From positions 2,795 through 66,794 of the forward strand of contig BQJV01000001.1 in assembly GCA_021604885.1 (NCBI GenBank): a stretch of DNA of 64,000 nt, in the 5' to 3' direction. A program made the position numbers and the translations under genes. The DNA is from Acidimicrobiales bacterium. GTDB lineage: Bacteria; Actinomycetota; Acidimicrobiia; Acidimicrobiales; Aldehydirespiratoraceae. Below, one piece after another: positions 1 through 64,000 of this stretch. The notes below the pieces were generated by a model. It saw nothing but the letters and a program-made list of their open reading frames with translations. It was not told the DNA's origin and ran no database searches. The stretch's first letter is position 1. Every line of letters starts with the position of its first letter.

Positions 1-1302
1 GTTGACGATGGTCAAAAGCCAGCCGGCATCGCCGTCGGGGGCATATATCGGCTCGACGCCGTACTGATCGACGTCGAATTGAAACTTGTCGACCTCGCCC
101 GAGTCGAGGTCGACTCGTGCAACGCCTGACGGGAGGACTCCCTCGCCAGGACGGGTCGTGGCCATGAACCCACGCTGGTAGGGACGTCCCGAAAGCCGGC
201 CCGGCACCTGGGGGAACTCGCAGTTCGCGTAGAGGACTTCTTCGGTCGTGGCCGACCGTCCGGGGGTGAGGACAACTCGACGAAGCGTGCCAGGTCCGTC
301 GCCGTTGCCTGAACGCCCTTCCATGACCGCACGTAGCTGTGGGTCCGGGCCGAAGGCATGGTCGGGTTCGGTGTAGCCGATGTAGTCGACGACGATCTCG
401 GCGCCCCGGTCGAAGGCGTTCATGCCGTGCCACATGAACCCTGTTGGCGCCTCGAACACCTGCGGCGGCGCCTGGCCGTGGCGGTCGGCGACCACGATGA
501 GGTTCCCTTCGTCGGGCCGCCAGTCGAAGGAGTCCCAGAGGGCCCAGCCCCAGTCGACGAAGCGCATCTGGTCGATGCTGAGCGGATGGCAGACGAACAC
601 GAAGTGCGTCTCGGTCATCAAGAAGTCGTGCATCCAAGCCGGACGCGGCAGCGGCACGACGACCTGGCGGGCGGCACGGCCGTGGCGGTCGAAGGTGATC
701 GTGTGTTGATGGTGCCCGCTGCCGGCGACGAGCGTCCATGAGTCGTCGGCGGGATCGATGCGGGTGTGGGCGGTGAACAGGGTCGGCTGGGCGTCGGGAA
801 TGTCGAGCGCCGCGGGTCCGCGGGTGTCGAGGGTGACCGGGTCGAGTTCGTAGATCCCGGGTCCGTCGTCAAGGGCGTAGAGGGTGTCGTTGCGATGCAC
901 GACGGTGACGCCGGCCTGGTTCTCGATGGCGGGCGGGTCCGTCGGGTCGGCGTCGGGGCGTCGGGTGGACCAGGTGTCGTAGAGGAACCGATTGGCGAGA
1001 GACTCTTCGGTGTATTTGCGAGTTCGTACGAATCGGTTCCGGTAGCGCACCGCGTCGGGTTCGATGGTGATGGCCTGGATCATGCCGTCGCCGTCGAGGA
1101 GGTGGTTCTTGCGTAGCCCAGCGCGGTCGAACCTTCCGGGCCCGTTTCGGTAGAGCGTGCCATGTAGGCCGGGCGGGATCGTCCCTTCGACGCGGGCGAC
1201 GTAGTCGCGCTCCGCTGTCATTGATGTCGCGAGGGGCCAGGCCGGCAGTGAGTCCAGCGAGACAGCGTCGACGTGGGCGCTCGGGTCGGTTCGTGAGGTC
1301 AT
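1..1302 (-). CDS. carotenoid cleavage oxygenase family protein (RPE65/CCO-like), C-terminus beyond left window edge
   Basis: Absent from the ORF track because no stop lies inside the window. My translation from the ATG at 1302 is open for 434 codons to position 1. It reads MTSRTDPSAHVD..LYRNGPGRFDR..LLDGDGMIQAI..FTAHTRIDP..WMHDFLMTETH..FMWHGMNAFD..GVEPIYAPDGDAGWLLTIVN, with spaced His residues and the layout typical of carotenoid oxygenases. Confidence 0.8.
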   Translation of the reverse strand, partial: MTSRTDPSAHVDAVSLDSLPAWPLATSMTAERDYVARVEGTIPPGLHGTLYRNGPGRFDRAGLRKNHLLDGDGMIQAITIEPDAVRYRNRFVRTRKYTEESLANRFLYDTWSTRRPDADPTDPPAIENQAGVTVVHRNDTLYALDDGPGIYELDPVTLDTRGPAALDIPDAQPTLFTAHTRIDPADDSWTLVAGSGHHQHTITFDRHGRAARQVVVPLPRPAWMHDFLMTETHFVFVCHPLSIDQMRFVDWGWALWDSFDWRPDEGNLIVVADRHGQAPPQVFEAPTGFMWHGMNAFDRGAEIVVDYIGYTEPDHAFGPDPQLRAVMEGRSGNGDGPGTLRRVVLTPGRSATTEEVLYANCEFPQVPGRLSGRPYQRGFMATTRPGEGVLPSGVARVDLDSGEVDKFQFDVDQYGVEPIYAPDGDAGWLLTIVN

Positions 1303-1598
1303 CGGGTTGCCTCCGTCTCGCTGCGCAGGCGCCGTTCGATTCGTGCGGCCTGGTTCCGTTCCCAGGAGCCCAGCAGCCGTCGAGGCCACAGGACCACGGC
1401 TGCATGGATCGCGAGGCCTGTGCCCCAGCCCAGCAGCGTCCAGTGGATGCGCCAGTCGCCGCCGTCGGCCGCGTCGGCGATGCCGTTCGCGGTGTTGACG
1501 ACAGCGAAGGCCAACGCGTGCAGGGCCAGGAGTCGCCGGGCCGCGGCTTCCGAACGGGCTCGAGATGCGATGTCGGTGTGTGGTGTGTATCTGTCCAT
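1299..1598 (-). CDS. small two-TM membrane protein (hypothetical)
   Basis: Uses an internal ATG of ORF 1299..1745. MDRYTPHTDIASRARSEAAARRLLALHALAFAVVNTANG..WTLLGWGTGLAIHAAVVLW has two hydrophobic spans. Its stop overlaps the oxygenase ATG (ATGA at 1299-1302). Confidence 0.5.
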   Translation of the reverse strand: MDRYTPHTDIASRARSEAAARRLLALHALAFAVVNTANGIADAADGGDWRIHWTLLGWGTGLAIHAAVVLWPRRLLGSWERNQAARIERRLRSETEATR

Positions 1599-1763
1599 GG
1601 CCACAGCGTCCGACTGGTCGGGGTGGGGTGACACCACCCCGACCCCGAACCCCCCTCCGCTCAGGTCTCGATCCCGCTGAGGGTGGGTTCGATCGGGGTG
1701 GCCGATCGCCCTATTGCTGCCCGCTACCTCGCACCTCGCCCACAACGATCCAGAGAACGAACG

Positions 1764-1795
1764 AAGGCCCGGAAACTGTGAAGTTTCCGGGCCTT
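1764..1795 (-). terminator. 13-bp GC-rich stem-loop just 3' of the tRNA-derived repeat
   Basis: AAGGCCCGGAAAC-TGTGAA-GTTTCCGGGCCTT. A near-identical hairpin recurs at 37635-37665 beside repeat copy 3. Confidence 0.4.
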
Positions 1796-1801
1796 CATAC
1801 T

Positions 1802-1846
1802 TGGTGGCGGGGGCAGGATTTGAACCTGCGACCTTCGGGTTATGAG
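1802..1846 (-). repeat. att core copy 1: 3' half of a tRNA-Met(CAT) gene (anticodon loop to CCA)
   Basis: The reverse complement reads CTCATAA-CCCGA-AGGTC-GCAGG-TTCAAAT-CCTGC-CCCCGCC-A-CCA: anticodon loop with CAT, anticodon-stem 3' strand, variable loop, T arm, acceptor 3' strand, discriminator, CCA. It is identical to 23770-23814 and 37671-37715. The flank at 1847 onward (TTCGCG..) cannot supply the TCGGG anticodon-stem strand or a GGCGGGG acceptor 5' strand. Confidence 0.85.
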
Positions 1847-1956
1847 TTCGCGAAAGCCCATATCGACCAATGTCGATCAGTGCCAGAAATGCCTTCTGAC
1901 CAGGGCTTTCGTGGCTTCACGGTGTCGGCGAGTGCCTGTGGATAACGCCCTGTGGC

Positions 1957-1985
1957 GGACCGTCCGTTAGAAGATCCGTTAGAAG
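1957..1985. repeat. candidate integrase arm-type site, left end of element A
   Basis: GGACCGTCCGTTAGAAGATCCGTTAGAAG contains a tandem CCGTTAGAAGAT unit. It matches 23685-23713 with one mismatch. Confidence 0.55.
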
Positions 1986-2003
1986 TCTCGGCGACAGGGC
2001 CCC

Positions 2004-2291
2004 TCAGGAGGCGCGGGCGACGAGCTTGAGATCTGCGTCGAGTGCGTCGGCGATGCGCTGAAGAACTCGCGTGGTGGGACTGGTCGACCCGCGCTCGATG
2101 CGGCTGATGTCGGCCTGATCCATGCCGCACTGCTCAGCAAGCTGCTTCTGGGTGAGGCCGTGACGTTCGCGCAGCTCGACGACCTGCATGGCGATCCGAT
2201 ACGCCTGCTCGAACACCTCGGTGTGTTCATTCGATGCGGGGTCGAGCTTCGCTCGGCGCTCAGCAGCGATCTCTTCGTAGGTTCGGCTCAT
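2004..2291 (-). CDS. XRE-family HTH antitoxin (HigA-like)
   Basis: Internal ATG preceded by AGGAGAA. MSRTYEEIAAERRAKLD..LRERHGLTQKQLAEQCGMDQADISRIERG is a Cro/C1-type HTH. It lies directly downstream of a Gp49-like toxin gene. Confidence 0.85.
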   Translation of the reverse strand: MSRTYEEIAAERRAKLDPASNEHTEVFEQAYRIAMQVVELRERHGLTQKQLAEQCGMDQADISRIERGSTSPTTRVLQRIADALDADLKLVARAS

Positions 2292-2354
2292 CTCAAGTTC
2301 TCCTGTTCGACCAGTATGGGGAGTTCCCCATACCAAGTCAACGGCTCAGCTCCC

Positions 2355-2792
2355 CTACCGGTCCCGCCGTTGTCGTTCCTTGAACTGCGCCAGCAGCTTG
2401 CGGGCCCGCTCGATCTCGCGCTGCTGACGCTTGGGCTTCGGGGTCTTGCCCTTGTCGTAGCCACCGAGGAGCAGAACGATCTTGTCGCCATGGAAGTGGA
2501 CAAAGACTCGCAGCAAGATCTTTTCGGGTGGCGCATCAAGATCGTCGGGCTCGTGGCCGAACATGCGGGCGATCTCGTCCGCGTCGTGCCGCACACGGAA
2601 CTCGTGCAAGCCCTGGCCGAGTGCCTTGAGCCACTCGGTCCTGACCAGGTCGATCCCTCGCTCCGCCAGGACGACCCGAATCGCTTCATCCAGAGCGGCG
2701 AACTTGAAGTCCGACAGAGCGTTGATGAACGCCTCGAACGGAATCGACCCATCGTCGGCCTCGAACGGCTCGGGCGTCCAGGGCGTGCTCAT
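2355..2792 (-). CDS. Gp49/HigB-like type II toxin (RelE superfamily)
   Basis: 145 aa. ..LKALGQGLHEFRVRHD..ILLRVFVHFHGDKIVLLLGGYDKGK.. is the layout typical of phage Gp49-like addiction toxins. It uses a TAG stop at 2355-2357. Confidence 0.75.
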   Translation of the reverse strand: MSTPWTPEPFEADDGSIPFEAFINALSDFKFAALDEAIRVVLAERGIDLVRTEWLKALGQGLHEFRVRHDADEIARMFGHEPDDLDAPPEKILLRVFVHFHGDKIVLLLGGYDKGKTPKPKRQQREIERARKLLAQFKERQRRDR

Positions 2793-3181
2793 CCCCAGAA
2801 GATGCAGGAGCGATCTGCGTCGATCTCGTCGAGGAGCTCCCCGACGTGCTGCGTTGGTTCTGCGTCCCAGTAGCGCTGGAACTTCGAGTTCCGGTCAGCC
2901 CAGTAGAGGGTCCACTCGTTGCGTTTCTTCACCTAGCCGAGTCGGGCGATCGGTGTGCGCGACCATTCCGGCCCGATCAAGTCGTTCCACGGCGGCCGGC
3001 AGTCGAAGACCGTCAGTCCTCGCGGCGTCTCGTCTACCTCGACCCGCATCTCGTCGCGGTACTCGGACGGCGTCTTCTCGTGCGCCCACTTCCGCACCCG
3101 GTTTACGTCGAGCTCAGGAATCATCATCCTCCCCGAGGCACCAAGGCCGAGTAGGCGGGGTGTGCTCGTAGAACCGCTCAC
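2789..3181 (-). pseudogene. DUF3024-like gene interrupted by an in-frame TAG
   Basis: ORF 2933..3181 (..IPELDVNRVRKWAHEKTPSEYRDEMRVEVDETPRGLTVFDCRPPWNDLIGPEWSRTPIARLG) stops at a TAG (2933-2935). The same frame continues VKKRNEWTLYWADRNSKFQRYWDAEPTQHVGELLDEIDADRSCIFWG to a TGA at 2789-2791. That TGA overlaps the toxin ATG (ATGA). Confidence 0.6.
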
Positions 3182-4110
3182 CTCGCCTCACGGGCTCCCG
3201 CATTGCTGCGTCATCCTTGGCGCTGAACAGGGACATCACACCACGCGCGGCTTCGTCTTGCTGCTTCCTGAGCCGGCGAACCTCCTCACGCATTGCGGGG
3301 AACTCCGCAGCGGCCTTGGCGAAGAGGCTGCTCATGATCCTCGTACCAGCCTCGTGATCGGTGGCGAAGATCATGTAGTAGATCGGGGACCCGTTCTCGT
3401 TCTTGATCTCCAGAGGGTGAGTCCAGCGGTAGCCGAGCACCGTCTCAAGCCGCCAGCGCATGAGGTTCAGGTAGTCGTCGCGCGCGTCCGACGGCTCGAT
3501 ACGTCCAACGAGGCGTGCCCTGTAGATCTCTCGCCACTCCTTACAGCCGTACATTGCGTCAATGGCTGCTTCGTCCTCGGGTCTGACAGCGGCACCGTCA
3601 ACGCGAAGCAGTCGGGTGAACATGGGGGGCCGCGAACAAGAGGAAGAGTTCGACCTTCGTCTTCTGGCCCGAACGGAAGTCGGCCAGCGCCTCCAGAGTT
3701 CGCCACTGCGCTTCCATTCCGTCCGGATCGACGAAGGCGAACGTCGGAGCCCACGCAACGTGCTTCAACTGATCGAGGACTCCCGGAACCTCGTGGTTGC
3801 AGTCACCGGGCACAACCAGGAAGTCCCGGTCGGGATAGTCAGCTCTGAGCGCAGCATCGAGCCCCGGGGCCTTGTTGGGCAGCTCGAAGAACCGCAGTCG
3901 GGTGAAGGGCGGGGTGTCGATCGAGAGCGCAATCCGTGCCGACCCCTCAACCTCACGGCCTGTGTGCCGTTCCTCGTTCTCGGCCACGCCCGCGAACACG
4001 TCGAGGTAGATCCGCTCGCTCAGGCTGCTCGAAGCGGTAGTGAATGCGTCGAGGTAGTCGCGGAGCAAGTCGAGCTTGCCGACGGTCCAATAGCCCCACG
4101 CACGACCCAC
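3114..4110 (-). pseudogene. three-Cys-motif partner protein TcmP-like gene, split by a +1 frameshift in a G6/C6 run
   Basis: ORF 3598..4110 (GTG start; MGRAWGYWTVGKLDLLRDYLDAF..YLDVFAGVAENE..GSARIAL..) ends ..LFLLFAAPHVHPTASR. ORF 3114..3758 continues in the other frame as ..MFTRLLRVDGAAVRPEDEAAIDAMYGCKEW... Removing one G from GGGGGG at 3624-3629 joins them as ..LFAAPMFTRLLRV... Confidence 0.6.
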
Positions 4111-4112
4111 AA

Positions 4113-4889
4113 TCAGTTCCCGCCGATCAGCACCGGCATCTCATCGTGGAGGGCCCCGTCGAGCTCACGCCCACCTGCCTTGGGTGTCCTGCCACCCCAT
4201 TGCTTGAAGAAGAAGGCAACACCTGCCTCTCCGCACTGGTCTCGGAGGTCGCGGACCCACTCCTCGTCCATCGGGCGGGCATTCGGCCCACTCTCGCCGC
4301 CAGCGATCAGCCAATCGATCGAGGTCAGGTCGAGGTTCGGCAACGGGCCGAGCAGCGGCTCCGCGCTGACGAAGCGGACTGCCGCATCGACCGATCGAAG
4401 GTGATCGAAACGGAAGGCGTAGCGATCGGTCTCGACGCTCACGCCCATCCAGACGTTCGACGGCCAATCCAGCTCGGCGGCCACAGCAGCGAGTCGCTTG
4501 GAGCGCTTGGTCAGCACTTGGTACGTGTGCTGCGGTGTCTCGGCCATCACGGTGAACACACGCTTGATGAAGTCGAGCGGCACATCCGGGTGGAAGAGGT
4601 CACTCATCGAGTTGACGAAGATGAGGCGTGGCGACTTCCACCGGTATGGCGCAGCCAGGGTGTCCTCGTGGACGGTCAACGCGAAGCCGGGGCCGCTCGT
4701 TCTCGGGTCGCCATCGTTCTGGTACTTCGCTTGGCCCATGGCTCGAAGCCGTTTCGCCAGGGTGAGCGCGTAGCAGTTGTCGCAGCCCGGCGAGGTCTTG
4801 TCGCACCCCGTGGTCGGGTTCCAGGTGACCTCGGTCCACTCGATGCCTGAGCGATCAGCCATGACCGGATGCTCCTGCGACGTCGCCAT
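4113..4889 (-). CDS. DUF5131 / phage Gp37-Gp68 family protein (three-Cys motif)
   Basis: 258 aa. ..[35 protein letters not shown].. and ..[40 protein letters not shown].. match my memory of this family. Its stop lies 2 nt from the TcmP GTG start. Confidence 0.8.
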
Positions 4890-4922
4890 ACAGATCGATC
4901 GTACGGACGGGGTGTGACGCCC

Positions 4923-6389
4923 TCATTCGGCATCACCCGTCCCGACGACCTCATCGAGGTCCACGCCAACACCTTCGAGGCTCTCGGCCAGAGCTCGGAA
5001 CTCCTCGAGTGCGGCTTCTAGGTCTTCGACGATCTCGGCAGCGATGACGCCGGGCGCCGGGAGGTTGTCGGTGTCTTCGAGGCTCTCGTCGCGGAGCCAG
5101 AAGACATCGAGGCTGACCTTGTCGCGCTCGATCAGATCGTCATAGGTGTACTTCTTGAACCTCTCGGACTCGACGCGCTGGTGGCGGCCGCCCGACTTGA
5201 AGCAGTCGACGAAGTCGTCGAGGTCGGCCCGAGCGATCGGGTTCTGCTTCAGCGTGAAGTGCTTGTTGGTCCGCAGGTCGTAGACCCACAGGTCCCGGGT
5301 CCAGGGGTGTTCGGCGCCTTCCTTGCGCTCGAAGAACAACACGTTGGCCTTCACGCCGTGGGCGTAGAAGATCCCGGTCGGGAGCCGCAGCAGTGTGTGG
5401 ACGTCGCAGTCATGGAGGAGGCGGCGGCGGACGGTCTCGCCGGCGCCAGCCTCAAACAGCACGTTGTCGGGAACGACCACTGCGGCGGTGCCGCCAACGC
5501 GGAGCAGGCCGACGATGTGTTGGACGAAGTTGAGTTGCTTGTTGCGGGTGGTGGTCCAGAAGTTCTCCCGCTCGTAGCTGTCCGACGACGACCGCCCGAA
5601 CGGCGGGTTCGACAACACCATGTCGAACCGCACTCCGGGGTCGTCCCGCAGGGCGTCGTCGACGTGTACCGGCGAGTCGGACTCGGGACTCTCGATACCG
5701 TGCAACAGCATGTTCATCGCGCACAGCCGGGCCGGGAGTTCGGCGATCTCCCACCCCGTGAACGCGCCAGATCGCAGATGCTCGCGCTGGTCGGGGTCGA
5801 GCGGCGAGAACCGTCTCACGATCGACTCGTACGCGCCGAGGAAGAAGCCACCCGTTCCGCAGGCCGGATCGCAGATGCGATCCGAGGTATCGGGTTGCAT
5901 CACGTCGACGATCGCCGAGATCAGCGCCCGGGGCGTGAAGTACTGGCCTGCTCCCCTGGCACCCTCGCGGGCTGTCTTCTCGATCAGACCCTCATATGCG
6001 TCACCCTTGAGGTCGGCATCGAGGCTGAGCCACTCGTGATCGTCAATGAAGTCCTTGATGAGCAGTTCGAGCTTGGCCGGGTTCTGGACCTTGTTACGGG
6101 CCTTGCGGAAGACAACGCCGAGCATGTTGTCGCCCGCTCCAAGGCTCGTCAGGATCTCGTTGTAGTGCACCTCGAGATCCGCACCGGATCGGCTCAAAAG
6201 TGACGGCCAGTCGAACCCTTCCGGCACGACCCGCTCCTCGCCGAGCAACTCGTACTGCTCATCGGCCATCTTCAGGAAGAGCAGGTAGGTCAGCTGCTCT
6301 AGGTAGTCGCCGTAGGACAACCCGTCGTCCCGTAGGACATCGCAGAAGTCCCAGAGTTTCTGGACGAGGGCTTGCGGATCGGTGCTCAT
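4923..6389 (-). CDS. hsdM: type I restriction-modification system, N6-adenine DNA methyltransferase subunit
   Basis: Uses the internal ATG at 6389, which forms an ATGA overlap with the hsdS stop. MSTDPQALVQKLWDFCDVLRDDG..GQYFTPRALI..DPACGTGGFF..VLSNPPFG (NPPF catalytic motif). Confidence 0.93.
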   Translation of the reverse strand: MSTDPQALVQKLWDFCDVLRDDGLSYGDYLEQLTYLLFLKMADEQYELLGEERVVPEGFDWPSLLSRSGADLEVHYNEILTSLGAGDNMLGVVFRKARNKVQNPAKLELLIKDFIDDHEWLSLDADLKGDAYEGLIEKTAREGARGAGQYFTPRALISAIVDVMQPDTSDRICDPACGTGGFFLGAYESIVRRFSPLDPDQREHLRSGAFTGWEIAELPARLCAMNMLLHGIESPESDSPVHVDDALRDDPGVRFDMVLSNPPFGRSSSDSYERENFWTTTRNKQLNFVQHIVGLLRVGGTAAVVVPDNVLFEAGAGETVRRRLLHDCDVHTLLRLPTGIFYAHGVKANVLFFERKEGAEHPWTRDLWVYDLRTNKHFTLKQNPIARADLDDFVDCFKSGGRHQRVESERFKKYTYDDLIERDKVSLDVFWLRDESLEDTDNLPAPGVIAAEIVEDLEAALEEFRALAESLEGVGVDLDEVVGTGDAE

Positions 6390-7666
6390 ACGACCTTCTT
6401 CGAAGCAGAGCCGGATGGTTCCGAGGATGGTCCCACCGCGTCCAGTGTGTTGCTGTCGAAATCCCACCTTCCGGAGAAGGCGGCTGCAAGGACAGCGCGC
6501 CGAAGGTGACCGGAGCGCTTCACTGCGCCGGCACATCCTTTCGCCAGGCGCACCGACTCGAGGACGACCGTCTCGGCCCGTCGAGCCACCTCGCCCTGCG
6601 TGTCAAGGTCCGGAATCGGGATCTCCATGCTCTTCACGAGACCGATGCTTAGGTTCGGCTGCACTCCGCCGGACGCGAGCTTGCGGCTGGCTTCATATCG
6701 CGCATTGAGGAACGCCAGCAGATAGTCACCGTTGACCAACGACCGATCGAAGTCGATCGCTGCGCAGGCCTGATTGCACGTGGATTCGATCTCCAAGCGA
6801 GCTGCCCTCCCTCGGGTCTGACCCTCGCCGTACATAGCAACCAACACGGTTCCACGCGGCCAGAGCTTGACGCTTGTCTCCTCCAACGCCTGGGCAGTGA
6901 TTAGCTCGCTCGGAGCTGCAATCGACCGGGAGTTGACGGCACCCGAGTTGACCCAGGGGATCGTGCCACCGGTCCAGTACCGAGGCTCCGACCGCTTCGG
7001 CGTCGCGCCGCTGCCAACCCGTGCGACTTCGGCGATTTGACGAACCGGCCAATCACTTGAGAAGAGGCCCTGCAGTGCGATCGGGGCTAGCGCATCAGCC
7101 TTGGCGCGGGCAGCATCCGCGGCTGCCGCTGCACTATCGAGGCGGGACATGTGTTCCTCGATCCAGTCGACGATTCGGCGCTGTTGGTCACCAGGCGCCA
7201 CCGAGATCGGGAACGCGGCAAGCCCGCGCTTCCCCAGGTGCCGGATATTGACACCACGACCGGCTTCGCCGAATCGCCCTGTCAGAGCGGCGTAGTAGCA
7301 AAACCAGAACAGGTAGCCGCGATCGACGCCATGCGGGCGCAGCCGCAGGAGAGTGTTCTGAAAACAGCAGCCCTCCAGCTCGCCGGTCCAGATCGCAGGC
7401 TTGCCGACTTCGTTGGGGCTACCCGAGGCCTCGTTCAGTAGGAGGTCCCCGGGAGCGAGGCAGTACTTCTCGAAGTCAGCATCATCGAAGTTCATCTCCT
7501 TGACGTCATCGAGGCTGATCCCATCCCAGGTCACATTCGCAGAGCGGAGGTAGGGCCTCATCTGCTCGCCATGGTGGTGCTGTGGCGAACGCTGCCGACC
7601 TAGCTGAACATCTGCAACCCCGCCGATGGTCGACCACGCCCACCCGCCCGGTAGCTCGTTGTTCAT
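6386..7666 (-). CDS. hsdS: type I restriction-modification system, specificity subunit
   Basis: 426 aa with two target-recognition halves (..LPGGWAWSTIGGVADVQLGRQRSP.. and ..WPVRQIAEVARVGSGATPKR..) separated by a central conserved helix region. It has ATGA overlaps with both hsdR and hsdM. Confidence 0.9.
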   Translation of the reverse strand: MNNELPGGWAWSTIGGVADVQLGRQRSPQHHHGEQMRPYLRSANVTWDGISLDDVKEMNFDDADFEKYCLAPGDLLLNEASGSPNEVGKPAIWTGELEGCCFQNTLLRLRPHGVDRGYLFWFCYYAALTGRFGEAGRGVNIRHLGKRGLAAFPISVAPGDQQRRIVDWIEEHMSRLDSAAAAADAARAKADALAPIALQGLFSSDWPVRQIAEVARVGSGATPKRSEPRYWTGGTIPWVNSGAVNSRSIAAPSELITAQALEETSVKLWPRGTVLVAMYGEGQTRGRAARLEIESTCNQACAAIDFDRSLVNGDYLLAFLNARYEASRKLASGGVQPNLSIGLVKSMEIPIPDLDTQGEVARRAETVVLESVRLAKGCAGAVKRSGHLRRAVLAAAFSGRWDFDSNTLDAVGPSSEPSGSASKKVV

Positions 7667-10500
7667 GCTGCGAGCGCCTGGGTGAGTTCGTGGAGCAGCG
7701 GGTTGAGGTCGTCGCCGAAGAGTTGGCGGGCTCGGCCGAGGCCGCCGTGTTCACTGAAGGGGGCTCCGGTGAGATCTCGGGGAGCGATGGTGAGGCTGGC
7801 AGCGAGGTGGTCTTTGATCATGTGGAGGTAGGCGAGTTGGTCGTGGGTGAAGGCGCGGCCGGCGTTGTCCTGTTGAAGGAGCCAGGCGTCGAAGCGTTCG
7901 TTGACGAGGTCGGGGTAGGCGACGAGTTCGTCGGTGTTGCCGAGTGCGTAGCGGACAATGCTGACGAGGTCGGTGTTGAGGCGATGGCCTGAGCCTCGCA
8001 CCTTGCTGGCGTCGAGGGCTTCGTAGGCCTGCCACAGCATGTCGGGGGTCCAGCTGCGGGGTGGGCGTTCGATGGCGTTCGCCAGTTCTCGGATGTCGGC
8101 GTAGGTGAGACCGCCCCCGTAGGGCTGGCTGTAGAGGATCTGCAGGGCGGTGATCTCGTCGCGGTGCTCGTCGATGAACTCGCGGAACGAATCGATCGTT
8201 TTGCGGGCCCGGTCGGTGGCGTCCTTGGAGAACTGGCCGGAGATGACTCGGTCCTTGGTGGCGGCGTCGATGACCTGTTCGTAGCTGCGCCGGACGTCGA
8301 GGAGCTTCTCGCGCAGCTCTGAGTTGCCGGCGAGCGGCTGGAGTGCAGTCTCGACCAGTTGCTTGCGTGCGGCGGCAACCTGGTCGCCACCGGGATCGTC
8401 GAGACCGCTGGCGGCTTGGGCTTCGGCGTAGTGGCGGTCGGGGTCGAGCGCTTGGACGAGTTGGTGGGAGAGCTGGGTGAGACTCATCCCGGCGGCGGCT
8501 TCGAGCTCGGCGCGGTCGGGGCCGCTGATGCGCTTGTCGAGGCGGGCAAGCCGGGAGGCGATGGAGGAGACGACGGCTTCGTCGGTGACGCCGAGGCCGA
8601 TCTGGTTGAGAAGCTTGTCGAAGCCGACGCCGTGCTTGCGTTCGAGGGGGACGGTGTCGTGGAGCTCGGTCTCAGTGACGCCAACGGCGTCGACCAGGAC
8701 GAAGTGGTCCTTGGCGGTGGCGTCAGGGGTGACGATGCGAAGGTCGTCGTCGTTGATGATGCGGACGCCGCGGCCCTTCATCTGTTCGAAGAAGTTGCGG
8801 CTCTTGACCATGCGCATGAACACGACGCACTCGATGGGTTTGACGTCGGTGCCGGTGGCGATCATGTCGACGGTGACGGCGATGCGGGTGTCGTAGCCGG
8901 TGCGAAACTGGGCGAGAAGCTCGTCGGGCTTGTGGCCAGACTCGGCGGCCTTGTAGGTGATCTTCACCGCGCCCATGTTCGACAGGCCGAACTCCTCGCG
9001 GACGATCTGGACGATGTCGTCGGCGTGGCTGTCGTCCTTGGCGAAGATCAGGGTCTTCGGGATGTGTTGGAGGCGGCCGTCGTCGCGCACGATCCGGTCA
9101 GGAAACATGACCGGCATCGAGTCGCGCAGAGTGCGCACGATGGTGCGTATCTGATCGCGGGCGACAACCTTTCGGTCGAGCTCAGCAGGGTCGTAGTCGA
9201 GGTCCTCGTCGATGCGATCGAAGCGTTGCTCGCGGGTCTCGCGATCTCGGAACTCGGTGACCATCCCGGCGTCGACCTTGCCGCCGGACTCGCTGATCTC
9301 GGTGCGGATGCGAAACACGTCGAAGTCGACGTTGACCCGGTCGGCGACGGCTTCTTCGTGGCCGTACTCCATGACGAGGTTCTGGTCGAAGAATCCGAAC
9401 GTCTGCTTGCCGGGCGTGGCGGTGAGGCCGATCAGGAAGGCGTCGAAATACTCGAGGACCTGGCGCCACACCCCGTAGATCGATCGATGGCATTCGTCGA
9501 CAATGATCACGTCGTAGGACTCGATCGGAACCGCCGAGTTGTAGACCACCTCGACCGGCCGACCGGGGGTCATGTCGAAGCTGGACTTCTCTTCGAGGTC
9601 CTCGTCGAGCTCCTCGCCCCGAAGGATCGAGTAGATCCTCTGGATCGTCGAGACGTGGACCTTGGTCGCCGTCTCGTCGGCGATGTCGAGGTTCGATGAG
9701 GTGAGGCGGCGGGCGTTGTAGAGCTCGGTGAACTTGCGGCCGTCGTCGGGCGTATCGAACCCCTCGAACTCACGGATCGTCTGCCGGCCGAGGTTGCCAC
9801 GGTCGACGAGGAAGAGAATCCGCTTGGCACCAGCGTGGCGAAGCAGTCGGTAAGCGATGTTGGCGGCGGTGAAGGTCTTGCCCGAGCCGGTCGCCATCTG
9901 GATCAGCGCCTTGGCCCGGTTCTCCTTGAGCGACTTCTCGAGATTGCGGATGGCTTCTTCTTGGGCAGGCCACAGACCGACGGGATCGAGGTCCGGTAGC
10001 AGCTGAATTCCGCCTCGAAGGGTCGCGTTGCCGCCGAAGTTGACGTGGTCTTCGTGCCAGCGGGCGAGGGTCTCGGGACGGTGGAAGGTGTACACGCGGC
10101 GTGACGTCGGGTCGGGGTCGAGGCCGCAGGTGAAGCGCGTCTCCTTGCCTGTCGACTCATAGCCAAACGGAAGTGCACCGTCGACGAGGAAGGCGGGGAG
10201 CTCGCCGGGAAAGTTGGTCTGGTATTTGTGGGTCTGCCATTCGACGCCGGTGAGGGTGGTGCCGACCTTCTTGGCTTCGATGACCCCGACGGCCTGGCGG
10301 TCGACGAAGAGCACATAGTCGGCGGGTCCGGCTGCGGTCGGCACCTCGCGGACTGCGACGCCCTGGGCGGCGGCGATGGCGGCGTGCTTGTAGTCCTGCA
10401 CGATCCACCCGCACGCGGCGAGCTGGGCATCGATGTCGATGCGAGCGCGCTGTTCGGGTGCGAGGTACTCGGAGGCTTCGTCCGCCATAGGTCCTTCCAT
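7663..10500 (-). CDS. hsdR: type I restriction enzyme, R (helicase-nuclease) subunit, EcoEI-like C-terminal domain
   Basis: 945 aa. Has an HSDR_N-like N-terminus (..ADYVLFVDRQAVGVIEAKK..), helicase motif I (MATGSGKT), a DEAH-type box (IIVDECH) and a long C-terminal extension. The start may instead be the ATG at 10488. Confidence 0.93.
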   Translation of the reverse strand: MEGPMADEASEYLAPEQRARIDIDAQLAACGWIVQDYKHAAIAAAQGVAVREVPTAAGPADYVLFVDRQAVGVIEAKKVGTTLTGVEWQTHKYQTNFPGELPAFLVDGALPFGYESTGKETRFTCGLDPDPTSRRVYTFHRPETLARWHEDHVNFGGNATLRGGIQLLPDLDPVGLWPAQEEAIRNLEKSLKENRAKALIQMATGSGKTFTAANIAYRLLRHAGAKRILFLVDRGNLGRQTIREFEGFDTPDDGRKFTELYNARRLTSSNLDIADETATKVHVSTIQRIYSILRGEELDEDLEEKSSFDMTPGRPVEVVYNSAVPIESYDVIIVDECHRSIYGVWRQVLEYFDAFLIGLTATPGKQTFGFFDQNLVMEYGHEEAVADRVNVDFDVFRIRTEISESGGKVDAGMVTEFRDRETREQRFDRIDEDLDYDPAELDRKVVARDQIRTIVRTLRDSMPVMFPDRIVRDDGRLQHIPKTLIFAKDDSHADDIVQIVREEFGLSNMGAVKITYKAAESGHKPDELLAQFRTGYDTRIAVTVDMIATGTDVKPIECVVFMRMVKSRNFFEQMKGRGVRIINDDDLRIVTPDATAKDHFVLVDAVGVTETELHDTVPLERKHGVGFDKLLNQIGLGVTDEAVVSSIASRLARLDKRISGPDRAELEAAAGMSLTQLSHQLVQALDPDRHYAEAQAASGLDDPGGDQVAAARKQLVETALQPLAGNSELREKLLDVRRSYEQVIDAATKDRVISGQFSKDATDRARKTIDSFREFIDEHRDEITALQILYSQPYGGGLTYADIRELANAIERPPRSWTPDMLWQAYEALDASKVRGSGHRLNTDLVSIVRYALGNTDELVAYPDLVNERFDAWLLQQDNAGRAFTHDQLAYLHMIKDHLAASLTIAPRDLTGAPFSEHGGLGRARQLFGDDLNPLLHELTQALAA

Positions 10501-10595
10501 TCTGCGCCAGATCAGCAGAGTCGGCCGGTTCTTGGGTCAAGGAGTGGAACGACGCGGCACGGGCGAGCTTTTCTCGCTCCGACATCGATGCAGCG

Positions 10596-11870
10596 ATGTA
10601 CGTTCGAACGGTGAGGTCACAGGTACCGGCCGTCCCCGCGCCGCAGGAGGATTGGATCTACAACGAGCACCAGGGGAGAAACGAGCTCGCTGGGGCGACG
10701 ATCGGGGTATCGCTATCCGGGGGCGGCTACCGAGCGACCCTCTTTGCAGCGGGCGCAGTTGCGGCGCTGGCGGACGGCCAAGTATGGGACCAAGTCAAGT
10801 GGGTGGCGTCGGTCTCGGGCGGCTCTTTCGTCAACGCGGCCGCAGGGCTGGAGCTCCCAGATGATCCCACCGCGCGAGCAGTCGACCGGTTCCTCCGAAT
10901 GGTGGCCGAGCGAGTCGCACGGCGCCTTTGGCCCATCGCCCTGCCACAGCGAACCTCAAGAATCCGAGGTCTCGCGTTGGTTGCGAGGAGCTACGACGCC
11001 GGCATCCAACGCCACTGGGTCGGAGCTGATCGGGGCGCTGTGCCCTTGGCGAACTTGCAGCACCCAAGCAGGACCCACGCCTTCCTTGCGGTCGACCTCG
11101 CAACACTCAGCCCGGTCGTGCTCAGCGATCGCCTCGTGTACTCGCCGGGTCTTCGAGACGAGCCGGTCGCGCTGGCGCCTGGGGGACTGCGCCTTGCCAC
11201 AGCCATTCGCAGCTCGGCCTCCTTCCCAGGGCTTCCCTCGACTCACGTGCGTTCTGAAGACCTCGGCACGGTGTACCACCCGCTCTACGACGACCTGCAC
11301 CTCGGCGATGGAGGTGTCTGGAACAACCTCGGTACGGAGTGGGAGCGCCTCCTCGGCGAGGTAGGACGCGTAGATCTCGGAGACGTCGCAGCGTTCGCTC
11401 GGCCTGTCGAGTTCCATGTGGTCGTGGACGCTTCCGCTCCCGCAAAGCGCCCGAAGACCTGGCGGACACGGCGGTGGCCTACGACCCTTGACTGGCCGTT
11501 CCTGTCCCTCGACCGGGCGCTCCATGCGGCATTCCAGAGCACGCTTGAAAACAGCAGGCGGGCATTGCGTGACGGGTCCGGAAAGATCCCTCGGCGGATC
11601 TTGCATGTTTCGTTGGAAGAGATCCCTCGTACCCAGCAGGTTCTCTCAGCCCTGGTTGGAGGCGCCGAGCCGGAGGAGTGGGCCGCCGTCGCAGATCAGA
11701 ATGGGACGGTCGGGACCGCCTGTCCGACCCTATGGGGCATTCGCGGACTGCCGGCCGTACACCTGATGGCGCACGGATATGCCCAGACCGCTGCCTGTCT
11801 CACCGCGCGTGGTGTCCCCCTCCAGCACTTCGAGATCCCCCATGAGCGCATATACAGAGCGATCACGTGA
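10596..11870 (+). CDS. patatin-like phospholipase
   Basis: Oxyanion Gly-rich loop GVSLSGGGYRAT, nucleophile elbow SVSGGS (GxSxG) and catalytic Asp motif LGDGGVWNNLG. Transcribed divergently from hsdR. Confidence 0.8.
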   Translation: MYVRTVRSQVPAVPAPQEDWIYNEHQGRNELAGATIGVSLSGGGYRATLFAAGAVAALADGQVWDQVKWVASVSGGSFVNAAAGLELPDDPTARAVDRFLRMVAERVARRLWPIALPQRTSRIRGLALVARSYDAGIQRHWVGADRGAVPLANLQHPSRTHAFLAVDLATLSPVVLSDRLVYSPGLRDEPVALAPGGLRLATAIRSSASFPGLPSTHVRSEDLGTVYHPLYDDLHLGDGGVWNNLGTEWERLLGEVGRVDLGDVAAFARPVEFHVVVDASAPAKRPKTWRTRRWPTTLDWPFLSLDRALHAAFQSTLENSRRALRDGSGKIPRRILHVSLEEIPRTQQVLSALVGGAEPEEWAAVADQNGTVGTACPTLWGIRGLPAVHLMAHGYAQTAACLTARGVPLQHFEIPHERIYRAIT

Positions 11871-12025
11871 GCGCGTGGGGAGACGGTTCCTGGGGTCAAG
11901 GGATCGCCGGCAGGCGAAGGCGAGGACACGGAGCACAGCGAAGTCCCGCAGCTGACCCTTGACGCCACATCGGTTGAACACCATCGGTTCGGCCCTGCCC
12001 CTCGGGGCGGGGCTTGGTCGCCGGG

Positions 12026-15000
12026 TCATCTGATTCGGAGTGCCGGTCCCTCGATTTGGCGCGCCTGCTGCCGCTCGCGAGTGATGGCTTGTTCGATGCT
12101 GCGCTGGTCGCCTGCGGCGAGCGCCCGGCTGAACAGGAAGCCCCTCGGGAGCTTTCGGCCCTTGGTGGGTCCGAGACCCTTGGTGAGGCCGAAGGCGGCC
12201 TGGTGCTGGTCAATGCGTCCGGCGGCGTTGTCCCATGCTCGTGAGGGCTGCCCGCCGTTCGGCCGGGGTCCGAGTGTGTCGACGATCCGGCTGGGTGGGT
12301 CACGGCGGATCTGTCGGGTTCGGATACGGCGGTCCTCGCTGAGGCGGGCGTCGATGTCGGTGAGCTGGGTTTCGAGGGTGGGGCGTCGTTGGTCGAGTTG
12401 TTCGGCCTTGTGGAGTCGTCGGTCGATGTCGTGGTGCTTGTCGCTGAGCTTCCCGATGTGGGTGCGTTGGGTGCTGATGTCGACGGGGAGGTTCTCGATG
12501 TCGTGGTGGGCGTTGCGGATCGCGTTCTCGTGGCCTTTACGTCTGAAGGGTCGGTCGTGTCGGGCGATGGTGTCGTGCGCAGCCTGGAGTCGGGCAGTAG
12601 TGGATTCGAGCTGCTGTTTCACCCGTTCGAGGTCGTGGCGAGCCCACTGGTAGTCGCGTGGCAGCTCGTCGAGGTCGGTGCGTAGCTGGTCGAGCGTCGA
12701 GGTGAGCTGTGCCTGCTGGCCCAGCAGGGATCGAAGCTCCTCGGGCGGAAGGGTGCCGGGTCGGTGGCGGTTGTGGCCGGCGAGCTCGGCTTGGCGGGCG
12801 AGGGCGGGTTGGTCGATCCAGCTGCGGGTCATGGCGTCGGCGAAGATGTCGAGGGCGGTGTCTTCGCCGATGGTGGCGATGTAGGCGTCGTTGTGGTTGC
12901 GGCCGCGGGTCATCGCGACATAGATGCCGCGGACGTCGGTGGGGCCGTCGAGGACGAGGATGGATCGGTCGACGGTGCGGCCTTGGGTGGCGTGGCTGGT
13001 CTGGGCGTAGGCCAGCTCGACGTGGTGCTGGACGTAGTCGGCGGGGAGGCGGATGGTGCCGGATCGTCCGTGAACGCTGAGGTCGCCGTTGCGGTGGATT
13101 GTGTGGATAGTCCATTGGTCGCGGTTGCGGATCATGAGGCCCTGGTCGGTGTGGAGCTGGCGGTGGTTGCGGCGGGTGGCGATCTCGTCGCCGGCCCAGA
13201 ACCGGTAGCCACCAGCGTCGACGTGACGGCCACGGTTGTCGAGCTCGCCAGTCGCGATACGGCGCTGTTGGGCGGCGTGGTTGAGTCGGGCGACGGTCTC
13301 GTTGGTGGAGGCGGCGAGCACGACGGTTTCGCCGTCGCGGCGAGCGGTCCACCACGCGTCGAGGGCTTCGCGATCCATGCGGGTGGCGGTGCCACCGTGT
13401 AGTCGGCCTTCCAGGTCGTATACGTCGGCGACGGTTGGGTCACCTCGGCGGAGCCGCAGCGACGCGTGGCGCTCCCAGTCGTGGGTGAAGCGGTGGACCT
13501 GGTCGAGCTCGATGGCGCCGTGGGTGTCGATGAGGTGGTCGAACATGCCGCCTCTCCCGACGGCGGAGAATTGCATCGGGTCACCGACCAGGGCGATGCG
13601 CCAGCCTCGGTTGTCAGCGAGCTGGGCGAGGGTGTCGAGTCGGTCGGTGGGGACCATGCCGGCTTCATCGACGATGACGGTGGTGCCGACGGGGAGGTCG
13701 TACCGGTGCTGGGGTGGCCGGTCGAGGGAGTGCTCGGTCAACAGCTTGTCGATGGTGTCCGCGTCGATGCCGGTCTCCGACGCCAGCACATCGGCGGCCG
13801 CGGCCGAAGGAGCGACGCCGAACGCCGGGCGACCCTCGGCCCGGAGTTGTTCCACCGCCGGAGCGAGCGCAGTGGTCTTGCCGGTGCCGGCGGGGCCGAC
13901 GACGAGGACGAGGTCGGCGTCACCGGCGATTGCTGCTGCGGTCTCTGCCTGGGGCCCGGTGAGTTCCACGCGTGCGCGGTCGATGGCGTCGGCGGAGTCG
14001 ATGCCGTCTCGGGTCATGCGGCGCTCGGCCCAGGCGAGAAGGCGTTCTTCTTGGGCGAGGATGTCGGCGGTGGTGAGGGCTCGGTCGGCGATCGATTCGG
14101 TGATCGGGCGGCCGTCGCGGCGAAGGGTCGCGCTGTTGGGGATGGGGCGGGAGATGTCGACGCAGCGCTTTCTGATGGCGTAGTTGGTGAGGGTGTCGAG
14201 GACGTGGCCGATGTCGTCGCGGTGGATGACCGCTGTGGTGGGGATGGCGGCGGCGATCTCGCGGGTGAGCTCGGCGGGTCGCCAGCTCGACTGCTTCTCC
14301 GACAGCAATTGCATGGCCTGGTCGATCATCTTGTCGACGGTGGGCATGTCGAGGTCGCGTCCGCTCTGACGGCCGGTGGCTCGGCGGACCAATCGTTCGG
14401 GTGTGTGGCCGAGTTCTTCGACGCGCTCGGTCCAGTCGCGGTGAAGCCCAGCTGCGGCGACGTCGTGGCTCTTGGGTGGGCGGCTGTCGATGACGGCTTC
14501 GCGTTCGAGACGCCAGCGCTCCCTGGGTGTGGGATCACGGTCGAAGGCGTCGATGAATCGGTCCAGCTTCTCGTCGATGCGGCGCTGGACGTCGGCTGTG
14601 CGGGCCGAGAACTCCTCGAGCACGGCCCGGGGGACGTGGGCGATCTCGGCAATGCCGTTGACTACGGGCTCCCATTCGACGCCGAGGCGGGCGGTGAGCT
14701 GGGAGCGCAGGGTGGCGTGGTAGATCGCGGAGAGGGTGCGCTGATCCATCTTGAGCGATCGGGCGTCGAGGGCGAGCCAGCGGCCGTCGGGTGAGCGGAC
14801 CCGGTTGGCGATGACGATGTGCGTGTGGAGCTGGGGGTCGAGCGCCCGGGAGGTGTGCTGGCGAAAGGTGGCGGCGATGATCCCCTCGGCGTCGACGATC
14901 GACACGTCGCCGTTGATGCGGTAGCGGGTGTGGGCGTGAGCCTCGATCCAATCGACGACCGTGGCCACCGCGGCGTCGTGCGCGTCGAGCACCTGGGCGC

Positions 15001-15316
15001 GGGTCTGGTCGTCTCCGATGGCGAACGATGTCGACACCGACTTTGGCGCCGACGCGGTCACGTCGAAACCCCGGACCGAGTCCTCGCCATACGGTCGACC
15101 GAGGTGCGCTTCGCCACGTGCTCGAGGATGTAGTCCGGCCATGATGCGGAGGAACTCGCCGTCGATGATCTCGCCTTCGAGCCCGAACCGTTCAGCGCCG
15201 CGGCCGTGCCAGATCCCCTTGGGTTCGCCAGAGTCGAGGTAGTAGTTCGGCAGCGCCTCGACGTAGTAGGCACCGGCGTCGGCGCCCTTGAGCGTGGTGG
15301 CGCGCGCCGTCATCGC
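12026..15316 (-). CDS. MobF-family conjugative relaxase (TrwC/TraA-like) with C-terminal helicase
   Basis: From the internal ATG: MTARATTLKGADAGAYYVE..LDSGEPKGIWHGRGAERFGL..FDVTASAPKSVS..FRQHTSRALDPQLHTHIVIANRV (HxDxxxxHxH-type 3-His motif). A P-loop VVGPAGTGKTT lies further on. Confidence 0.88.
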   Translation of the reverse strand, partial: AMTARATTLKGADAGAYYVEALPNYYLDSGEPKGIWHGRGAERFGLEGEIIDGEFLRIMAGLHPRARGEAHLGRPYGEDSVRGFDVTASAPKSVSTSFAIGDDQTRAQVLDAHDAAVATVVDWIEAHAHTRYRINGDVSIVDAEGIIAATFRQHTSRALDPQLHTHIVIANRVRSPDGRWLALDARSLKMDQRTLSAIYHATLRSQLTARLGVEWEPVVNGIAEIAHVPRAVLEEFSARTADVQRRIDEKLDRFIDAFDRDPTPRERWRLEREAVIDSRPPKSHDVAAAGLHRDWTERVEELGHTPERLVRRATGRQSGRDLDMPTVDKMIDQAMQLLSEKQSSWRPAELTREIAAAIPTTAVIHRDDIGHVLDTLTNYAIRKRCVDISRPIPNSATLRRDGRPITESIADRALTTADILAQEERLLAWAERRMTRDGIDSADAIDRARVELTGPQAETAAAIAGDADLVLVVGPAGTGKTTALAPAVEQLRAEGRPAFGVAPSAAAADVLASETGIDADTIDKLLTEHSLDRPPQHRYDLPVGTTVIVDEAGMVPTDRLDTLAQLADNRGWRIALVGDPMQFSAVGRGGMFDHLIDTHGAIELDQVHRFTHDWERHASLRLRRGDPTVADVYDLEGRLHGGTATRMDREALDAWWTARRDGETVVLAASTNETVARLNHAAQQRRIATGELDNRGRHVDAGGYRFWAGDEIATRRNHRQLHTDQGLMIRNRDQWTIHTIHRNGDLSVHGRSGTIRLPADYVQHHVELAYAQTSHATQGRTVDRSILVLDGPTDVRGIYVAMTRGRNHNDAYIATIGEDTALDIFADAMTRSWIDQPALARQAELAGHNRHRPGTLPPEELRSLLGQQAQLTSTLDQLRTDLDELPRDYQWARHDLERVKQQLESTTARLQAAHDTIARHDRPFRRKGHENAIRNAHHDIENLPVDISTQRTHIGKLSDKHHDIDRRLHKAEQLDQRRPTLETQLTDIDARLSEDRRIRTRQIRRDPPSRIVDTLGPRPNGGQPSRAWDNAAGRIDQHQAAFGLTKGLGPTKGRKLPRGFLFSRALAAGDQRSIEQAITRERQQARQIEGPALRIR

Positions 15317-15421
15317 CACCACCTCCCGGCACGGCTGGTCCATCTCGCGGCACGGGCCGTGCACTCGTCTGTCGCTTGTTGGTTAGGTCGTCGGGAGGTG
15401 GAGGTGAGATGCATGACGGAC

Positions 15422-15820
15422 TCAGCTGAACGGGAGGGTGAGCTGGTTGCTGTTCGCCGGTCTCCGCTTGCGGCGGCGTCGTGGCCGCGCCGTTTGAGTC
15501 GGCGGTCGCGCTGGAGCGGGGTCGTCTGTCGGTGCCGGCTCCGGCTCGATGGCTCGGTCGGCTGGTGCAGGCTTCGCAGTGTGGCCGTTGGGCTTGGCAC
15601 GATCGGACGGCTCGGGGATGAAGAGAACCGGCGCACCGAGTTGTTCTTCGAGCCACGCCCGCGGGACGCGGAGCTGGCCGCCGACTTCGCGAACCATGAG
15701 GCCGGACTCGCCGTTGGTGACGCGCCACTCCTGGCTCATGGCGTAGGCCTTCGTGCGACCGATGCGCAGAACTCGAGCGGCTTCTTCGATTGTCAGGGCG
15801 TCCGGTGGTCGCTCGTCCAT
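15422..15820 (-). CDS. excisionase-family HTH DNA-binding protein with basic low-complexity tail
   Basis: MDERPPDALTIEEAARVLRIGRTKAYAMSQEW.. is the classic Xis/MerR-type HTH_17 N-terminus. It lies upstream of the relaxase gene and is transcribed in the same direction. Confidence 0.7.
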   Translation of the reverse strand: MDERPPDALTIEEAARVLRIGRTKAYAMSQEWRVTNGESGLMVREVGGQLRVPRAWLEEQLGAPVLFIPEPSDRAKPNGHTAKPAPADRAIEPEPAPTDDPAPARPPTQTARPRRRRKRRPANSNQLTLPFS

Positions 15821-15941
15821 GTCACCGCCTCACTCGTTGATCACTCAACTTCGACGTAGACCACCCAGGAATATCATCGGTGTGATTCGAATGCAACCGC
15901 GCGGTAGACAAACCTGCATGCACGTTGACTAGAGTGGGTAG

Positions 15942-16607
15942 ATGGCCCGCCGAAAAAACGACAACGCCTGGACCCCGAACCAGATCGTCGCCTACCGCAT
16001 CCACGAGGCCCGCAGGATGCGGGGATGGACCCAGGAACAGGCAGCGGCCGAACTCGAGCCCTACCTCGGATCGAAGCTGTCGACGGCCAGCTTCTCGGCC
16101 ATCGAGCGATCGTTCGCCGGCGGCCGCATCCGCCAGTTCAACGCCGACGAGATCCTCGCCCTGTCCCGAGGTTTCCGTCTGCCGATCGGCTGGTTCTTCA
16201 CGCCTCCCCCAGTGATGGAGAACATCGACATCTCCACCCCCGACGCGAAAGGCGGCGGCTGGGAACCGCTCCTGCTGATCGACGCCATCTTGGGCAACCC
16301 CGACACGCTGCCCGAGTGGGAGGAAGCACTGCGACTCTGGTCGATCTCTCCTGGCCGCATGCGGATCTACGACGACGGCCGGATGGAGGATCTCGGCCGC
16401 GAGGTCGAGGACGTGCACGACGGCATCGACACCTTCGTCAAGGGCAGAGCCCGGATTCGCCTGGGCGAGATGTTCGGCGACATCGAACGGGCGAAGGAGG
16501 TCCTCGCCGGACTCACCGACCTCCTCGACGAGCTCGACGACGTCCCAGCCACTGCGGACGATCCGACACGAGCTGACACGGGCAAGAAGAAGGGCGGGAA
16601 CACATGA
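15942..16607 (+). CDS. XRE-family HTH regulator
   Basis: ..IVAYRIHEARRMRGWTQEQAAAELEPYLGSKLSTASFSAIER... Its stop overlaps the integrase ATG (ATGA at 16604-16607). Confidence 0.7.
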   Translation: MARRKNDNAWTPNQIVAYRIHEARRMRGWTQEQAAAELEPYLGSKLSTASFSAIERSFAGGRIRQFNADEILALSRGFRLPIGWFFTPPPVMENIDISTPDAKGGGWEPLLLIDAILGNPDTLPEWEEALRLWSISPGRMRIYDDGRMEDLGREVEDVHDGIDTFVKGRARIRLGEMFGDIERAKEVLAGLTDLLDELDDVPATADDPTRADTGKKKGGNT

Positions 16608-17752
16608 GGGGCCACATCGCCAAGAAGGGCAACCGCTACTACGCCGTCGTCTACGAGGGGATCGACCCAGCGACCGGCAAGCCTCGGCACCGGTGGCACA
16701 GCGCAGGCGACACCAAGAAGGGCGCCGAGAAGATCCTCGGCGATCTCGTCAAGCGGATGCACGACGGCGACTACCGATCGCCCGACAAGATCTCCCTCGG
16801 CGACTACCTACTCGAACGCTGGCTGCCGTCGAAACGGACCCGAGTGAAGCCGTCGACGGCCGCCGCGTACGAGAGCAACATCCGGCTCCACATCAACCCC
16901 TACATCGGGCTGATCCCGCTCCAGAAGCTCCAGCCCGAGGACCTCGACGAGCTGTACGTGAAGCTGCTCACCGAGGGCAAGCGAAACGGCAGCGGTGGCG
17001 GCCTGTCGGCCAAGTCGGTGCGCAACGTCCACGCCACCATCCAGAGCGCGCTGTCCGACGCCACACGCAAGGGCACGGTGTTCCGCAACGTGGCCGACAT
17101 TGCCGACCCGCCGTCGATCAGTCGTAGCGGCCGATCGATGAACGTGTGGACCAGCGATCAGCTCCGAGCCTTCCTCTTTGAGATCGACGGCCACGACCTG
17201 TACCCGCTGTACTTCCTCGCCGCGACCACCGGGATGCGCCGGGGTGAGCTCGCCGGACTGCGCTGGCGCAACGTCGACCTCGACTCGGCACGGCTCACCG
17301 TGAACCAGCAGGTTGTGTCGGTCGAGTACGAGCTGATCGAGGACGACCTCAAGACCGCGTCGAGCCGTCGCACCATCGACCTCGACGAACAGACCATCGC
17401 CATGCTGCGGCACCATCGTCGCAGTCAGCTCGAAGAGCGAATGGCTACCGGTCAGCGACACGACGACGGCTTCGTGTTCGCCCGACCCAACGGCTCGCCG
17501 GTCCATCCCGACCTCATCAGCCAGACGTTCCAGCGATTCATGGACCGGTCCGAGCTACCGACGATCCGGCTGCACGACCTTCGCCACACCCACGCCACGA
17601 TCCTGCTTCAGCAGAAGGTCCACCCCAAAGTCGTGAGCGAACGCCTCGGCCACAGCAGCATCGCCTTCACCATGACCGTCTACCAGCACGTCATGCCCGG
17701 CATGCAGGCTCAGGCCGCCGCGACGTTCGGCGCTGCCGTGTTTGGCAAGTGA
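16604..17752 (+). CDS. tyrosine-type site-specific integrase (element A)
   Basis: 382 aa. SAM-like N-domain followed by ..ATTGMRRGELAGLRW.., ..IRLHDLRHTHATILL.. and ..LGHSSIAFTMTVYQHV, giving the R..HxxR..H..Y catalytic pattern. Confidence 0.92.
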   Translation: MRGHIAKKGNRYYAVVYEGIDPATGKPRHRWHSAGDTKKGAEKILGDLVKRMHDGDYRSPDKISLGDYLLERWLPSKRTRVKPSTAAAYESNIRLHINPYIGLIPLQKLQPEDLDELYVKLLTEGKRNGSGGGLSAKSVRNVHATIQSALSDATRKGTVFRNVADIADPPSISRSGRSMNVWTSDQLRAFLFEIDGHDLYPLYFLAATTGMRRGELAGLRWRNVDLDSARLTVNQQVVSVEYELIEDDLKTASSRRTIDLDEQTIAMLRHHRRSQLEERMATGQRHDDGFVFARPNGSPVHPDLISQTFQRFMDRSELPTIRLHDLRHTHATILLQQKVHPKVVSERLGHSSIAFTMTVYQHVMPGMQAQAAATFGAAVFGK

Positions 17753-17819
17753 GCGAACAAACGCTCTCGGTCGTTCGTGGACGAGTTGAACCGAACCTCA
17801 CGAGGTCAGCAGGATCCGT

Positions 17820-19361
17820 CTACACGCAGACAGAGCTGAGAACCTGCTGGGCGTACGAGGGGGAGATCGCCTCGAACACGCTCGGGCCGCTGTCCCGCAC
17901 GTCCGCCTGCCCTGACGACAGATTCAGCTCAACAGCCGTGGAGATCGTGGCCGACGCTTCAGCGAACTCGTAGACGACGACGCCATCAACATGATCTTGG
18001 CCTTTCGGCCACCGAATCTGGCCATCCTCTGCCAGCAGATCGATCCATGCAGCCGTGACAGCCGGCGGAAGCAGAATCGGGTCAGCGTTGGGCTCGCGCC
18101 GGATCGACAGCGATGCGTTTCCGTCAACGACCATGACCTGAAAGTCACCCGTAATGGGATGATCCTGGTCGCACTGCCGAGCGCAACTCCCGGCGGAGGC
18201 CCTCGCCAGCAGCGTTGACAGGGTGGCCACTCGGGGTCGCAGAACAACGGAGGGTGCGCCGCAGAAGGGGGACTCGACAAGGTAGGCCGATGGTCCAGTG
18301 GGATCGGCGTATGGCTGGATCCGAGTCCCGTCCGCAAGGATCGACACCACGGAGGTGGCACAGCCACCTTCGATCGCGCCAGCCTGGACGAAGAAGGCGA
18401 AGTTCATGTCAGCGTCAACCGTCCCGTCGGGCAAGGTCCCGGGTTGTACCAGGGCCCCACTCGACAGATGCGCGCCGATCCCAGCACAGCAATCGTCATA
18501 GGTTTCGGCGGTGCACCACGGCTCGGCGTGAACCGCCCTCGTCGGCGGCTCGGAGGACGCCCCATCGACTGTCCCCGGCGGTTCGGGAGTAGCCGCTTCG
18601 CCACCTTGGCCCGCAACCCCAGCGTCACGAGTCTGGAGATCGGCATCCGCGGGAGCGGGGAGGTCGCCCGATTGCTCCGCTTCGATGCCACCGTCATCGG
18701 TGGCGGTTTCGTCGCGATCACCGATCCCACCGCTCGTTGCGAAGACGATCCCCGCCAGCATGACGACGGTTGCCACGGCCACCGATACGCGCCCGGTCCT
18801 TCGGAGCAGTCGGTCGACATGGGTCCGGATGCTTCGGCCTCGAACATGTCGGCGGTCAACCCAAGGGGCAAACCGAAGCCTGCTGAGGGCCTCAGCAACG
18901 CAGGCATGGGCCACGAGAAACAGCATGGCTGAACCGGCGAGGAGAGAGTAGATCCAGGCTGAGTCGTTACCCCGCGCCCAGACCACGGACAGGACGCCCG
19001 CTCCAAATGCTGCGCACAGCTCGAATGTGATCGAGCTTGCAAGCCGAGCGACTCTCACCCCGTGAAGGTAAGGACGTTCGCGGCCTCTTGGCCGGGCACG
19101 CTCGCGGAGCTGGCCACGATGCACGACAGCGGCATCCAGACGGACCACGAATAGCAGGCCGACCAGGAGCGGCACGAACTGCCCTCGACCAATGGAGGCG
19201 AGCCCGAGGCCCAGCGTTGCCTCGATGACGATGAGCACGGCAGCCGCGCGCGCGCCCTCGAACATGGCCGGGGAACGGTTCGAGTCCCGGCCGGCTGCCA
19301 TCAGCCCGGCGCTCTCAATCGGGGAGAGACGGTGGGTGACCCGGGCGAACCCTTGAGCCAT
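17820..19361 (-). CDS. hypothetical membrane-anchored protein with acidic linker and Cys-containing extracytoplasmic domain
   Basis: 513 aa. The N-terminal third has about 4 hydrophobic spans, followed by a D/E/G/P-rich linker and a ~270-aa domain with 8 Cys. I recognise no family. Confidence 0.55.
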   Translation of the reverse strand: MAQGFARVTHRLSPIESAGLMAAGRDSNRSPAMFEGARAAAVLIVIEATLGLGLASIGRGQFVPLLVGLLFVVRLDAAVVHRGQLRERARPRGRERPYLHGVRVARLASSITFELCAAFGAGVLSVVWARGNDSAWIYSLLAGSAMLFLVAHACVAEALSRLRFAPWVDRRHVRGRSIRTHVDRLLRRTGRVSVAVATVVMLAGIVFATSGGIGDRDETATDDGGIEAEQSGDLPAPADADLQTRDAGVAGQGGEAATPEPPGTVDGASSEPPTRAVHAEPWCTAETYDDCCAGIGAHLSSGALVQPGTLPDGTVDADMNFAFFVQAGAIEGGCATSVVSILADGTRIQPYADPTGPSAYLVESPFCGAPSVVLRPRVATLSTLLARASAGSCARQCDQDHPITGDFQVMVVDGNASLSIRREPNADPILLPPAVTAAWIDLLAEDGQIRWPKGQDHVDGVVVYEFAEASATISTAVELNLSSGQADVRDSGPSVFEAISPSYAQQVLSSVCV

Positions 19362-19408
19362 CCACCACGAGGGTCGGATGGTTCCATACAGTTATTCTCG
19401 CGAGGTTT

Positions 19409-20440
19409 GTGTGGCTTCCGCCACTGCGACGCGCCGATGTTGACGCCAGCGACAATCCCCGTTGGTGGCCCTATCATCTACACGTGGACGACAAACCGCC
19501 TCGGCCCACCTATGACCAGCTGGCTGCTCTCGACGCAATCCGCAGGCACAAGAGTCTCGCAGGTGCCGCCGATGAGCTGTCAATCGAGCGAAGCAGCCTC
19601 TCCCACCTCCTGGAAAGGCTGCAAAAGAGGACGCGGCAGGGACGCCTCCATGAGATCCACCAGGGCCGCGTCGTTCTCACGCCTGCCGGAGAACGGATAG
19701 CTCGCTCAGCCGCATCGGTGCTCGCGGGCTACCGCGACATCAGCCAGATCTCCGTCGGAGACGGCGGGATACGGATCACGCTCTGGATGTTCCCTGCACA
19801 CCTGATTCTGTTCGAGGCGACCTTGTTCGGCTTCGAGCGAGCCGGGGCGGTCGACCTTGAGTTCGGAGCGATCACCGACAGCGGGAGGGAGGGGCATTCG
19901 TTTGCCGCTCAGCTCGAACGGCTCGGATCGGGACTAGATGCCGTGATCGGACCCGGAGGGCACGAGGTGGGCCCACGCATCAAGGAGAAGCGTCTCTACG
20001 CATGGAAGTTGCGACTGATCGTTGAGGAGAGCAGCCCGTTCTACGCACAGCCTTCAGTCACGATTCGCGAGCTGGCGAAGAACCAGATCCCGCTGCTCGT
20101 AAGCCCTACCGGCCACAGCTCACGCCGCCTGATCGACGACGGTGCAGCTGACGCGCAACTCTCGTTGAACATCCGAGTTGAAGGCACCGACGTGGTCGCA
20201 CTTCAGATCCTCGGACGTCAAGGACGCGGAACTCCCATTTTGCCTGATGATTCCTTCGGCGTTGCACCTGACGCCGGATGGCCAGAAGTGAAGGGATCGC
20301 GGGGCCGGGCGCTTGGGGGTCACCACTCGATCTACTGGTCTGACGACCAGACACCCGAGAACGACGCTCGTACCCAGGCGATCAACCAGCTAGCGGTTCG
20401 CCTACGTCGAGCCGCCGAGAGATCGGGGTTCCCGAAGTAG
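19409..20440 (+). CDS. LysR-like transcriptional regulator (atypical)
   Basis: ..YDQLAALDAIRRHKSLAGAADELSIERSSLSHLLERLQKRT..VVLTPAGERI.. resembles a LysR HTH, followed by a substrate-binding-like body. A GTG at 19484 is a plausible alternative start. Confidence 0.55.
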   Translation: MWLPPLRRADVDASDNPRWWPYHLHVDDKPPRPTYDQLAALDAIRRHKSLAGAADELSIERSSLSHLLERLQKRTRQGRLHEIHQGRVVLTPAGERIARSAASVLAGYRDISQISVGDGGIRITLWMFPAHLILFEATLFGFERAGAVDLEFGAITDSGREGHSFAAQLERLGSGLDAVIGPGGHEVGPRIKEKRLYAWKLRLIVEESSPFYAQPSVTIRELAKNQIPLLVSPTGHSSRRLIDDGAADAQLSLNIRVEGTDVVALQILGRQGRGTPILPDDSFGVAPDAGWPEVKGSRGRALGGHHSIYWSDDQTPENDARTQAINQLAVRLRRAAERSGFPK

Positions 20441-20520
20441 CCACCGCCGTGTCGCTGGTGGACGTGCGGCAGCCTGGCGGCCCGGGTCGCTGCAGGCGCA
20501 TCCGAATGGGCCGTCGGCTT

Positions 20521-20781
20521 TCAGGAAGCGAACGGCCCATTCGGATGCTGGTCGAGCTGTTCGCGGATGTATGCGCCCTTCGATGTCACCGGATATGCGA
20601 ACTCCTCCCACACGTTCGCTGGGCAGCTGTCGTAACGCCACTCAGCTCCGTCAGGGAACCGCACCAAGATCGAGTCCTCCTCGGGCAGGTAAGCGATCGC
20701 GTCCGTGCGCGACGACTCCGGTGTCGGTATCCACTCGATCAAGGCTTTCTCCCTTCGCCCGGCGCAGTACCACGGCGCCAT
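20521..20781 (-). CDS. KTSC-domain protein
   Basis: ..IEWIPTPESSRTDAIAYLPEEDSILVRFPDGAEWRYDSCPANVWEEFAYPVTSKGAYIREQL matches the KTSC fold pattern (I.Y......L.V.F..G..Y.Y..VP..V...F....SKG.Y). The likely true start is the TTG at 20742, which forms a TTGA overlap with the HerA stop and is preceded by GGGAGAAAG. Confidence 0.7.
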   Translation of the reverse strand: MAPWYCAGRREKALIEWIPTPESSRTDAIAYLPEEDSILVRFPDGAEWRYDSCPANVWEEFAYPVTSKGAYIREQLDQHPNGPFAS

Positions 20782-22484
20782 CCATCAATTGAATCTGCGA
20801 GTTCGACACTCCCTGACGGCACCGACCGCCAGGAGTCGAGGTTTGGGTCACCAGCCTGCGGCTGAGGATTCGGGCGGTGAATCTGAACTCTCGTTGGCAG
20901 GATAACTGCCTCTCCCGATACGAGCGCTTCGCCAGTCCTGAGAGATGGGAGCACGCCAGCGAGCCCTGCGACTGCGTCTGGCAATGCTGCTCGGACTGCG
21001 GATTGGTCGGCGCCGTTCGTAAGCCGGAGCGCGATGATCGTTCCGCACTGCGCAAGGGATGTCTCGGGCAACTCAGAGGGGCGCTGGCTGACCATCATCA
21101 ACCCGATGCCGTACTTGCGCCCCTCGCGCGCGATGCGATCCGCAGCCGCTTGGGCTAGTCCACCTCTGAGGTAGCGGTGCGCCTCCTCAAGCACGAAAAG
21201 GACCGGCCGTGGGCGCCCGATGCCGCTTCCTGTACTACGTACCCCGAGTTCGAATAGCAGATCGAGGACGAGCCCGATCGCTACGTCGGCGACCTCAAAC
21301 GGCACGCCACTGAAGTCGAGCACTGACACCGGGCGGTGCGCGCCAAGCCACCGCGCTGCCAAGCCGGGCAGAGAATCCGGCTCAGTAGGGTCAGGAATTG
21401 CGAGGAAGAAGTCGAAGCGAGAGTCGGTCAGGCGAAGCCGGAGTCTGTCCGGTGCCGGGTTGTAGTGGCCGAATGTCGCCCCCTTGAACGGGGCTGCGTT
21501 GCCGAGCGCGTGGGGTTCGAAGGTCGCAGCGACGAGCGCCGCCGCGTCTCCGCTGTCCACTAGAGCCAGATCACCCGTTGCCCTATCCCGAATGGTCGCA
21601 CGATTGTCGTAGTCAAGCCGGTACCAGACTGCTCGAAGATCGTAGGGAATCGGCGTGTCGGCCGTGATGGACTCGGCCTCCATGTCAAGCCACTCGGCAG
21701 CGATCGCGAACTCACGCCGTGCTTCGACGACGAGCTCGGCGAACCGGTCGGCGACCGTCCGGCTCTCGACACCGCAGAGCACTGAGAGAAGGCGCGACGC
21801 CGGGAGGGCCCAGTAGGGGATCTGAAGCTGGGTCGCCAGATCGGAGCCAACTGACAGGACCGAACCCGCATCACCTACTGCCGAGGCGTACTCACCATGC
21901 GGATCGACAACGACGATGTTGGCCGACGGCCAGTCAGCCTCGAACCTCTGAAGGAGCGTGGCCACGGCGCTGGTCTTCCCGGATCCTGTCGAGCCGACAA
22001 CGGCGCTGTGGCGCGTAACCAACCTTGAGGCATCCAATGTCAACGGTACATCGGGCGCCGCAGCGAGGACCCCCACTGAGACGCGTTCCGCGCCAGCCGG
22101 GGGGTAAACGGAGGCGAGGTCGTCACTCGTGGAGAAGTGCACCTCGTCATCTAGACCTGGATAGATACTCACTCCACGGTGGAAGCTGCCAAGCCCGTCC
22201 ACCTCCCCAAGCAGCTGGACCTGGAGCCACCGCTTCCCCTGCTCAATGCTGTGAGCTGGCGCAAGCGGTGGAGAAAGCTCTGAGATGCCTACGAGGACAA
22301 CTGACCCGAGGAGGGTGATCGAGCCCTGGGGAATCCGAACGATAGAACCAACCTGACCGACTGGGACTACACGCCCGCGCCACAACGGAGCGGTTCCCGC
22401 TAGTTCAGGTGAGAGCTCGACGGTCACTGTGGAACCAAGAACCTGCCGAACGCGCCCGATGCGCGTCCCGTCAGTCGACTTCAT
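20739..22484 (-). CDS. HerA-like (DUF87) ATPase, partner of SIR2
   Basis: From the internal ATG at 22484: MKSTDGTRIGRVRQVLGSTVTVEL.. Walker A is VVGSTGSGKTS and Walker B-like is VLFVLEEAHRYL. Its start overlaps the SIR2 3' end by 14 nt. Confidence 0.85.
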   Translation of the reverse strand: MKSTDGTRIGRVRQVLGSTVTVELSPELAGTAPLWRGRVVPVGQVGSIVRIPQGSITLLGSVVLVGISELSPPLAPAHSIEQGKRWLQVQLLGEVDGLGSFHRGVSIYPGLDDEVHFSTSDDLASVYPPAGAERVSVGVLAAAPDVPLTLDASRLVTRHSAVVGSTGSGKTSAVATLLQRFEADWPSANIVVVDPHGEYASAVGDAGSVLSVGSDLATQLQIPYWALPASRLLSVLCGVESRTVADRFAELVVEARREFAIAAEWLDMEAESITADTPIPYDLRAVWYRLDYDNRATIRDRATGDLALVDSGDAAALVAATFEPHALGNAAPFKGATFGHYNPAPDRLRLRLTDSRFDFFLAIPDPTEPDSLPGLAARWLGAHRPVSVLDFSGVPFEVADVAIGLVLDLLFELGVRSTGSGIGRPRPVLFVLEEAHRYLRGGLAQAAADRIAREGRKYGIGLMMVSQRPSELPETSLAQCGTIIALRLTNGADQSAVRAALPDAVAGLAGVLPSLRTGEALVSGEAVILPTRVQIHRPNPQPQAGDPNLDSWRSVPSGSVELADSIDGWRRGTAPGEGRKP

Positions 22485-23607
22485 CGGACGACCCAACCTG
22501 TCGGGCCAAGAACGACGTGAGGTGCCCGAAGTCGCCCAGGAGGAACTCCCCAGCTTCGTAGATACCCGGAATCTCTGCGTCGAAGCTCCACGGTGCGCGA
22601 CGCCCGTTGACAATTGCTTCGGTCCGCCCGAGCGCAACCAAGTTGCGCGTTCTGCTTGCCCGATGCGCAACGCTGTCTGGGATCTCGTCAAAGCAGAGAG
22701 CTAGCACTTCGGATCTCGGGTGACGGTCCGCCGCATCGAAGAGCATCTCGTTCAGGTGATCGTCACCAAACGAGAAACCCGACGTGATCGTGATGGTCTC
22801 TGGTTCCACGAGTGCTCGCCTGAAGCGGTCCATCAGGACCACGAATGGCACACGCCTAGACTCCTCGTACTTCTCGTCGGATGGGTAGATTGCCACGGAG
22901 CCTTCGTCGTCGCCCCGACCAACGCGCACGATCGTCGAGGACGAATCGCCGAGCACGCGCCAGTTCGTCGAACCATGCAGCTTCCAGACCCGTGCGAATC
23001 CCGCGGGCAACGCCCAGCGCTCCGGAGCGTCGCGTGGTTCGACAAGCTCGGCCATGAGGGGTGCTCTATGGGTTCCGATGAAGCCGTCAAAGTATGGGAC
23101 GCCGACGGCCTCAAGCCCCTTCTCGATGAGTAGGTCGTAGTTGACCGTGAACAGCTCGAGCGGGCGCTGATAGTCCATCCGACCAGCCCAGGATGCGAGG
23201 CGTTCGAAGGGACCAAGGTCGGCGTCAGCGGTCTCGATCACTCCCATGATCGCCTCGCAAATACCGCTGTCCAGCTCGGCAGCCGATTCCCCCGTGAGAC
23301 CTCCGACATTCTCGCCAGGCTCAAGAAGACCGGACACCCGCCGGATCCGGCTCAGAGCAGCCTCAAGGTTCCGTCCATCAAGCTGGCCAACGAGCGAGTC
23401 CCGGAGGCTCAAGTCGATTCTCTCGAGGACCTGTTCTTCCAGCCGGGCGAGTGTCGGTAAGCCCGCGGCGCAGCTCGCACCCGCCCCGATGAGCATGCAG
23501 ACGTGGCGGGCCCTCGAAGCGAGCTTGGTAGCGAGCTCCTCGGCCAGCACACGAGGGTCGTGACCCCCCGTAGGCCGGCTTGCCGCTTCGTCACCGTCGC
23601 TTCCCAT
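22471..23607 (-). CDS. SIR2-family (SIR2_2-like) protein
   Basis: ..CMLIGAGASCAAGLPT.., ..LFTVNYDLLIEKG.., ..VWKLHGSTNW.. and ..ITSGFSFGDDHLN... The start is taken at MGSDGDEAASR; the ORF is open to 23691. Confidence 0.8.
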   Translation of the reverse strand: MGSDGDEAASRPTGGHDPRVLAEELATKLASRARHVCMLIGAGASCAAGLPTLARLEEQVLERIDLSLRDSLVGQLDGRNLEAALSRIRRVSGLLEPGENVGGLTGESAAELDSGICEAIMGVIETADADLGPFERLASWAGRMDYQRPLELFTVNYDLLIEKGLEAVGVPYFDGFIGTHRAPLMAELVEPRDAPERWALPAGFARVWKLHGSTNWRVLGDSSSTIVRVGRGDDEGSVAIYPSDEKYEESRRVPFVVLMDRFRRALVEPETITITSGFSFGDDHLNEMLFDAADRHPRSEVLALCFDEIPDSVAHRASRTRNLVALGRTEAIVNGRRAPWSFDAEIPGIYEAGEFLLGDFGHLTSFLARQVGSSDEVD

Positions 23608-23684
23608 GCAACCGACTCTAGGAAGCGAGGGTGACAGGTTGGGGCTTTTACCCACGTTTCGAGCGAGAAGTACCACCCTGTGCC

Positions 23685-23713
23685 GGACCATCCGTTAGAA
23701 GATCCGTTAGAAG
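23685..23713. repeat. candidate integrase arm-type site, right end of element A
   Basis: GGACCATCCGTTAGAAGATCCGTTAGAAG. It matches 1957-1985 with one mismatch and lies 57 bp left of att copy 2. Confidence 0.55.
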
Positions 23714-23769
23714 AATGGCCTGTGAACGACAAAGCCCTGATCGCAGCAACGCTGTGACCAGGGCTTTTG

Positions 23770-23814
23770 TGGTGGCGGGGGCAGGATTTGAACCTGCGAC
23801 CTTCGGGTTATGAG
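23770..23814 (-). repeat. att core copy 2: 3' half of tRNA-Met(CAT)
   Basis: Identical 45-mer TGGTGGCGGGGGCAGGATTTGAACCTGCGACCTTCGGGTTATGAG. The right flank (CACGCTGGG..) does not form a tRNA 5' half. Confidence 0.85.
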
Positions 23815-23977
23815 CACGCTGGGACTACTTCGGGCAACTACCGCCTGACCAGCCGACTCGGGCGTTTGCCCAGCTCAGGAGCGGTCTCGAGCCCCGGCGG
23901 TCGTGCCCGGTGTTCCCCGCTGTTCCCCGCTGTTTCCCACTGGTTCGTGAGTTTTCTGTGAGCTTTTCGACGCCGTC

Positions 23978-24298
23978 TCAGGAGACCTGGACGGCATCGG
24001 TGAGCGTGTCGGGGACCTCGGCCGGAAACGAGAGCACCAGGTGCCGATCAAGCGCCTTGGCCACGCGGGCGAGGGTATCGACCCGGTTGCGTGCCCCGCC
24101 GCCTTCCTCGAGTCGGGAGATCACCGACTGGGTCGTCCCCATCCGCTCGGCGAGCTCCCGCTGGGAAAGGCCGGCTTCGGTGCGCAGGTCGTAGATCAGC
24201 TGACCAAGGTCGAGGTCCTGCTCGGCCCCAGCGCGTGTCTCGGCCGACGGGGTGCCCTTGCGGTTCTTGATGTCTTCCCATCGGGAGTAGTTGGCCAT
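23978..24298 (-). CDS. XRE-family HTH antitoxin
   Basis: ..LGQLIYDLRTEAGLSQRELAERMGTTQSVISRLEEGG... It lies directly downstream of a RelE/Gp49-like gene. Confidence 0.85.
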   Translation of the reverse strand: MANYSRWEDIKNRKGTPSAETRAGAEQDLDLGQLIYDLRTEAGLSQRELAERMGTTQSVISRLEEGGGARNRVDTLARVAKALDRHLVLSFPAEVPDTLTDAVQVS

Positions 24299-24313
24299 CG
24301 TCGTTCTCCTCTT

Positions 24314-24673
24314 CTAGTAGGGGAAGCGCTTCGCGCATTCCTCGGCGACCGTGCGGGCTCGAGCTACCCCGGTCGGTTCGTTGTTGCGTTGCTTGCGAAA
24401 CGCGGCCAGCAAGATGATCCGGCCGTCCTTGGTGAACCGGTAGGTGATTCGCCGTGCTGCCGAACCGAGGGTGAACCGCAGCTCGAACGGTCCGTCACCG
24501 AGACTCCTCGACAACGGCATCCGAGCCCGCGATCCCAACTCAGCGAGTCGATCGATGATCACCGACACGCGTTGCCAATCAGCTTCGGTGAGCGAGTCGA
24601 GCCACGCGACAATCTCGTCGTGTGCCTCGACCCCGGCCACCGCCATCATCGCATCAAAGCGATGATAACGCAA
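24314..24673 (-). CDS. RelE/Gp49-like type II toxin
   Basis: ..SRSLGDGPFELRFTLGSAARRITYRFTKDGRIILLAAFRKQRNNE.. is the typical toxin core. Confidence 0.75.
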   Translation of the reverse strand: MRYHRFDAMMAVAGVEAHDEIVAWLDSLTEADWQRVSVIIDRLAELGSRARMPLSRSLGDGPFELRFTLGSAARRITYRFTKDGRIILLAAFRKQRNNEPTGVARARTVAEECAKRFPY

Positions 24674-24679
24674 GAGCGG

Positions 24680-25445
24680 TCATACGTTGAGTCCGAGGCT
24701 GGCGCGGTGGTCGACGAGTAGGCTCTGGTGGAAACCCGGCTGGTCAGCCGCATCGAAGACCGCTCCCGCCGTCTCCCGGTCACCTGATCCGATTGCGTGT
24801 TCGGCCATGACGACGATCGGCTGCCACGATCGCGAACCGAGCCCTCTCGCTGCATAGACGAAGCCGTCGGAGTGTCCGGTTGCGAGCTAGAGGTGCGCCA
24901 CGGCTTCGAAGGCACGGTCAGCCTCCCAGTCGAGGATCGCCGCGCGCAGCTCGCCTTCGAGCTCCTGGAGAATCTGAGCGATGAGTCCGATCTCGTCACC
25001 GTGGACCTGGGTGAACCAGTCGTCTCGGCCTTGTAGTCGAGGGCGTAGGGTCCCAGATCAGCAGGGCGCAGATGTCGCGCCAGTATGCGGCCGGCTCGAC
25101 GCCGGCACCGCGCCAGTCGAGCGCGAGGTACGTTTCCCATGCGGTGGTCCGGGCCTCGCCGACGTTTCCGTGGCTGTCGTCAGTGCGGTCGGCGAGCACG
25201 AGCACGGCGGTGTGAAACGCACGGTAGAGGCTGACCCGGTCGACGAGCTTGCGGCGCGGACCGTCGAGATCAGCGAGCCGCGTCACGAGCCGGTCGACAA
25301 CGTCGAAGCTCTTGTACTTGTTCACATGGCTCTTGCCATCGGCGATCGGTCGCAGACGCTCGTAGAAGCGGGCCGGATCCGACGGGAAGACGTCCCAACC
25401 GAACTGGGCCAGCGTTTCGAACCGTATGCGGGGCGTGTTGAGCAT
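24680..25445 (-). pseudogene. decayed gene of unknown family (gene X), with frameshifts and an in-frame TAG
   Basis: ORF 24996..25445 (MLNTPRIRFETLAQFGWDVFPSDPARFYERLRPIADGKSHVNKY..) breaks off. Protein-like sequence continues in other frames (..DDWFTQVHGDEIGLIAQILQELEGELRAAILDWEADRAFEAVAHL-TAG-..GHSDGFVYAA.. then ..SWQPIVVMAEHAIGSGDRETAGAVFDAADQPGF..) down to a TGA at 24680. Confidence 0.5.
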
Positions 25446-25463
25446 CGGGACGGTCTTGGCGCG
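25313..25463. repeat. left copy of ~151-bp imperfect direct repeat bracketing the P450/MMPL cassette
   Basis: Aligns without gaps to 34465-34616, with 129/151 identical by my manual count. It covers the first ~44 codons of gene X plus ~20 bp upstream. Confidence 0.8.
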
Positions 25464-25546
25464 GTTGCTCAGGATCCGAGAAGCAGCGCTTGCTCGCGAG
25501 GACTCGGAACTGTAACTTGTAATATGTTTCCAATACCGAGTTCTCG

Positions 25547-25963
25547 ATGACGGATCCAGAAGGGCTGGCGAAGGTGATCAAGCTTCTTGTCGTGTCGACG
25601 GATCAACTCGTTCAGGAGGGGTTGGCGCAGCGAGTCAATGCCTACGTACACAGCGATCCGCCCGTCGAGGTCTTCATCGTCGCTTGCGGAGATCAAGCGG
25701 ACGCTCGCCTAACCGAGACCACGACTCGGCTCGAGTTGTTGGGGGTGGGGGTCAGCGGGGAGGTCGGCGGCTCCGATGTGACCGCAGCCGTGGACTCGGC
25801 GCTGTCACACTTCGGTGCGCATCGCATCTTGGTGTCGGCATCGCCCTCGCGCATCGCCCAGTGGTTCCACCGGGACCTCTCTCATCGGCTGCAGAACCGC
25901 ACGACGGCGATCGTGGAAACGATTGCGGAACCTGTCAGCGGACGCCCCGACAGCACCGACTGA
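25547..25963 (+). CDS. hypothetical protein (possibly universal-stress-protein-like fold)
   Basis: 138 aa with good GC3. It is the first gene after an AT-rich promoter-like stretch at 25500-25545. The family assignment is a weak impression only. Confidence 0.45.
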   Translation: MTDPEGLAKVIKLLVVSTDQLVQEGLAQRVNAYVHSDPPVEVFIVACGDQADARLTETTTRLELLGVGVSGEVGGSDVTAAVDSALSHFGAHRILVSASPSRIAQWFHRDLSHRLQNRTTAIVETIAEPVSGRPDSTD

Positions 25964-25993
25964 CCGCCGGATTCACCACTCCACACGAGGAAA

Positions 25994-29433
<3,440 letters not shown>

Positions 29434-29437
<4 letters not shown>

Positions 29438-31614
29438 ACCGGCTTGGACGGTGGTGCGCGCGTCATCGCTGGCTCGTGATCGGAACGTGGGTCGCAGTGT
29501 TGATCGTCGCGGTCGTTCTGGGGCGAAGCGTGGGCGGCGAGACGAGCTTGGTGTTCGAAGTACCCGGCGCCGAGTCCCAGCAAGCGTTCGATCTGTTGGA
29601 GGATCGATTTCCCCAGCGTTCCGGCGACACAACCGACATCGTGTTTGCCGCTGCGGATGTTCGCGCGCCCGACGTCACCCAGCAGGTAGGCGCGCTGATC
29701 GCCGCTCTCGCACTGCTGGATCATGTCGACTCGGTCAGCGACCCCTACGCCACCGACAGCAGGACGATCTCTCAGCAGGCCACCGTGGGCTTCGCGACGG
29801 TTCAGTTCGATCAACGCGGCACCGAACTTCCCGACGAGGTGATCGACGACCTCAAGGCTCTGGTCGCCGACGCAAACCGCGACGGGCTGCAGGTCGAGGC
29901 GGGGGGACGGGCGATCCAGTTCAGTGAGATCGAGGGGCCGGGCGGTCGCTCGGAACGAATCGGTCTTGCGGTCGCGGTCATCGTGTTGTTGGTGTCGTTC
30001 GGGTCGGTCGTCGCCATGGGCCTGCCGCTGATCACAGCGCTGTTCTCACTCGGTGTCGCGCTGTCGATCCTCGACGTGTTGGCCAACGCCATGGAGCTCT
30101 CCGACTTCGGTCCTCGGCTCGCGACTCTGGTCGGTCTCGGCGTCGGGATCGACTACGCCCTCTTCATCGTCTCCCGCTTCCGCGCCGCTCTGCATGAAGG
30201 CCTCGCCGTGGGCGACGCAGTCGGTCGAGCCATGGACACGTCCGGGCGTGCCGTCGTGTTCGCCGGGCTGACCGTCGTGATCTCACTCTCGGGAATGTTG
30301 TTGATGCGAGTTCCGATCGTGCAAGCCCTCGCGGTCGGAGTCGGCGTCGCCGTTGTCGTGGTACTCGCCGCAACGCTCACCCTGGTTCCGGCCACGCTGG
30401 GGCTGGTCGCGCACCGAATCGACTCGTGGCGCGTCCCGGGGCTGCATCGGGACGAGTCCGCGCATCGAAACTCGGGATGGTTCCGATGGAGCCGGATGGT
30501 TCAGCACCGCCCCTGGCCATTCGCCATCGTGGGCACGCTGCTGCTTGTCGCGTTGACGATTCCGGTCTTCTCGATGCGGCTCGGCAGCGCCGACGCGGGC
30601 AGCGACCCGATCTCCCAAACCTCGCGGCGGGCCTATGACCTGCTTGCCGAGGGGTTCGGTCCCGGATTCAACGGGCCGTTCCTCGTTGCTGCGGAACTTC
30701 CCGCCGGCGGAGATCTGACACCGCTCGAAACGACGATGGATGCCATCGCGGCTGAGCGTGGCGTCGCTGCCGTGTCGCCGATCACCGTGAACGCGGCCGG
30801 CGACACCGCGATCGCGTCGGTGTTCCCGACGACATCGCCCCAGGACGAAGCCACCCGCGAACTGCTCGACCGGTTGCGCTCTGGGGTCATCCCCAGCATC
30901 GACAGCAGCGGCTTGGTGGTCCACGTAGGTGGGGTGACCGCCGTCTTCGAGGACCTCGGCACGACACTCGCCGACCGGCTGCCGGTGTTCATCGCCGCCG
31001 TGATCGGCCTGTCGTTCCTGTTGTTGATGGTGGTGTTTCGATCGATCGTCATCCCCATCAAAGCCGCAGTCATGAACCTGCTGTCGATCGGCGCCGCCTA
31101 TGGAGTGATGGTCGCGATCTTCCAGTGGGGGTGGGGCAAGGATCTGATCGGTCTCGACGCCACCGGCCCGATCCAGTCGTTCATCCCGATGCTGTTGTTC
31201 GCGGTGCTGTTCGGGCTCTCGATGGACTACGAAGTCTTCCTCCTGTCGCGGATCCGTGAGGAGTATGTTCGCAGCGGCGACAACGCCACCGCCGTTGCCG
31301 ACGGCCTCGCCGCCACCGCACGGGTCATCACTGCCGCAGCCGCGATCATGGTCGCCGTCTTCGGATCGGCAGCCCTCGCTGAGGATCGCACCACGAAGCT
31401 GTTCGGCATCGGCCTGGCGACCGCCATCTTCTTCGACGCCACCCTGGTCAGATCCCTTCTCGTGCCCGCCACGATGGAACTGATGGGCAAAGCCAACTGG
31501 TGGTACCCGTCGTGGCTCGATCGGCTCACCCCCCAGATCAACATCGAAGGCGCTGTCCACCAGGATCCCGAGCTCAGCTCTGTCGACCCACCTGAACCGG
31601 AGCTGGTGTCATGA
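29434..31614 (+). CDS. MMPL-family (RND superfamily) membrane transporter
   Basis: 726 aa with two repeats, each of a TM bundle plus a periplasmic domain. ..GIDYALFIVSRFR.. and ..SMDYEVFLLSRIREE.. are the MMPL hallmark pair. Confidence 0.9.
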
Positions 31615-32501
31615 CCCCTGAACCCATCCGGCTGAGCGGCGGCGGCCTCGAACTGGCCGCTGATTTGTGGGGCGACCCTGACGACCCTCCGGTGGTGTTT
31701 CTGCACGGGGCCGGTCAGAGCCGCCGGGCCTGGGACGAGGCCGCCCGCGCGGTCGTCCGCGCCGGCTGGCACGCCGTGACTGTGGATCACCGCGGTCACG
31801 GTGACAGTGACTGGCCCGTTGAGTCTTCCTATGACTGGGACCACTTCGGCGACGACGTCGAAGCACTGATCGACCGGTTCTCCCGCCCTCCCGTGGTAGT
31901 GGGTGCATCGCTCGGCGGAATGTCAGCCCTGATCGCTCAGGGACGCTCAGTCACCCAGCTCTACCGCGCGTTGGTACTCGTCGACGTGACGCCGCGCATG
32001 GAACTCGACGGCGTGAAACGCATCGTCGGGTTCATGGCCGCGCATCCCGAAGGCTTCGACACCCTTGATGACGCCTCGCAGGTCATCGCCGACTACACCG
32101 GTCGTCCCAAACCAGACTCCCCCGACGGGCTGCGCCAGGTCCTGCGCCATGGACCGGACGATCGCTGGCGTTGGCATTGGGACATCAGATTCCTCGAAGG
32201 TCGAGCCGACGAGATCCTCAGCTCACAGGAAGGGACCGAACGGAGCGACGCGATCCGAGCGATGCTGCTCGACGCCGCTGCCCGGGTGCGGGTCCCGACC
32301 CTGGTCGTGCGGGGCGCACAAAGCGACATGGTTTCGCCCGAAGCCGTACGCGAGTTCGTCGACATCGTTCCGGGCTCGCGGTTCGTCGACGTCGCGGACG
32401 CCGGTCACATGGTCGCCGGCGACCAGAACGACCACTTCGTCGATGCAGTCCTCGAATTCCTTTCCGGCCTCAGCCCCGACACGAAAGCCGAGCGCCCATG
32501 A
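31611..32501 (+). CDS. alpha/beta-fold hydrolase
   Basis: ..VVFLHGAGQSRRAWD.. and nucleophile elbow VVGASLGG (GxSxG). A late HMVAGDQ supplies the catalytic His. Confidence 0.85.
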   Translation: MTPEPIRLSGGGLELAADLWGDPDDPPVVFLHGAGQSRRAWDEAARAVVRAGWHAVTVDHRGHGDSDWPVESSYDWDHFGDDVEALIDRFSRPPVVVGASLGGMSALIAQGRSVTQLYRALVLVDVTPRMELDGVKRIVGFMAAHPEGFDTLDDASQVIADYTGRPKPDSPDGLRQVLRHGPDDRWRWHWDIRFLEGRADEILSSQEGTERSDAIRAMLLDAAARVRVPTLVVRGAQSDMVSPEAVREFVDIVPGSRFVDVADAGHMVAGDQNDHFVDAVLEFLSGLSPDTKAERP

Positions 32502-33217
32502 CCGCCTCTTCTCTGGATGCCTCCGCCGACGATCATCCCGATCTCCCCGCCCGCATCGGAGCCGCAGCCGCCATGCGGCGTCTCTCTCATGCCATCGTGT
32601 CGCACCGCGTGGACATCTCGGACCTGCACCGGATCGCTGCAGCCGCCGACGAACTCTCTTCCCAGATCGAGGCGCAGCCCGCGAGAGGTCGTCTCGACGA
32701 GATGATGGCCAGTCCGCGCTTCGCGGCCGCGCTGGACAGCGGCTCACTGGGACAGGCCGTCGAGGACGGCGCGTTCGTCGATCTGTTCCACGACTCGCCG
32801 GTGTCGGGATCGGCGAACCCGCTCGGCATGGGTCTCCGGATCAGCCGTGACGGTGACGAGGCAGTGGGCACGATCGTTCTTGGCCCCGGATGGGAAGGCG
32901 CCCCCGGGCGTGGGCACGGCGGCATCGTCGCGGCCTGCGTCGACGAGACCATCGGTGGGCTTCTGCCGATCATCGGCACCATGGCATTCACCGGCGAGCT
33001 CACCCTGAGATACCGGGCGCCGTGCCCACTCGCCACACCGCTCGAATTCAGAGCTCGCCTGAACCGACGGGACGGCCGAAAGCTCTACATCGAGTGCACC
33101 GGCACAAGCCCCGAAGGTCTCTTCGTCGAATCCACCGCGCTGTTCATCGCCGTCCAACTCGACCAACTCGCAGCCCTCATCGACCAACCCCCTATCGAAA
33201 AGGACACCCGACCGTGA
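32498..33217 (+). CDS. hotdog-fold (PaaI-like) thioesterase
   Basis: ATG at 32498 (ATGA overlap). ..GPGWEGAPGRGHGGIVAACVDETIGGLL.. is the typical PaaI/DUF4442-type active-site stretch. Confidence 0.7.
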   Translation: MTASSLDASADDHPDLPARIGAAAAMRRLSHAIVSHRVDISDLHRIAAAADELSSQIEAQPARGRLDEMMASPRFAAALDSGSLGQAVEDGAFVDLFHDSPVSGSANPLGMGLRISRDGDEAVGTIVLGPGWEGAPGRGHGGIVAACVDETIGGLLPIIGTMAFTGELTLRYRAPCPLATPLEFRARLNRRDGRKLYIECTGTSPEGLFVESTALFIAVQLDQLAALIDQPPIEKDTRP

Positions 33218-34425
33218 GCACGCCCGACGAACTCATCCTCGAGATCATGACCACGCCGGAGGGGCGTAGAAACCCCTACCCGCTGTACGCCCAACTCCAA
33301 GAACAAGCGCCCATCGCCCGGAGTGAACTCGCCGACATCTGGTTTCTCGCCCGGTACGACGACTGCCACAACGTGCTCCGAGACCCACGCTTCGGCAAGA
33401 GCGACCCCGACAAGCCCATGACGTTGCTCCCGGGCGGTGCTCCCCGCAGTCGCCTGAAGTTCGCACGCGACAGCATGCTGCTGCTCAACCCGCCGGACCA
33501 TACGAGACTGCGAGGGCTCGTCGCTCGCGAGTTCACTCCTCGCCGCGTCGAACGCCTACGCGACAACGTCGAGACAATGTGCGACGACATCCTCGATGCC
33601 ATCGCCGAAGCCGGCGAAGTCGATCTCATGGACACCCTTGCGTTCCCGCTGCCGGTACGCGTGATAGGCGAACTTCTCGGCGTGCCCGAGGACGAACGCG
33701 ACGCCTTTCGCCCGCTCACCCTCGCCGCGGCGAAGTCGATCGAGCCCGACGTCACCGAAGAAGAGATGGTTACCGCCAACGCAGCAGGACAGCAACAAGC
33801 CGACTACTTCACCGACCTCATCGCTCGCCGTCAGGAGGACCCCGGCGACGATCTCCTCAGCGCCCTCATCGAACTCCGCGATGGCGGCGACCGGCTGTCT
33901 CAATCGGAGCTCATCGCGACCGCGATCCTCATCTTCGCCGCAGGGTTCGAGACCACGACCAATCTCATCGGCAACACCGTCAACACCCTGCTTCGTCGAC
34001 CCGACCAGCTCGCCAAACTCCGGCAAGACCCCGAACTCATCCCGTCGGCCATCGATGAGGTCCTGAGATTCGAGTCACCGGTGCAACTCGACCTCAGGGT
34101 TGCCTTCGAAGACGTCCAGCTCCATTCCCACACGATCAGGGAGGGCGACGCAGTCATCACTCTTCTCGCCGCCGCGAACCGCGACCCGTCGAAGATCGAC
34201 CATCCGAACGAATTCGACATCACCCGCAGCCAGATACCGCTCATGAGCTTTGCCACCGGCATCCACTACTGCCTCGGCGCGAACCTCGCCCGCATGGAAG
34301 GCCAAGCCGTTCTCAACAAGCTCCTGAACCGCTTCAACACGATCGAACTCCTCGACACCGAACCCGCCTGGCGAGACCGACTCACGCTGCGCGGCCTCGA
34401 CCAACTCAACGTCGCCGTCGGCTGA
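33214..34425 (+). CDS. cytochrome P450 (second copy)
   Basis: GTG at 33214 (GTGA overlap). ..ILIFAAGFETTTN.., ..EVLRFESP.. and ..[15 protein letters not shown]... Confidence 0.9.
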   Translation: MSTPDELILEIMTTPEGRRNPYPLYAQLQEQAPIARSELADIWFLARYDDCHNVLRDPRFGKSDPDKPMTLLPGGAPRSRLKFARDSMLLLNPPDHTRLRGLVAREFTPRRVERLRDNVETMCDDILDAIAEAGEVDLMDTLAFPLPVRVIGELLGVPEDERDAFRPLTLAAAKSIEPDVTEEEMVTANAAGQQQADYFTDLIARRQEDPGDDLLSALIELRDGGDRLSQSELIATAILIFAAGFETTTNLIGNTVNTLLRRPDQLAKLRQDPELIPSAIDEVLRFESPVQLDLRVAFEDVQLHSHTIREGDAVITLLAAANRDPSKIDHPNEFDITRSQIPLMSFATGIHYCLGANLARMEGQAVLNKLLNRFNTIELLDTEPAWRDRLTLRGLDQLNVAVG

Positions 34426-34464
34426 GCGTCCGTCCGACCACCAACAGCTCTCTCCGCTCACTCG

Positions 34465-34616
34465 TGTACTTGTTCACATGGCTCTTGCCATCGGCAACCG
34501 GTCGCAGGCGTTCGTAGAAGCGGGCCGGGTCACACGGGAAGGCGTCCCAACCGAAACGGGCCCCTGCTGCGAACCGGATTCGGGGCGTGTTGGGCATCGG
34601 TTCGGTCTCGACGCGC
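34465..34616. repeat. right copy of ~151-bp imperfect direct repeat, containing a 5' fragment of a gene-X homologue
   Basis: Encodes MPNTPRIRFAAGARFGWDAFPCDPARFYERLRPVADGKSHVNKY (ATG at 34597, minus strand). The fragment is then cut off against the 3' end of the P450 gene. Confidence 0.8.
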
Positions 34617-34970
34617 CATTCCGATCGGCACCCGGCCGGCGACCTGGTCCCGAGCGCGCTTGACGACACGTGTGTCGGCGAAGTCGTCGGGGCCGGGAAG
34701 GTCTCGACGGTTGACCTCGGCCAGACGCTGTATGAGATCGTCGAGATGGTTGAGCTTCGCCTCGCCGTCACGTCCCGACCCGTACCCGGGTGATCGGGTC
34801 GTATCGATGAAGACCTCCCGGAGACCGTCGGGATCGTCGTCGTGGTCGAGTTCGATCACGATGCAATACCAGAGATCCCACAACGACCACTCCCGCCTGA
34901 ACCGTTCCTTCCAAACCTCGGCACCGAATCGAGCCGGCTGCCACGGTTCTTGCTCACCATGGCGTGTCAT
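34530..34970 (-). CDS. hypothetical protein
   Basis: MTRHGEQEPWQPARFGAEVWKERFRREWSLWDLWYCIVIELDHDDDPDGLREVFIDTT... Codon bias is good. The 3' end overlaps the gene-X fragment, so the true stop is uncertain. Confidence 0.45.
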   Translation of the reverse strand: MTRHGEQEPWQPARFGAEVWKERFRREWSLWDLWYCIVIELDHDDDPDGLREVFIDTTRSPGYGSGRDGEAKLNHLDDLIQRLAEVNRRDLPGPDDFADTRVVKRARDQVAGRVPIGMARRDRTDAQHAPNPVRSRGPFRLGRLPV

Positions 34971-35475
34971 TCGGACCGGCAGCAACATGACGCAGGTAGC
35001 CGAGTGCTGCTGCCTGACCGGCATCGGTGAGCGAGATCCGGCGGTTGCCCCAGTCGCCGGACGTCACGGTGAGTGCCCAGGCGTCCCAGACATGTCGGGC
35101 GTCGATGAAGGTCCAGGACACGTCGCGCAGCGGCGGGGGTCCGCTGATTCCGTCGCGGGTGATCTGCCAGCCCATCTCGATTGCGCAGTTGCGGATGAAG
35201 ACCGGTGCCGCGTTGTCCGAGATCGGTTCGGTCTGGGCGAGGAAGAAGAGCAGGCCGGTCTCGGCGACGAATCTCTCCCACTCGTCGCCGCCCACGAGCT
35301 TCCTGGTCAACGCCCGCCAGGCTCCCGCAGGATCGGTGGCGATCTCCCGGCCGAACGGTGTTCTGCGCAGGCTCGCCTTGTGTTTGCGGACCGCGCCGAT
35401 TCGTTGCAGCCACTCTCGAAGGTCGAGTAGCACCCGGTCATCGAGTTCGTTCTTGACCGGCCGATCGAGCGGCAA
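34954..35475 (-). CDS. hypothetical protein
   Basis: 173 aa of non-repetitive sequence with good GC3. I recognise no family. Confidence 0.5.
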   Translation of the reverse strand: MPLDRPVKNELDDRVLLDLREWLQRIGAVRKHKASLRRTPFGREIATDPAGAWRALTRKLVGGDEWERFVAETGLLFFLAQTEPISDNAAPVFIRNCAIEMGWQITRDGISGPPPLRDVSWTFIDARHVWDAWALTVTSGDWGNRRISLTDAGQAAALGYLRHVAAGPNDTPW

Positions 35476-35525
35476 CGGGTCCTGCCACGGGCGGTCGGCC
35501 TGGAGCGACTGGACGAAGGCAGGCT

Positions 35526-36374
35526 TCAGTAGCCGGCCTGGGTCAACGGCTGCTCATCACCCCACCGCTCCAACAGCCACACCAACGGGCGAACCGCTGC
35601 GTCCGCCTCAGGGGGTTGCTCAACGGGATGCAGAAGCCGGTACGCGATCTGTGCTCGAGCCTCGAAGAGCTTGGGGCTGCGGCGCTCGGCAGCAGACACC
35701 CACGCTTCGATGCGCTCGGTCACGATCGCCGTGCGCCACGACTGACCGGGGATCACCGGGTGGTCGCCCTCGAGGACGGCGGCGCACACCCGCGCCTGAA
35801 CGCCACGCCAACCCTTGGCCCCGACCGTCATCTCCCCGGTGTTTATCGCGTCCTCCAACGCGGTCTCGACCGCTGACCGGGCCTGAGCATCTTCGGACCG
35901 CATCACCGACGACCACGCGAAGTCGTCGAGATCAGGCGGGTCGATACCGGATCGCTCGATCGCCTTCCTCAGCGCCGACCGGCCGGCCGCATCCGATCGG
36001 TCGAACGCCTCATGGACCTTGGCGGTCTCCTCCGACCGACAGATCGCCGCATACCCGTCGAGTCCGAGCTCATCGAAGAGCACGGCTGCCGTTTCGGCGA
36101 ACCGACCCATGTAGCCGACCTCATCAGTCAGATACTTCGTCGGCACCACGTACCAGAGCCACTCCTGCAGCCCCGACTGACGGATCACGCCCGGACCCTC
36201 GCCCCACGTCAACGAATCAACGACATGCTCCGCCTCAGCCGCAACGTCGCCATCACTCGCTCGAATACGCTCGATGGCCGCAGCGACATCACCCTCGGTC
36301 AACTCCGCAGGACGGCAGCGATTGCGCACAGGCTCCGACACCAACCCAGTCTGCCAGCCAAGCCCGGCGAGCAT
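35526..36374 (-). CDS. hypothetical protein
   Basis: Uses an internal ATG (MLAGLGWQTGLVSEPVRN..). The longer ORF-track start would run into the integrase gene. I recognise no family. Confidence 0.5.
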   Translation of the reverse strand: MLAGLGWQTGLVSEPVRNRCRPAELTEGDVAAAIERIRASDGDVAAEAEHVVDSLTWGEGPGVIRQSGLQEWLWYVVPTKYLTDEVGYMGRFAETAAVLFDELGLDGYAAICRSEETAKVHEAFDRSDAAGRSALRKAIERSGIDPPDLDDFAWSSVMRSEDAQARSAVETALEDAINTGEMTVGAKGWRGVQARVCAAVLEGDHPVIPGQSWRTAIVTERIEAWVSAAERRSPKLFEARAQIAYRLLHPVEQPPEADAAVRPLVWLLERWGDEQPLTQAGY

Positions 36375-36413
36375 CCTCTTCGGGTTGGCGACCCGACGAG
36401 CCGATGGGTGGCG

Positions 36414-37532
36414 ATGTCCTACATCGTGCACCGCAACCACCGCTTCTACGTCGTCGCCTACACCGGCCACGACCCCATCAGCGGCAGCGAACGCCGACGC
36501 TGGCACCCCGCCGGCACATCACGATCCGATGCCGAAGCGATCCGTAGCCGCATCGACGCCGCCCGACCAGCCGCCGCGTGTCCCTCGACGGTGGCCGGGT
36601 TCCTCACCGACGTGTGGCTCCCCTCGAAAGGCGACCTGACCCATCCGACCCGGAACCGGTACCGGTGGATGATCGACCGCTACATCAACCCCCGCATCGG
36701 CCAGCAGCGACTCGACCGGCTCCGACCCGCCGACCTCGACGCCACCTACACCGACCTCTCCGTTCGTGGCGGCAAGAACGGGCAGGCCCTGTCACGCAAG
36801 ACCGTGCTCGAAGTCCACCGGGTACTCGCCAACGCGCTCGACCTCGCCATCGACCGAGAACTCCTCGACACCAACCCCGCCCACCGGGCACGGCCACCGA
36901 GGCCCGACACCCGCTCCACCATCCCCGCCATCTGGACTGCATCCCAGCTCGCCAGCTACCTCGACATCGTCAGGCGCCATCGACTGTTCCCGGCGCTGCA
37001 CCTCGTCGCCCACACCGGACTCCGCCGCGGTGAGCTCGCCGGCCTCAACTGGGGCGACCTCGACACCCACGCCGCCACCGTGTCAATCGCTCGCACCCGC
37101 CAAGTGACCGGCGGCCGCACCATCGAAGCCCCCGTGAAGACGAGAACGAGCCGGCGCCGCGTCGACCTCGACACCGGCACGCTCGACGTGCTCAAACACT
37201 GGCGACAACGCCTTGTCGAAGAGGGCGCACAGATCCACCCGGCGACAGCGATGTTCCTCAACCAGCGCCACATCGCGGTGTCACCCGAATCGATCAGCCA
37301 GCTGTTCAACCGCACCGTCGCCAAGACCGACCTTCCACGGATCCGGTTCCACGACCTGCGCCACACCCACGCGTCGCTGCTCGTCGCCGCCGGTGTCCCG
37401 ATCAAGGTCGTCTCCGAACGACTCGGCCACGCCCACCCCGGGTTCACGATGCACACCTACCAACACCTGCTACCCGGCATGGGCGCCGCGGCCGCCGCCG
37501 CGTTCGCTGACCTCATCACCACCAGCCGGTAG
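36414..37532 (+). CDS. tyrosine-type site-specific integrase (element B)
   Basis: MSYIVHRNHRFYVVAYTGHDPISGSERRRWHPAG.. then ..HTGLRRGELAGLNW.., ..IRFHDLRHTHASLLV.. and ..LGHAHPGFTMHTYQHL. The ORF-track start (36012) is an antisense artefact over the neighbouring gene. Confidence 0.92.
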   Translation: MSYIVHRNHRFYVVAYTGHDPISGSERRRWHPAGTSRSDAEAIRSRIDAARPAAACPSTVAGFLTDVWLPSKGDLTHPTRNRYRWMIDRYINPRIGQQRLDRLRPADLDATYTDLSVRGGKNGQALSRKTVLEVHRVLANALDLAIDRELLDTNPAHRARPPRPDTRSTIPAIWTASQLASYLDIVRRHRLFPALHLVAHTGLRRGELAGLNWGDLDTHAATVSIARTRQVTGGRTIEAPVKTRTSRRRVDLDTGTLDVLKHWRQRLVEEGAQIHPATAMFLNQRHIAVSPESISQLFNRTVAKTDLPRIRFHDLRHTHASLLVAAGVPIKVVSERLGHAHPGFTMHTYQHLLPGMGAAAAAAFADLITTSR

Positions 37533-37609
37533 ACATCTACCGTCCCCAGCCTCGCAAACACGCAGGTCACAGGCCTACGCGGTCGAGCGTCGGTAGATGA
37601 CACGGTAGA
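37527..37609. repeat. four CGGTAGA motifs between the integrase stop and att copy 3 (candidate arm-type sites)
   Basis: CGGTAGA-CA-TCTACCG forms a perfect inverted pair at 37527-37542, spanning the TAG stop. CGGTAGATGACACGGTAGAC forms a direct pair at 37591-37610. Confidence 0.45.
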
Positions 37610-37670
37610 CGCCCACCTCGACCAGACAACGACAAAGGCCCGGAAACCGCTGGTTTCCGGGCCTTCTGAG

Positions 37671-37715
37671 TGGTGGCGGGGGCAGGATTTGAACCTGCGA
37701 CCTTCGGGTTATGAG
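37671..37715 (-). repeat. att core copy 3: 3' half of tRNA-Met(CAT)
   Basis: Identical 45-mer, preceded by the hairpin at 37635-37665. The right flank (CGTTGAGAC..) does not form a tRNA 5' half. Confidence 0.85.
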
Positions 37716-37867
37716 CGTTGAGACAGATTCTCGTATCGGGCGCCTGACCTGCAAGAACGGGCGTTTGCCCAGCTCCGCGGCCGTTTCGAGCGGTGTCGGT
37801 GTTCCCCGCTGCAACCCGCCGTTCCCTCCTGTTTACGTCTGTCCCGTGAGTTTTCTGTGAGCTTTTC

Positions 37868-38172
37868 TCACGCCAACTGAACAGCGTCAGTCGACAGCAC
37901 GAGATGCCGATCCAACGCTGTGGCCACTCGGGCGAGGGTATCGATCCGGTTCTTCGCGTCACCGCCCTCCTCCAGACGCGAGATCATCGATGCGTTGTTC
38001 CCATCCGCTCAGCCAGCTCCCGCTGACTCAACCCTGCCTCGGTCCGCAGGTCGTAGATGAGCTGTCCGAGGTCGAGATCGAATCGAGCAGCCGGTGACGC
38101 TGTTGGCTGTTCGCTTCGGCCATGCCGCAGTTCGCTCCACGAAGTGTGTCCGGGCAGTACGGCCATGGTCAT
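37868..38172 (-). pseudogene. frameshifted XRE antitoxin homologue (paralogue of 23978..24298)
   Basis: ORF 37984..38172 gives ..LGQLIYDLRTEAGLSQRELAERMGTTHR and stops. After a 1-nt deletion relative to the 24-kb copy, another frame continues ..ISRLEEGGG..IDTLARVATALDRHLVLSTDAVQLA to a TGA at 37868. Confidence 0.65.
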
Positions 38173-38570
38173 GCCGGTTCGGGCTCGACTGTGTCGCCGA
38201 TTCCGACCTCGACTTCGTCGTCGTTGTAGACCGCGGTGATCTTCAGTTTGCCGCCGGTCGCTTCGATGAACCGGGCCAACGTCGCAAGGTGCAGATTCTC
38301 TCGCCGTTCCAGACGCGACACCTCGCCTTGAGTCATGCCCAGCTCCTCGGTCAGCTGTGCCTGGGTGAGCCCACGCGCCTTACGGAGCGCCGCCAGGGTG
38401 TCAACCCTGCGTGCGAGAGCCGCCGTCTTGGCCTCAACCATGCCAGCGACATTGGGGTCGGCCAGAGCAGCGTCTCGAGTGGCCTTGACTCGGTCGGTTG
38501 CGGTTGCGAAGTCTTCGTCGGTGAAGTCTTCGTCGGCGTCGGGAACCATCGGTGGTTTCGTAGCAGTCAT
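38169..38570 (-). CDS. XRE-family HTH antitoxin
   Basis: ..LRKARGLTQAQLTEELGMTQGEVSRLERRENLHLATLARFIEATGGKL... ATGA overlaps on both sides. Confidence 0.8.
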   Translation of the reverse strand: MTATKPPMVPDADEDFTDEDFATATDRVKATRDAALADPNVAGMVEAKTAALARRVDTLAALRKARGLTQAQLTEELGMTQGEVSRLERRENLHLATLARFIEATGGKLKITAVYNDDEVEVGIGDTVEPEPA

Positions 38571-39037
38571 CGTGTCCTCCTGATTGTCGCCTTGTGGTCG
38601 GGGTGGGTCCGTTCCCAGTCGGTGACCATGCTTGCGTTGTCGATCTTGTTGACAACTGCGGGATACCAGTCGTTGCCCGAAGTCGTCTTGTCACCCACCA
38701 GCATCACGACCGCAACCTCGTCGCCCGTGGCCTGGTCGATGAACCAGACGTACGGGATCCGCAGGACCGGCGGCGAGTCGGCATACGGCGTGGCCGTCGT
38801 CGGCGGAGTTCGCCGCAAGGCGAAGGTGCGATAGCGAGAAGTGACAATGGGATGGCTGATTGCGTCGGGGTGATGATTGTCCTCCTCAACGTCGTGACCG
38901 AACTCTTCGAGCGCGTTAAGCAACGCTGTCACGTCGCCGAACAACTCGAGATGCGTATCGGAATCCGAAGCGAGCCCAGCCAGCTGTTCGTATTGACTCG
39001 CGAACATTGGGTGGAACTCGACCCGGACAGGCGACAC
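38567..39037 (-). CDS. toxin-like protein of a type II TA pair (RelE/HigB-like core)
   Basis: ..LRIPYVWFIDQATGDEVAVVMLVGDKTTSGNDWYPAVVNKIDNA.. resembles HigB/Gp49-type toxins. It lies upstream of an XRE gene and is coupled to it. GTG start. Confidence 0.6.
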   Translation of the reverse strand: MSPVRVEFHPMFASQYEQLAGLASDSDTHLELFGDVTALLNALEEFGHDVEEDNHHPDAISHPIVTSRYRTFALRRTPPTTATPYADSPPVLRIPYVWFIDQATGDEVAVVMLVGDKTTSGNDWYPAVVNKIDNASMVTDWERTHPDHKATIRRTR

Positions 39038-39043
39038 TCTACA

Positions 39044-39082
39044 AACATAACGTCGACTACATTATGCTGTCAAGGTTATGTT
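39044..39082. promoter_or_regulatory. AT-rich inverted repeat upstream of the TA operon (candidate operator/promoter)
   Basis: AACATAAC-N23-GTTATGTT sits in the only AT-rich patch of this region, starting 7 bp upstream of the toxin GTG. Confidence 0.45.
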
Positions 39083-39406
39083 GGGATCGGGAGGTGGGGT
39101 TCCGCCCGGCGCTGTGCCGCCCTTCGGCCTCGAACACGACCCGCGCCCGCAACTCCGCCGCCCCCGAACACCGCCCGGACGGTATGGGCGCCAATCAACC
39201 GCCCGACCCCAGCAGCGGCAGAAGTGCCGAACCCGGACGGGTCGGCCGGTGCCGGTGGCGTGAGCGATATGCGTGCCACGCGCGATGCGACCGGTCATGG
39301 CGGTCGGTGGCGATGGTTCGATGCGGCCTGTTTGCCCGGCGCCGGCCAATGTGCCGAGTCTTTGACGTCGATGCCGGCGTCGGGCACCGTCATCGGCGCT
39401 CGAGCG

Positions 39407-39910
39407 TCAAGCAGTGGCGTTTGCGGATTCCGAGCCACACGCCCTTGTCGCCGCTGCATTGGCTGCTGCGAGTAGGCGGGCCAGCCGCTTCCAACGCCAA
39501 TGTCGGTAGCGGTAGAAGACGTGGGCGTAGCCGGCGACGACGGGGGTGAGCGGGCCGGCGTCGATCTCGATGGTGTCGGTGTAGCGGCACCGCTGATCGG
39601 CCAGGAACTCGACGTGCAGCGAGTGGTGCCAGCGCCGGAGCAGGCCGCCGTGTTCGTCAGATACGAGCGTCCGGGTTTCGTTGTCGATCGAGGCGACCGA
39701 GAGATGATGCTTGGAGAACGGCATGACGTTGAACAGAAACGTCCAGCCAACGATGGTCTGGCCAACCTTCCACGGGCCGTCGAGGCGCGATGCCGCAGGA
39801 AAGCGGAGCATGCCGTTGGCGATGTGGACGAACGCGTGGGGAGTCTGGATGCCAGACCAGACGACCTCGGCCGGGGCGTTGAACTCGGAGGTGACGACGA
39901 TGGTTCGCAT
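39407..39910 (-). CDS. SRPBCC (START/polyketide-cyclase-like) superfamily protein
   Basis: MRTIVVTSEFNAPAEVVWSGIQTPHAFVHIANGMLRF.. is a typical SRPBCC N-terminus. Transcribed divergently from a TetR gene. Confidence 0.6.
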   Translation of the reverse strand: MRTIVVTSEFNAPAEVVWSGIQTPHAFVHIANGMLRFPAASRLDGPWKVGQTIVGWTFLFNVMPFSKHHLSVASIDNETRTLVSDEHGGLLRRWHHSLHVEFLADQRCRYTDTIEIDAGPLTPVVAGYAHVFYRYRHWRWKRLARLLAAANAAATRACGSESANATA

Positions 39911-39928
39911 GAGTACACTATGTGAGTA

Positions 39929-40555
39929 ATGCTCGAATGTGACAACTCGCATTCGTGGCGCAACGCCGAACCACGAAAACGCCCACGCCAGGAGCGGTCA
40001 CGTCGCCTCGTCGCCAGCCTCCTCGACGAGGCCACTCGCCTTTTCTCCGAGCGCGGCTACCACGCGACCACCACGAATCACGTCGCCGAAGCCGCGGGAG
40101 TCTCGGTCGGATCGTTGTACCAGTACTTCCCGAACAAGGACGCCCTGGTCGTCGCCGTCGCCGAACGGCACCTCGACGAGGCCATGGCCGAGTTGGCCGA
40201 GCTCGTTCCGCTGCTGCGGGCCGAGGAGCCGGATCTCGCCGACCTCTGTCGGATCCTGGTCACCGCCGTTGCCGAGATGAACGACGACCCGCAGCTCGAC
40301 GAGCTGCTGTGGCGGGCGCCCCGCACGGCTGCCCTCGATGCCCGCCTCGACGAGCTCCGGAAGATCATGGTCGACGAGATGGTGTGGCACCTACAGCGAC
40401 TCGGCGACACCTCACCCCAGGTCGGCACGAGGGTCCGCATCCTCGTCTCGAGCGTCGAGGCGTGCGTGCACGACGGCCGACTCATCGCCGACGAGCACGC
40501 CACCGACGAACTCATTCGTATGTGTCACACCTACCTCGGGCCAGCCGCGGACTGA
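39929..40555 (+). CDS. TetR-family transcriptional regulator
   Basis: ..LLDEATRLFSERGYHATTTNHVAEAAGVSVGSLYQYFPNKDALV... Confidence 0.85.
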   Translation: MLECDNSHSWRNAEPRKRPRQERSRRLVASLLDEATRLFSERGYHATTTNHVAEAAGVSVGSLYQYFPNKDALVVAVAERHLDEAMAELAELVPLLRAEEPDLADLCRILVTAVAEMNDDPQLDELLWRAPRTAALDARLDELRKIMVDEMVWHLQRLGDTSPQVGTRVRILVSSVEACVHDGRLIADEHATDELIRMCHTYLGPAAD

Positions 40556-40706
40556 CCGCACCGAGCGTGGTACGCGCCGAGTCGTCCCGGTATTGCTCAG
40601 GGCCGAGCGCCCCAGACCCATCCGGAATCCGGCAGACCGATCGGTCGAAGGGTGGAGGGTGAGAACTCTCCGGCACCCGATAATCCCGCCCGCAGCACTG
40701 TCGTGA

Positions 40707-40915
40707 TCTTCGGGTTGGCGACCCGAAGAGCCGATGGGTGGCGATGTCCTACTTCGCGCAACGCAACCACCGCTTCTACATCGTCGACTACGCCGGCTAT
40801 GACCCCCTCAGCGGCACCGAACGCCGCCGCTGGCACCCGGCTGGCACATCCCGCACTGAAGCCGTAGCGATCCGGGACCGGATCGATGCCGCCCGACCTC
40901 CTGCCACGTGCCCGG
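40707..40915 (+). pseudogene. 5' remnant of a tyrosine integrase gene (homologue of 36377-36585)
   Basis: MSYFAQRNHRFYIVDYAGYDPLSGTERRRWHPAGTSRTEAVAIRDRIDAARP aligns with MSYIVHRNHRFYVVAYTGHDPISGSERRRWHPAGTSRSDAEAIRSRIDAARP. DNA homology, including ~30 bp upstream, ends near 40915. No catalytic domain follows. Confidence 0.8.
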
Positions 40916-41039
40916 CGGCGACGAACAACAGGAGCCAGTGGCGCCAAGAGCGACGCTATGTACGGCGGTTAGCTCCGAGGCGAATGATGTGACGCTGGAT
41001 AGCGATTCGCTGCCAACTCATTCATCGACAGATGGCGAT

Positions 41040-41474
41040 TCATAGCCTCGATGCAACATCTGGTGACGAGAGACCGGTTCTCGCACTGAGGATGTGGCAG
41101 ACGTCGTCGTCGCCGCAGTCGGCGGGGTCGAGGAGTTCGCTGCGGTTCAACAAGTGCTTGAGCTCGCCTTCGAGGGCTGCGAGTTGGCGTTGCCGTTCCC
41201 GCACGTCGGCCAGTTTCGCTTCGAGCAGCGCACCCACGTGGGTGCACGGCGCAGCCCCCTCGTTGCGGATGTCGATGATGCTGCCGATCTCAGCCAGGGT
41301 CAGCCCTGCCGCTTGGGCCGATCTGATGAAACTGCCGCGCTGGAGAGCGACTTCGTCGTAGAGCCGGTAACCGTTGGGCGCCCGCTCCGGCCGCGGCAGC
41401 AGGCCGCGCCGTTCGTAGAACCTGACTGTCTGGGTGGGGACCCCGAGTGCTTCCGCGAACTCGCCGATCAACAT
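41040..41474 (-). CDS. MerR-family metal-responsive regulator with three Cys (C77, C120, C126)
   Basis: MLIGEFAEALGVPTQTVRFYERRGLLPRPERAPNGYRLY.. is the HTH, followed by ..GAAPCTHV.. and ..DCGDDDVCH... The Cys spacing is reminiscent of Hg(II)-type MerR. Confidence 0.8.
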   Translation of the reverse strand: MLIGEFAEALGVPTQTVRFYERRGLLPRPERAPNGYRLYDEVALQRGSFIRSAQAAGLTLAEIGSIIDIRNEGAAPCTHVGALLEAKLADVRERQRQLAALEGELKHLLNRSELLDPADCGDDDVCHILSARTGLSSPDVASRL

Positions 41475-41490
41475 CCTCACACGATACTCC

Positions 41491-41522
41491 TTGACCTTGA
41501 TCCGTGGTTCAAGGTTTATCGT
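41491..41522 (+). promoter_or_regulatory. MerR-type promoter: TTGACC, 19-20-bp spacer with dyad ACCTTGA-N8-TCAAGGT, then TATCGT
   Basis: A long-spacer promoter with a dyad across the spacer. The -10-like hexamer ends 7 nt before the ATG at 41529, which implies a leaderless transcript. Confidence 0.55.
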
Positions 41523-41528
41523 CGAGAC

Positions 41529-41828
41529 ATGGACGTGACACTGGTCTACTTCGAGGACTGCCCGAACTGGCTCAAGGCCGATGCCCACCTACGCACCCTG
41601 GCGGCCGAACGGCCCGATCTCCACATCACACGCCGGATCGTCGACACCCCCGAGGCAGCGAAGGAGACCCGGTTCCGCGGATCACCCAGCATCCTCGTCG
41701 ACGGCCACGACATCTTCGCCGACGCTGACGCACCAGTCGGGCTGTCGTGCCGCGTGTACCAAACGCCCGACGGCCCGGCCGGCTCGCCGACGATCGAACA
41801 ACTGCGCGAAGTGTTGTCTCGTGGCTGA
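41529..41828 (+). CDS. small thioredoxin-fold-like protein
   Basis: MDVTLVYFEDCPNWLKADAHLRTLAAE..FRGSPSILVDGHDIF..GLSCRVYQTPDG... My recollection is that this type of small protein accompanies actinobacterial mer-like loci. That assignment is inference. Confidence 0.55.
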   Translation: MDVTLVYFEDCPNWLKADAHLRTLAAERPDLHITRRIVDTPEAAKETRFRGSPSILVDGHDIFADADAPVGLSCRVYQTPDGPAGSPTIEQLREVLSRG

Positions 41829-41992
41829 GAGAGAAAGCTCTGCGAGCCTTGTTGCTCTTGGCGCGGCCGGGCTCGGTGTCTGCTGCGGGACACCGCTGTC
41901 GGGCTCGGCCGCTCGCACCAGCGCAGCCGCGCGGTGCCTCGTGTGAGCGCTGACGGCCAAGAATCCAATCCTTCTCACCGAAGGACCCTGTC

Positions 41993-43345
41993 ATGACCAC
42001 TCCCTATGACCTCATCGTGATCGGGGCGGGCATGGCCGGCGTCGAGGCGGCCAACAAGTGCGCGGCTGCCGGCTGGCGGACCGCAATCGTCGACGAACTC
42101 CCCTACGGCGGCACCTGCGCCCTCCGGGGCTGTGACCCCAAGAAGATCCTGCGACGCGGCGCCGAGATCATCGACAGCGCCCGACTTATGCAAGGCAAGG
42201 GCATCGACAACAGCGGCCTGGCGATCAACTGGGCCGACCTCATGAAACACAAACGCGGCTTCACCGACCCCGTCCCCCAGAACATGGAACGTGGCCTCAC
42301 CGGCAACGGCGTGGAGACCCTCTATGGCACCGCCACCTTCACCGGCACCAACACCGTCGACATCGACGGCGCTGTGCATAACTCGTCACACTTCATGATC
42401 GCCACCGGCGCCCGACCCAAACCACTGGGATTCCCCGGCGCCGACCAACTCATCGACAGCACCGACTTCTTGAACCTCGAGGAACTCCCCGCCCGCATCC
42501 TCTTCATCGGCGGCGGCTTCATCTCATTCGAGTTCGCCCACATCGCGGCCCGCGCCGGCAGCCGCCCCATCATCGTCGATCGCGGTGAGCGACCCCTCAA
42601 GGGATTCGACCCCGACCTTGTCGAACTCCTCATCACCCGTGGCGCCAAGGTCGGCATCGATGTCCAACGTGAGAGCGTCGTCACCGTGATCGAGCCTCAG
42701 CCGTCAGGGTAGCGAGTCACCGTCGAACGAGCCGGAGCCGAGACCACCATCGAGACCGACCTCGTTGTCCACGGCGCCGGACGGGTCCCTCAGCTGTCTC
42801 GCCTGGCCCTTGACGCGGCCGGCGTCGCCTACGGAGGAAACGGTGTGGACGTGGCCGGCCATCTCCAGAGCACTACCAACTCCGCCGTGTACGCAGCCGG
42901 CGATGCGGCCGACACTCCCGGCATGGCGCTCACGCCGGTCGCTGTGTTCGAAGGCAAGGTCGCCGCGTCAAACATGCTCAAGGGCACGACCACCGTGCCC
43001 GACTACGACGGCGTCCCCACCGCGGTATTCACCATCCCCGAACTCGCCCGCGTCGGCCTCCTCGAAGAAGATGCCCGAGCCCAAGGCATCGACCTCGACG
43101 TCCGCTACTCCGATACCAGCGGCTGGTACTCGAACTACCGCATCGGCGAAACCATCGCCGCGGTCAAGATCCTCGTGAACAAGACCACCAACACCATCGT
43201 CGGCGCCCACATGTTCGGACCCGAATACGGCGAACTCATCAACTTCTGCGCCCTCGCCATGAAACTCGACCTGACCACCCGCCAACTCAAATCCATGACC
43301 GCCGCCTACCCCACCGTCACCGCCGACCTCGGCTCAATGCTCTGA
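41993..43345 (+). pseudogene. class I pyridine-nucleotide disulfide oxidoreductase (glutathione/mycothione-reductase-like), interrupted by an in-frame TAG
   Basis: DLIVIGAGMAGVEAA (FAD motif), redox centre GGTCALRGCDPKK, and ..ILFIGGGFISFEF.. (NAD motif). A TAG at 42710-42712 is followed in the same frame by ..AGDAAD.., ..TAVFTIPELARVGL.. and a dimerisation domain running to 43345. There is no C-terminal Cys-Cys as in MerA. Confidence 0.75.
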
Positions 43346-43368
43346 CAGAACCATTTCTGCCACCGAGT

Positions 43369-43698
43369 TCATCGTGGCGCGTACATGATGACCGCGACTC
43401 CCAGCAGGCATGCGAAAGCGCCGATCAGGTCGAAGCGGTCGGGGCGAAAACCATCGACAGCCATACCCCACGCCAGCGAACCCGCGACGAAGATCCCGCC
43501 GTAGGCCGCCAGGATCCGTCCAAAGTTGTTCTCGGATTGGAAAGTGGCCACGAAGCCATACGCACCCAACGCAGCGATCCCTGCACCAATCCAGACGAGG
43601 CCGCGATCCTCGCGCACACCTTGCCACACCAACCAGGCACCCCCAATCTCGGCCAACGCCGCGAGCGCGAAGAGCGCCAACGATCGTCCAACCGTCAC
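43369..43698 (-). CDS. ynfA: YnfA-family (UPF0060) small membrane protein
   Basis: GTG start. [55 protein letters not shown].. has the 4-TM YnfA pattern. Confidence 0.75.
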
Positions 43699-43741
43699 CG
43701 GCGCGTTCCTCGGACCGTCGCGTCCAAACTCGCCCTGAGAG

Positions 43742-44003
43742 TCAAGCGGCGTGCTCGATGATCGGGCACACGGACGCCTCGACGCCCCGGCGCAGTATCG
43801 AGCGAGCACAGTCGGTCTCGCAGTACTTGCAGCTCCTCGATCCGCTGGTCGATTTCCATGACCTTGGCGGCCACCATGGACTCGACCCGCCTGCACGGTC
43901 TCTCGCCGGTGTCAGACAACTGCAACACCCGACGAATGTCGGCGAAGGTCAGACCCAGCGACTTGGCCGACCTGATGAACCCCAGTCGCTCGACCGACTC
44001 ACT
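43742..44003 (-). pseudogene. MerR/ZntR-CadR-type regulator remnant lacking the HTH and frameshifted
   Basis: ..[66 protein letters not shown].. then, in another frame, ..[15 protein letters not shown]-stop (43742). The N-terminal ~40 aa are replaced by the 3' end of the DMT gene. Confidence 0.6.
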
Positions 44004-45138
44004 CGTGGTGTGAGTGGCGGTGGTGAAGATCTGGGACGTGCGGATGGGTGTGCATCCGCGGCTGATGGGTGTGGCGTACCTGGGCTGGGTCGTCATGACA
44101 GTGGTCGTGGTGGTCGTCGTCGTGGCTGTGTTCATGTTCGTGCTCGACCTTCTCATGGGAATGCCCGTGTTCATGCGATGACTGAATGGACATCGCAACT
44201 CCTGAAGCGGCCAGCGCGACCGCGACCAGTTGCACCCAGGCCACCGCCTCGCCGAGAGCAACCCACGCAATGAACACACCGATGAACGGTGCGGTGGCGA
44301 AGATGACCTGCCCGCGGGCTGCGCCCAGGTCGCGGGCGCCTTTCACCCACAAGACGATCGATGCGCCGTAGCCGGCCGCGCCCACGGCCAGGGCCGCGAC
44401 CACCGCACCGGCGCTGATTCCGGCTGTGTCATCGGCGAAGGCAAGACCGAGCATCAGGTTGGCAGCGCCTGCGATCGCTCCTTTCAGCAGCACGACGTGT
44501 TCGGGGCCGAGCTGATCGATCTTGGCGGTGACGCCATTGTCAAGACCCCAGGCGACGCACGCCGCAGCAATGAGCAGGGCCCCGACGCTCACTTCAGCGC
44601 CGGGTTCCCAAACCAGAATCATCCCGGCCCCCGTCACGAGAGCTGCGCCGGTAGCGACACGCCGCCCGAGATGCTCTCGAAAGATCGTGGCCGCCAACAA
44701 CACCGTGGCGGCCAGCTCCAGGTTCAACAGGATCGACGCCGTGGCTGCCGATGTGCGTGCCAGCCCTGCGATCAGAAGTGCGGGCCCCACTGCGCCGCCA
44801 GCGATCACTGCTACAGACGCCGGCCGCCAATCACGCTGCACCGCCTGCCAGGTCGGGGGTCGGCGAACAACCGCCGGAAGGACCGCCAAACCAGCACCGA
44901 GGTACAACAGCCCGGCCAGCACCAAGGTCGGGACGTCTCCCGACAACTTCGATGCTGCTGGTGCCGATGCTCCGAACAACGCTGCGGCGAGCAGGCAGCG
45001 AGTCACACCGATCCGATTCACGACCGCATTCTCGCACCTCGCATCCTGCCTCTGTGGCCCTCGCCGGCCCGTCAGCTCGGGTGGGTCTGTCAGAAGTGTT
45101 GTACCGCGGGCGTGATCGGAGGAACCCCAATTGATCAC
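43999..45138 (-). CDS. DMT/EamA-family transporter with His-rich C-terminal tail
   Basis: Ten-TM-like hydrophobic pattern. The tail is ..SHEHGHSHEKVEHEHEHSHDDDHHDHCHDD..HTHPHVPDLHHRHSHHE. The GTG start overlaps the upstream stop (GTGA); a later GTG at 45024 is also possible. Confidence 0.7.
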   Translation of the reverse strand: MINWGSSDHARGTTLLTDPPELTGRRGPQRQDARCENAVVNRIGVTRCLLAAALFGASAPAASKLSGDVPTLVLAGLLYLGAGLAVLPAVVRRPPTWQAVQRDWRPASVAVIAGGAVGPALLIAGLARTSAATASILLNLELAATVLLAATIFREHLGRRVATGAALVTGAGMILVWEPGAEVSVGALLIAAACVAWGLDNGVTAKIDQLGPEHVVLLKGAIAGAANLMLGLAFADDTAGISAGAVVAALAVGAAGYGASIVLWVKGARDLGAARGQVIFATAPFIGVFIAWVALGEAVAWVQLVAVALAASGVAMSIQSSHEHGHSHEKVEHEHEHSHDDDHHDHCHDDPAQVRHTHQPRMHTHPHVPDLHHRHSHHE

Positions 45139-46019
45139 GAAGTGGGCGCGGTGCGTCGGAACGGTTCGGCGAGTTGGTCTCTGAAGCCGTTCGGGTAGTG
45201 GGGTTGACCGGCGACGCCGAGATCGTCGGAGGTGAGCTCACCCGTCGAGCTGGCTGGCCGGTAGGTGCCCATGACGCGGTCCCACAAGAGGGTGAAGAGT
45301 CCGAAGTTGACGTCGCCCTCGCCGGGGTAGCGAAGGTGGTGGAGACGATGTCCGGCGTTGACGGCGAGCCATTCCCCGAGGGTCCCTGTTGCGTAGTCGA
45401 TGTTGGCGTGCTGGACGAGGAGTTGAATGGCGACGCAGCCAGCGAGCGCCACCGCGACGGGTTGGGGGATGCCGACGAGCAGCAACGGTGCGATGCCGGC
45501 GGTCATCTCGATCGCTTGGTGAAGAGGATGTTTCATGAGGCCGTTCAACCCGTAGAACCGGCTGACGCTGTGGTGCACAGCGTGGAACCGCCAGAGCCAT
45601 CCGATCCGGTGGCTGACGGCGTGGGCGAAGGTGATGCCCGCGTCGAGAACGAGCACGGCGGCGATGACCTGGATCACGAAGGGCAACTCGCGGGGCCACA
45701 AGTCGACGATGGTCACCCGAGTGGCCAAGAGCGGCAGCGCAATGACGCTCACGGCGTTGAGCGTCTCGTTGAGCGCGGCGTATGCGAGATCACGACCGGT
45801 GTCGCCTCGGTCGATGTTCCAGGCTCGATCGTAGGGTGCGATGCGTTCGGCGACGAACGTCCAGCTGAGCGCGACGGCGACGACAGCCACGACCACCAGG
45901 TCGCGTCCGGCGGCGCCCCACAGCACTGCGCCGTTCGCGCCGACGAGAAGCAACGGCAGATGAGCGTGGCGAACGAGGGTGACGAGCGGCGGATGGCCGG
46001 TGGCCGGAGTTGCATGCAT
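45135..46019 (-). CDS. fatty-acid hydroxylase / sterol desaturase superfamily membrane protein
   Basis: Histidine boxes HAVSHRIGWLWRFHAVHH, HANIDY and GHRLHH. Confidence 0.8.
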   Translation of the reverse strand: MHATPATGHPPLVTLVRHAHLPLLLVGANGAVLWGAAGRDLVVVAVVAVALSWTFVAERIAPYDRAWNIDRGDTGRDLAYAALNETLNAVSVIALPLLATRVTIVDLWPRELPFVIQVIAAVLVLDAGITFAHAVSHRIGWLWRFHAVHHSVSRFYGLNGLMKHPLHQAIEMTAGIAPLLLVGIPQPVAVALAGCVAIQLLVQHANIDYATGTLGEWLAVNAGHRLHHLRYPGEGDVNFGLFTLLWDRVMGTYRPASSTGELTSDDLGVAGQPHYPNGFRDQLAEPFRRTAPTS

Positions 46020-46072
46020 GAAATGAGCATGAGTCGCGGCTGCCAGATTGTCTTGTACGCAGATGCCGCGGC

Positions 46073-46813
46073 CTACGAGGGCGGCTCAAAGCGCGACGAG
46101 GCCAGCAGGTCAGACGGGGCCATTCCGAAGTGGTCGCGGAAGGTGTGCGTGAGGTGAGCACTGTCGGTGAAGCCCGCTTCGTGCGCGGCGGTGGTCAGTG
46201 ACGCGCCGGTGCTGAGAGCCTCGATGGCATGCAGCATCCGCACCCATCGCCGGTACCTGCGCATCGGGATGCCGACCTCGCGTGCGAACCGCTGCGAGAA
46301 CCGGCTGGGCGACAGTCCGCTGCGGGCGGCGAACTCGACGACCGAACCCGCGCCCGGGGCGTCGGCCAGCTCCGCGAGCGCGGCTGCGACACCGCTACTC
46401 ACAACGGCGGCGCCGCCTGGGGCGGGGTTCGGCGCGTCATCGACGAGGGCGAGGACACCAGAGACGATCGCTTCACTGCGCTTGGACCCAGACGGCACCG
46501 GCAGATCGAGGCTGATGGGTGAGCCTTCACAACGGGCGCCGAGCTGGCGGCCCGCCGTGCTGTCGGCATCGACGAACACCATCGTTGCGAAGCCCGATGA
46601 GCTGATCTCGTGGGCGAGATCGGACGGAACGACGACGGTCGAGGCGGCGATCTCATCTCCGGCGCCGTGGCGGACAGTTACCGAGGCGTTCGAAGAGATG
46701 ATCTGCACTGCGTGATGGGCGTGGCGTCGAGTCGGCCCGTACACGCCGCGATACAGCAGCCACCACGACCCCATGGAGACGACACCGCCCCACCCGGCGC
46801 CCTCCTCAGACAT
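46073..46813 (-). CDS. AraC-family transcriptional regulator
   Basis: C-terminal ..FAARSGLSPSRFSQRFAREVGIPMRRY..AAHEAGFTDSAHLTHTFRDHFGMAPSD... Confidence 0.85.
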   Translation of the reverse strand: MSEEGAGWGGVVSMGSWWLLYRGVYGPTRRHAHHAVQIISSNASVTVRHGAGDEIAASTVVVPSDLAHEISSSGFATMVFVDADSTAGRQLGARCEGSPISLDLPVPSGSKRSEAIVSGVLALVDDAPNPAPGGAAVVSSGVAAALAELADAPGAGSVVEFAARSGLSPSRFSQRFAREVGIPMRRYRRWVRMLHAIEALSTGASLTTAAHEAGFTDSAHLTHTFRDHFGMAPSDLLASSRFEPPS

Positions 46814-46859
46814 TGCGCACCGTGCGCGTGATCGACGTTACGCTGCGCCGCATATATTC

Positions 46860-46875
46860 AACGGTAGCAGCCGTT
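46860..46875. promoter_or_regulatory. inverted repeat AACGG-TAGCAG-CCGTT in an AT-rich patch upstream of arsR-type gene
   Basis: Lies 12 bp upstream of the ATG at 46887, in the AraC/ArsR divergent intergenic region. Confidence 0.35.
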
Positions 46876-46886
46876 ATCATCGCTCT

Positions 46887-47273
46887 ATGCCGATACTTAA
46901 CTCAGACGGCGAAACCGCGACGCCACCATTGGCTGACGCCGATCTCGAAAGCCCCGCTGACGCACACCTGGCCGCCAAGCTGTTTCGGGGATTCGCCGAT
47001 CCGATGCGGCTGGCGATCCTGAACCAGCTCGACGACGGCGAACTGCGCGTTACCGACCTGGTCCAGCGGTTGGACGGATCCCAAGGCAATATTTCGGGGC
47101 ACTTGCAGTGTCTGAAAGGATGCGGGTTGGTAGCCGATCGGCCCGAGGGCCGTCAGGTCTTCTACCGCATCGCCCGACCCGAGGTCGTCGCCGTGTTGCG
47201 CGCCGGCTCAGAGCTGTTGGCGTGCTCGGGTGTGCAGATCTCGTTGTGCCCGAACTACCGGAACCGACGATGA
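46887..47273 (+). CDS. ArsR/SmtB-family metalloregulator
   Basis: ..LFRGFADPMRLAILNQLDDGELRVTDLVQRL..NISGHLQCLKGCGLV..VFYRI... C-terminal Cys residues (LACSG..LCPNY) are present. Confidence 0.85.
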   Translation: MPILNSDGETATPPLADADLESPADAHLAAKLFRGFADPMRLAILNQLDDGELRVTDLVQRLDGSQGNISGHLQCLKGCGLVADRPEGRQVFYRIARPEVVAVLRAGSELLACSGVQISLCPNYRNRR

Positions 47274-49204
47274 ACGGCACCGACGCCGGGCCAGTCGTCG
47301 ATGTCGACGACGACCACGACGATGACGACGGCGCCGAGCGTTTGTGGGAGAGCCGAGAGGTGCGCTGGTCGGCACTGGCCGGGCTGCTGCTCCTCATCGG
47401 CTTCGTCGCAGGCCGCTTCGACGCGTCGACCGCGGTAGTCACCGGGCTGTATGTCGCGGCGACGGTGGCTGGGTTGCGGTTCTTCGCGCTCGAGGCACTC
47501 GAGGACCTGATCCGCGAACGCTCGATTGGCATCGAGTTGTTGATGACCGTCGGCACCCTCGCCGCGGGTGGGCTCGGCGAGTGGGGCGAGGCCGCCACGT
47601 TGGCGTTCCTATACTCGATTTCCGAAGCGCTCGAAGAGTTCACCGAGGACCGCACCCGCAACGCCATCAAGGCGCTGATGGACCTCGCCCCCAAACAGGT
47701 CACCCGGCTGCGCGACGGCACAGAGGAACAGATCGACGTCGCCGACCTCATCGTGGGCGACCGGTTCCTGGTCCGCCCCGGCGAAGGGATCGGCACCGAC
47801 GGCACCATCATCGAGGGCCGCTCCGCACTCAACGAAGCCGCCATCACTGGCGAATCGGTCCCAGTCGACAAACAGACCGGCGACAAGGTATTCGCCGGAA
47901 CGCTGAACACCACCGGCGCGCTCGTCGTGGACGCCACCGCCACATCGGCGGACAACACCCTGGCCAAGATCGTGGACCTGGTCAGCGAAGCGCAGGAAGC
48001 CAAGGGCCGCGGCGAGCAGTTCATGACCCGCTTCGCCCGGATCTACTCCCCCTCGGTGCTTCTCGTCGGAGTCCTGGTGGCGGTCGGCGGAGGGGCGTTC
48101 ACCGCGGACTGGTCCGAGTGGGTCGCTCGGGCCGCGACGGTGATCGTCGCCGCCGCACCGTGCGCGCTGGTCATCTCGATCCCGGTCACCTACGTCGCCG
48201 CCATCGGCAACGCCAGCCGCAAAGGCATCCTCATCAAGGGAGGCATCTACCTCGAAGAACTGGCCCGGCTCACCGTGTTGGCCTTGGACAAGACCGGGAC
48301 CCTCACCCAAGGCCAACCCCGCGTCGTGGAGATCGTGGCCGCCGCAGGCGAGACCGACGAGTCGGTGCTCGCCGCCGCCGCGGTGGTGGAGCAACGGTCC
48401 GAGCATCCCCTTGCCATGGCCGTGATGATCCGAGCGCGTGAGCTCGGCCTCGCCACCCCGTCGGCTGGCGACAGCTTCGAAGCGCTGATCGGTGCCGGCG
48501 CCCAAGCCTCCGCTGACGGGCGCCGCTACCTTGTGGGTTCACCGACCCTGATGCAGGACCGAGGCCTCGCGCTCAACGGGCTACAAGAACGGGTTCAGGA
48601 GCTCGAGACCGCCGGCCAGACCGCCATCGTCGTCGCCGTAGACGACCGGGTGGTAGGTGTGATCGGGATCGCCGATGTGGTCCGACCCCAAGCCCGCGAC
48701 GCCTTGCGAGATCTCCACAGCGAAGGCGTGGAACGCATCGTGATGCTCACCGGCGACAACGCCCGCACCGCTGCCGCAGTGGCCAACCAGGTCGGCATCG
48801 ACGAAGTGCAAGCCCATCTGAAACCAGACGACAAGTCGCGCATCGTCGCCGAACTCGCCCGTCATGGGCACGTCGGCATGGTCGGTGACGGCGTGAACGA
48901 CGCCCCCGCGCTCGCCGCCGCGTCAGTCGGCATCGCGATGGGCACCGCCGGCAGCGACGTCGCCCTCGAGACCGCCGACGTCGCGCTCATGGCCGACGAC
49001 CTGTCCAAACTCACCGAAGCCCTCCGGATCGGACGGCGCACCCGCCGCGTCGTCGCCCAAAACATCGCGCTCAGCCTCGTCATCCTCGCCATCCTCGTCC
49101 CCGGAGCCCTCGCCGGCGTGTTCACGCTGCCAATCGCTGTGCTCGCCCACGAACTCTCCGAGCTCGCCGTGATCGCCAACGGCCTCCGCCTCACCCGAAA
49201 ATGA
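47270..49204 (+). CDS. P1B-type heavy-metal translocating ATPase (no classical HMA domain, acidic/His N-terminus)
   Basis: ATG at 47270 (ATGA overlap). TGES, an APC motif in TM6 (AAAPCALVIS), DKTGTLT, GDGVNDAP and an N-terminal DVDDDHDDDDG. Confidence 0.9.
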   Translation: MNGTDAGPVVDVDDDHDDDDGAERLWESREVRWSALAGLLLLIGFVAGRFDASTAVVTGLYVAATVAGLRFFALEALEDLIRERSIGIELLMTVGTLAAGGLGEWGEAATLAFLYSISEALEEFTEDRTRNAIKALMDLAPKQVTRLRDGTEEQIDVADLIVGDRFLVRPGEGIGTDGTIIEGRSALNEAAITGESVPVDKQTGDKVFAGTLNTTGALVVDATATSADNTLAKIVDLVSEAQEAKGRGEQFMTRFARIYSPSVLLVGVLVAVGGGAFTADWSEWVARAATVIVAAAPCALVISIPVTYVAAIGNASRKGILIKGGIYLEELARLTVLALDKTGTLTQGQPRVVEIVAAAGETDESVLAAAAVVEQRSEHPLAMAVMIRARELGLATPSAGDSFEALIGAGAQASADGRRYLVGSPTLMQDRGLALNGLQERVQELETAGQTAIVVAVDDRVVGVIGIADVVRPQARDALRDLHSEGVERIVMLTGDNARTAAAVANQVGIDEVQAHLKPDDKSRIVAELARHGHVGMVGDGVNDAPALAAASVGIAMGTAGSDVALETADVALMADDLSKLTEALRIGRRTRRVVAQNIALSLVILAILVPGALAGVFTLPIAVLAHELSELAVIANGLRLTRK

Positions 49205-49689
49205 CCCACCCAACTCTCGATCCCACCGCACGGCGCCATAAGCGCACAGCTCTGATCCTCACCGCCACAGTGGTGTTCGGTCTCGACATCGGCACCAAGG
49301 TTGCGGCCAGCATCGTTCTCGCCGACAGTGACATCGATCTGCCAGGCCCTCTCGACCTCCGTCTCTCTCACAACTCCGGCGTCGCATTCGGGTTGGGCAA
49401 CACCGCGCCGGCATGGCTGATCCTCACCCTCACCGGAGTCTTCGCCATCGCCATCGGCATCGCGGCCTGGCGCGGCCATTTCCCCAGCACCATCGCCGCC
49501 GGTGTTGTGATCGGCGGAGCGCTCGCCAACGTGGCCGACCGCTCCGAAGCCGGCACCGTCGTCGACATGCTCCACACCGGCTGGTGGCCCACCTTCAACG
49601 TCGCCGACATCGCAATCGTCTGCGGAGCCCTCGCGCTCGCCATCACCGACTGGCGCGCCGCACCACACGAAGCAGCGGACACCCCATGA
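49201..49689 (+). CDS. lspA: lipoprotein signal peptidase II
   Basis: ..GLDIGTKV..LRLSHNSGVAFG..VIGGALANVADR..VVDMLH...WPTFNVADIAI... ATGA overlap with the ATPase stop. Confidence 0.85.
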   Translation: MTHPTLDPTARRHKRTALILTATVVFGLDIGTKVAASIVLADSDIDLPGPLDLRLSHNSGVAFGLGNTAPAWLILTLTGVFAIAIGIAAWRGHFPSTIAAGVVIGGALANVADRSEAGTVVDMLHTGWWPTFNVADIAIVCGALALAITDWRAAPHEAADTP

Positions 49690-49924
49690 CAGACAGCTGC
49701 GACCAGCGCTACCACGAGCTTCCACCCGGCGAACCATTCGATCCGAGTGCCGAGCGCACTGACCCGGCCCGGATTCCGCTGTCACCCGCGCCGCTCCTGC
49801 AGCAACGTTCTGGCACCGAATCCAACCGCGAACGTAACGGCGAACAACACCCCAAACGCCGACACCGCCATCACGACTGTCTCATGTGATCGTGGCCCTC
49901 GACGCTCAGCGCGGCCGTGGTCAA

Positions 49925-50152
49925 TCAGTCAACGCGTGCGCCCTTCCGATGCGAACTCGTATCGACCCAGGGAGCCAAAGATGGCTGTCTCGGCCCTGGT
50001 CGAAATCCCCACCGGGTTCGCAGGGAGCACAGGGCGCGAGAGACGCCAAGGAAGTCGTGATCGATGCCGTCGAGTTGGGCCAGACGCATCCGGATGAGTT
50101 GTTCTTCGGCGGCGCAGTCCATGCCCTCGACGCGGAACCTGCTGACCGTCAT
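49925..50152 (-). CDS. HMA-like small protein (GMDCAAEE type), possibly degenerate
   Basis: MTVSRFRVEGMDCAAEEQLIRMRLAQLDGID.. then the sequence loses family-like character. ATGA overlap with the upstream methyltransferase gene. Confidence 0.4.
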   Translation of the reverse strand: MTVSRFRVEGMDCAAEEQLIRMRLAQLDGIDHDFLGVSRALCSLRTRWGFRPGPRQPSLAPWVDTSSHRKGARVD

Positions 50153-50766
50153 CGCTGCTCCCGCCCGGGGGTCCGGCCGAGCGCCGGGACGAAGCGGCCG
50201 ACCCGAGACGCGTAGCCCCCGTAGACGTCGCCATGAAGTCGGTGCAGGTGTGGTTCCTCGACGAAGCGGACCTGGAGCTCGATCGCGACCACCAGGCAGA
50301 CCACAGCCAAGACCCCGATGACGTTGGGGACCATGGCGGTGAAGCCCGCAGCGGTGAAGATCATGGCGGTGAAGATCGGGTTGCGGACCAGTGAGAACAC
50401 GCCTCCTGTTACCAGTCCGGTGACCTCGGTCCGATCGATACCGATCCGCCATTCACTGCCCATGCCCAGCTGCGCCAGGTACGTCGCCCCGATCCCGGCT
50501 ATTGAGACTACGAGGCCCACGACCGGGACGAGGTCGTTGTCAGTGAGCGGGTCGATACCGACCATGGCCGCGACTGGGGCGGCGATGGCTCCGGCAAAGG
50601 CAACCACCAGCAGCAGGTAGGCGGCCCGCTCGATCCCGGATGCGTCTTCGGCGAACGCTCCGGGTCGGATGCCCGAGTCCCCCGTCGCGCGTTTCTGCAC
50701 GACCGAGCGAACGATGAATACGACCACAAACCAGACGGCGAGGAGCGCAAGCGCAATGGTGTTCAT
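50149..50766 (-). CDS. ICMT/PEMT-like membrane methyltransferase family protein
   Basis: 205 aa with about 5 TM spans. ..GLVTGGVFSLVRNPIFTAMIF..EEPHLHRLHGDVYGGYASRV... Confidence 0.7.
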   Translation of the reverse strand: MNTIALALLAVWFVVVFIVRSVVQKRATGDSGIRPGAFAEDASGIERAAYLLLVVAFAGAIAAPVAAMVGIDPLTDNDLVPVVGLVVSIAGIGATYLAQLGMGSEWRIGIDRTEVTGLVTGGVFSLVRNPIFTAMIFTAAGFTAMVPNVIGVLAVVCLVVAIELQVRFVEEPHLHRLHGDVYGGYASRVGRFVPALGRTPGREQR

Positions 50767-53234
50767 GCCGTCGGGTCCTGTTGAGGGTCGCGGTAGTTCA
50801 GCAGGCGTAGCGCGTTGGCGACGACGACGAGCGTGCTGCCTTCGTGTGCGATGACAGCGATGCTGATGCCGACGCCGGCGATGGTGAGCGGGATAAGGAC
50901 GGCGACGACGCCGAGGCTGAAGTAGAGGTTCTGTTTGATGGTGCGGCTGGCTCGGCGGGCGAGGCCGACGGCGGTGGGCAGTCCGGCGAGGCGGTCGGCG
51001 AGCAGAGCGATGTCGGCGGTTTCAAGGGCGACGTCGCTGCCGGCGGCGCCCATGGCGATGCCGACGTTGGCGGCCGCGAGTGCGGGGGCGTCGTTTACGC
51101 CGTCGCCGACCATGGCGACCCCGTCGGCGGCGGCGAGTCCGTTGACGGCGTCGACTTTGTCGGCAGGCAGGAGCCCCCCGTTGGCTTCGGTGATGCCGAC
51201 ATGGGACGCGACGGCGGTCGCGACGCGTTGGTTGTCGCCCGACAGCATCACGATCCGGTCGATACCAAGCGCTCGCAGCGCTTCGATCGCACGCCCGGCG
51301 TCGTCGCGAGGCGTGTCCATAACACCCAACACCCCCAGGAAGCGGGGCCCGTGGGCCACGATCATGGTGGTGCGGCCGCGTGATTCAAGCACGTCTTGGG
51401 TGGTGCGGATGCCGTCGGGGACATCCGTGCCTTCGAAGAGCGCGAGGTTGCCGATCTTGACGGTTTCGCCGTCGACGGTGGCGGTGATGCCCTTGCCGTT
51501 GACTGCGGTGACGTCAGTGGCGGTTGGGATGCGCTCGTCGTCGAGTCGGGGTTCGATGCCGTTGGTGATGGCCCGAGCGATGGGGTGATCGCTGAGTCGC
51601 TCGACCGCGAGCGCGATACTCAGCAGATCGCCTTCGGCTTCGGGGTCGGAGGGTTTGATGTCGGTGAGGCGTGGGCGTCCTTCGGTGAGGGTGCCGGTCT
51701 TGTCGAAAGCGATGGCGTCGACGGTGCCGAGCGCCTCGAGCGGTCCGCCGCCCTTGACCAGGATGCCGGCGCGTGCGGCTCGGGCGATTGCGGCCAACAC
51801 GGCGCTGGGGGTGGCGATGGCGAGCGCGCACGGGCTGGCGGCCACCAGGACGGCCATGGCCCGGGCGAAGGAATCAGTGAACGCCTCCCCGGCCAGCGGC
51901 GGCACAACCAACAGCACGGCGACCAGGGCCAGAACCGAGGGGACGAAGACTCGGACGATGCGTTTGGTAAACCGCTGGGTGGGCGAGATCTGCGTTTCGG
52001 CCTCTGCGACGAGTTGGACCACGCGGGCGAGCGTCGAGTCGGCGGCGACACGCAGCACCATGACTTCGATCGCGCCTGGCCCGTTCAGGGTCCCGGCAAA
52101 GGTTCGATGCCGCGCTTCGATGGTGTCGACCCCGGCGAGCGCGTCGGTGGGGTCAGCGATGGCGGTCTTGTCGACAGGGACCGATTCGCCGGTGACCGGG
52201 GACTCGTCGATGGCCGTCTCGCCGGCGACGATCACCCCATCGGCGGGGATCCGCTCGTTGGGCCGCACGACCACTACATCCCCAACGACGAGATCAGTGA
52301 CCGGGATTTCGGCTTCGGGGTTCTCTCGTCGGCGCGCCGTTGCGGGGGCCAGGTCGCCGAGCGCTTCGATGGCACTGCGGGCCCGGTTCATGGCGTAGCC
52401 CTCGAGGGCATGTCCCAAGGAAAACAACACCAGCAGGAGCGCCGAGTCCGACCAGTGCCCGATAAACGCGGCCCCCACCGCGGCGATCAGCATCAACTGG
52501 TCGATGTCGAACACGCGAGATCGCACCGACAACCAGGCATCGCGGGCAACGAAGAGACCGGTCACCACCGCAGCTACGACATAGAGGACCGTGACCGAGG
52601 CGTCGAGGTCGCTGAACCAATCCAGGCCCCGCGCCACCAGGTAGACCACCAACGACACCAGGGCAGCACCCAACTCGACCCGACTCGCGCCATGGCCATG
52701 GTCATGCCCGTCATCGGAGTCATGGTCATCTTCATCGTCGTGATCCGGATCGGGCCCCTGCGGAGCCGACCGGGAGCGTGGAGCCAAGTGTCGGAGCGCG
52801 ACGTGGATGGCAGCTTCGTCGGTTGCTGCCTTGTCGTACTCGACGCGCGCCAAGCCTTCGACTGTCACCGCGGCATCGACCACACCGACGGCCGACCGGA
52901 GCTGCGCAGTCAGCGCCGCCGCCCGGCTCGTGTTGCCCACTCCATCCACCCGTCCGACGACATGCCCATATCGGCCGTCGATGCTGGCGCCCGTAGCGCG
53001 GACTCGGTCCGTGAGGCGCTGGATCGAGACCGCCCCCGAAGCGAGATGAAGACACAGCGTCGCCGAGCCAACGGGCGCGGAACCATCAGCGGCGGTGTCG
53101 TCGACAATGACGTGCACCGAGTCGACACCGTCGAGGCGCTGCAACGAGTTGACCAGGTCGGCCACACAGCGGTCCTGCGCGTCGTGCGCGTGCGGAAGCA
53201 CTACATCGAGATCGAGCTGAAGGTTCTCGCTCAC
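50763..53234 (-). CDS. P1B-type heavy-metal translocating ATPase (SPC motif, His/Asp-rich linker)
   Basis: GTG at 53234 (GTGA overlap). N-terminal ferredoxin-like domains without CxxC, PDPDHDDEDDHDSDDGHDHGHG, TGES, LVAASPCALAIATP, FDKTGTLTEG and GDGVNDAP. Confidence 0.9.
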   Translation of the reverse strand: MSENLQLDLDVVLPHAHDAQDRCVADLVNSLQRLDGVDSVHVIVDDTAADGSAPVGSATLCLHLASGAVSIQRLTDRVRATGASIDGRYGHVVGRVDGVGNTSRAAALTAQLRSAVGVVDAAVTVEGLARVEYDKAATDEAAIHVALRHLAPRSRSAPQGPDPDHDDEDDHDSDDGHDHGHGASRVELGAALVSLVVYLVARGLDWFSDLDASVTVLYVVAAVVTGLFVARDAWLSVRSRVFDIDQLMLIAAVGAAFIGHWSDSALLLVLFSLGHALEGYAMNRARSAIEALGDLAPATARRRENPEAEIPVTDLVVGDVVVVRPNERIPADGVIVAGETAIDESPVTGESVPVDKTAIADPTDALAGVDTIEARHRTFAGTLNGPGAIEVMVLRVAADSTLARVVQLVAEAETQISPTQRFTKRIVRVFVPSVLALVAVLLVVPPLAGEAFTDSFARAMAVLVAASPCALAIATPSAVLAAIARAARAGILVKGGGPLEALGTVDAIAFDKTGTLTEGRPRLTDIKPSDPEAEGDLLSIALAVERLSDHPIARAITNGIEPRLDDERIPTATDVTAVNGKGITATVDGETVKIGNLALFEGTDVPDGIRTTQDVLESRGRTTMIVAHGPRFLGVLGVMDTPRDDAGRAIEALRALGIDRIVMLSGDNQRVATAVASHVGITEANGGLLPADKVDAVNGLAAADGVAMVGDGVNDAPALAAANVGIAMGAAGSDVALETADIALLADRLAGLPTAVGLARRASRTIKQNLYFSLGVVAVLIPLTIAGVGISIAVIAHEGSTLVVVANALRLLNYRDPQQDPTA

Positions 53235-54271
53235 TCGACGTCCTCCCCGCTCCGTTGGCCCGGTGCGGAGCCGGCCGCCAGATAGACGGCTCCCGCCCAT
53301 GCTTCCTCGTACACGACGTCGATGGCGTGGGCATCGATGGCTTCCCACGGCCGGAGTGACCGGTAGGCCTCGGAGACTCCGAACGGGCGACTCAGCGCCG
53401 ATCCCACCCGCACCACCCACTCCGGCCAGCGCTCGGGATCGCGCAAGCCGTTGACGGCGATACGGCCTCCGGGGGGCAGCTGCTCGGCAAGCCGTGCGAT
53501 CACCTCGTCGTAGTCGGGCAGCATCTCCATCGCATACGACGACACCACCGCATCAGTGCCAGAGGGCAGGTCGAAGGCCGCCATGTCGGCCTCGATCAGC
53601 TCCACGTTGTTCGAGCCCACGGCGGAGACTCGCCGCCGGGCCCGTTCGAGCATCCCGGGCGACAGGTCCACCCCCACCACGGTCCCGGCTTGGCCAACCG
53701 CAGCGGCAAGCTTCGGCAGGTTGCGGCCGGTGCCGGTACCCAAGTCCACGACCGTGTCGCCGGGTTGGAGGCGAAGCTCCTCGATGGCCTGCTCGGCGAG
53801 TCCTTTCGACCCGAACCAGCCGTAGGGACTCGACAGCAAGTCATAGACCGGGGCCAGCCGGTCATAGAGACTGCGCACCTCTGACGGCTCCAGTACCTCC
53901 GCCGCCGGTTCAGCATCGGCGTTGGCGAGCACGTCGGCCAGATCCTCGCGAACGGGTACCGGAGCAAAGGCCGACACATCGGATCGGCCCGAGTTCCCGG
54001 CTGGATAGCGGCCCGTCAGTGACCCCGGGACGGCGACCAGCAGCCGGAAGAGCTGCCCCGCGATCTCACCGGCATCTCGGGTCCGCCAGCCCACACCGAG
54101 CATCGAGCCGTGCACACGCAGATGAGACCGCGCCCAGGGCTGGGACAGCACGTGCGCGTCACCGAGCCTCTCCCACGCGGCCTCGACCTCTCCCGCACGC
54201 ACGCGATGGCGTGCGTCTGCGGTGAGCTCGTCGATACGTTGATCGATCGGTTGCGGTGCTCGCCACCTCAC
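53231..54271 (-). CDS. DUF3703-like N-terminal domain fused to a class I SAM-dependent methyltransferase
   Basis: N-terminus: ..GDAHVLSQPWARSHLRVHGSMLGVGW..GQLFRLLVAVPGSLTGRYPAGNSGR... C-terminus: ..VVDLGTGTGRN..VVGVDLSPGML.. (SAM motif I). Confidence 0.7.
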   Translation of the reverse strand: MRWRAPQPIDQRIDELTADARHRVRAGEVEAAWERLGDAHVLSQPWARSHLRVHGSMLGVGWRTRDAGEIAGQLFRLLVAVPGSLTGRYPAGNSGRSDVSAFAPVPVREDLADVLANADAEPAAEVLEPSEVRSLYDRLAPVYDLLSSPYGWFGSKGLAEQAIEELRLQPGDTVVDLGTGTGRNLPKLAAAVGQAGTVVGVDLSPGMLERARRRVSAVGSNNVELIEADMAAFDLPSGTDAVVSSYAMEMLPDYDEVIARLAEQLPPGGRIAVNGLRDPERWPEWVVRVGSALSRPFGVSEAYRSLRPWEAIDAHAIDVVYEEAWAGAVYLAAGSAPGQRSGEDVE

Positions 54272-54651
54272 CGTTCGCCGTCCTCGCCATGGGCGACGTG
54301 TTCGCGCGATAGATCCAACAGCAGACGGACGTGGGCGTCGTCGAGGCGGTAAATGATGTTGCGCCCATCTCGGCGATTCCGCACCACTGCTGCTGACCGC
54401 AGCAAGCGCATCGCCTGAGACACCTTCGTCTCGGAGGTGTCCACCACTGCGGCAATGTCACACACGCACAATTCGCCGGCCTCCAACAAGGCGTACAAGA
54501 TCCGCACCCGCGTCGGATCGCCCAACAGTCGGAACATCTCGGCCAACGCGGCAGCTTCGTCGACGTCCACCAGCGATTCCGCCACCGCCGCAACCCGGCT
54601 GGCGTCCACACGGCGCTCGGCACACCTCTCGACGTCCGTATTTACCTTCAT
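54268..54651 (-). CDS. ArsR/SmtB-family metalloregulator
   Basis: ATG at 54651. ..LAEMFRLLGDPTRVRILYALLEAGELCVCDIAAVVDTSETKVSQAMRLL..IIYRL.. with an alpha-3 CVC motif. The ORF-track start (55188) is a spurious extension. Confidence 0.88.
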   Translation of the reverse strand: MKVNTDVERCAERRVDASRVAAVAESLVDVDEAAALAEMFRLLGDPTRVRILYALLEAGELCVCDIAAVVDTSETKVSQAMRLLRSAAVVRNRRDGRNIIYRLDDAHVRLLLDLSREHVAHGEDGER

Positions 54652-54663
54652 ATCTGTGAAGGT
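54644..54663. promoter_or_regulatory. perfect inverted repeat ACCTTCA-TATCTG-TGAAGGT overlapping the arsR start codon
   Basis: Seen directly. The 7-bp arms straddle the ATG complement at 54649-54651, and an AT-rich region follows. Confidence 0.5.
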
Positions 54664-54764
54664 ATGTTGTCTTCCGGTGAAAGTCAATGATGGCTGAGGG
54701 AAGCTTGTTGCGACACTGTGTAATAGTAGTCGAGAAGCATCGAAGGAAGGATGGAGCGACGGCG

Positions 54765-55028
54765 ATGAGTTCATCACTGAACCGGGAGCACCCCTCGGAA
54801 GGTCAGTTGCGGGTCGCTCGCACCCAGCGCCGGCTTCTCGATTCGCTGCTGTCGCCCGAACGCCCGGACCACCTCGTCGCCGATCCGGGCTTCGGTGCCG
54901 GGGTTCAGGAGTTGATCGACGCCGGGTTGGCGGTCGAACGGGTCGGTTCCAACGGTGCGCCAGGTCGTGTCCGCTTGACAAACTGCGGGTTGGCGGCCGC
55001 GCTGGCGATCCTCGACGATGCACGGTGA
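54765..55028 (+). CDS. small hypothetical protein (possibly winged-helix-like)
   Basis: ATG preceded by GGAAGGATGGAG. MSSSLNREHPSEGQLRVARTQRRLLDSLLSPE..ELIDAGLAVERVG... I recognise no family. Confidence 0.4.
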   Translation: MSSSLNREHPSEGQLRVARTQRRLLDSLLSPERPDHLVADPGFGAGVQELIDAGLAVERVGSNGAPGRVRLTNCGLAAALAILDDAR

Positions 55029-55154
55029 CGACCGGCCGCATCGCCGAAGTCACGAAGGAACGCAGCACCATGCGTGAGAGCATCCTTCGTCGTGTTCGTA
55101 GTGGCCGCGCCGGTGTCGACCTCGGCCGGTCCGCCATGACCCTCTGGAGAAACA

Positions 55155-55943
55155 TTGACGACAACCGACGTTGACCGCTCCGATGCATCGCCGCCGGCGC
55201 TCGATCACGAAGCTCGCGTCTCGGGTCTGCGCCGGCTGCTGCCGACGACGCCCGGTCAGCGCATGGTCGGGGTCATCGCGCTCATGTTTCTCGCCGGCAG
55301 TATCGGCTACTTCATCGGAGTACGCGAGGGCGACTCCCCGCCGGGCGACTCCGCCGATGTCGGGTTCCTCTATGACATGTCGGCGCATCATGAACAGGCG
55401 GTGCAGCTCTCGATGATCCAGCTGGCCAACGGGTCCGAGCCGTCGGTCCATGCGTTCGCCCGCGAGATCATCCGATCACAGTCCTACGAGATCGGCCTTA
55501 TGCAGATGCGACTCGGCATGTGGGGATTCGATCCCGCGTCGCGCGAGCAAGAGCCAATGGCATGGATGGGGATGTCGGTTCCCAGCACCGACGCGATGCC
55601 CGGCATGGCCGATGCCGCAGAACTCGAGACCTTCCGCGACGCCCAGGGCCCCGAGACCGATGCGCTGTTCTTGGCCTTGATGAGCGATCACCATGCCGGC
55701 GGCGTGGCCATGGCCCAGGACGCTGCGAGCCGTGCCGAAGACGCCTGGGTCGTCGACACCGCAGAACGGATGGCGCGCATCCAAGCCTCGGAGATCGCCG
55801 AGATGGAATTCGCCCGCGAAGCAGCCGGACTGCCCTCGTCACCGGCCGGATTCGTTGCCGACTTCGGACCCGACGCAGCAGACATGGGTGAGATGGACAT
55901 GGACCCATCGCAGTCGGACATGGACAACGACGACGGCGGCTGA
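55155..55943 (+). CDS. DUF305-family protein (four-helix, His-rich; metal-island associated)
   Basis: One N-terminal TM span, then ..FLYDMSAHHEQAVQLS..EIIRSQSYEIGLM.. and ..FLALMSDHHAGGVAMA..RIQASEIAEM.., the duplicated DUF305 motifs. Confidence 0.8.
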   Translation: MTTTDVDRSDASPPALDHEARVSGLRRLLPTTPGQRMVGVIALMFLAGSIGYFIGVREGDSPPGDSADVGFLYDMSAHHEQAVQLSMIQLANGSEPSVHAFAREIIRSQSYEIGLMQMRLGMWGFDPASREQEPMAWMGMSVPSTDAMPGMADAAELETFRDAQGPETDALFLALMSDHHAGGVAMAQDAASRAEDAWVVDTAERMARIQASEIAEMEFAREAAGLPSSPAGFVADFGPDAADMGEMDMDPSQSDMDNDDGG

Positions 55944-55964
55944 GCTGTCGCCCACTGCCTGACG

Positions 55965-56489
55965 TCACGAGCTGCGGGGCCCGACGATGCCAGACTTGCG
56001 ACGAACCACTCGGGCGAAGGTCAGCACGGCGACGCCGGCGATCACCATGCCCGCAGCGACGACGGCCGTGCGCCACCGGGGCTCGCTCTGGGCCCCAGAG
56101 TTGAGCTCGTGTTCGAAGGTGACTGCGTCGCCGGCGACCACGATGCGAACCGTGATCAACCACGCCTCCTCACCCAGCTCGGGCAGGAGGACCTGGTAGG
56201 CACCGCCGAGTTCGTTGCCGACCAGCGGTCCGACTTGTCTCGTTTCGCTAACGGCATTCACCTCGACCCTGGCCCCCCGTACCGGGAGTCCAGTGGACGG
56301 ATCGTTGACAACGACTGTGTACAGCAGGTCGGTCCCCGCGATCTCCTCGTCGAACGCCTCCACGGCAAAGGGCCCGACGTCGCCGGAGAACTCCGGATCG
56401 CCGTGGGCCGCGGCCGGCAACGCACCACCGAGCCCGACCCCGATGACCAGGGCCAGTGCGCCAAGGCACCGGCGAAGCGCGACGGTCAT
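55965..56489 (-). CDS. secreted, C-terminally anchored protein (possible Cu-binding; mature N-terminus begins with His)
   Basis: Signal peptide ..GGALPAAA/HGDPEF.., a beta-rich body and a C-terminal TM span with RRK. ATGA overlap with the uppP stop. The function is inference. Confidence 0.55.
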   Translation of the reverse strand: MTVALRRCLGALALVIGVGLGGALPAAAHGDPEFSGDVGPFAVEAFDEEIAGTDLLYTVVVNDPSTGLPVRGARVEVNAVSETRQVGPLVGNELGGAYQVLLPELGEEAWLITVRIVVAGDAVTFEHELNSGAQSEPRWRTAVVAAGMVIAGVAVLTFARVVRRKSGIVGPRSS

Positions 56490-57466
56490 AGCTGTGTCGT
56501 GGCCAACGCGACGACAGCGACCACACAGGCGATCGAGATCCGGTACCAGCCGAAGATCGACAGCGGTCGACGTTGGAGGTAGGCGACCATCCACGTCACC
56601 GCCAACCACGCGGTGACCGCCGCAGCAGCGACCCCGACAATACTGCTACGCCACCCGAAGGTGGCTGTGATTGCGTCGCCACCGCTGAGCAACTCATAGC
56701 CGGTGGCGGCCGAGAGTGTGACCAATCCCAACAAGAAGCTGAACTCCACTGCGGCAGGAAGACCCATGCCAACCGCCAGCGCCGCGATGATCGTGATCAG
56801 GCTGCGGCTCGTTCCCGGCCACAGCGCCAGGACCTGGGCCGCACCGATGATCGCCGCGGCCCCGATGGACAGCTCCTCGAGCGGACGGGTGGCCGATGTG
56901 GTGGTGAGTCGTGGCCACAAGAGCGCCAAGCCGCCGACAACCCACGCGGCCAAGATGGGCCAGGTACTGAAGAGATTGTTCTTGATGGCATCACCCGCCA
57001 CCAACCCCACCACCGCGGCCGGCACGAACGCGGTGAGGATCGCGAGCGCCAGTCGCCGCCCTGCCGGATCGAATCCGAGCACGCCTCGAGCGAGCGTGAC
57101 GACGCGGCGACGATACAAGCCGAGCACGGCGGCAATCGCGCCGACCTGGATGACGATCGCATACGAGTCAGCGGCGGTTTTGCCCTCCGGCGTGCTGGTG
57201 AGACCAAGGAGAACTTCGGTGATCGCAAGGTGAGCCGTGGAGCTGACAGGGAGGTACTCGGTCACCCCCTCGATCATCCCGAGCACCAGCGCCTCGCTCG
57301 TGGAGAGCTCCGCGTCCCCGGCCTCGGCGGCCGCGCTCGCCGCTACAGCCACGAGTACACCGATGACCAACGCTCCCACGCACCATCGCCGGACCGTTCG
57401 ATGGCCGGCGGGGCCTTCACGTCGCGCCAGCGCTCTGCTCGCGATCGAGTTTCGCTGCTGTACCAA
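56486..57466 (-). CDS. uppP: undecaprenyl-diphosphate phosphatase (BacA/UppP family)
   Basis: ..GMIEGVTEYLPVSSTAHLAI.. and ..WPGTSRSLITIIAAL... The N-terminal ~55 aa extension makes the start uncertain. Confidence 0.8.
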   Translation of the reverse strand: MVQQRNSIASRALARREGPAGHRTVRRWCVGALVIGVLVAVAASAAAEAGDAELSTSEALVLGMIEGVTEYLPVSSTAHLAITEVLLGLTSTPEGKTAADSYAIVIQVGAIAAVLGLYRRRVVTLARGVLGFDPAGRRLALAILTAFVPAAVVGLVAGDAIKNNLFSTWPILAAWVVGGLALLWPRLTTTSATRPLEELSIGAAAIIGAAQVLALWPGTSRSLITIIAALAVGMGLPAAVEFSFLLGLVTLSAATGYELLSGGDAITATFGWRSSIVGVAAAAVTAWLAVTWMVAYLQRRPLSIFGWYRISIACVVAVVALATTQL

Positions 57467-57498
57467 AGGATCCGACCGTCTACCACGCAGGGGGTGTT

Positions 57499-57517
57499 AT
57501 GCTACTGACTGTAGCAT
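57499..57517. promoter_or_regulatory. dyad ATGCTAC-TGACT-GTAGCAT (ACTGACTGTA core) in the uppP/CPBP divergent region
   Basis: A perfect 7-bp inverted repeat. Its core matches ACAGACTGTA at 58351-58360 in 9 of 10 positions. Confidence 0.5.
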
Positions 57518-57644
57518 GTTGCGCGATGTGTGCTCTCGACCTCCGATCGAACGCCGGAGCTCCAGCCGGCGACCGCCGGTGGTGAGTCGCTCGCTGCGAC
57601 ACCTCTTGCCGGTCTCGGACCCCAACCACGCGACAGGGGCGAGG

Positions 57645-58301
57645 ATGTGGCCGGCGTGGCTGGCATTTGTGGGCTGGGTGTCGGCCGTGTCGCTCGCCGC
57701 GTTCGGCTCGACGGTCGCGATCGTCGCTGGTTCGACTGCGGACGGCAGCGTCTCACTGCTGTTGAGCCAAGTCGGACTGTGGACCGGTTTCGTGGCAACC
57801 GCGGTCGTGGCCAGTCGTCGTTTCGGCTCGGGCGACGTCCGAGCCGACTTCGGGTTCGCTATCACGTTCGCCGACATCGCGAAGTCGATGCTGATCGGTG
57901 TGGCCGTGCAGGTTCTCGTCGTTCCCGGGATCTATCTCCCGCTGATTGCAGCGGGTGTGGAGCTGGACATCTCCGGGCCCGCAGAGACGCTCTTCCGAGA
58001 CGTCTCGGGTCTCGAGAAGTTCGCCATTGCGGCAGGGGTGATCGCCGTTGCGCCGGTAGCAGAGGAGCTGCTGTTTCGCGGTGTCCTTCTGGGTGGGCTG
58101 ATCCAGAGCATCGGCGATCGGGGCGCAGTGTGGGTGAGCGCGGTCGTGTTTGCCGCGAGCCACTTCCAGATGGTGCAGTTCCCGGGCCTGTTGGCCATCG
58201 GGTTGGCGTTGGCGTGGCTGGCTCGGCGCACCGGCGGCTTGGCGGCACCGATCTGGGCCCACGCCGCCTTCAACGCCACCACTGTTGCTTTCCTCTGGTG
58301 A
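57645..58301 (+). CDS. CPBP-family intramembrane glutamic protease (CAAX protease-like)
   Basis: ATG at 57645. ..VAPVAEELLFRGVL.., ..VFAASHF.. and ..WAHAAFN.. are CPBP motifs 1-3. Confidence 0.8.
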   Translation: MWPAWLAFVGWVSAVSLAAFGSTVAIVAGSTADGSVSLLLSQVGLWTGFVATAVVASRRFGSGDVRADFGFAITFADIAKSMLIGVAVQVLVVPGIYLPLIAAGVELDISGPAETLFRDVSGLEKFAIAAGVIAVAPVAEELLFRGVLLGGLIQSIGDRGAVWVSAVVFAASHFQMVQFPGLLAIGLALAWLARRTGGLAAPIWAHAAFNATTVAFLW

Positions 58302-58348
58302 GTCACGGCGATCGCGCCACAAGCGCCACAGCCCCGAGTACCAAACTG

Positions 58349-58363
58349 CGACAGACTGTACGA
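58349..58363. promoter_or_regulatory. operator-like 15-mer GCGACAGACTGTACG (ACAGnCTGT dyad)
   Basis: Exact reverse complement of 62188-62202. It overlaps a TACGAT -10-like hexamer. Confidence 0.55.
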
Positions 58364-58739
58364 TTTGGTTCCATGTTCACTCATCAGTTCACGCTTCCCG
58401 GCTGGTTCCGGTGACGGGTCTCGACGTGCTCGCGGTAGCGGTTGGTAGCACGGTCGGGGCTGCCTTGGGAGTGCGGGCATGGCGGCAGGTCCCCGATAAC
58501 CGTGCTGATCGTGTCGCTGCCGAGGGTGAGTCCGCGCAGGAGCGGGATCTGCACCAGCAGTGCGACTCGATCATCGTGCGTCTGACCCGACGTGCCGACG
58601 AGGGCTCCGTAGATCGGCTGTCCCTCGATCGGGCCCACTTCTTTCACGACATCGCCACTCGCGCCGGCTGTCCTTCTGAGCGGAGCGCGGCCCGAAGCGA
58701 GCTAGTGGCGATAGAGAAGGCGACTTCCCACAACGAATC

Positions 58740-59711
58740 GTGTGGCTCGTGAAGCGTCTCGCCCTGCTTGTCGGGTGTTGTGCGGTCAGCGTCGCGTGCG
58801 GCACCGGTGCCGAATCCGGCCCCGGTCCGTCGCAGGAGCTGATCGCCGCTGTGGCCAGCTTCGATGTGAGCCCCGAGCGCACCGAACGCTTCATCGTGGG
58901 GCTGTTCGCCCGTGATCGAGGCGACGTCGCTCTGGGTGACATCGAGCTGAGCTTCGCACACCGGGACGGACCGACCGGCGAATCGGAGCCGTCGAGCGGA
59001 TCAGATCCTGTCGTAGCACCCGCCCCCACCTCTGCACGGTTCCTCCCGATTCCAGGCACAGAGCAGGTGACCGGCGACGAACCGACCTTCGCCCCTCCCG
59101 CCGGCGTACGCGGTGTCTACGCCACGACGCCGATCCGGTTCCCGGCTCCCGGTGTGTGGGAGGTGACCGTCGACGCGAGTGTTGACGGTCAAGTGTTCAC
59201 GACGTCGACGCTGTTCGAGGTGTATGCCAACTCCGTGGTGCCCGGGGCCGGAGATGCGGCGCCTCGTACCGTGCAGCCCCTCCCGGGCGACCCGTCGGTG
59301 GCTCCGGAGTCGATCGACTCTCGCCTCGGCTTCGACGAGGAGCTCCCGGACCCGGGTCTGCACAAGACGACCATCGCTGATGCCCTCGATGCGGGCCGCC
59401 CCGTGATGGTGACCGTGACGACGCCGGTGTTCTGTGTCAGCCGGTTCTGCGGCCCGATCACCGACGAGCTCGCCCGGTTGGAGACCGAGTATGGCGACCG
59501 AGTGGAGTTCGTGCACCTCGAGGTCTGGAAGGACTTCGAAGGCGGTGTGCTCAATCAGGCGGCCGCGGACTGGGTCGCTCCCCAAGGCACCGAACGTGCT
59601 GCTGAGCCGTGGGTGTTCTTGGTCGACTCGACCGGCACGATCACGTCGCGGTGGGACAACGTCGCCTCGGTGCAGGAGCTGACGGCCGCGCTCGATGAGA
59701 TCGTCGGGTAG
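58740..59711 (+). CDS. thioredoxin-fold lipoprotein
   Basis: Lipobox ..LALLVGC.., an N-terminal Ig-like region and a C-terminal ..VTTPVFCVSRFCGPI.. followed by a thioredoxin-like fold. Confidence 0.7.
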   Translation: MWLVKRLALLVGCCAVSVACGTGAESGPGPSQELIAAVASFDVSPERTERFIVGLFARDRGDVALGDIELSFAHRDGPTGESEPSSGSDPVVAPAPTSARFLPIPGTEQVTGDEPTFAPPAGVRGVYATTPIRFPAPGVWEVTVDASVDGQVFTTSTLFEVYANSVVPGAGDAAPRTVQPLPGDPSVAPESIDSRLGFDEELPDPGLHKTTIADALDAGRPVMVTVTTPVFCVSRFCGPITDELARLETEYGDRVEFVHLEVWKDFEGGVLNQAAADWVAPQGTERAAEPWVFLVDSTGTITSRWDNVASVQELTAALDEIVG

Positions 59712-59726
59712 CCGGCCAGGTAGTCG

Positions 59727-60614
59727 TCAGTGAAGTGCGGCCATGACTGCCGTGATATCGCCGACGGTGTGGGTGAGGCTGTATGCGCCGGCGGCGACCA
59801 AGGCGGCGATGAAGCCCGTGACGCCAACAAGGGCATGACGCGACGATTCGGGTGAAAGCTCATCGCTCCCGGTTTGGTGGTCGACTCCCCCGACGCCGTC
59901 GCAGGCGCCCAGCTGGGCACGGGCCCGCGACATCGCCTGCGAGTCGACGTGAGGATGGCGACTGGCGTCCAAGTCGGCCCATTGCTCGATCGAATGCCGG
60001 TGAGCGGCAACCACTGCTCGCACGCCGGGCACCCAGCCCCAGATCCGCTGGTAGGTCCCCAGCACGAGCAGGTGGCGATGGTGGCGCAGCCGGAGGTGGG
60101 AACCTTCGTGGGCCAGGACTGCTCGGCGCTCGGGTGCGGCCAGCCGGGTAACCGATTCGGACACCACGACATGGCGATCGCGGCCGGGAACCGCGAAGGC
60201 GACCGGCTCGAGCGTCGGCGCGACCCGCACCTCGACGCCAGCGAGCTCATCGTGCAGCAGCGCGGTCGCAGCCCACGGCGGCAGTTTCGCACGACGTCGG
60301 GCGCGTCCGCTCTGGCGAAGAAACGACAAGAGCCCGCTCGCTCCGACGCCGCCGAGCACACCGGCGGCCGACCAGGCCCACGGTCCACCGGGCGACAGAT
60401 GTCCGAGACCGACTGCGGACACCTCGCCCTGGTCGTGCCACGACAGCAGCAAAGGGCTGGCCGTGAGCAGGGTGCCGACGCCGAGTAGCGAGATGCCGAT
60501 TGTCGCAGACACACATGCCGTCCGCACCCGTGCCGTGGGGCCGAGCGCACTTCTCGCACTGAGCGCGGGCACCGTCAACAAGGCCACACCGATGCCGATA
60601 ACCAGCAAACTCAT
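59727..60614 (-). CDS. M56-family (BlaR1-like) membrane metalloprotease/sensor
   Basis: N-terminal TM spans, then the zinc motif ..AVLAHEGSHLRLRHH.. (HExxH). ATGA overlap with the blaI-type gene. Confidence 0.8.
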   Translation of the reverse strand: MSLLVIGIGVALLTVPALSARSALGPTARVRTACVSATIGISLLGVGTLLTASPLLLSWHDQGEVSAVGLGHLSPGGPWAWSAAGVLGGVGASGLLSFLRQSGRARRRAKLPPWAATALLHDELAGVEVRVAPTLEPVAFAVPGRDRHVVVSESVTRLAAPERRAVLAHEGSHLRLRHHRHLLVLGTYQRIWGWVPGVRAVVAAHRHSIEQWADLDASRHPHVDSQAMSRARAQLGACDGVGGVDHQTGSDELSPESSRHALVGVTGFIAALVAAGAYSLTHTVGDITAVMAALH

Positions 60615-60970
60615 CGGCGGCGACCAAGGAGCCGCTTCAGCGCAGTGGTCTGATCGGGCGACAGATGCTCGACGAAATGGCCGAGGGCGACGGAGGGATC
60701 GGTCGCTGCGGCGAATGCCTCAGCCATTGCATCGGCGACCTGTTCCTCACGAGACCGTGTCGGCCGATATAGGTAGGCTTTGCCGACCTTGGTCCGGGTG
60801 ACCAGGCGCTTCTTCCACAAGCGCCGCAAGATCGTCAGCACCGTCGAGTACGCCACCGGCGGATCGATGTCGAGTCGGTCCAGGACATCGCCCGGCTTGA
60901 GCGGGTCGTCGATGCTCCAGAGAACGTCGAGCACCGCTGCCTCCAGACTACCCATGGGCCGTCGGCTCAT
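60611..60970 (-). CDS. BlaI/MecI/CopY-family transcriptional repressor
   Basis: MSRRPMGSLEAAVLDVLWSIDDPLKPGDVLDRL....AYSTVLTILRRLWKKRLVTRTKVGKAYLYRP... Confidence 0.88.
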   Translation of the reverse strand: MSRRPMGSLEAAVLDVLWSIDDPLKPGDVLDRLDIDPPVAYSTVLTILRRLWKKRLVTRTKVGKAYLYRPTRSREEQVADAMAEAFAAATDPSVALGHFVEHLSPDQTTALKRLLGRRR

Positions 60971-60999
60971 CGTCCACCTCGTTCCATCAGGTGGCGAGT

Positions 61000-61866
61000 T
61001 TAGGCGCAGCTTGCGTCGGGTCGATGGGTGGGCGCCTGGTCGGTCACCGGTGCGGAGGTGCGCGACGTTGATGAGCTGCGTTCCTCAGACGCCCAAGATG
61101 CGAACAGCCAGAGGATGAACAGCCAAAGAATCGTGCCACCGCCGATCTTCATGACGACGCCCGCGAGCTGAAGGTCGGTCACCGCAGAGATGCCCCACAC
61201 CCGTGGTGCCGTCGCGTACGAGTCGTAGAACGCAGTCTCGGTCCAAGTCAAGAAGCCAGCGGGGACAGTCGGGACGATGGTCGCCCCGATGAGATACACG
61301 ATCTTGAGTGGCGGTCGTAGCGGCTCGACAACCGGTTCAGAACCCAGGATCGGTAGCCAGAACAGGCATCCGCTCAGCAACCACAGCGCGTGAAGCGAGA
61401 AATGCACCAACGAGTTCGAGGTGTAGAGCTCCACCACGCTGGGCAGATGCGTCGCGACCAACACCACTTGAAACAATCCAAGAGCAACCGGGCCTCTCCC
61501 CAGAAAACGAACCACACGGGCCACGGGCCGCACCAGCTCGACCTGAAGCCAGGTCGGGACGCCGGAGACCAAGAGTGGTGCCGCGACCAGCGTCACCATG
61601 ACGAACTGGACCATGTGAGCGCTGAACAGATAGTCATCACCGAGTCGATCCATGGGCCAGTCGACGGCGACCCACAACACCACGACCCCGGCGGCAAACC
61701 TCGCCCGCACCCCCCGGCCCGGCAAATCAGGCGGGCCCGGCAGCTGCGGGCGGAGCCGACTCAGCGACCACCAATAGCCGAGGGCCGCCGCCGCGACCAA
61801 CAGCCACACGTCGGGACGGGCTTCCCAAACCCACGGCGAGTCCGCAACTGCCACCACCGGTGTCAT
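61000..61866 (-). CDS. cytochrome c oxidase assembly factor CtaG-like (Caa3_CtaG family) membrane protein
   Basis: About 7 TM spans. ..FSAHMVQFVMVTLVAAPLL.. and ..HFSLHALWLLSGCLFWLPI... Confidence 0.7.
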   Translation of the reverse strand: MTPVVAVADSPWVWEARPDVWLLVAAAALGYWWSLSRLRPQLPGPPDLPGRGVRARFAAGVVVLWVAVDWPMDRLGDDYLFSAHMVQFVMVTLVAAPLLVSGVPTWLQVELVRPVARVVRFLGRGPVALGLFQVVLVATHLPSVVELYTSNSLVHFSLHALWLLSGCLFWLPILGSEPVVEPLRPPLKIVYLIGATIVPTVPAGFLTWTETAFYDSYATAPRVWGISAVTDLQLAGVVMKIGGGTILWLFILWLFASWASEERSSSTSRTSAPVTDQAPTHRPDASCA

Positions 61867-62228
61867 CTCGCCATCCGTTCCGACTCACCGACCCGACGGT
61901 GCCGAGCCCTGGTCAAGGCCACACCTCCACCAACGACCCACAGCCCGATCAAGCCGAACCCGGCGACCATGGCGGTCACACTGCTCCCTGAGCCGTCACC
62001 CGCAACGCCTTCACCCACTTCGGGCTCCACCGCCGGCAATTCCGCGACCGGTACAGCCGCCGAGGGACTCGCGGGCGGGTCGTCGTCTCGCGACGCGCTG
62101 AGGACCACGCCCGCGACGACGAACACGACAGCGATCGCAAGAAGCGCTATCACTGCCTGAACCCCGGTTACACCCCGCAGCACTTCTCGTACAGTCTGTC
62201 GCACTTTGCAAGTATGTCGCCGGGTCAT
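61863..62228 (-). CDS. small membrane protein (hypothetical)
   Basis: Two hydrophobic spans. ATGA overlap with the ctaG-like gene. The operator-like 15-mer at 62188-62202 suggests the true start is the GTG at 62183. Confidence 0.45.
   Translation of the reverse strand: MTRRHTCKVRQTVREVLRGVTGVQAVIALLAIAVVFVVAGVVLSASRDDDPPASPSAAVPVAELPAVEPEVGEGVAGDGSGSSVTAMVAGFGLIGLWVVGGGVALTRARHRRVGESERMAR
62188..62202. promoter_or_regulatory. operator-like 15-mer CGTACAGTCTGTCGC (ACAGnCTGT dyad)
   Basis: Exact reverse complement of 58349-58363. It lies 4 nt upstream of the GTG at 62183 in gene sense, with a TACGAG -10-like hexamer. Confidence 0.55.
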
Positions 62229-62274
62229 TCGCTATGCCCACTCGACCCGAATCGGGCGGTGACCTCGCCGCGAG

Positions 62275-62949
62275 TCAGCGCAACAACGTCGACCAGTAGT
62301 CCCAGAACCTGACGGTTATGAGGCCTGCCACCACCAGCACCCAACCTGTCAGCACCACGGCATGGAACTCGGCGCCGACCCGGACCACCCGGCCGGTGAA
62401 CCTGCGTCGGGTGGCATCACCGGTACGAAGATTGTGGAGGGTGACGTACCAGAAGATGGCAGCGGTCACACACCACACGACCATGCAGTACGGGCAGAGC
62501 GCGCCGATCCGATACAGGCTCTGGTAAATCAACCAGTGCACAAACACGAACCCGAGGGTTGCTCCGGCCTGCAGCCCGAGCCAGAACCGCTTGGGGTACG
62601 CAACGCCGGCGAGCAGCGAAACTCCGACCGTCACCACGACGGCGAACCCGACGACGCCCAGGATCGGGTTCGGGAACCCGAAGACCTCCGCCTGGGATGT
62701 GCGCATGATCGAGCCACAGCTGAGAATCGGGTTGATACTGCAGCTCGGCACATAGTCCGGGTTCGCCAGGAGCTCGATCTTCTCGATCAACAGCGTCGCT
62801 GACGCGACCAACCCAACGAGCCCACCGGCGGACAACAACCAGGCCAGGCCAACGTTCTCGTGTGCCGTCGCCACCTGCGCTGGTCCCGGCTCGACGGCTC
62901 GTGCCGCCGGACCCGAGGAAGGTCGGTCGGCCACGACCGCTTCCGTCAC
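62275..62949 (-). CDS. vitamin K epoxide reductase (VKOR) family protein
   Basis: ..VPSCSINPILSCGS.. and ..GALCPYCMVVW.. (CxxC) in a 4-5 TM protein. ATGA overlap with the DsbA-like gene. Confidence 0.85.
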   Translation of the reverse strand: MTEAVVADRPSSGPAARAVEPGPAQVATAHENVGLAWLLSAGGLVGLVASATLLIEKIELLANPDYVPSCSINPILSCGSIMRTSQAEVFGFPNPILGVVGFAVVVTVGVSLLAGVAYPKRFWLGLQAGATLGFVFVHWLIYQSLYRIGALCPYCMVVWCVTAAIFWYVTLHNLRTGDATRRRFTGRVVRVGAEFHAVVLTGWVLVVAGLITVRFWDYWSTLLR

Positions 62950-63599
62950 GCGCCGATCGCCTGCTCAACCGCCGTTACCAGATCCTCGAAGCTCGACGGC
63001 TCGAGCTTCTCGCCATCCAGAAAGAACGTCGGGGTTCCCTCCACTCCCAGCGCCTGACCGTCAGCCTTGTCGCGTCGGACCTTCTCGAGCGTCGCAGGAT
63101 CGTCGTATACCTCGCGGAACTGCGTCATGTCGAGACCAAGCTGTTCGGCAAAGCCGACGAACACCTCCTCCTGTGAGCTGCTGCTCTCCCCCCACTCCGG
63201 CTGCGTCTCGAACAACAAGTCCATCATCTCGACGAACATGTCCTGCGCAGCTGCAGCCTCCGCAGCACGAGCCGCAGCCTCAGAGTTGTTGTGCAACGGA
63301 AAGTTCCGCACAACGAAGGAGACCTCACCGCCATACAGCGAACGCAGCTCCGTAACCGCCGGGTGAGCAGCGCGGCACGCCTCGCACTCGAAGTCGAGGA
63401 ACTCCACGAACTCCACCGAGTCCACCGGGGCCTCCGAGATTCGATGACTGTCGGCGCGGACCAGCTGGGCGTCGCCCCCAGCAATCACCACGTCGCCCGC
63501 CTGAGTGGACGGGCCGTCTCCTCCAGCGTTCGCCGCCACCACCAACGCAGCGACAGCGAGAACCACCATCAACAGAGGGAGCACCAAGTTCTTCTTCAT
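62946..63599 (-). CDS. DsbA-family thiol:disulfide oxidoreductase (secreted)
   Basis: Signal/anchor MKKNLVLPLLMVVLAVAALVVA, active site FLDFECEACRAAHP and ..GVEGTPTFFLDG... Confidence 0.85.
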   Translation of the reverse strand: MKKNLVLPLLMVVLAVAALVVAANAGGDGPSTQAGDVVIAGGDAQLVRADSHRISEAPVDSVEFVEFLDFECEACRAAHPAVTELRSLYGGEVSFVVRNFPLHNNSEAAARAAEAAAAQDMFVEMMDLLFETQPEWGESSSSQEEVFVGFAEQLGLDMTQFREVYDDPATLEKVRRDKADGQALGVEGTPTFFLDGEKLEPSSFEDLVTAVEQAIGA

Positions 63600-63666
63600 C
63601 GACCCAGCTCCCCGTCGAACTCACAACGAACACGGTGCGCCAGCGATACAAAGGGTCGGATTCGAT

Positions 63667-63693
63667 TCATGTCGCACAGTCTGTATGACATGA
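63667..63693. promoter_or_regulatory. nested dyad TCATGTC-GCACAGTCTGTAT-GACATGA upstream of the dsbA-vkor operon
   Basis: Contains the ACAGTCTGT core (63676-63684) flanked by perfect 7-bp arms. It begins 68 bp upstream of the ATG at 63599. Confidence 0.5.
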
Positions 63694-64000
63694 CGGCGAA
63701 ACGGGCGTCACCGACGAAGAATCACGACCCCGAACCGCCCTGCTGCGCCACAGGCAGGCCGGCTGCGGAAGCGACGACTCATCCGCCACGGTCCGACCCA
63801 TCGAACCGATTCTCGCCAGCGAAATCGCAATCGACTTCGACCCATCAGCGACAACCGCGACCCTCACAGTCGACACGACCGTCCCGTTGCCTGCTCGGTC
63901 ATTTTCGGCGTCGACGAATCCTTCGGCTCCATCGCGGTCGACAACGATATGCAGGGCGGAGCACACAACGATCACGGACCGCTGCTCACCGGCCTCGCCC

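Follow-up and report, generated by a model that had tools for sequence, protein, structure and literature searches.

A probable recently inactivated copy of the DUF5131-TcmP cassette (PADLOC candidate PDC-M41) at the end of a type I restriction-modification operon in an Acidimicrobiales genome

The DUF5131 and tcmP genes located in a stretch of 64,000 nucleotides (the window) from the Acidimicrobiales metagenome-assembled genome (MAG) DHS20C19 are probably a recently inactivated copy of a two-gene cassette catalogued in PADLOC as the candidate system PDC-M41. The DUF5131 gene was intact, and the tcmP reading frame was broken in a run of six G residues; this break very probably reflects real decay, that is, a recent pseudogenisation. 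Taken as a whole, recent inactivation included, the probable explanation is that the cassette occupies the distal end of a type I restriction-modification (R-M) operon carried by a tRNA-integrated, relaxase-bearing element. When intact, the pair may well act in SAM-dependent nucleic-acid modification or in defence.

The genes of the locus lay on the minus strand. The type I R-M system comprised three intact subunit genes with diagnostic domains: hsdR, the restriction subunit (7663-10488; 941 aa in the gene call, within an ORF that reaches 10500; Pfam ResIII, DEAD, SWI2_SNF2 and EcoEI_R_C, from the identical Logan contig and the ORF list), hsdS, the specificity subunit (6386-7666; 426 aa; Methylase_S), and hsdM, the N6-adenine methyltransferase subunit (4923-6389; 488 aa; HsdM_N and N6_Mtase). 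HsdS was only 24-41% identical to the HsdS proteins of relatives, whose HsdR and HsdM were up to ~90% identical. The DUF5131 (Gp37/Gp68) gene (4113-4889) followed hsdM after a 33-nt gap, with no terminator-like site found between them on the minus strand, and tcmP started at a GTG codon at 4110, 2 nt past the DUF5131 stop codon (4113-4115). Further downstream were a DUF3024 gene with an in-frame TAG at 2933-2935 (2789-3124; its two halves matched positions 8-63 and 67-112 of the PF11225 profile), a putative Gp49/HigB-like toxin gene (2355-2792; 145 aa), whose weak match to PF05973 (E 9.3e-5, 22.9 bits) fell just under the 23.9-bit cutoff and which had an HTH gene as downstream partner, and that partner, encoding an Xre-type HTH protein and putative antitoxin (2004-2336; HTH_31 9.2e-16, HTH_3 1.1e-15).

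The left boundary of the element was a 45-nt direct repeat corresponding to a tRNA 3' end (1802-1846), with further copies at 23770-23814 and 37671-37715; its exact 37-nt core was present in three copies (0 expected) according to window search and alignment. Neither a complete tRNA nor any RNA family was detected in the window by ARAGORN and Rfam, so the tRNA-like sequence corresponds to the 45-nt att repeat only. The element bounded by these repeats, which surrounds the R-M and DUF5131-TcmP region, carried genes for a tyrosine integrase and for a relaxase of the TrwC type. The original prediction had placed the pair between a type I R-M operon and a toxin-antitoxin module on a mobile element; the hsdRSM genes, the Gp49-like/HTH pair and the repeats, relaxase and integrase bear this out, except that the DUF3024 gene separates TcmP from the toxin-antitoxin pair.

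The 258-aa DUF5131 protein is, as judged from its sequence, an intact member of the radical SAM superfamily with CX6CX2C-Tyr and GGE motifs. It matched PF07505 with 339.4 bits (gathering threshold 28.9; E 1.5e-101), its residues 14-252 covering positions 2-243 of the 243 of the profile, and also matched phrog_2045 and the PADLOC profiles PDC-M41B (6.3e-112) and, almost as well, PDC-M30B (1.5e-106); the partner component of the latter system, PDC-M30A, resembled TcmP weakly (5.3e-5 over residues 118-259). Both motifs named in the original prediction were present in the protein, and C29, C36, C39, Y40 and G197-G198-E199-S200-G201 were invariant across 65 homologues. The structural model was of moderate quality (pLDDT 68.9, with residues 20-70, including the Cys loop, below 50), and the best PDB matches obtained with it as query were weak (lipoyl synthase and spore photoproduct lyase, E 9e-3 to 2e-2). 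A PDB sequence search with DUF5131 and TcmP returned nothing except a PerR match at E 0.25, which was dropped since it conflicted with the predicted secondary structure. DUF5131 was always more conserved than TcmP. Most of the DUF5131 genes in phages (176 records/genomes) were solo and only 40-47% identical, whereas the TcmP-paired subtype kept an identity of at least 68%, even when the proteins of Acidimicrobiia were compared with those of Gordonia phages.

TcmP, repaired by removal of one G, matched TIGR04474 with 161.6 bits (cutoff 53) in an alignment spanning the break, and PDC-M41A with an E value of 1.4e-25; both family assignments of the original prediction, PF07505 and TIGR04474, were thus above cutoffs. 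There were 949 homologues, and among the 120 listed nearly all had ~320-345 aa and aligned over 97-100% of the repaired TcmP, with a small number of shorter ones at 80-90% coverage. The consensus of the homologues at the break was LFLLFAAPMFxRLL, and the existence of hundreds of full-length homologues indicates that the split frames are not a chance arrangement of ORFs. TcmP matched no Pfam methyltransferase nor any other Pfam family. Neither a hypervariable target-recognition segment, rejected since divergence was even along the protein, nor a break hotspot at positions 147-166 in database fragments, inseparable from ascertainment bias or long-read artefacts, was retained as a feature of TcmP.

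As modelled, TcmP is a protein of the class I SAM-methyltransferase fold whose nearest structural match is the rRNA m6A methyltransferase RlmJ; the Asp/Gly of motif I, the Glu of motif II and the Asp of motif IV are retained in TcmP. The model (pLDDT 90.4) was built on a homologue (P0001) with 89% identity, and its top Foldseek matches were RlmJ (4blu_A; E 1.4e-4, probability 1.00, TM 0.42/0.48) and the DUF519 protein 2oo3 (TM 0.45/0.54), followed solely by other SAM methyltransferases; TM scores were modest overall (0.42-0.54). Searching BFVD returned generic methyltransferases only, and hhalign against Escherichia coli RlmJ paired the motif I region in a 54-column local match (probability 9.5%). 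Y35, D37, G41, G56, E76 and D128 were invariant in distant TcmPs and RlmJ. The RlmJ/DUF519 enzymes (23S rRNA m6A2030 methyltransferase; 4blu, 2oo3) share with TcmP the class I fold, the Y-x-D-x-x-A-G region of motif I and an Asp in motif IV. In place of the catalytic motif DPPY of RlmJ, TcmPs have DP(N/D)G or DQQ(G/A). Motif IV reads VDPDG here and DPxG or DQQ(G/A) in distant TcmPs, only the Asp being invariant. Unlike RlmJ, TcmP also has a helical insert between β5 and β6, a conserved C-terminal tail, no match to the DUF519 HMM and an obligate radical SAM neighbour.

As the original prediction had proposed, the tcmP frame was split exactly at GGGGGG (3624-3629; C6 in the coding strand), and the deletion of one G restored it, as confirmed by ORFs, translation and homologue alignment. 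The 5' fragment (3598-4110; 170 aa, deposited as the hypothetical protein GJM36642.1) encoded 162 native residues followed by eight out-of-frame residues (HVHPTASR) and a stop, so the full-length frame of TIGR04474 was not intact here; the 3' fragment (3114-3623; 169 codons, deposited as GJM36641.1) continued in a shifted frame and aligned to residues 163-331 of full-length homologues. Removal of one G gave a 331-aa TcmP reading ...ELFLLFAAPMFTRLLRV..., which contains the conserved AAPMF. One relative, locus L085 (92% nucleotide identity), read GCT GCC CCC ATG at this site, i.e. C5, and encoded an intact 331-aa TcmP (95% amino acid identity); it also had TAC (Tyr) at the position of the TAG codon and an intact 112-aa DUF3024 gene. 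With respect to this relative, dN/dS was 0.09 for TcmP and 0.065 for DUF3024, and these low values indicate that both lesions, the tcmP insertion and the DUF3024 nonsense mutation, are recent. A +1 C insertion into the C5 run would have truncated TcmP after strand β5, and a TAC-to-TAG nonsense mutation interrupts the next gene. In the model of the homologue P0001, the 5' fragment corresponds to strands β1-β5 and the 3' fragment to β6-β7 plus the C-terminal helices, so the fold is predicted to be unable to form from the truncated protein.

Three causes of the split had been left standing before this analysis (sequencing error, decay or a slipped-strand switch), of which decay is now favoured. 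An artefact hiding a true G5 and a tcmP gene intact in the organism would fit a sequence taken from a MAG, homopolymer length being a classic indel error, and also the out-of-frame tails of several database TcmP fragments. It is nevertheless an unlikely explanation: Logan contigs from two separate runs (DRR328264 and DRR328265), obtained with a different assembly pipeline, agreed with the window at every position (100% identity, 0 mismatches) over 9.1 and 7.2 kb, the G6 included, these contigs being consensus sequences that, in both assemblies, probably share raw data with the MAG and that may hide a minority G5 allele. The window's 11 further six-base G/C runs were not associated with broken ORFs (10 were inside unbroken ORFs and one was intergenic), and the adjacent TAC-to-TAG substitution, found in the same contigs, is not an error of the homopolymer type.

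A phase-variable switch, in which slipped-strand mispairing in the G tract would toggle tcmP reversibly as in the contingency loci of some R-M systems, would account for a break placed exactly in a homopolymer of a candidate defence gene located in the same operon as type I R-M genes, and for several database TcmP fragments that break within ~15 codons of the same place. The tracts of known switches of this kind generally have 7-9 nt or more, whereas the tract here had just 6 nt and was not exceptional in the window, where 12 G/C runs of 6 nt and none longer were present (about 44 expected). Nor was the tract conserved (C5 in L085; GCT GCA CCG ATG, without a homopolymer, in the more distant relatives L002 and L003), TcmP was a single unbroken tblastn piece in 82 of 82 other loci, neither consensus contig was broken by heterogeneity, and the second lesion in the neighbouring DUF3024 gene is irreversible, all of which makes the switch highly improbable. 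Less credible still is a programmed or leaky +1 ribosomal frameshift at CCC-C that would still give some full-length TcmP. CCC-N sites are prone to +1 shifts, and slippage of tRNA-Pro on GCC CCC C|AT G would give ...AAP-MFT..., exactly the conserved sequence; however, no stimulatory element was apparent, the codon that follows in the 0 frame (CAT) is not rare and is not a stop codon, a search of the upstream sequence by eye showed no conserved signal, and relatives encode TcmP in one frame. Recent pseudogenisation thus stands as the preferred reading of the break.

The pairing of DUF5131 with TcmP extended well beyond this locus, as the original prediction had stated: in addition to the 2-nt spacing observed here, TcmP was immediately preceded by a co-directional DUF5131 gene in 75 of 82 related loci, and a convergent arrangement of the pair occurred in one plasmid each of Nocardioides and Deinococcus, in Gordonia phages and in a phage of Synechococcus. 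The neighbourhood survey revealed an association with R-M, defence and mobile-element genes. Upstream, type I methyltransferases were the commonest neighbours (10 of the 122 proteins surveyed), and PIN, TrwC, integrase and GmrSD proteins were recurrent; downstream neighbours were heterogeneous and often housekeeping genes. There was no conserved third gene; outside the closest relatives, DUF3024 did not follow the pair.

This context could be read as that of an accessory factor belonging to the type I R-M enzyme, e.g. an extra modification activity or a regulator of HsdMSR, instead of an autonomous module. The common strand, the 33-nt gap and the absence of a terminator here are compatible with such a role, as are the HsdM homologues in 16 of the 82 loci carrying the pair and two loci (L077 and L081) in which the pair was embedded between hsdS and hsdM. 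However, about four fifths of the loci lacked type I R-M genes within 10 kb, so the pair is not an obligate component of these enzymes, and many of the loci with type I R-M nearby (about one fifth) were islands related to each other, so that the enrichment does not correspond to independent events. The pair was also found beside McrBC (adjoining McrBC and an N6-methylase in pNOCA01), beside other methyltransferases and, in prophage immunity cassettes, on its own, and in the locus analysed here the R-M genes remained intact while tcmP was lost. An accessory role is therefore unlikely, and the cassette would instead be an autonomous, mobile, defence-type module that is not part of the R-M enzyme.

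In the temperate Gordonia phages Fairfaxidum (gp42/gp43) and BaxterFox, the pair was flanked by the integrase gene on one side and the immunity repressor gene on the other, immediately downstream of the latter, with tcmP abutting it. The integrase/repressor region of actinobacteriophages is described as a prophage hotspot for lysogen-expressed defence genes (PMC5559632), and the position of the pair is the same as that of the prophage-mediated defence cassettes, of which the DUF5131/TcmP genes would be candidate members. The BaxterFox DUF5131 gene was unannotated and located on the other strand from the "immunity repressor"; the possibility that this 475-aa repressor hides a DUF5131 domain was considered, and no such domain was found.

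The association itself is not new. The pair is already catalogued as PDC-M41 (A, TcmP-like; B, DUF5131), one of 145 untested "guilt-by-embedding" candidates from BREX, DISARM and type I R-M loci (Payne et al., bioRxiv 10.1101/2024.01.29.577857). Both components were present and adjacent here in the same kind of context, with the difference that the A component was frameshifted. The R-M/defence/mobile-element context, from which the original prediction had drawn its hint of a DNA-modification or defence role, is confirmed. The TIGR04474/PF07505 pairing likewise applied, with adjacent genes scoring above curated cutoffs, and these family definitions carry no function. No anti-phage assay of PDC-M41 was found in the literature, and the searchable literature gave no experimental function for the pair, in agreement with the earlier statement that none had been defined.

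Defence roles for radical SAM enzymes have precedents in viperins and Ophion OpnA. Viperins act on free nucleotides. Spore photoproduct lyase was among the weak top structural matches of DUF5131, but neither this enzyme nor the prokaryotic viperins nor Ophion OpnA gave a significant sequence or structural match. In the classification of radical SAM enzymes, Megacluster-5-2 includes DUF5131 and Megacluster-5-3 includes spore photoproduct lyase (PMC9477430). Kinship with Ophion and other radical SAM defence systems was rejected, the partners being unrelated (Ophion uses PHP and PRTase).

The intact DUF5131 and TcmP proteins may act jointly on a nucleic acid or nucleotide. In this scheme SAM and the target would be bound by TcmP, the partner that evolves fast, perhaps with a base being flipped out, and the radical chemistry would fall to DUF5131, which is highly conserved. 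Modification of nucleic acid by the intact pair, in the service of defence or anti-restriction, is a serious possibility, at somewhat less than even chances. More speculatively, it might be an autonomous two-protein system with new chemistry, in which the diversifying RlmJ-like partner would select and present a DNA or RNA base and the near-invariant radical SAM enzyme would install or destroy an undescribed modification, conferring anti-phage or anti-restriction activity in lysogens and conjugative elements.

The locus alone is of small importance: it is in all likelihood an ordinary pseudogene, a copy, lost only recently, of a candidate system that was already catalogued. The pair at large matters more, with about 4,500 TcmP clusters at 50% identity and DUF5131 in 176 phage genomes. 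The confident RlmJ-like fold predicted for TcmP, the higher conservation of DUF5131 with respect to TcmP and the presence of the pair in a Gordonia phage immunity cassette are new here. They add leads: TcmP may be treated, on the basis of its model, as a SAM-binding RlmJ-like fold, and the pair as a slow-evolving enzyme with a fast-evolving partner. Temperate Gordonia phages, which can be cultured and for which knock-outs and phage challenge are routine, carry intact pairs beside the immunity repressor.

On the minus strand, the type I genes hsdR (7663-10488), hsdS (6386-7666) and hsdM (4923-6389) were followed by the DUF5131 gene (4113-4889), tcmP (3114-4110), a DUF3024 gene (2789-3124), a Gp49-like gene (2355-2792) and an Xre-type HTH gene (2004-2336). 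The 258-aa DUF5131 protein covered the whole PF07505 profile (E 1.5e-101); its match to TIGR04471, a radical-SAM family, lay far under the family cutoff. tcmP started 2 nt past the DUF5131 stop and encoded 162 family-typical residues before the frame was lost within GGGGGG 3624-3629. Deletion of one G gave a 331-aa TcmP which matched TIGR04474 across the break (161.6 bits, cutoff 53); in the MAG from which the window comes, “Acidimicrobiales bacterium DHS20C19”, the two pieces carry the accessions GJM36642 and GJM36641. The HMM searches confirmed both identities made in the original prediction, and the split at the G6 run, the 2-nt spacing and the placement next to hsdM were correct in every detail.

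Comparison with homologous sequences indicated that the repaired 331-aa frame is the true ancestral one. The search gave 949 TcmP homologues; the 120 listed were almost all about 320-345 aa long and spanned 97-100% of the repaired protein, with only a few shorter, and their alignment through the break site read ELFLLFAAPMFxRLL. tcmP was one uninterrupted gene in each of the closest relatives, L002 and L003, two metagenome scaffolds (each 89% identical in aa, also with 2-nt spacing), and contig L085 (95% aa, 92% nt), and TcmP was a single tblastn piece in 82 of 82 other loci examined.

Sequencing error, decay and an on/off switch had been offered as possible causes of the break, and decay is favoured, in the form of an ordinary and recent pseudogenisation. 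An assembly error is disfavoured because it would not recur in two sequencing runs: the Logan assemblies of DRR328264 (13.2-kb contig) and DRR328265 (7.2-kb contig) were 100% identical to the window, G6 included. Nor would it bring a substitution-type lesion in the neighbouring DUF3024 gene, where an in-frame TAG (2933-2935) replaced the TAC (Tyr) of the intact, 112-aa gene of L085; the two halves match the respective halves of PF11225, and this is a second fresh pseudogene within the operon of tcmP. A slipped-strand contingency switch is likewise disfavoured, since it requires a longer and conserved tract: the run was 6 nt in the window, C5 in L085 (GCT GCC CCC ATG, frame intact) and absent in L002 and L003 (GCT GCA CCG ATG). 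In the window lineage, then, the C5 run arose first by synonymous change and one C was gained afterwards, the extra base being the sole gap in 4 kb of alignment with L085. Slippage of the ribosome by +1 on CCC-C would give back exactly AAPMF and full-length TcmP, but nothing suggests that it is programmed.

Values of dN/dS against L085 were low for tcmP (0.09) and DUF3024 (0.065), so purifying selection acted on both until recently, and two real, recent and independent inactivating mutations are favoured from the assembled contigs, beside which a minority allele may exist. The window as a whole was depleted of G/C runs of 6 nt or more: 12 runs of six were observed vs. about 44 expected from dinucleotide composition (first-order Markov model), with none of 7 nt or longer, and the remaining 11 had no link to broken ORFs. 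Among database TcmP fragments (P0292, P0300, P0308, P0313, P0331, P0339, P0358, P0343 and P0374), several had out-of-frame tails from profile positions ~147-166, and two C-terminal fragments began at Met163, close to the break in the window; this clustering may reflect a mutational hotspot, long-read homopolymer errors or ascertainment bias.

TcmP had no Pfam or PHROG match in profile searches, and its own profile matched 4,564 representative clusters at E <=1e-3. A structure model built on P0001, an intact homologue 89% identical to the window protein, had a pLDDT of 90.4 and a pTM of 0.88. Foldseek against the PDB placed RlmJ (4blu, E 1.4e-4) and a DUF519 protein (2oo3, TM 0.54) on top, the remaining hits all being class I SAM methyltransferases as well, and a viral structure library agreed. 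By hhalign, TcmP ..YLDVFAG..ERHTGREVEGSARIAL was paired with RlmJ ..YLDTHAGAG..ERTGEYLEGIARI. Residues Y35, D37, G41, G56, E76 and D128, the counterparts of motifs I, II and IV, were invariant in a distant alignment of the window protein, those of two Gordonia phages, a Synechococcus phage and Nocardioides, Deinococcus and Sinorhizobium plasmids, and RlmJ. The modelled protein thus resembles a SAM-binding methyltransferase fold; it shares with RlmJ the residues of these motifs but not DPPY, motif IV being DP(N/D)G or, in some members, DQQ(G/A), so that TcmP failed the catalytic-motif test for N6-adenine methyltransferases. In the model, the frameshift sits just after strand beta5, and the loss of beta6, beta7 and the C-terminal helices predicts that the 170-aa product cannot be functional.

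In DUF5131, C29-x6-C36-x2-C39-Tyr40 and the GGE motif were invariant in 65 homologues. RadicalSAM.org places DUF5131 in Megacluster-5-2 and spore photoproduct lyase in Megacluster-5-3 (PMC9477430). The model was only moderate (pLDDT 69), and its top PDB matches, lipoyl synthase and spore photoproduct lyase (E ~1e-2), are compatible with a radical-SAM fold, though not proof of it. Between window 4113-4889 and L085 8001-8777, dS was 0.10 for DUF5131, far under tcmP (0.26), DUF3024 (0.43) and hsdM (0.51), which may be due to a patch of recent recombination or to nucleotide-level constraint.

The DUF5131/TcmP pairing was general: DUF5131 was directly upstream of and co-directional with tcmP in 75 of 82 related loci, three exceptions being contig edges. 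In other taxa, the two genes were convergent, as in pNOCA01, a Deinococcus plasmid, a Synechococcus phage and the Gordonia phages Fairfaxidum and BaxterFox. The DUF5131 gene of BaxterFox is unannotated (NC_031226.1 ~32197-32928, corresponding to L093 28198-28929, plus strand; 70% identical to the window protein and convergent with gp42, the TcmP homologue); in its place, the record has small hypothetical genes, gp40 and gp41, on the other strand. In all 74 loci compared, DUF5131 was the better conserved of the two (median 73% vs. 51% for TcmP), the pattern seen when a catalytic subunit is constrained and its partner evolves fast. In four islands (L008, L014, L016 and L023), HsdM and DUF5131 were 88-94% identical to those of the window, TcmP only about 60%, with its divergence even along the protein, and HsdS only 26-27% (where detected); by these identities, partner and specificity genes change far more quickly than the enzymes do.

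The pair of the window lies in an element of about 22 kb that has at either end a 45-nt repeat of the 3' end of a tRNA (1802-1846 and 23770-23814), with a third identical repeat at 37671-37715, which suggests that elements integrated in tandem at a single tRNA gene. The three direct repeats include the CCA, and each is preceded by a terminator-like hairpin; a complete tRNA was not found within the 64-kb window. The cargo included a TrwC/TraI relaxase, a tyrosine integrase, and patatin-like and SIR2-like genes. The patatin-like phospholipase gene (10596-11870, plus strand), between hsdR and the relaxase gene on the opposite strand, is missing in L085, where the relaxase gene adjoins hsdR, and is likely a separate cargo insertion. 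The SIR2_2-domain protein (406 aa, 22471-23691, minus strand) adjoins the second att repeat and has a domain that is common in defence systems.

The proposed role in DNA modification or defence was partly supported by genomic context. Type I methyltransferases were the commonest upstream neighbours (10 of 122 proteins scanned), followed by ResIII, PIN, TrwC, integrase and GmrSD, and HsdM homologues occurred in 16 of 82 loci; downstream neighbours showed no pattern. In pNOCA01, an N6-methylase, an AAA family ATPase and a McrC family protein precede the pair. In two Acidimicrobiia loci (L077 and L081) it lies between hsdS and hsdM, literally the “embedded” configuration used for defining PADLOC PDC candidates. 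The tcmP of Gordonia phages directly adjoins the immunity repressor, on the side facing the integrase, and this region is known as the hotspot for prophage-expressed defence genes (PMC5559632). Among S. meliloti genes listed as co-upregulated, a TcmP gene stands beside the Hna defence gene (PMC12445080). Its frequent presence without any restriction-modification system weakens the case for the pair as an accessory of HsdMSR.

Both proteins matched PDC-M41, a candidate phage-defence system of PADLOC. The PDC sets were derived by “guilt-by-embedding” in BREX, DISARM and type I restriction-modification loci, giving 145 candidates described as untested (bioRxiv 10.1101/2024.01.29.577857), so the pairing and its defence association were already catalogued, and the window locus is a new but broken member of PDC-M41. 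PDC-M41 and PDC-M30 (DUF5131 with another partner) were absent from published tests of PDC systems, and no discussion of DUF5131 or TcmP function was found in the literature searched. Tentatively, and with somewhat less than an even chance in our estimation, TcmP would bind SAM and a nucleic-acid target, DUF5131 would perform radical chemistry on the substrate presented, and the pair would be an autonomous, mobile module for defence or anti-restriction. The locus itself is of low to moderate note, but the wider DUF5131-TcmP pair is a worthwhile experimental target.
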